Shown here: positions 1 to 25,187 of the stretch, piece by piece
Layout of the letters: each line of letters begins with the position of its first letter
Position numbering within the stretch: the first letter of the stretch is position 1
Assembly (NCBI GenBank): GCA_021432655.1
Contig: MU271336.1
Coordinates: 62,001 to 87,187, forward strand
Direction of reading: 5' to 3'
Source of the DNA: Atractiella rhizophila
Lineage: Eukaryota
Length of the DNA stretch: 25,187 nucleotides
The notes under the pieces: model-generated
The model's database searches: none
Told to the model about the DNA's origin: nothing
Seen by the model: the letters and a program-made list of their open reading frames with translations, nothing else
Translations under genes and position numbers: made by a program

Positions 1-2506
1 TCACAAATGTCCCTGCCTCAACAACTGAAGGAGGGCGGAAGAAGATGGTGCATCGACATTCCAGTGGGTTGTTTATTACCCAACGGAGATTGACCAATGA
101 CCCATTGACAGCTGTTGTCGAGCAATGTTACAAACTTTTGAAGATTTTCACCACGCATCCATTGCCACCGGAACATGTAGAAGAGCTTGCAGATGATGTT
201 CCAGGTGTTCCCAAGGACGAAATAGATGAACTAGAGTTACAAGGGGTTCGTTGCCATTCCAAACATCTTGATCTTACTGAAGAGAACACAGTGGGACTAT
301 CAAGGTCTCGCGGTGAGCACCAACTTGCATTTCTCCTCAGAGTTAAATAGCGTTGCGTAGGATGGCAAAGTGAGGACATACACGCGACGGCGAGCGGATC
401 GAGAGGAAGCAGCCGCCGACTTTCAATATTACCATCTAAACGAGGAGCATCGAGAGCATGATATGATGCCCTGGGTTAGAGGAGACGGCTGGATAGAAGG
501 GGATTGGAAGATCGCTGATGTTGTCGCCACAATTCGAAGCTACGACGCTCGCTCCACTTTTGATACTCGATTAGATTGTCCGAATTGCAAAGTGAAGGAA
601 ATCCTGAACGAAACCGACAACATCGTTCATATGCACTATCATGCGATTTTCCCAGTAGCTGCCCGTGATGGCGTTATTGTACTTAGTGAGGAGTGAGGGC
701 TTAACCGCTGAGGCTGGCATATGCTGATGCGATGACAGGGTCCACCCAGAACAATCGTTGGCTTACATCATCGCTCGATCGGTGGATGATGGTCTTATCC
801 CTCCCGATCCATCTACTTATCGGATGGCGACGCATATGATTGGCTGGGCAATCCGCAAATTACCCCATCCTCCTGAGTACGACGCACTCGCTCGAAGGAA
901 GGAAGCTTCATGTCGGCGTTCTTCGCAGCCAGCTCCTTCCCATCCGTCCTCTAGCAATGTACGAGCTCCCAGCTTCTCACATACTTCTCAACTTAGCGAC
1001 AAACGGCACTCGTCTTCATCTTCCTACAATCGACCTGTGATGCCCAGTCGAAGCTCCGGGTCATCCTCATCCTTTCAGTCTCTACGTCCACCAGCCCAGA
1101 CGCCGACGTCGCATCGGTCGTCGACCAACTCTTCTCGTCCTTCTTCGCTACGGAGCATGGGTATCTTGCCTAGTTTGAAGTCTCGGCCAAGCGCCTTCGG
1201 CAACAGGGCGTCCTCATTCAGCACTCAACCGCGTCCTCCTGCATTCCTAGGTGCGCCGCTAGCAAGGTCACAAACGACTCAGATCCCAGCGTCTACCCAC
1301 CATTCTTCTTTTTCATCTTCCTCCCCTCTCCCACCCATATCGCGTTCGGATTCGCCAGTCTCCGACACCTCAAGTGAAGAAGACCTTCCGCCCAAAGCAC
1401 CTGGTTTCCAGACAACATATCTTACCCGTCTAGATCCAGGGTCCACTAATCGTAGGTCCCTTTCCACCCACATCACTAGACTCATCTTTCGATCGTAGCC
1501 AACTCGTTCCAACGAGAGCTTTTTATGCGTCAGTCAGTCATCATCTCGCAGATGAACCTCTTCTTTCAAAAATATGGATTCGCTCCTTACTTACAGCGCG
1601 AAAATCGCAAACACGGTCTGGATTTAATAGACCAAATATTCGCGCCTCTAAAGGAGACCTATTCGGCGGTCTATAGATGTCATGAGGAGGTAGCTGGAGA
1701 AACCACGAAGATTCGTTTCTTTGGAAGCACTTTCGGCAATGGGAACTTCACTATAAGGGTTGTTAGAGCCACAGATTGGCACGTCGAGTTCGACAATCCT
1801 CCAGAAAATGTACAACTGGACCAACCGGCTCAGCCGACTATTGATGAAGAAGGATTTTACCTGCAGTCATCCATGACTTTCGAGAACCGTAGCCAGTCCA
1901 GTCTACCAGATAGTCTTACCCATACCCCAGATTCAAATAAAAAGCACCCCGGTCTCCCAGGATCCCTCGGTCCTTGCACTCTCGTGGTGAAGAACACAGT
2001 AATAGGAGTACCAATCCAAATCGTAATCGAAAGGACGAAAGAGAAGAAAAGCAAATCCAAAAAGCCAAACGGGCGAACTGGGAAGCGAGCAATGTCAGCG
2101 AAGCAGCTAGAGTCCGTCTGTCTTTCTGTCTTCATGCGGCCTGACTGACTTCTATGCCAGATTGCAATTGATCTCGGACGGACCTCAACCTTCGACAATA
2201 TCGAGAACGGGCAGCGTATCCGAGGTCTCGATAACGCACGCGAGATCTTCCAGCGTCTATCATTGTTCAACAAAGAGCCAACTTCCCCCCGAGACCGCCG
2301 TCCATATCGACTTAACGACCCCTTCAGCCCAATCAGCAGCGCCTCCACTTCATCCCGCGTCAGTCCCGTCAGCAAGAGCTCGCAACCTTCATCCTCTACT
2401 GAATCATCGATCAGCCCTCTATCGGCACTATCCAGGAAGCTGTTGGGATCAGTTGCTTCTACAGCTCTGACTTCGCCTTCGAATACTCCAGACAGGTTCT
2501 CTGGCA
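1..2506 (+). CDS. Hypothetical multi-exon protein with long Ser/Pro-rich tracts; open at the window edge and truncated by the N gap; possible frameshift near 235-241
   Basis: ORFs 370-696, 758-1498, 1525-2148 and 2263+ join in frame across introns 313-360, 693-738, 1452-1498 and 2116-2160 (e.g. VLSEE|VHPEQSLAY, TNPNSFQRELFMRQ, QLES|IAIDLGRT). The 5'-most frame (45-240) does not join cleanly. No family recognised. Confidence 0.6.
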
Positions 2507-2987
2507 NNNNNNNNNNNNNNNNNNNNNNNNNNNNNNNNNNNNNNNNNNNNNNNNNNNNNNNNNNNNNNNNNNNNNNNNNNNNNNNNNNNNNNNNNNNNNN
2601 NNNNNNNNNNNNNNNNNNNNNNNNNNNNNNNNNNNNNNNNNNNNNNNNNNNNNNNNNNNNNNNNNNNNNNNNNNNNNNNNNNNNNNNNNNNNNNNNNNNN
2701 NNNNNNNNNNNNNNNNNNNNNNNNNNNNNNNNNNNNNNNNNNNNNNNNNNNNNNNNNNNNNNNNNNNNNNNNNNNNNNNNNNNNNNNNNNNNNNNNNNNN
2801 NNNNNNNNNNNNNNNNNNNNNNNNNNNNNNNNNNNNNNNNNNNNNNNNNNNNNNNNNNNNNNNNNNNNNNNNNNNNNNNNNNNNNNNNNNNNNNNNNNNN
2901 NNNNNNNNNNNNNNNNNNNNNNNNNNNNNNNNNNNNNNNNNNNNNNNNNNNNNNNNNNNNNNNNNNNNNNNNNNNNNNNNNNNNNNN
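2507..2987. other. Assembly gap (481 N)
   Basis: Run of N seen directly. Confidence 1.
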
Positions 2988-3611
2988 AGGGCGACTTCAT
3001 CCCATGATATCGCCAACCCAGAGATGACGCATGTGAAAACCTTTATATAGGTGGCAAATACAAACCCCATCTCGTAGGCCAAGCAGAGAAACAGAAGGAA
3101 GAAGGTAGGAAAAAAACAGGGTTACTGCTACGACTAGTAAACCCCCGTTATCTAATGTATCCTTCTCAGGGGCAATAGTAGTAGCCTTACGAACCTGAGA
3201 GGAAATGGAGAGAACGGAAGCCCTGTAGCTGGTGGTAACGAGCGTAGTAGAAGTGTGCGAAGAAACCACGCATAGATAGATGGAGGGGAAGAGACAGAGA
3301 CAATAACTATTCCACTGACTAAACCTACGACCCTAACCTGTCAACCCTATAAGCGGCCTTATCAACCGCAGGACGTAAGGTATCAACCGCTTGAACGTAG
3401 AGTTCTTCCGACCGCCTGACAGAAGGGGAAGATACTGCACTACCGGCGAGAACCAGAGTAAGATCCCAATCAAAGGTAAGCGAAGCTAATCGTTAAGACG
3501 CTCGACGTCCTTCAACTATCACTTTTGTCTGGTGACTAACCGCCCTTGGACCATAGAGGTCTACATCTGTGCCCTTATAAATTTTGAATGGGGAAAGGAG
3601 GAGGGGACGGA

Positions 3612-5424
3612 TCAGCAGCGAGAGGAGAGGCGCGAGAGTCGACCGCATCGACGGAAGAAAGATGCTCTCCAAGCACAAGTAGGGGCGACTATTCCACGGG
3701 TAACGAGTTACGCTACCTATCTGGTTGCAGGCATTTCAGCTCTTTGGTAAAAATGGTCTAGGTCTTCAGCTTCATAGGTGTTGATGGGGTATGTCTCGGG
3801 CGCTGGACGAAAGCTATGGGAGATAAGCTCGTGATACAGAGCGGTCACCTCGTTAGCCGTACAACCCTAGGCGCAAGTTGATGTACCAGCGTGATCAACC
3901 GATGTGTGTCAACCCTGACAGCCAAACACGAGAGAGGGACGGGAAAGTTGTTAGCGTAGACAAACGATTGCACAGAACCAACCGTATGCTGTCGGTAGGG
4001 TTTAGCGAGAGCGTGAGAGTTATCCGCCTAAGCAGAGATATACGGAGTTTCAGAGGGAAGGAGAGTAGAATTTCGCGTGCTGTCGCAACGCGTACAAGTT
4101 CTAGTGCAACTATCGGACCTAAGGCTGGAAACGTCCTGAGCCTGAAGAGGGAGAAGAGAGAAGTAGTGGACATGAGGAAACCCATCCTTACCCTTAGCAC
4201 GACAAGGATAGGGCACAACGGACAGAGCGAAAGAGCACTCGACCGGAAAGGAATCCAAAACCTACCCTAGAGTCCTTAACTACGGGACTTATCGAACTTC
4301 GAGTAGGAACAAGCCCGTGTGTGTGGTAGCTGCTGACGAGACCCCCGACGGTTGCCTAACTGACTCAAGCATCTCTTGTATCCCTCGAACTATCCTGGGC
4401 GAGGAAACTCCAGACAGTAGGAAGTAGGAAAGGTCAAGGTAAGACTACAGTCCATCATGAGAAATACGGCGCAGCTAGTTCATATTATAAAACCCACCAA
4501 TGCGAACCTGTTAGCAACGCGATCGACACACGTAACGAACAGCTCCTTGTCGCTCACCTTAACTCCTTCTTACCTGGCAACTTTGTTACCTGGCCCTCGC
4601 CCTGGCCCTCGCATCCCTCATCCTTCGATCAAACAGAAGAAGACGGGAAGAGTCGGATGGAGAGTTTAAGCGCCAGGTCGGTGCTTGGGAAACGTTCAAT
4701 GTAGAGGACAGCGTCAGCTATATTGTGGTACTATCTCTAAGGAACTTTCGATGTCATTAACGCAGTGCACGGACAACTTTCCTAGCAGGTCACTGCAACG
4801 CAACTGCACAGCCCTAAAGCAGAGAGAAAGCGGAGAAGCTTCCTATATTTTCCTCTGTCCTACAATCTCTTCCTTAAGGGGCTATGTTGGGTTATTAGGG
4901 TTTTAGTGACAGTTTCGATAAAGCACTAAGGGCGAAAGACTCTTTGGTTACAGCGCTAGAGGGAGTCGTTTGAGGAGTGTAGTCTTGGGTTGCTTGCTGT
5001 TAAGTCGTGAGAGGAGAGGCCGTCGAAGAGGCGGAGGAAGATCTAGGAGAAGACAGCTGAGGGTAGCTAGGAGGCGCTGCAGCGTAGTGCTCTGACTAGT
5101 GCTACGTGGAGGCTTCCGATCACGAAGACTTCTTGTCGTAGCCTCTGTTGGCTAAGGAAGGTTGCAAGGATTCTTACTGCTCGTTAGAAGGAGTCCACAG
5201 GTTGTTCGCTATAGGTTCAGCCTCCATCCCTGTCCTTTCCTTCAGAGCGCCAGCCCTCTCGTTCCCGCCAACTCGTCTTTGTACCAGGCCAACCTCTCTT
5301 GCCTTCTTATCACTTAAGCCTACCCAGGGGTCGCGGTGTCCAATCCGATCTAAACCTAGACCTCCGAGTCCAACTTGAGGTACGCTTCCACTCTCAAGAC
5401 TCGGTTAGTGAGGATTATCAAACT
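3612..5424 (-). pseudogene. Decayed gene or mobile-element relic with many in-frame TAA/TAG stops
   Basis: Clear minus-strand intron 4557-4508 (GTGAGC...GCTAACAG). The downstream frame (VRIGGFYNMN*LRRISHDGL*SYLDL...CTRTCTRC...) runs about 220 codons with only TAG/TAA stops; the upstream frame is S/P/T/Q-rich. Region is TpA-enriched. Confidence 0.5.
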
Positions 5425-5604
5425 CTGTTTCGGTTTGTTGGTGGCCTGGGCGACCATGGAATTGAGGAAGGGGAGGATGGAGAAGGAGGTGAGCGGGATG
5501 GTGAGCTTGATGCCGAACACGGCCAGCAGTTGCCCTTTAGATGGCACTGTTTTGTTGGGATTGGGGTGCCCGAGAAGAGAAGTCATTTCGCTAGCTGGTG
5601 TCAT
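5425..5604 (-). pseudogene. 5' fragment (60 aa) of an MFS drug:H+ antiporter-like gene, truncated
   Basis: MTPASEMTSLLGHPNPNKTVPSKGQLLAVFGIKLTIPLTSFSILPFLNSMVAQATNKPKQ resembles the N-terminus/TM1 of fungal MFS-1 proteins (ExTxLL...P.PKxQL...I.P.....ILPF.N.MV). No TM2 onward follows. Confidence 0.55.
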
Positions 5605-6603
5605 ATCTTGTCGACGAATCGATCTGTCCATTGCTTCAGTTTCTTGTTCTTCAAAATGGTAGATGATATATTTGAACACGATTGCAATAGAAATAGCTTC
5701 AGAACCCCTTTCTTTGAATGTTTCCCATGAAGGTCTTTCTAAGAGCCTTCGCATGGCCAACAATGCAGTGCCAGCCTTATCACTTTCAAGCCAGCACGTG
5801 TAAGTGAAAGAGCGAAATATATTAAAAGACATCCAACTTCGGTACAATGTATCTGACTATAAAGTATGGGATAGCATGTCGGTGAGGCGGACGAAGCGAG
5901 AGTATGGCTGCTCGGATGGCCATTAAACAAGGCCGTTTGTATAGCTACTAGTCCTCCATGCTGGCTTTGAGCTCTAGGTATTGACAAGGAATCCAGTTCT
6001 CCCAAACCTCTTTGCAGGTGACTCAGTAGATAGCACAAAAGCAAGTGCACTGGCAGGACAAACGAACAATAATAAAGCTCAGAAAGATACAGCACGGTGT
6101 ACATAAGACATACCTTAGTACCAGTAAAGGAAGGAATCTCAGGCTGATATCACCTCTCTGACGATTTCAGTCACCTAATAAAGCTTCGATTCCCCCACAT
6201 AAGTCAGTGCCACCGAAGTGTAAGCTGCACCACCGCACCAAATTGACCGCCCATCACGCAAAATCGCGACTTCGTAGTTGCAAACAGTCACGTGAAATGC
6301 CTCTTACGTCCTGCGTCCTTGAACGTCACCAGTAACACAGATGTCCCTGCTTCACGCCAGAGGTAACGGTAGCATTTGCTACTAGCAACACTTGTATGCA
6401 GCTCTACCATTACAACATCCAACTAAATAGCTAACTGGACTCTCTGCAGCTCTATCTGCATCTCAATCGCCTTCGCCTTCCCAAGTTGTCCCGAGGCAGA
6501 TTCATGAATCGGATCGCCATCTCGTCTTCGTCAGAGCTCAGTCTCGCAACTTGAAGCGGAGTTTACCTGAACCATGCCCTTTTCATGCCTTCCCGAACGG
6601 GGA

Positions 6604-6646
6604 GAGCGACAGAGAACGGGAGGAGCGACAGAGAACGGGAGGAGCG
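6604..6646 (+). repeat. 19-bp tandem repeat GAGCGACAGAGAACGGGAG x2.3 upstream of the MFS gene
   Basis: Exact copies at 6604-6622 and 6623-6641 plus a partial copy. Confidence 0.9.
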
Positions 6647-6758
6647 GCCTCTGCCGTCAGGACTCATTCAACCCAGCTATTTCAACTCTCCTCTCCTTGT
6701 CACCGGACTCGAATCCCACGAGCGCAAAGTAGGAATAGGATAGCTTATCAACAAAAGG

Positions 6759-8912
6759 ATGTCCGGAATGGAGAACCCCCTGTCGAATATTTCCAGCAAG
6801 TCTGATGATCTTCAAATTGTCGAGGGAGAGGATCATCTTCGCAATAGTCATGATAATCATTCGGTTGATGCTACGAGGGAGGATAAGCGAAAAGGTCACG
6901 GCATGCGAGGAGTGCAGGTACTGAGGGAGGCGTTTCAGTTTGAATTTAGGGAGTGGACTTGTTTTGCTGTTTTGGCTGGTGAGGTGCGTTCTTTGCTTCC
7001 CGCGAAGCAGAATTCCTATATATCCTTAATTAATATTTCCAGTTGTTGGCCTTGGTGCAAACGATGGGTGATTGACAACAGTCATTGGTCATAGTTGCAG
7101 GTTTGGGTGACGGGAGCGCAGGAGCGCTGATTCCTTAGTTAGTCCCTCTACCTCTTCTCATCCTGATTTGTGCTCTGCGTCTCTTATAACTATGCCACTA
7201 ACAGCATCCAATCGTATTTCCACGTCTCTCACTCCGCCGTCTCCCTCATCTTTGTGACCCAAACCGTTGGCTACCTTCTCGCCTCATTCTCAAACAATTA
7301 CCTAACTGATACGCTGGGCATGGAGCTCGTGCGTCTCTCCTACATCCATCCACACCGCAATGTACAAGGCTTAACGGAATCGATGGAACAGGTGATAGTC
7401 TGGGGTGCCCTGCAGCAATCCCTCGTGGGTCCCTTCTCTCCACCCAACAAAGCAGACGATACCGAATAATGACCGTCCTGTAACCAAAAGAGCTACGCCC
7501 TCCTCGTCCCCTCCTTCCACTTCTCCCTCCTCCTCGTTCTCAACCTCTTCATCGGTTTCGGGGTCTGCATCCAAGACTCCGCCGCCTCCGTCTACGTCGG
7601 CTCTCGCCCCAATTCCAAGAACGCAAAATGGAAAATCTCCCTTCTGGAAACTTGTTATGGAGCCGGTGCCCTCGTTGGACCGTTTTTGGCAACGTTGATT
7701 GTGCAGAGTGGCGCTAGGTGGAGCTTCTTTTATATCGTGCAGGCTGCTGCTTGTGCTGTTAATGTTGGATTGTTGTGGGCGAGCTTCAGGTACGTTTTGG
7801 CAGGGAATGGAGGGGCTATGACCGATGGGGTTTTAGACCTAAGTTTAAGATGGGGAGGGGAGCGAAGGAAGGGAGCGGAGAAAGGAAGAAAGAGCAGGAA
7901 GAGGAAGGGGATCATTTGCACAAATTAAAAAGTACCTTGCGTAATAAACACGTCTGGTCTCTGTCTTCTTTCCTTCTTCTTATGGTTGGAGCGGAAGTCT
8001 CCATCGCTGGTACGCGAACTTCTTTGCTTTCCTTTCGTCGAAATTTGTCCAAGTTGACGATCTGTACGTTCAGGTTGGATCGTCTCTTTCCTCATCGAAG
8101 AACGTCATGGTTCCTCATCGTTTGTCTTCCATCCTTTGCGTCCCATGCATGCCTCATTGACAAGGGTCAACTATCCAGCGCAGGATATGTCGCCACAGGA
8201 TTCTGGTCTGGTTCGCTCTCCTTCAGTGCCCCCGTCCTCCAATCTCAACCTTTTTCTGATGTAACAGGAGTGATGCTTGGCCGCCTACTCTCTCCCAAAC
8301 TGAATGGGTGGATAGGGGAGAAAAAGGTAGTGTTTTACTACATCAGCCTCGCTTTCTCCCTCGAATTTGTCGTCTGGTTCCTCCCCAACCTGCCTGGTAA
8401 CGCCATCGCCGTCTCTTTCATTGGGTTGCTCATTGTTCGTCTTCCCTTGTCTTTTTCCTGCTAGATGCAGATGGCGTCACGGAATAGGGACCAATGTATC
8501 CTCTGGCGTTGAATGTCGCGTTCAATCGCCTCCCGCGAGCCTTGCACGCAGGCTCCATATCTTTTATGACATCCATGGGACAAACGGGTGCGCTCTCCAC
8601 TCCCTGAGTCTGCACACGATTGAAGCCTCTGGTGTCTGATATAGGCGCTGCTATATTCCCCTTCCTCACTGGTACACTCGCGCAACGATTCTGTGAGTGT
8701 GCCCATTATATCATTCAATGATACGTGCTCGAGTTCCTGATAAGCGGATGATGGGCGAAGCGGTCAATGTGTTGCAACCGATGATGCTCGTCCTCTTTGT
8801 CCTTATGGCAGCTGCTTGGACGCTCGTTCCTGCACCACGACCCAGCGTGAGAGACCCAGAGGCGGAGACGGACGGAGAGTGTGTGCAAATGGAAGATAGC
8901 ATGGCTGTATAG
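6759..8912 (+). CDS. MFS transporter, Bsc6/FucP-like, more than 10 introns
   Basis: Spliced product contains GLGDGSAGALIP.IQSYFHVSHSAVSLIF, CYGAGALVGPFLAT, GAEVSIAGWIVSFLIEER, GYVATGFWSGVMLGRLL, GPMYP and GQTGAAIFPFLTGTLAQ, typical of this MFS subfamily. Confidence 0.88.
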
Positions 8913-9089
8913 GCTCGTCTCTTGTTTCATGGTCTGTTATATTCTAGATGATATTTTGAATGGTATATCAATGGAGCAAAGGTTAGACATAAAATACACG
9001 GAACATGTGTGTGCGATACAGACTTGCGAAAGTCCAAAATGCCAAGAAAACGCTTGCATATCCAAACCCTAGACCTCATTATCCTCTCC

Positions 9090-10168
9090 TCATAACTTGG
9101 ATTGACCTGTTTTTCCATCAGCGAGATCTGGGAAAGGTTGATACGAAATGACTCACCTCCTTCCTCCAGCTGCAAAAACAAATCCTTCAATCCCTTGATT
9201 CCTCTGGAAGCGTGTTGAGACACTGTCTCCTTCTCTACTCTCAGTAGACTATCATTGAAGACCTCCAAGCTCCAATCGCCATCGTAACCCGTCTCCTTAA
9301 CAACCTTCGAGAACTCGATGACGGGTAAATACGCTCCAAGGTCCGTCTCGAGAGGAAACAGGCGATGAGATCTCGACCAAGGTCTGAGGGGAGGGATTGA
9401 CGGATCTTCGGGAGGGAGGAGGGGAGGAGACATGAGTTTAGCGTCTGCGACCTGGTATATGAAGATCTTCTCCTTCGGTATCGTCCTGCTCAACTCCCTG
9501 AGCGACGCACGCAAGCTCTCGTCCGCCTTTTCTTGCTTTCCGCTGATCGAATATGGGTCCGCCCACTCCCTGGCCAACGAGTTGAAGCTGTCGAGACATA
9601 TTCCGACGTTGTCTCGGTTCGTCATCCTGATGACATCCCAAGTCTGCTTCCAAGTGCTCACCCTCGTTCCCCAGCTCAGACCTTCGTAAGCCAATCTACA
9701 AGGCGGTTGGAGCTCGGCAAGCCGGTCAGCGAGCCATGTGAGGTCTTTCACTGCTTCTTGGGGGGATGAATGGAGGACGTTAGCGGGGGAAGTGTTGGAA
9801 GGGACAAGGAGGAGGTCAGTCCCTAGATGCGGGAGGAGGATGTAGAACTTTCGAGCGCGCTCGTACGCGTCTTTCTTCTTCTCAGAATCCATCCATCCCT
9901 CGAAGTCACGCAGGGGCTGCAGGCAGCTGATCTTCAGTCCTGCCTGTTTGACGAGAGAACCAACTTCCTGTGCGGCGGCGATGGCAGTGGAGTCTTCGTC
10001 CTCGTCCTGCCCTTTTGAGTGGGCGTACGACTTTAGAAAGGCGAACCAGTCGTTGTCGAAGAGTTCAATGGAGCTGAATCCGGCGCTGGACGCTGCTTGG
10101 ATCTTCGCTTGGAGGGAATGTGAGTGGCAGTCTCCAAGTGAGAGGGAGGCAATTCCGAGCAGTGGCAT
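9090..10168 (-). CDS. qutC: 3-dehydroshikimate dehydratase (QutC/Qa-4 type, xylose-isomerase-like TIM barrel), 342 aa, one intron at 9156-9107, C-terminal SKL
   Basis: Motifs IASLSLG, KI.AA..AGF..IELF, LQPLRDFEG, AYEGLSWG, GICLDSFN, YQVADA, PWSRSHRLFP, WSLEVFN. Divergent from a quinate permease. GTGAGT...CTGAT...CAG intron gives ...LEEGGQSKL*. Confidence 0.85.
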
Positions 10169-10492
10169 TTCGAACGTCGATGTCGCTGATCGATTGACGC
10201 TGCTCTAAATATTGTATGTTTGGGGCGATAAACTGAAGGGAAGCCATCGAGTTTATCACTTCTTGCTTGGCTGGATGAAAGCTCTTGACCGACTTGAAAG
10301 TTCTTCCACCACCCCGGGGTGCGATAAACTTTCTTCCACCTCCCCAGCGCCAAAAAATTGCTGCGACCATCTTTGACATTGACTCGGAGGAGCTCTTCAT
10401 TTAGTTCAGTGGAGTCTTTATCATCCATCTGGGGCACATATAAGTGGTGCATCAGCGAACCAACTTCAGCCCACTGCTACCTGATATCCATC
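10169..10492. promoter_or_regulatory. Compact bidirectional promoter shared by qutC-like and qutD-like genes (second copy at 13227-13550)
   Basis: 324 bp between divergent ATGs (10168 minus, 10493 plus); contains several GATAA/TTATC words. Confidence 0.7.
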
Positions 10493-12860
10493 ATGAGGTT
10501 CAGCATTCAGGAAGACCCAAGGGTGAGTCCAGTTCGACATCCCCAACGGTTCAAATTTGCAGAGCAGCTGACGCTGAAAGTACTAGACTCCAAAAGATGT
10601 CTACAACTGGCGCGTATATCTCAGCGCAATTGTAGCAGGCTGTGGAGCACTGCTCTTTGGCTACGACTCCGCCTTCATCGGCTCGTACGTTGCTCTTTTA
10701 CCTAGCATTGCCCAAATAAATGTGGACCCCTGTTTACAGATTACTCTCTCTCCCATCCTTCCGCCGACAATTTGGACTGGACACGTTGTCTACTAAAGAA
10801 TACGCCGACACGAGCGCAAACATCGTCTCTATCTTCCAAGCTGGATGTTTCTTTGTACGCTTCCTTCTCCTTGCGCGAAGATGACGAGTATGAACGAGCT
10901 TCGGATTAAAGGGTGTAATATTCGCTTATCCGTGGGGAGAACGCTTTGGACGTCGAAGCGTCATAGCTGGAGCTGCCGTGCTTTTTGTCGTTGGGTCCAT
11001 CATACAACTTGTCTCGAGGAGTCTCGCCCCATTTTACCTCTCGAGGGTGCTGAACGGACTCGCTGTTGGCGGAATCACGTAAGTCTCCTCTCTCCAAAGT
11101 ATCGGTCTCTAGCGGCACTAACTAATAACATTGCAGCCTGGCGTGCCCAATTTAGTAGGCCAATTCCCAGACTTCTTTGGCTGTCATTGATGTGCATATT
11201 CACTTTAGCATCGCTGAAATTGCGCCTCCCGCCATTCGAGGACAGCTCATCGGCTTCTACGAGGTGGCATACCAAGTTGCTGCCCTCCTCGGGTTCTGGG
11301 TATGTTTCGTTTCTCCTCTCCTCTTAAACTATCTCATACCTCGCCAACACAAATCAACTACGGTGTCAACAAGCACATGTCTCCCAAAGGAGATTCGCAA
11401 TGGATGGTCCCCGTATCAATCCAACTCATCCCAGGGGGCCTCCTCTTCGTTTGTTTCTTCCCCTTTCTCCGTCTCTATTTCCTGATCAACAAGAACAGAT
11501 TGGCACCTTCTTCATCCCCGAAAGCCCACGTCAACTCGCAAAAAGAGGCAACTACCCAAAAGCCCTCACCTCACTCTCCTGGTTGAGGAACCTTCCACAA
11601 GATCACAGCTATGTGAACGAGGAGCTCTTCCAGATTCGTCAACAGATCGAACATGAGACCATGGGCTTGGCAGGACAGAAGAGCGGCGCCAGAAGGCTGT
11701 TTGTTGCGCAGGTGAAGGAGTTGGGTAAGAAGGGAATCTACAACCGTCTCATCGTTGGTTCGCTTTTGATGCTGTACCAAAATGCGACCGGAATCAATGC
11801 TAGTTCGTTTCCCTCTTTTCTTCCAAATGACGCGGAGCTGATACTACATCTCAGTCAATTATTGCAAGTCCCCCCATTATCACTTCCATATTGCGTTCTA
11901 ATATCCGTCATAACCAAAATATAGACAGTCCGTGCGTTGGTAAGCTCCACAAAAAGATGCCTAGCTAATGACAAATTCAGAACCATCTTCAAAAGCATAG
12001 GTGTGACGGGAACGAACGCAGGTCTCTTTGCGACAGGAATCTACGGGGTTGTACGTGCTTTCCTGCTTTCCACCTTCCTTACTCACCAAATACACAAAGG
12101 TTAAACTAGTCAGCTCACTCATTTTCCTCCTCTTCCTCATCGATCGAGTCGGTCGACGGCTTCCCCTTCTCATCGGTGGAACGTGAGCCAACCCGTCATC
12201 GATTTGACGTGCGATTATTGACTCTCGTATGTAGCGCCTCCTGCCTTTGCCTCTACTACATCGGCGCCTACATCAAGATCGCAAATCCTCAACCTGTCGC
12301 CGGCGCAACTCCAGACTCAGCTGGCATTTCGGCGATCGCCATGCTCTACATCTTCGTAATATTCTACTGTGCATCCATCAATGGTATCGCGTGGATCTAC
12401 AAGTATGCCTTTCCGTTATAAGTGAAGTGTTATTTCCGTGCTCACCGACTCTCGTCATTGCAGTGGAGAGCTGTTCCCGACGAATATTCGTGGACTGTGC
12501 GCCGTAGTGACCACTTGCTTCCAATGGATCGGACAATTCGCAATCACTCGAGCGACGCCGTACATGTTCGAATCTTTCAAATCATATGGACCGTTCCTGT
12601 TCTTTGGATCATGTACTCTGGTTGGAACAACGTGGGTATATTTCTTCATTAAGGAAACGAAGGGGGTCTCGCTGGAGGACATGGACAAGCTCTGGGGTTA
12701 CGACCGCTCTGCAACCAATGGCGGAAGAGAGGTGAACGACGGAGAGAGAAAGGAAGTGAGGGAAGATGAAGAAGCAAAGAGCATGTCGATGTCTTCAAGC
12801 TCAGACGCCTGGGAGAAAGAGCAGGAAGAGCGAGTGGAAGGCTCGAAGATGGAAGCGTAG
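10493..12860 (+). CDS. qutD: Quinate permease (sugar-porter MFS), copy 1, 13 introns; intron-6 acceptor mutated
   Basis: Spliced N-terminus MRFSIQEDPRTPKDVYNWRVYLSAIVAGCGALLFGYDSAFIG matches the QutD/Qa-Y EDRPTPxxVYNWRVY...GYDSAFIG signature. Also YIAEIAPPAIRG, PESPR, GINAINYYSPTIF, IDRVGRR, ELFPTNIR, ETKGVSLE. Confidence 0.88.
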
Positions 12861-13014
12861 AAAATAAACCAGCTCATAAAGGCTTATGTGCATGTACATC
12901 CATTGAAGAAAAATCGTATATCAATTCCATGAGTAACCGCACCCGTTTCGAGACGAGTAGATTTGCACAAAGCTTTGGATAAATTCAATTTCGACTTGAA
13001 CTGTGGATATTCTC

Positions 13015-13143
13015 TCATCCTTGAGCAGCGAGAGCGTCTCTCGTAGCAGTCCACGCTTGCTTCTTGTTATAATTTTCATCGTAAAGCAGCGCAGCACCAT
13101 AACCAGAAAACGTGCTCGGGATCCAAGAATATTTGTCTGTGAC
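13015..13143 (-). pseudogene. Orphan duplicate of the GH10 xylanase last exon
   Basis: Matches 16073-16201 ([42 protein letters not shown]); no upstream exons. Confidence 0.92.
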
Positions 13144-13145
13144 CT

Positions 13146-13226
13146 TCAGAGATTGGTAATCTTCGCTTGGAGGGAATGTGAGTGGCAGTCTCCAAGTGAG
13201 AGGGAGGCAATTCCGAGCAGTGGCAT
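13146..13226 (-). pseudogene. Duplicated 5' stub of the dehydratase ([26 protein letters not shown])
   Basis: 13159-13226 equals 10101-10168; the frame stops just past the junction. Confidence 0.92.
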
Positions 13227-16215
13227 TTCGAACGTCGATGTCGCTGATCGATTGACGCTGCTCTAAATATTGTATGTTTGGGGGCGATAAACTGAAGGGA
13301 AGCCATCGAGTTTATCACTTCTTGCTTGCCTGGATGAAAGCTCTTGACCGACTTGAAAGTTCTTCCACCACCCGAGGTGCGATAAACTTTCTTCCACCTC
13401 CCCAGCGCCAAAAAATTGCTGCGACCATCTTTGATATTGACTCGGAGGAGCTCTTCATTTAGTTCAGTGGAGTCTTTATCATCCATCTGGGGCACATATA
13501 AGTGGTGCATCAACGAAGCAACTTCAGCCCACTGCTACCTGATATCCATCATGAGGTTCAGCATTCAGGAAGACCCAAGGGTGAGTCCAGTTTGACATCC
13601 CCAACGGTTTAATTTGCAGAGCAGCTGACGCTGAAAGTACTAGACTCCAAAAGATGTCTACAACTGGCGCGTATACCTCAGCGCAATTGTAGCAGGCTGT
13701 GGAGCTCTGCTCTTTGGCTACGACTCCGCCTTCATCGGCTCGTACGTTGCTCCTTTACCTAGCATTGCCCAAATAAATGTGGATCCCTGTTTGCAGGTTA
13801 CTCTCTCTCCCATCCTTCCGCCGACAATTTGGACTGGACACTTTGTCTACTAAAGAATACGCTGACACGAGCGCAAACATCGTCTCGATCTTCCAAGCTG
13901 GATGTTTCTTCGTACGCTTCCTCCTCTTTGCACGAAGATGACCTGTATTAAAGAGCTTCGGATGACAGGGTGTAATCTTCGCTTATCCGTGGGGAGAACG
14001 TTTCGGACGTCGAAGCGTCATAGCTGGAGCTGCCGTCCTTTTTGTCGTTGGGTCCATCATACAACTTGTCTCGAGAAGTCTCGCCCCATTTTACCTCTCG
14101 AGGGTGCTGAACGGACTCGCTGTTGGCGGAATCACGTAAGTCTCCTCTCTCCAAAGTATCGGTCTCTAGCGTCACTAACTGATAACATTGCAGCCTGGCG
14201 TGCCCAATTTAGTAGGCTAATTTCCCAGACTTCTTTGGCTGTCATTGATGTGCATATTCACTTTAGCATCGCTGAAATTGCGCCTCCTGCCATTCGAGGA
14301 CAGCTCATCGGCTTCTACGAGGTGGCATACCAAGTTGCTGCCCTCCTCGGGTTCTGGGTATGTTTCGTTTCTCCTCTCCTCTTACAGTATCTCATACCTC
14401 GCCTACACAGATCAACTACGGTGTCAACAAGCACATGTCTCCCAAAGGAGATTCGCAATGGATGGTCCCCGTATCAATCCAACTCATCCCAGGTGGCCTC
14501 CTCTTCGTTTGTTTCTTCCTCTTTCTCCGTCTCTATTTCCTGATCAACAAGAACAGATTGGCACCTTCTTCATCCCCGAAAGCCCACGTCAACTCGCAAA
14601 AAGGGGCAACTATCCAAAAGCCCTCACCTCACTCTCTTGGTTGAGGAACCTTCCACAAGATCACAGCTATGTGAACGAGGAGCTCTTCCAGATTCGTCAA
14701 CAGATCGAACATGAGACTATGGGCTTGGCAGGACAGAAGAGTGGTGCGAGAAGGCTGTTTGTTGCACAGGTGAAGGAGCTGGGTAAGAAGGGAATCTACA
14801 ACCGTCTCATCGTTGGTTCGCTTTTGATGCTGTACCAAAATGCGACCGGAATCAATGCTAGTTCGTTTCCCTCTTTTCTTCCAAATGACGCGGAGCTGAT
14901 ACTACATCTCAGTCAATTATTGCAAGTCCCCCCATTATCACTTCCATATTGCGTTCTAATATCCGTCATAACCAAAATATAGACAGTCCGTGCGTTGGTA
15001 AGCTCCACAAAAAGATGCCTAGCTAATGACAACTTCAGAACCATCTTCAAAAGCATAGGTGTGACGGGAACGAACGCAGGTCTCTTTGCGACAGGAATCT
15101 ACGGGGTTGTACGTGCTTTCCTGCTTTCCACCTTCCTTACTCACCAAATACACAAAGGTTAAACTAGTCAGCTCACTCATTTTCCTCCTCTTCCTCATCG
15201 ATCGAGTCGGTCGACGGCTTCCCCTTCTCATCGGTGGAACGTGAGCCAACCCGTCATCGATTTGACGTGCGATTATTGACTCTCGTATGTAGCGCCTCCT
15301 GCCTTTGCCTCTACTACATCGGCGCCTACATCAAGATCGCAAATCCTCAACCTGTCGCCGGCGCAACTCCAGACTCAGCTGGCATTTCGGCGATCGCCAT
15401 GCTCTACATCTTCGTAATATTCTACTGTGCATCCATCAATGGTATCGCGTGGATCTACAAGTATGCCTTTCCGTTATAAGTGAAGTGTTATTTCCGTGCT
15501 CACCGACTCTCGTCATTGCAGTGGAGAGCTGTTCCCGACGAATATTCGTGGACTGTGCGCCGTAGTGACCACTTGCTTCCAATGGATCGGACAATTCGCA
15601 ATCACTCGAGCGACGCCGTACATGTTCGAATCTTTCAAATCATATGGACCGTTCCTGTTCTTTGGATCATGTACTCTGGTTGGAACAACGTGGGTATATT
15701 TCTTCATTAAGGAAACGAAGGGGGTCTCGCTGGAGGACATGGACAAGCTCTGGGGTTACGACCGCTCTGCAACCAATGGCGGAAGAGAGGTGAACGACGG
15801 AGAGAGAAAGGAAGTGAGGGAAGATGAAGAAGCAAAGAGCATGTCGATGTCTTCAAGCTCGGACGCCTGGGAGAAAGAGCAGGAAGAGCGAGTGGAAGGC
15901 TCGAAGATGGAAGCGTAGAAAATAAACCAGCTCATAAAGGCTTATGTGCATGTACATCCATTGAAGAAAAATCGTATATCAATTCCATGAGTAACCGCAC
16001 CCGTTTCGAGACGAGTAGATTTGCACAAAGCTTTGGATAAATTCAATTTCGACTTGAACTGTGGATATTCTCTCATCCTTGAGCAGCGAGAGCGTCTCTC
16101 GTAGCAGTCCACGCTTGCTTCTTGTTATAATTTTCATCGTAAAGCAGCGCAGCACCATAACCAGAAAACGTGCTCGGGATCCAAGAATATTTGTCTGTGA
16201 CCTTCAGAGATTGGT
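13159..16215 (+). repeat. Tandem segmental duplication, unit 2 (3,057 bp)
   Basis: Collinear with 10101-13157, separated by a single A at 13158. Confidence 0.97.
13551..15918 (+). CDS. qutD: Quinate permease, copy 2, apparently intact, 13 introns
   Basis: Same exon structure and, by manual comparison, same protein as copy 1; all acceptors are AG, including CACAG at 14410. Confidence 0.9.
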
Positions 16216-17637
16216 TTGGTTAGAAACGCGGAGTGTCGCATGAGAGAAAGAGAGGACCGTACCCCCCACACCGTGATGGAGACGCATTGAGGACAAGCAT
16301 TGACAACATCTCTATAATTCGTGGCTTGCAGCGCGTCGTTCCTCGCACTGGTCTGCTGACGGATATCCAGCTCGGTGATTGCCACTTGTAGGCCTAACGC
16401 TGAGAAACGAGCAAGGTTGGCTTTGAGCGTGCTCGGTATTTGACCATTGATAAAGTGGGATTGGAACCCGATGCCATCGAGAGGAACACCTGTCACAGGG
16501 AAAGGTATGACATTGCGCGATTGTTAGAAAGCAAAATGCACCTTTGGCTTGGAGCTGTTTCACGACGTTGTACAATCCATCTGATTTCGCATTCTGTCCT
16601 TCGATGTTATCTGTACAAACATTAGAGTCAAAGGCGGCTCCTTCCGAAAGTGAACACACAATCGTTGATACTGCGAATTGCTCCGTCAAGCACTGTTTAC
16701 GTTGGTTGGACGGGGAGGACGTACTACAGCTTCGCCGCGGGATCAGCAGCCCTACATCTCCGTTGTTATATGTTGCAGGAAGAGATAAAAGGGAAAAACC
16801 TGGCATAAGTCAAGGATTTCGTAAAGAGGTCGATTCCGAAGGCCCTACTCCAAATGGTGTCCTTAATGGCGCCGTTCTCTTCAATGTGTTCATTCTAAAA
16901 TAAAAACGAGACCAATTTCTTTTAACCTGCAAAATGGTGGAACAGAAACACGAACGACGACATCCCAGGCGTATATTTTCCCCTAGACGCAGGATTAAGT
17001 ATGTATGATCATTGCGGGGAAAGAAGGGATGTGCAACCTTGTAGTGCGTCATCACTTGAGTGATGTGATTCTTTAAGGCCGCATCCAGCTGACTCGCGCT
17101 CAGACCGCTTACCCAAGAAGGGAGCTGGTTAGCCCAGACGAATCTGTTTTATTCATTAAGAGCAAACTCAGGTCATCTGCAGTACACGACTAGACGTACG
17201 TGTGACCTCTGACCTTCGCTCCGTTGTTCAAAGCAAAACTAGTTTCACCCGTCAAAGAAGGGCAAGAGGGAAGCTACTGAGACATACTTGACGATGTTAT
17301 CCGCTGCCGCGAAGTTGAACACACCTTGCTGAGGCTCCGTCGCGTCCCATTTCATCTCGTTCTATAAGGTCAAGCTTTAGCAAAACGAAACAAAGGCAGA
17401 CAAAAAGTTCTAGGGAGTAGTGTGAAGGAACACTGCGGGCTTGCTTACCTCTGGAGTGAAGATATTAAAGTCCCTAGCCGCAGTTGTGGCATAGGCGGAC
17501 TCGGAGAGGTGAGAATTAGCGATTGCTGCTCCGACATAAGGCGAAGCTCCAGCAGCAGCCTTCAAGGTCGTGGCTTGACGTTTCTGGTTCGGGACGACCG
17601 TGGCCGTGGCGAGAGCAAGGATGGAGAACAAAAGCAT
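16073..17637 (-). CDS. Secreted GH10 endo-1,4-beta-xylanase, 11 exons, no CBM
   Basis: Signal peptide [12 protein letters not shown]. Spliced motifs [28 protein letters not shown] (acid/base Glu), [25 protein letters not shown] (nucleophile Glu), ITVWGVTDKYSW. All 10 introns are GT-AG and in frame. Confidence 0.95.
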
Positions 17638-19831
17638 CTTCGTCTTCTGATACTCGTACCAATATATTGCGCTGACGCTGAACGTATGGGTTTGATCGAT
17701 AGAGTATGATGCACTTTTATACTTCAAATCCTCGTGGAAGGCGTGAAGCTCCTGGAAAGGGGAAGTGCTCTGGACTGGCCTGTTTTCGGCGAATTGACGT
17801 GACAGTCAACTTGCAATCCATTCGTCTCCACCCAGCGTCACGCAAGAACTCGTTTTGGCGTCCACACTACAATATTGAAAGCTCCGATAGAGCAGCGGGG
17901 CCTGTCACTGTGGTAACGTTCCGTGATATTAGTGCTGGTGCTTCTGCCTCAGAAATCTACGCACCTTTACACATCGATTCTGATGCCAGGAGGCATTTGG
18001 CGCGGGAACATGTTAGTGTCAAGCGAGCGGTAGAACTTGAACTCAATCACCTCCCTCCTGACTGTTGCTGAACATGATGACAAAGGTAGTGCAAACAGGG
18101 CGAAAGGATTTTAGCCGTGAGAAAGCTTGAAGCTACGGAGAAGCTGGAGTCCTTTTGGGCATGTTACTGGAGCTTTGATGAAGGAAGAGACTGACGCCTG
18201 ATTACTGCGATAAGGCGACAAGAACATCATTCTCTACCACGTAGGATGAGCGAAGTCTGCGTCGGAAGAAACGATTGGGTATGCTTTACCTACGATCGGG
18301 AAGAGGTGCAGGTGGGAGGTGAAATTTGATGGAGCCATAGGTAGAATATTTATCTCCGTCTTCCTTGTCATGTTGGCTTGTCGTTCGCCAGTAGTGCTAG
18401 TGGCCAAGACCTTTGAACTTCCTGCCCAATGCGAAGTGAGTGCTGGGAGCGGCCTGAAGTGGTGAACGCTGCGATCAACCTTGAGAGCACCTCATCCGCA
18501 AAGTGGCAGAGCAGACAGACAGCTGGTGTGCGTTGATGAGCATGAGCTTCGGACAATGGACTTGGGCGTATTTCAGGCATGAGTCTCAGGAAGTAATAAA
18601 TGCGGCTCGACACGCCGCTTGATAATGCTCGCAGTAACTCTGGAAAGGCTTCAGTGCACGCACAGACAACCGGAGGATATCGTGGGAGGGGATAGTACAT
18701 GTGAACCCTCCCTTCGCATCGCTCTCCCTTTTCGAACTCCATGGCCAGTTTTTCACTTTGCTTTACACTCTCGACTGCAGTTCTTTTGCTGAGCTCCTAC
18801 TGAAGCGGTAGCCACCAGCACTCGCTGCGGATCTTCGGATCTTTGATTTGTTTGTCGCAAACATCGACAACCACTAACAATTTGTCAAGATCACAACGAC
18901 GAAGAGAAGTTCCAGAAGAGGAACGGCCATCGCGGGGTATATGAGTAAATTTGGAATCATATTGGTGAGCTTTTGTTTCAACGATTCTTGGTCACTTTCG
19001 TGAACCTGCTTCCTTCTCTTGTCTTGCAAACCTCCAGGAAGTAAATGTGAAGCATCTACTTTTGTTCAATAGACTTTTATTGTTCATTCGTCACATATTC
19101 GAACTTACATAATACATCCGACATTCTTGCACGACTTTTAGGCTCTACTTTGACTTTGATCTCTAGGTAGCGATATTAACCCGAAAACCTTTCAAATCCA
19201 ATGGAACCCAAGCCTAGCGAATCATAGAAGTTAAGCACCAAACGGACTTTCACAACTGTTCATTCCACATATCTTTTTTGTTACGATCAGGGGTAATATG
19301 CGTAAAACAAGTCGTTTGTAGGTCCGTCAAGTTAAATGAGGCGTTCCGTAACCCTTCGCGTACCTCAAGGGCTTTGACAACACGTATTTGGTATTGTTTT
19401 CAGACGCAATGTATTCCAAGCTCCTGAGAACTGAGAATCAACACGGAGCTTTTCCGAGGACGCAGGTTTGTCAACCGAGTATACCGACGCAGAAATCCTT
19501 TGATCTATCCGCACATTTCAGGATGATATGGATTGCTTCCTTGGACTTCTTATAGCGAGAAGTCCCATTCCCCTTTTCTTGCTAACCCTTTGGGTTTGAC
19601 TTTGTGAGATCAGTTCGCTTTGACATCGTTAAGTGAAGTCGAAATACTCCTCACTCAGGACCAATCATCATTGTCCTGAAATGAATGCGTGCAAAGCTTT
19701 TTTTTCTCCCTCTTTGTCTTTTTTGATTGGGCGGACTCGCGGTTCGACAAGGTACTCAGTCTTTCACGCATCATCCCACATACAATTCCTCCTATGAAAG
19801 ATGTTAACTATTATAGCCCAGTGTTGTCGAA

Positions 19832-21953
19832 ATGGAAGATTTTCGCATCCAAGCCTTTCTTAAGCCAGACCCTTCTCTGATAGTGACGCCCTCGACCAGT
19901 CCTCCTTCGCCGGCTCAGTTTCAAGTGAAACAATCATTAAAAGAACAAGGGAAGTGCATAACAAAAGATGATTTCAGTTACCCCTCGCATCCAACTGACG
20001 GGTTCTTCTCTGTGACCTACTTGGATCATGTCAGAAATGAACTGCGAGCGTTGCATTCTCTCAGGTTCTCGCCGTTCTACGAGAACGTCTTGATGTTGGG
20101 CAACTTCAGGTAGGTCTTTCAGCTAGCAGTATGAGCTCCTCTAATCTTGTTCAGGGACTCACAGTGTGCATCGGCATTTTCAGAAGACATTAACCATTTT
20201 CTCGTTTTTCTTCATCCCGCCCATTGTCTAGACGTCGTCAGCGTCCGTTTTGAATGCGTAACGTGTAGGCTTGATTGCTCCTTATAACCCTTTTCGGTTC
20301 ACAATGTTGCCTACAGCTGAAATATACTCTGCACGCTTCTTTCATGATGACGATTGCTTGATCACTGTTTTTCTCTTGGTAATTTCGTTGTCAAATGTGT
20401 CGTTGATTAAAACTGATTCGCATATTTAGCCTCCAAATTTACTTTGCGAAATGGACTGGGTCGCGGCAGATAATCTTACCCCCGTTACCACAGACTGCTT
20501 ACGACTACTCGAGAATGCCGCTGGCCCAACACCAGATAACTCACTGGTCGTTTTCTGCGACTTGAAATGTTCCGTTACCCTTCGATGCAGCAGTTATGAC
20601 ATCAAATATGCTTTTCATCATGAACCTTACCTTCCTTTGCTTACCTTCCTATCTGAAGGCTTTGCCAAAGTATGCGACTGCACCCGGTATTCCGATCGAA
20701 TTGGACAACCTCACTTTCCTCGGACAGCCGTACTTGGGTGCCGAAGGAATGCTTCGAAATCTGCCTCGACTCAAATTGATCTCACTAGCATCACAAAAGC
20801 CTCACAGCTTGACTCCTTCGATGTTCAGAATGCCAACTTTGATTTTCGAAAGGCTCTCCAGTGTTGGCATCAGCGCGATCGGAAAGAGGGAAGTTATGGC
20901 TTGATACTTTGCAGTTACCTGGAGAGAGCATTCGAATCATTTCTCTTCTCTCAGATGTTGTGGACACTAGTTTTCCCGACCCAATGCTGCTTACCAGTTC
21001 CGATGACCCAATACTTCTTTACAGGCAAAACCTCATTTTACATGCATCTTCATATTCACGAAAGTCACTTCCCCATTTTCGATTAAACGATGGAGATGTT
21101 GTTCAACTCCTTCGAACAATCAGGTCCGGCGATAAGTATTGGGGACAAATTTACGAGGTGGCGATTCCAAACATGGAGCTGAATGGTACTCGTTTGGTTC
21201 TGAAGATTTATGATGAAAGGCTGTTTCCCTCCCCGGCTTGGGAACTGGACGAGGAGGTATCGGATCGAGTACGACGATGGCCAGATGCAGCAGAGTCATT
21301 GGGACGCGAGCAGACTGCTTATTCTGCTCTTCGGTTACTACAGGGGTCTTCCATTCCCAAATCTTACGGCTTCTATGAGGTATGCTGACAGGTCTCTCGT
21401 AATATTGGCTCATGTCTGCATAGCTGGAGCTGAGCGATGGAAGCAGAGCACCTGCTCATCTTCTTGAACTGGTTGAAGGACCACATCTCCATAAAGCAGA
21501 TTTAGGATCACTTCCACTTGAGGATCAACGAGATTTTGTCCGTAAATGTTTCTATCTGTTGCTAACTGTTTACTTCTTTCCCAGTACATCAAAGGGATGG
21601 CCCTTGTTGGCGCCATGTTACTTCTTGGAGTAAACCACACGGATATCGACCAGCGACCAGATCAAATAATTTGCCATCGTAGCGAATCAGGGGTTTTGAA
21701 CCCCGTCCTTCTGGATTTTGGGATGGCGAATGTTGGCGTCTTCATGGACGAGAGCACCTTACAGTCCAAGGACCTTGCCTGGAACTTCGAAGCCTTGCAA
21801 ACTCCGGATTCCATGCACATGACCTGGTTATTGTTTAAACATCTGGGATGGGAGTTGGAGGATTATTTTGAAGTTGCTCCCTCTAATGTTTGGAAGTGGC
21901 TGAAGAGCCAAAAGTTTGGGCCATTCAACGTCGAATGGGAGCGACTGGGGTGA
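19832..21953 (+). CDS. Multi-exon protein with unknown N-terminal region and C-terminal fungal protein-kinase-like domain
   Basis: C-terminal part has VLKIYDER, REQTAYSALRLLQGSSIPKSYGFYE, LLELVEG, VNHTD and VLLDFG. Upstream ORFs can be joined by introns such as 20110-20154 and 20863-20914; the 5' model is less certain. Confidence 0.65.
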
Positions 21954-22203
21954 ACAAGTATGGGTCCTTACTTCATACATACTTCAAATGGATTTAGCTG
22001 GAATTTATACTTCGAACCTCGTCGAAAGGCTGATGCTGGAAGGAGGCGCCATGGGCATGTCTGTTTTCGGTGTTTTGACTGAAGAGTTAAAGTTAAATGG
22101 TCACCTTGCTCCCCTGCTGTCTCCATTGTCATGTCATAACTTGTTTAAATTTGAACCACCACATGCTCGCCGTGTATGGCGTGGTATGAGGGACACCAGA
22201 ACG

Positions 22204-22294
22204 GTAGACCCTCAGGGATATTGGTAGACCCTCACGACACCTCAGTAGACCCTGGTCAAAAAGGGTAGACCCTCAAAAATGACAGTAGACCCTC
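22204..22294 (+). repeat. Five direct GTAGACCCT(C) motifs at 20-21 bp spacing
   Basis: Copies start at 22204, 22224, 22245, 22265 and 22285. Confidence 0.95.
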
Positions 22295-22770
22295 TCAAAT
22301 TGAGGTTAGAATGTTAGCTACCGAGTATGTACCTTAGTCTGTCGACTTCAACATAAAATATTATCCTGCAAGTGCAAGCGTGACAAGAATACAGCAAAGC
22401 ACAAGACCTCTGAGATGAGAGGAAAAGAAGTACAATGGAAGGAAAAGCGCACCAGCGAACCCATTATCAATCCATCAAGCTTGATTTGTCGCCATTTAAC
22501 TCTCTATTTACGTGCTTGTCCCGTTTCTCAAGCAGCACCAACAACCAACGGCGGCGGAAAGGAGAGAGAGGAGCAATATCTTTGTCCTTGGCTTCGATTT
22601 TATAAGCTTTCCGGTCTTGAAAGGTGAGCTGCCCTACTCTAAGCCTTTGCTTGTCCCTTAAAGTTGCTTGCTTCCGGTGACTCTGCTTTTCACCGAGCAC
22701 AATGGGTTGCTAAAGTGTTCTATACATTACATATGTTTTCTGGAGTGCTAAGATACGATTCTAGCAGGCA

Positions 22771-24618
22771 ATGAGCAAAAATTTGAGGAAAAATCGCCGT
22801 AATGCGGTTGAGGAGGCAAGAGAGGCCGCTCGAAACTACAACGTCCTAGAACAACATCCAGCTACAATACAGCCTGCCCCATTCTCTTCAGAGCAAATTC
22901 ATCAAATTCATGTGGACCTAGCTATAGAAGTTCGGCCAGTGTATGACTTCTGCCAGCTCCTTCGTGTTGATTATACTCCGAACCGATTCCTCGAGCTTCC
23001 CCATTATCTTAATCTTATAAACGAAGCAATCCAACAATATTCATCACTGAAGGAACAACTACCGCATGACTCTATATTCATACCAAACCTTTTACGCCTT
23101 AATGAGCTTCAAGACCAGCTGGCACTTCTTGAGACGGGTGTGCATAGATTAGGCCCAAAGAAGTGTACATGGGTTATGGGAGAGAATGGACGAAAGGTGC
23201 TTGACATTGATCAAGATACAGTGGAATTCTATCTGAAGGAAGCTTGGGATGATGAGTGAAGAGATTGCGACTGAGCTTGGTGTCTCTGAAAAAACTATCG
23301 ATTGCCGGCGCAAGGAATGGGGATTGACACAAGACATTCTTAAGAATCCTGTCAGCGAAGACGTTCTCACCTATGTCATTTCAAAACTGTTATCCTCTGG
23401 CGATCGATACATTGGACTTCGAGGTATTATTGGAGCCCTCAACAGTATGAAGGTCCCTTTTCGTCACCGAGTTCTACAAGCAGTTATGCGCCGCCTCAAT
23501 CCTGTCGGCGTGGCAGAGCGATGGGGTGCCACAATAGAGAGGAGAGTTTATTCAGTTCCTTTCCCTATGTCTCTATGGCACATTGATGGTAGGTTCCTTT
23601 TCCCTTTATTCTTCACATAAGCTGATATTCTAACAGGTTATGCAGCATTAATTAACTGGAAATTCATTGTTCATGGCAGAATTGACGGCAAAAGTCGCCT
23701 TATCGTTTACCTCAAGGTGGCCAACAACAATCGAGCTGAAACTGTCCTAAGCTCATTCTGGACAGCCTGTAGGACGTGGGGTATTCCAAGTCGATGTCGA
23801 GCAGATTTTGGAGGGGAGAATACATTAGTGAAGCTGTTTATGGAAGTTCTTAGAGGCACCGAGCGAGGTAACCACTTTTTGCTTCTTAACTATGGATGTT
23901 GAGTTATTGATTGTCCAGGTTCCATGCTTCTTGGATCATCAACACGTAATCAGCGGATTGAACGACTTTGGAGAGACATCTGGAACTGGGTGATTCGAGG
24001 TTATTATGTTCTTTTTACTTTTATGGAAGAAACAGGTGTCCTAAATCGTGAAAATCCCCTTCATCTTTGGGCACTACATTATGTCTTTCTCCCTCGGATT
24101 CAGTCATCATTGGATCATTGCGTACAAATGTGGAACAATCACCCCATGTCTAGAGAGGGGTAGCCGGACACCTTTACAAATTTATTATCGAGGTAGTCAT
24201 TCATCCTTCTTTCAATACATGGACTGACAACTTATCCTATCTCCCATTTATAGGCTTGCTACATGCCAAAAATGCCGGCTTTTCAATTAATCTCGAAGAT
24301 GAACAGATTGGGAGAAAGAATGATGATCTGCAACCTGATATTCAGACTGCGCGCCTTACAGACTTTGCAGAATACGGTATTGATTACGAGTTTTTGCAAC
24401 AGCGAGAGTGGAATGAAGAAGATCCTTACATTCACATTGGTCCGATCCCAGATTTCCTGACCACAGATGAATATACATGGCTAACTCATACTGTTCCGGT
24501 AGGAGGTAGAAGGGCTGATGATAGGATGGGGCTTGGCCCTTATTTGGAGGTGATCGAATGCCTTGACATTATACGTGAGCATCAAAGGAGCTCATCTCAA
24601 CTCATTAATCAATTGTAG
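22771..24618 (+). pseudogene. Integrase-core DDE transposase with HTH, 3 introns and two +1 frameshifts
   Basis: HTH EEIATELGVSEKTIDCRRKEWGL. Core RRVYSVPFPMSLWHIDG, HGRIDGKSR, NNNRAETV, PSRCRADFGGEN, GSSTRNQRIERLWRD, WNNHPM. Frameshifts near 23242 (EAWDDE* vs LGMMSEE) and in the G-run 24157-24160 (REG* vs SRTPLQIY). Confidence 0.85.
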
Positions 24619-24680
24619 CAATTTTCCGATACAGAATAAATAAATAATATCATTGCAGCTAATTGTTTAGTTATCACCAG

Positions 24681-25187
24681 TCAGAGTTCCTCCTCTTCAT
24701 ATGAGCCGTCTCGCAAGCGATCAAAGGCCCTGTGCGCTCTTCCTTCAAATGATGGGTACGCAATACGACCATAGGGGGTGCTGGCCTTTCTGATTTTGTC
24801 TGCCTCAGCATAGTCAACATCTTTATCAGCGGCAATGAGTTGAATAATTGTCTCAGTAACCAGTGCCTGTTCAAGTAGGAAAAACTGCTTGTCCATCACT
24901 TCTTTTGACCGTGTCCCTCCCCTTTCAACTATAAGCCAGTTGGTCAGATGGTCAGTAATAACTTCTTCTCCTCGTTTTCCATAACTGCAACAAGTCACAA
25001 TAAGCAAGCAGGAAAACTCGTAGAACGGCATCACGTACTATCCCGGTCCATCATCTCCATTAACCACATTGGCCAATTTGATACCTGTCTTCCTACCCTC
25101 AACGCTATTGTATTGATCCTCTGCATTGTCGAGAAGCCGAGAGGGTGTCTTTTTGAGCAAGATATTGTTGAGATGGGGTTTGAGCTC
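24681..25187 (-). CDS. C-terminal part of an RTC4-like domain protein, intron 25038-24985
   Basis: Spliced PGYYGKRGEEVI...FLLEQALVTETIIQLIAADKDVDYAEADKIRKASTPYG fits the RTC4 pattern GYYG.RG...VL.PE....LI..D.....A......S..YG. Confidence 0.7.

Follow-up and report, generated by a model that had tools for sequence, protein, structure and literature searches.

The Atractiella rhizophila gene described here encodes a protein ending in -SKL, and on balance we favour the view that it is a constitutively PTS1-tagged, probably peroxisomal enzyme of the 3-dehydroshikimate dehydratase (DSD) type that serves peroxisomal protocatechuate formation from 3-dehydroshikimate. The gene lies in a 25,187-nt stretch of contig MU271336.1 (assembly GCA_021432655.1), hereafter called the window. 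The folded TIM barrel comes wholly from exon 1, and behind it a conserved phase-1 intron is followed by a last exon of 17 nt, the source of a short -SKL tail that is predicted to be unstructured. The intron is routinely removed, which makes the 342-aa -SKL form the main protein. According to our model, this protein would most likely fold in the cytosol, be recognised by PEX5 and enter the peroxisomal matrix, there to convert 3-dehydroshikimate to protocatechuate.

Gene structure and splicing of the terminal intron

Exon 1 is a single open frame, and its stop-to-stop frame extends just 12 codons upstream of the ATG. It is followed by the only intron of the gene and a very short last coding part (Table 1). 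The minus-strand codons directly upstream of GTGAGT (at 9156) read ...CTG GAG GAA GGA G; the intron carries GCTGAT at 9122-9117 and its 3′ end reads ...AAAAACAG at 9107. The letters of the last exon are GT CAA TCC AAG TTA TGA, with the SKL codons at 9101-9093 and the stop codon at 9092-9090. Joining the two exons in silico gives a protein of 342 aa with the C-terminus LQLEEGGQSKL, which is letter for letter identical to P0001, a 342-aa NCBI protein of A. rhizophila. Upon retention of the intron, the frame stays open from 10168 to 8927 (413 aa, C-terminus EYNRP, stop at 8929-8927): it runs on through the 3′ UTR, gains a tail of 76 aa and loses SKL. The original prediction had proposed both outcomes. 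A sole intron at 9156-9107 near the stop, with the spliced end ...EEGGQSKL, is borne out by the sequence, the exon joining, the identity to P0001 and the RNA joint described below, and the open reading frame with its translation agrees with a retained-intron protein that ends in YNRP and has no SKL.

Table 1. Features of the dehydratase gene and its surroundings, in window coordinates.
Feature	Coordinates	Strand	Description
Dehydratase gene	10168..9090	minus	One intron; 342-aa spliced product
Exon 1	9157..10168	minus	ATG at 10168; 337 codons plus first base of codon 338; from the ORF list
Sole intron	9107..9156	minus	50 nt, phase 1, GTGAGT...GCTGAT...CAG; from sequence and RNA contigs
Last coding exon part	9090..9106	minus	17 nt including stop; finishes Gly338, then Gln-Ser-Lys-Leu and TGA
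3′ UTR of spliced mRNA	8927..9089	minus	Covered by RNA contigs
Sugar/quinate-type transporter gene	10720..12860 (approximate)	plus	Divergent; Pfam Sugar_tr pieces in several exons
Intron of convergent transcript	8693..8760	plus	GT..AG; loose end of an X20 contig maps to 8663-8692

Of 80 GT-AG pairs picked arbitrarily near the 3′ end of the gene, 9 would also produce an x[KRH][LMI] end; the sequence alone is therefore weak evidence, and it is the RNA junction that settles splicing. Among the RNA records listed, a contig joint leads from 9104 to 9155 and skips 50 letters (CT..AC, with the cut placed at +2), which equals the intron 9107..9156. One contig of record X20 spans this joint with at least 255 letters on each side, and a contig of X1 spans it with 21 letters on the shorter side. 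In X2, the loose ends at 9108 and 9155 match the letters of the other exon when compared by eye. The contigs of X3 stop short of the junction, and the splicing evidence is therefore that of X20, X1 and X2.

In these three records, among the RNA records listed, the interior of the intron has no contig cover, and arithmetic on the coverage tables explains the depth in the bin 9099-9155 wholly by the exon letters at both bin edges. The joints across the intron together with its uncovered interior identify the -SKL form as the main product: the intron is routinely removed. No second isoform with a retained intron occurs among the contigs of X20, X1 and X2, which are assemblies rather than raw reads and drop rare variants, so that a minor retained form could escape.

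A dehydroshikimate-dehydratase-type TIM barrel

The entire TIM barrel is encoded by exon 1. Residues 23-321 match Pfam PF01261 (xylose-isomerase-like TIM barrel, E 7.3e-23), and the AlphaFold2 model (mean pLDDT 94.8) places the last helix at residues 314-335. The two-domain bacterial DSD QuiC1 of Pseudomonas putida (PDB 5HMQ), which shares the TIM-barrel fold, is the top PDB match both by sequence (phmmer, E 2.6e-27) and by fold (Foldseek, E 1.4e-25, TM 0.72), and the closest Atlas cluster bears the automatic name 3-dehydroshikimate dehydratase (score 0.98). The sole NCBIfam match is to the N-terminal DSD half of QuiC and scores 126 bits. The equivalog model QuiC (NF042435), built for a 635-aa two-domain bacterial protein, has its cut-off at 1200, and the window protein is therefore not a QuiC equivalog. 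It lacks the C-terminal HPPD-like domain of QuiC1, and its NCBI name “4-hydroxyphenylpyruvate dioxygenase” is thus a misnomer. It further differs from QuiC1 in insertions of ~60 residues, in its eukaryotic origin and in its PTS1 end.

The available text of PMC7442255 gives ten residues for the QuiC1 active site: R64, L97, E134, L136, D165, H168, Q191, S206, R210 and E239. In our alignment nine of these are kept (R87, L121, E162, L164, D193, Q239, S265, R269 and E302), comprising the metal ligands E134, D165, Q191 and E239 as well as R64, L97, L136, S206 and R210. The exception is H168, which is N196 in the window protein; an Asn is likewise found here in the UniRef-named fungal DSD P0263. The family match, the resemblance to QuiC1 and the nine residues uphold the predicted dehydroshikimate-dehydratase-like barrel. 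Judged from its sequence, the gene product is likely a single-domain, metal-dependent enzyme of the 3-dehydroshikimate dehydratase type; we infer both the substrate of this dehydratase and the origin of that substrate.

In our trees the window protein falls into clade A, which joins a basidiomycete group to an ascomycete group of ~385-aa proteins (support 98, FastTree SH-like; 92, SH-aLRT). QuiC1 dehydratase is the nearest solved relative of this fungal clade. Atractiella has a second family member, P0331, which lacks a PTS1 and belongs to clade B; a homologue search with P0331 returned P0331 itself as the sole match. Clade B also holds P0263/P0372 (UniRef), the only source-named fungal DSD recovered from two cluster look-ups, from which the window protein stands apart; of the named fungal DSDs, the trees cover this entry. 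Qa-4 (N. crassa), QutC (A. nidulans) and DsdA (A. niger), also fungal, are single-domain members of this family. According to the available text of PMC12610400, they are tied to genes for quinate dehydrogenase, dehydroquinase and quinate permease.

Gene linkage of this type is also seen at two related loci. At L008, the nearest relative, the dehydratase gene is located between DHquinase_II and Shikimate_dh_N genes, and L019 has a divergent Sugar_tr gene in the same arrangement as the window. A third locus, L012, has its gene adjoining Shikimate_dh_N. No quinate dehydrogenase or dehydroquinase gene occurs within the window, and in the Atlas search an exon of the divergent transporter gene obtained only the generic name “Sugar transporter” and no quinate-permease name.

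Should clade A be peroxisomal without being a DSD, its substrate would be a different cyclitol or keto-sugar, or it would serve a CoA-linked pathway. We consider this unlikely, since the window protein keeps nine of ten DSD active-site residues, more than clade B members such as P0331, since by structure QuiC1 matches it far better than any other entry (E 1e-25; the runner-up has 1e-16), and since the L008 gene sits between genes for dehydroquinase II and shikimate/quinate dehydrogenase. Another activity would nonetheless suit a PF01261-type fold, which also houses isomerases and epimerases, and it would fit the Asn that replaces QuiC1 His168 in all clade A rows examined, the CoA-transferase neighbour at L012 and the oxidoreductase neighbours at L009 and L013. 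It would also agree with a dsdA paralogue of A. niger, if this belongs to clade A, that is not induced by quinate according to the available text of PMC12610400.

PTS1-like ends among relatives

On the spliced mRNA, -SKL stands directly before TGA and fits the pattern [SAC][KRH][LM]. The tail residues 338-342 lie beyond the last helix and are predicted to be free (AlphaFold2, pLDDT <50). The residues upstream of SKL are acidic or neutral (EEGGQ), not basic, a context that is suboptimal for PEX5.

Ends of the form x[KRH][LMI] are found in 41 of 120 close homologues and in 85 of 120 ascomycete sisters, compared to a composition expectation of 2.1%. Many of the counted ends (HRL, HKL, GRL) fall outside the stricter pattern published in PMC4207609, as given in its available text, which still retains 18/120 and 34/120, respectively, with 0.76% expected. 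PTS1-like ends are in this way 15- to 40-fold above composition, in two phyla. Together with the unstructured tail of the model, such recurrence far above chance makes it reasonable to infer that the window protein is imported into peroxisomes.

In the ascomycete sister clade, the PTS1-like ends are encoded without any intron. In distant basidiomycete relatives, a phase-1 intron recurs at approximately the same place, and the terminal intron therefore looks inherited. Behind this intron, the last exon encodes HKL or PRL in some of these relatives and a membrane tail or nothing but a stop in others. Spliced ends deduced from the DNA are HKL (L018/L019), PRL (L005) and GKI (L002/L003), with the intron just upstream of the PTS1-like end in L018/L019 and L005. 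Other ends are not PTS1-like: TCA in the closest relative (L008/P0007), ARA in L004 and GKA in six Sporobolomyces-like loci. Hydrophobic C-terminal tails are present in L001, L006 and L007, and a PTS1 is missing from the tail-bearing Agaricomycete-like loci. As to conservation among orthologues, to which the original prediction had looked, a similar intron and PTS1-like ends recur, but the ends are not universal among basidiomycetes.

Within the window, no other PTS1-bearing pathway enzyme was found. The dehydroquinase of L008, which belongs to a qa-like cluster, ends in AAG. At L012, three neighbouring ORFs end in STSKL (shikimate-dehydrogenase-like), KSSL (DSD-like) and SPSKL (CoA-transferase III). 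These ends bear on whether the -SKL of the window protein is present but unused, in which case the enzyme would share the cytosol with the classical qa/qut enzymes, while the end tripeptides of its relatives would drift without function. Such drift would account for the closest relative and several basidiomycete lineages without a PTS1-like end, for the non-basic EEGGQ ahead of SKL and for a window in which no further pathway enzyme carries a PTS1. It is difficult to reconcile with the 15- to 40-fold excess in two phyla, with the free tail in the AlphaFold2 model and with the SKL, SSL and SKL ends at L012, and we regard it as doubtful.

We prefer a tagged, probably peroxisomal dehydratase. Qa-4, QutC and DsdA are regarded as cytosolic, and the literature searched held no peroxisomal location for any of the three. 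It likewise contained no localisation or enzyme data on any clade A member and, with subscription journals outside its coverage, no report of a peroxisomal DSD.

Intron retention, paralogues and compartments

The original prediction had also suggested that the intron switches the enzyme between peroxisome and cytosol, with regulated retention of the 50-nt intron yielding a 413-aa cytosolic isoform beside the -SKL isoform. This is not borne out and appears improbable: although retention leaves the frame open and drops SKL, and L018/L019 and L005 likewise have an intron just ahead of the signal, only the spliced junction was assembled in X20, X1 and X2, with the intron interior uncovered, neither the length nor the sequence of the retained tails is conserved (76 additional aa in the window, different lengths in L002, L005 and L019), the retained reading of L018/L019 itself ends in a PTS1 (-SRL), the ascomycete sisters carry the signal without an intron, and the same species has a PTS1-less paralogue. 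Given P0331, any division between two compartments could come from paralogues instead of splicing.

Precedents for such a switch exist, as alternative splicing makes peroxisomal isoforms in fungi, and cryptic PTS1 motifs arise by alternative splicing or readthrough (Freitag et al. 2012; Candida albicans Gnd1, Strijbis 2012; both as cited in the available text of PMC4207609). The window gene resembles the cryptic PTS1 isoforms of Ustilago maydis and other fungi and of C. albicans Gnd1 in having a PTS1 beyond a 3′-end intron, in a metabolic enzyme and in a basidiomycete. Those systems combine a minor PTS1 isoform with a second, more abundant one, whereas the PTS1 form alone was assembled here. 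Moreover, the readthrough systems use a UGA-CU context (PMC4207609, available text), whereas the stop codon behind SKL is followed by GG.

Quinate/shikimate catabolism is a textbook pathway that shares intermediates with the biosynthetic pathway in the same cell, and their separation in fungi is credited mainly to regulation and to channelling by the AROM complex. A widespread PTS1-bearing DSD-like family would add physical compartmentation to these two. Since Atractiella is a root endophyte, a peroxisomal dehydratase would suggest a site at which the fungus handles cyclitols and aromatics of plant origin. More tentatively, it is conceivable that fungi harbour an unrecognised peroxisomal catabolism of the shikimate/quinate type. 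Clade A would then be PTS1 cargo across Ascomycota and Basidiomycota, sometimes accompanied by a shikimate/quinate-dehydrogenase-like enzyme and a CoA-transferase that both bear a PTS1, as at L012, and would form protocatechuate from dehydroshikimate inside peroxisomes, while in basidiomycetes the conserved phase-1 intron behind the barrel would be a seam at which lineages swapped C-terminal addresses, be it a PTS1, a hydrophobic tail anchor or no address at all.

If true, this would place peroxisomal protocatechuate from dehydroshikimate alongside the route from hydroxycinnamates, and a PTS1-bearing DSD-like family would tie in with the proposed peroxisomal origin of protocatechuate from these plant compounds. 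In the available texts, a peroxisomal route resembling beta-oxidation is proposed to lead from hydroxycinnamates to protocatechuate in R. toruloides (PMC7873862) and A. niger (PMC8140964), and protocatechuate formation is proposed to occur in peroxisomes of R. toruloides, a related yeast (PMC7873862). The enzymes proposed there to yield protocatechuate or its relatives inside fungal peroxisomes, including those of a Pucciniomycotina yeast, carry a PTS1 (AKL, ARL, SKL, ASL). The route differs in that it starts from CoA esters of cinnamic acids and, as described in these texts, includes no dehydroshikimate dehydratase (PMC7873862, PMC8140964).

For genome annotation, the location predicted for the protein hinges on the last micro-exon, and unspliced or prokaryote-style gene calls in this dehydratase family lose the signal. 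In addition, we observed a convergent plus-strand transcript with an intron of its own (Table 1), the 3′ part of which overlaps the 3′ region of the dehydratase gene.

Constitutive removal of the last intron

Our analysis shows one gene with one constitutively removed phase-1 intron, whose main product carries a free -SKL tail on a barrel resembling 3-dehydroshikimate dehydratase (DSD). Joining the exons by script from the window sequence yields a 342-aa protein ending in LQLEEGGQSKL. The intron-bearing gene model is already part of the public annotation: the NCBI Atractiella rhizophila protein P0001 is identical to the spliced product over its full length. Window sequence, scripted join and P0001 identity together bear out the original prediction in its coordinates, its splice signals and the protein ends given for the spliced and the intron-retaining forms. 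The public NCBI name of P0001, "4-hydroxyphenylpyruvate dioxygenase", is misleading; it stems from bacterial two-domain proteins, and the fungal protein is without such a domain.

Features of the window (window positions) and of the last intron in related metagenome contig loci (donor distance in nt after the conserved H-A-x-R-G-x-x-G-L anchor)
Feature	Position	Strand	Remarks
Open frame, intron unspliced	ATG 10168 to 8927	minus	no stop between; 413 aa, ends EYNRP
Intron	9156..9107, 50 bases	minus	GTGAGT donor; GCTGAT, then purine-rich stretch; CAG at 9107
Last exon	from 9106; stop 9092-9090	minus	join 9157-9106 completes Gly codon, adds Gln-Ser-Lys-Leu-TGA
Sugar_tr transporter gene copies	about 10720-12860 and 13780-15918		tandem duplication
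GH10 xylanase fragments	13018-13311, 16137-17148	minus	in tandem duplication
Integrase core domain PF24764	23621-23899	plus	E 3e-28
RTC4-like domain	24684-25037	minus	
Last intron, window	donor 31		phase 1; spliced end ..GGQSKL
Last intron, L002/L003 (Rhodotorula-like)	donor 43		phase 1; stop created by splice; ..ERAGKI
Last intron, L018/L019	donor 43		phase 1; spliced end ..TSTQHKL
Last intron, L005	donor 52		phase 1; spliced end ..SPRL
Last intron, L007	donor 43		phase 1; long hydrophobic tail
Last intron, L008	donor 58		phase 1; spliced end ..TTCA
Last intron, L006	donor 31 (GTACAT, by eye)		phase 1; hydrophobic tail matching annotated Gautieria protein P0044

Splicing was assessed on assembled contigs of four public sequencing runs (X1, X2, X3 and X20) aligned to window positions 8700-10400. 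One 1093-nt contig of X20 skips exactly 50 bases with more than 255 letters on each side; the skip, 9104 to 9155 with CT..AC on the plus strand ("cut +2"), equals 9107..9156. Contigs of X1 contain the identical 50-base joint with a shorter side of 21 letters, and those of X2, a root metatranscriptome recorded as RNA, break at 9108 and 9155, where loose ends of 10 and 16 letters agree by eye with the start of the other exon. The X3 contigs span 9228-10191 only, with the junction outside. X20 and X1 are without an RNA label on record, and X20 may be the data set underlying the gene model; their intron-less contigs can hardly be anything but RNA, because the genome itself contains the intron. The predicted 9156/9107 junction was thus recovered as a spliced joint in X20 and X1, in agreement with the X2 loose ends. 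Moreover, the depth in bin 9099-9155 is wholly accounted for by exon letters at both edges in X1, X2 and X20 (arithmetic on the contig tables), and none of the contigs listed for these assemblies reaches into the intron interior. The main transcript is thus the -SKL mRNA; a minor retained form may exist beside it, as rare variants get dropped from assemblies.

Family membership and predicted activity

The window protein consists of a single xylose-isomerase-like TIM barrel (Pfam PF01261). NCBIfam gives a single match, to the dehydratase half of QuiC, a bacterial two-domain protein; its 126 bits fall so far below the cut-off of 1200 that the window protein is not a QuiC equivalog. The best solved relative, both by sequence (phmmer E 2.6e-27) and by fold, is the Pseudomonas putida DSD QuiC1 (PDB 5HMQ; Foldseek E 1.4e-25, TM 0.72), followed by IolI at 1e-16, with AsbF at rank 27. 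The QuiC1 active site is described as R64, L97, E134, L136, D165, H168, Q191, S206, R210 and E239 (PMC7442255; 5HMQ chain numbering is two higher), and the phmmer alignment to 5HMQ places R87, L121, E162, L164, D193, N196, Q239, S265, R269 and E302 of the window protein at these positions. Nine of the ten residues are retained, and His168 is replaced by Asn. An alignment of 19 family members reveals the same pattern in all nine rows of clade A (see below), and the UniRef-named fungal "3-dehydroshikimate dehydratase" P0263 has Asn at the His168 place, too. Dehydroshikimate dehydratase is therefore the best-supported predicted activity.

The family was searched with full HMMER over 1.84 billion representatives. 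In a FastTree tree (111 rows) and a quick IQ-TREE tree (67 rows), the window protein falls within a basidiomycete group (support 95 and 92, respectively), whose sister is a tight group of ascomycete proteins of ~385 aa; the two groups make up clade A (98 SH-like, 92 SH-aLRT). A large clade B, separate from clade A (99 in both trees), contains the UniRef-named DSD as well as another Atractiella rhizophila protein, P0331, which has 347 aa and ends in DEAAK, without a PTS1. P0331, present in NCBI as two near-identical records, retains the QuiC1 residue His168 and differs at three other active-site places. In Aspergillus niger, dsdA is reported to be induced 40-fold by quinate, with its paralogue NRRL3_07603 silent (PMC12610400).

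C-terminal ends and the last intron in relatives

In the AlphaFold2 model (mean pLDDT 94.8), the last helix ends at residue 335 and residues 338-342 have a pLDDT below 50, so that the exon boundary lies where the folded domain ends and SKL sits on a free tail. Among the best 120 homologues of the window protein, four end in [SAC][KRH][LM], 37 further ones in x[KRH][LMI] and 11 in weaker PTS1-like sequences; the remaining 68 have none, many of these being unspliced assembly ORF calls, where ends beyond an intron are invisible. For one ascomycete clade A member, x[KRH][LMI] ends are found in 85 of the best 120 homologues, most commonly HRL, GRL, SRL, EKL, QRL and SKI, and 35 do not fit; residue composition predicts 2.1%. 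A stricter PTS1 pattern taken from PMC4207609 is matched by 18/120 window homologues, 34/120 ascomycete homologues and 8/149 family-wide representatives (0.76% by composition). As the rows are mutually related, these counts show that the trait is clustered in clade A and do not represent independent events. The PTS1 of the window protein is probably functional and part of a clade-wide trait, which seems to be previously undescribed.

A scan of metagenome contigs yielded 24 loci, to which we applied a splice rule of a strong donor (GT[AGC]NGT) and the first pyrimidine-AG acceptor at least 40 nt on. On the conservation named as a check in the original prediction, the relatives give a mixed picture: the phase-1 intron and some PTS1-like ends recur in basidiomycete relatives, but the ends of L008, L007, L006, L001, L004 and the Sporobolomyces-like loci are not PTS1-like. 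The intron is absent from L001 (hydrophobic tail), L004 (..VARA) and the six Sporobolomyces-like loci L014-L017, L021 and L024 (..AGKA); L023 is incomplete. Among ascomycetes, L009, L011, L012 and L013 each consist of one open frame, with the respective ends SVL, SQK, SSL and SER. Since arbitrary GT-AG pairs yield PTS1-like ends, too (9/80 in the window, 10/76 in L005, 28/180 in L018), the ends deduced from DNA are suggestive and fall short of proof, but they match those of annotated NCBI proteins from related yeasts (HKL, PKL, SKL, GKL). The intron appears to be an old feature of these basidiomycete genes, followed by lineage-variable sequence. In the Agaricomycete-like L006, L007 and L001, and in proteins P0036, P0044 and P0016, a 40-60-aa extension with a hydrophobic, tail-anchor-like end replaces the PTS1, in L006/L007 after the same phase-1 intron.

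The intron had also been proposed to switch the enzyme between peroxisome and cytosol. This idea is unsupported, as only the spliced joint was assembled among the contigs listed and the retained-intron tails have neither length nor sequence in common across loci. In L018/L019, the unspliced (..SRSRL) and spliced (..QHKL) readings are both PTS1-like (about 2646-2750 in L019). To judge from the relatives' tails, the arrangement does not resemble a conserved device for making two isoforms. The likeness to cryptic PTS1 isoforms in Ustilago (Freitag 2012, as cited in PMC4207609) is limited to a signal beyond an intron. That system is defined by two coexisting isoforms, which were looked for in the contigs of the window gene and not found.

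Gene neighbourhood and a possible peroxisomal setting

In the proposed mechanism, PEX5 would recognise the -SKL tail, the folded, metal-bound enzyme would be imported into the peroxisomal matrix, and 3-dehydroshikimate would be dehydrated to protocatechuate there. Searches of open-access papers and preprints turned up no description of a dehydroshikimate dehydratase in peroxisomes. A peroxisomal site for protocatechuate is not far-fetched, since its formation there from hydroxycinnamates has been proposed for Rhodotorula toruloides and A. niger from PTS1-bearing enzymes (PMC7873862, PMC8140964).

The strongest hint of clade A working within a peroxisomal module comes from the ascomycete locus L012 (3-3930), where three genes are adjacent: one frame is shikimate-dehydrogenase-like (..STSKL), one belongs to clade A (..KSSL), and the third, convergent, encodes a family III CoA-transferase (..SPSKL). 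Three neighbouring PTS1-type ends are very unlikely to arise by chance, and L012 may represent a peroxisomal gene cluster. Among the relatives, L008 is the closest in the trees; it is flanked by a class II dehydroquinase gene and a gene that starts with the shikimate/quinate-dehydrogenase N-domain, which makes a qa-like cluster, but its dehydratase (TCA) and dehydroquinase (AAG) ends are not PTS1. A squalene epoxidase neighbour common to L002, L004, L015 and L016 reflects synteny and has no functional meaning.

In the window, as in L019, the dehydratase gene is divergent from a Sugar_tr transporter gene. A tandem duplication (approximately 10313-16430; period 3057-3058 nt, 97-98% identity) comprises the intergenic region beside the dehydratase gene, the Sugar_tr gene and GH10 xylanase fragments. 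On the other side, a plus-strand gene converges on the dehydratase gene; the X20 contig without the dehydratase intron also lacks the last intron of this gene, 8693-8760 (GTGAGT..AAG). At 8663-8912, either the convergent genes overlap at their 3′ ends or the assembler joined them, and MFS_1 pieces lie upstream of the convergent transcript (7473-7925). One X20 contig (depth 12, shorter side 29 letters) skips 58 nt of the dehydratase coding region (9615-9674; GT..AG on the plus strand), which may reflect antisense splicing, a deletion in one haplotype or an artefact of assembly. Farther away, window 2001-3000 has 26.8% G+C compared to about 50% around it, and long open frames on both strands at 1857-3121 are without a Pfam match. 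The integrase core and RTC4-like domains in the lower-GC right end (23621-25037) may belong to a mobile element.

Follow-up and report, generated by a model that had tools for sequence, protein, structure and literature searches.

The 25,187-nucleotide stretch of Atractiella rhizophila contig MU271336.1 analysed here (the window) ends inside an IS3EU DNA transposon, in which the transposase gene is arranged tail-to-tail with a gene for an RTC4-domain protein. The RTC4 gene very likely lies within the element. The most satisfactory overall reading, held with somewhat better than even confidence, is a low-copy, polymorphic IS3EU transposon whose standing second gene encodes the RTC4-domain protein. 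The parts visible in the window are:

22169–22174, + strand: inferred left copy of the target site duplication (TSD), GCCGTG, placed by an empty-site contig that diverges after 22174; right copy unread
22175–22293, + strand: left terminus, TATGG and five 9-bp direct repeats about 20 bp apart
22771–24618, + strand: IS3EU-type DDE transposase of about 559 aa, with an HTH region, an rva_4 core and a DD34E triad
24619–24680, no strand: AT-rich gap of 62 bp between the two stop codons, a common 3' region
24681–25187, − strand: 3' end of the RTC4-domain gene, cut by the contig end (exon match and spliced gene call P0001)

TATGG begins at 22175, directly after GCCGTG (22169–22174). It agrees with the TA..TA ends of IS3EU/GingerRoot elements (TAYGG..CCRTA in fungi; TAYGG is given as the fungal IS3EU end in the available text of PMC12730594), and it coincides with the breakpoint of the empty site. 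The 9-mer GTAGACCCT follows five times (starts at 22204, 22224, 22245, 22265 and 22285; spacings of 20, 21, 20 and 20), with no other copy, direct or inverted, in the whole window. Not one of 500 base shuffles of positions 21500–23000 contained a 9-mer with three or more copies within 120 nt. Judged by position and spacing, the repeats are likely candidates for transposase binding sites. A preliminary description of this DNA had proposed both the TATGG terminus and the subterminal repeats; the shuffles and the absence of the 9-mer elsewhere bear out the repeats, and the terminus is confirmed by contigs of two sequencing runs that leave the window exactly at 22174.

These contigs come from public data comprising three runs from at most two samples. 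X1 and X2 are DNA runs of one sample (S1, possibly the source of the window) and are not independent of each other; the comparison rests on the contig matches listed, with some loose ends and pieces lying outside them. In both DNA runs, a short contig tracks the window to 22174 and then continues into 24 different letters, and a long flank contig of X1 (contig 5, 19706–22174) stops at the same position. The diverging contig is an empty-site allele, and it fixes the left end of the element at TATGG. In a toy de Bruijn graph of a filled and an empty allele (k = 31), the piece private to the empty allele has 30 letters minus those of the TSD, and among TSD lengths of 0, 2 and 4–9 bp only 6 bp leaves 24 loose letters. 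If the contigs were built from 31-mers and both alleles are in the sample, the 24 letters (30 − 6) imply a 6-bp TSD, as in IS3EU/GingerRoot elements, although this is indirect and the left copy only was read. The duplication of GCCGTG, raised conditionally in the preliminary description, is thus matched in length. The 24 letters further mean that a second path joins at the duplicated hexamer, and hence that an intact right junction exists. Loose ends of X1 and X2 at 22181–22199 would be explained by an 18-nt tandem duplication in one of the terminus copies, which may be the right end or the second copy.

No match to a 20-mer of the empty-site continuation occurs in the window, even with 3 mismatches allowed, and no further GCCGTG follows 22174. 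This places the right end past 25187 and the visible stretch of the RTC4 gene within the element, in the interval missing from the empty allele, as a second protein-coding gene of the kind known from IS3EU/GingerRoot. IS3EU/GingerRoot elements have terminal inverted repeats of more than 30 bp. An inverted match to the 20 outermost bases (5 mismatches allowed) or to the 9-mer (2 allowed) is missing between 22300 and the window end, in keeping with the earlier remark that matching right-end repeats do not occur in this interval. The contig end falls within the RTC4 gene, as expected at a repeat. P0001, an independent gene call on an 87,187-nt contig, is open at the same 5' point as the RTC4 gene of the window, so the assembly break most likely lies inside the element.

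These data bear on the suggestion that RTC4 is merely a neighbour, that is, an ordinary single-copy host gene whose 3' end is abutted by a truncated, deletion-associated or rearranged element. RTC4 has host orthologues (yeast RTC4), its depth equals that of the flank, and it is transcribed in run X3, where the transposase has no contig cover. However, past 22174 the empty-site haplotype carries sequence that the window lacks, and the 24-letter length demands an intact right junction elsewhere, which makes this explanation very improbable.

Contigs also run directly from one gene into the other. Record 8 of X1 (23783–24973) and record 16 of X2 (24197–24973) span the transposase–RTC4 junction without a break; their depths are 0.96 and 0.92 of that of the flank, respectively. 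Together with the empty-site contig, whose continuation the window lacks, these contigs uphold the earlier proposal that the RTC4 gene is inside the element. It is improbable that RTC4 belongs instead to a second transposon (KDZ-like, for example) that landed directly behind the IS3EU transposase. A further transposase could lie in the unseen right part, but a 62-bp gap hardly fits an element end, the transcript ends inside this gap, and the junction is crossed without branching at near-flank depth.

The principal contigs of the element diverge from the window by about 1–2% and reach 0.77–0.96 of flank depth, against 0.5 expected for one copy on one haplotype, contig depth being a weak measure of copy number. 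The simplest reading is two copies 1–2% apart, the second of them non-allelic and RTC4-bearing. Alternatively, both haplotypes are filled here and the empty form is present in a subset of molecules, which a depth of 0.8–0.9 also fits; heterozygous flank sequence has a depth of 0.84–0.86, the same as that of the element. Both readings keep RTC4 in the unit, and only a non-allelic second copy would prove co-mobilisation. No flank of a second locus was found among the contig matches listed for X1 and X2. A more diverged transposase paralogue (window 23386–23755) is present at 0.42 and 0.36 of flank depth in X1 and X2 (about 0.4), and its presence shows that the genome has a small family.

The transposase gene contains three introns, all GT..AG (23589–23636, 23868–23918 and 24193–24253). 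Two of its exons match PF24764 rva_4 (E values of 2.4e-27 and 8.7e-27), and the N-terminal HTH is weak. The catalytic triad is D272/D329/E364, with a D-to-E spacing of 34 residues that is the same in all four relatives checked. The PF24764 match and the DD34E triad place the protein with the IS3/integrase-like (rva_4) transposases of IS3EU/GingerRoot, by a comparison made without a tree against Repbase members. Over 517 aligned positions, it is 36.8% identical to the Tulasnella protein P0004; no close relatives of P0004 or of alignment A2 were found in the viral contigs scanned. The intron-containing DDE transposase of the preliminary description is accordingly confirmed by introns, profile matches and triad, and its assignment of the element to IS3EU is supported by the transposase, the TATGG left end and the inferred 6-bp TSD.

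The transposase frame of the window is broken by a single base at two points, near 23240 and near 24157. At each point the contigs of X1 and X2 lack one base, so their sample contains an open transposase frame. All three runs also differ from the window by one base in the flank (20874), a pattern that points to indel errors in the sequence of the window. The frame breaks may be either assembly errors or lesions of the window's copy.

The RTC4 gene converges on the transposase gene, with stop codons 62 bp apart. Its 54-nt intron (24985–25038) interrupts a conserved GYYG motif. Against RTC4-like (PF14474), the exon by itself reaches 30 bits; P0001, the spliced gene call of 150 aa, reaches 42.8 bits, above the gathering cut-off of 23.7 and across most of the model (profile positions 3–118 of 121). 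The convergent RTC4-like gene recognised earlier from the sequence alone thus holds as a profile match. A P0001 search of 1.84 billion representatives returned three matches: P0001 itself, one repetitive and probably spurious protein, and one other; the best relative is only 36% identical over 52 aa. Close P0001 relatives were likewise missing from the metagenome contigs scanned, and a word-index search with the RTC4 exon gave none among 77 candidates. Along the full-length RTC4 alignment, conservation is nowhere strong enough to provide a stretch for scanning. The named nearest relatives of the two element proteins are from Tulasnella and Mycena.

In Mycena/Favolaschia, RTC4 is multicopy (22 proteins). 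The Mycena relatives are 650–1,170 aa long, and in their consensus each RTC4 unit is preceded by Cys/His motifs. AlphaFold2 models of P0001 (pLDDT 68) and Favolaschia P0057 (pLDDT 70) are both mainly helical. Foldseek comparison of the two models with the PDB and viral libraries gave nothing at an E value of 0.001 or better, the best VIA-align Z score was 4.1 for both with no match above noise, and a sequence search of the PDB gave no match. A likeness of P0001 to retroviral capsids (six matches, Z 3.0–3.5) was set aside as noise, being absent among the best 50 matches of P0057. The Atlas holds sub-threshold matches only for P0001, and RTC4 clusters for the Mycena protein P0003. A match to the C-terminal region of PWWP3A/B (E = 0.069, in one of 18 members) is a lead only.

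Run X3, which carries a different organism label, behaves as RNA, with 13 spliced joints at intron ends. One of its contigs (2,901 nt) covers 24655–25187 and continues for 2,354 letters past the window. It ends at 24655, 26 nt past the RTC4 stop and within the 62-bp gap, and its size is that expected for a long protein like the Mycena relatives. The contig retains the predicted RTC4 intron and carries 14 extra letters; in the sequence of the window, the unspliced RTC4 frame stops before the domain core. The retained intron could reflect antisense transcription, a regulated form of retention or a defect of the copy. The missing X3 cover of the transposase was not taken as evidence that the transposase is silent.

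A scan for related transposases gave 93 loci, 80 from metagenomes (the best of 512 confirmed) and 13 from MAG contigs, almost all non-fungal by source and composition. The transposase core of the fetched loci is 47–57% identical to that of the window. A local RTC4 profile matched at none of the 93, which says little about fungi given that the loci are nearly all non-fungal. An ORF of at least 150 aa lies within 5 kb in 35 of the 50 loci that have at least 2 kb of downstream sequence; for 33 of the 35, the longest such ORF runs on the opposite strand. Counted by family (n = 26), the downstream ORF is opposite in 14, on the same strand in one, on both in one and absent in 10. The strand count alone is not decisive, since a similar bias appears in a small upstream control of 13 families (opposite in 5, same strand in 1, both in 3, no ORF in 4). 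HECT matches were found in 14 of 45 ORFs scanned (13 above cut-off), belonging to four families (for instance, at loci L006–L008). Clean terminal inverted repeats with a 6-bp TSD are present in two of 25 long loci, L042:8079-15631 (7.6 kb) and L087:8617-15923 (7.3 kb). Both are complete elements with TATGG inverted ends that enclose convergent ORFs, and that of L042 has a HECT domain. Two further loci, L022 (5 mismatches) and L081 (a TA run), were set aside as elements with such repeats and a TSD. Loci L081–L093 are eukaryote-type IS3EU transposases in prokaryotic MAG records, several labelled as symbionts, and are probably host contamination.

Published accounts agree with this layout. IS3EU is described as encoding two proteins in the available text of PMC8232023, and that of PMC12730594 reports a transposase and an alpha-kinase in opposite orientation in the IS3EU elements of rusts. 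IS3EU elements thus normally have a second gene tail-to-tail with the transposase, and the novelty lies in RTC4 being that gene. As far as the available texts go, the element shares with IS3EU/GingerRoot (PMC10045372) and with the fungal TET+ IS3EU of Pucciniales and Tuber (PMC12730594) the TAYGG end, the 6-bp TSD, an rve-like DDE transposase (HTH-like N-terminal region, no HHCC motif noticed), and a second gene of opposite orientation. In contrast to the alpha-kinase or TET/JBP genes given for the TET+ elements in that portion of PMC12730594, the gene here is RTC4. In the sequence to 25187, the rust arrangement of an opposite alpha-kinase gene with TET/JBP between is replaced by RTC4 and a 62-bp gap. 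By its transposase, left end, TSD and second gene, the element is an IS3EU element, and as far as it is seen it does not belong to the TET+/alpha-kinase family of rusts. Among the non-fungal IS3EU-type loci, L042 and L087 are alike in TATGG inverted ends, 6-bp TSD and convergent ORFs; the second gene of such loci is often HECT-like, as at L006–L008, and RTC4 was found at none of the 93. Styx/REP9 of Zymoseptoria, as portrayed in the available texts of PMC8232023 and PMC10853768, is similar in being a fungal IS3EU-related element with a 6-bp TSD, extra genes and polymorphic insertions. It differs in having four genes, DUF3716 proteins and an ascomycete host, and RTC4 is absent from both main texts. 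With the RTC4-like family PF14474 (yeast Rtc4, Mycena P0003), the gene shares the domain match and GYYG, but here it is in a transposon.

RTC4 does not occur in the main text of PMC12730594, to which the search applied. No RTC4 gene inside a transposon was found in print in the RTC4 literature, in the KDZ papers listed or in the main texts on fungal IS3EU and Styx/REP9. HECT was likewise not found in print as an IS3EU partner, in a search dominated by unrelated HECT papers. RTC4 would be a third kind of partner gene for the poorly described IS3EU superfamily, and the three suggest that the second-gene slot is exchangeable. The domain is a fungal one without a solved fold, and its placement in a transposon with an empty-site allele offers another reading of its expansions. 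The rust expansion (45 vs 15) has been interpreted as an adaptation to DNA damage (available text of PMC9370660). Yeast Rtc4 is described in the available portion of PMC6162548 as a nuclear and cytosolic protein of unclear function that is repressed in zinc deficiency and has a genetic link to telomere maintenance; the connection of RTC4 with DNA ends comes from a yeast genetic screen.

The RTC4 gene could be passive cargo, a host gene or its 3' part captured once (Pack-type) and without a role in transposition. Such capture is known in the superfamily, gene fragments being present in 22 of 77 IS3EU/GingerRoot copies in Selaginella (PMC6839031), and it would suit a protein without close relatives among the 1.84 billion representatives or the metagenome contigs, as well as an intron retained in the RNA-like contig. 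Nevertheless, RTC4 is placed and oriented like the second gene of the family, its stop codon only 62 bp from that of the transposase, and the seen part of the element holds no other gene. The RNA-like contig of 2.9 kb has the size of a whole long gene. Among the contig matches listed, no parental copy appears as loose ends over the RTC4 part. The observed/expected CpG ratio of RTC4 is as low as that of the transposase (0.61 vs 0.69, compared with 0.82–0.88 outside; the sequences are short), suggesting long residence in the element. Passive cargo is on this evidence rather unlikely, and we lean towards RTC4 being a functional helper kept by the element.

On this helper reading, the DD34E transposase would bind TATGG and the subterminal 9-mers, which lie about two helical turns apart, and pair the ends. 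It would then excise the element and insert it through a 6-nt staggered cut that yields the 6-bp duplication, the chemistry being taken from the rve/IS3EU family. The mobile unit would start at 22175, include both genes and reach a right end past the assembly break, as indirectly indicated by the empty site, by the lack of its continuation in the window and by the unbranched contigs. RTC4 would fill the convergent slot held by HECT in non-fungal loci and by alpha-kinase in rusts; the slot is seen in these relatives, and the equivalence of its occupants is presumed. Its product would probably be a long protein that, as in Mycena, combines a helical RTC4 module with Cys/His motifs for zinc binding, and would serve as a non-catalytic helper. 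It might act on host chromatin or on DNA-end and damage responses, so that silencing is reduced or breaks are tolerated. Among helper functions, this one appears most likely because the other occupants of the slot are enzymes able to modify host proteins or DNA; in itself, a role in chromatin or DNA-end responses is a tentative suggestion.

It is tempting to speculate that the RTC4 module is a helper swapped among unrelated fungal DNA transposon superfamilies, like TET/JBP, in an exchangeable host-manipulation slot (HECT ligase, alpha-kinase, RTC4). This is possible but doubtful. If true, the RTC4 expansions of rusts and Mycena would be transposon copies and not DNA-repair genes, yeast RTC4 would be either the source of the module or a domesticated copy with a function at DNA ends, and the retained intron that splits GYYG could act as an on/off switch for the helper.

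The window as a whole is intron-rich fungal DNA. The element inserted about 220 bp past the stop codon of a multi-intron gene (18963–21998, + strand) that is spliced in X3 and has a kinase-like C-terminal part by eye; four exon ORFs gave no Pfam matches, and loose ends at 21607–21677 indicate paralogues of it. A run of 481 N at 2507–2987 is a scaffold gap. An ORF of 425 aa (8930–10204, − strand) resembles sugar-phosphate isomerases and dehydroshikimate dehydratases by eye, and a gene at 16137–17900 (− strand), spliced in X3, resembles secreted glycoside hydrolase 10 proteins by eye; both are ordinary host genes. Between them, at about 10000–16100, lies a tandem duplication of about 3 kb with two near-identical sugar-transporter-like genes (ORF pairs 11328–11921/14221–14979 and 12426–12857/15484–15915) and adjacent duplicated sequence, which could be a true duplication or uncollapsed haplotypes.
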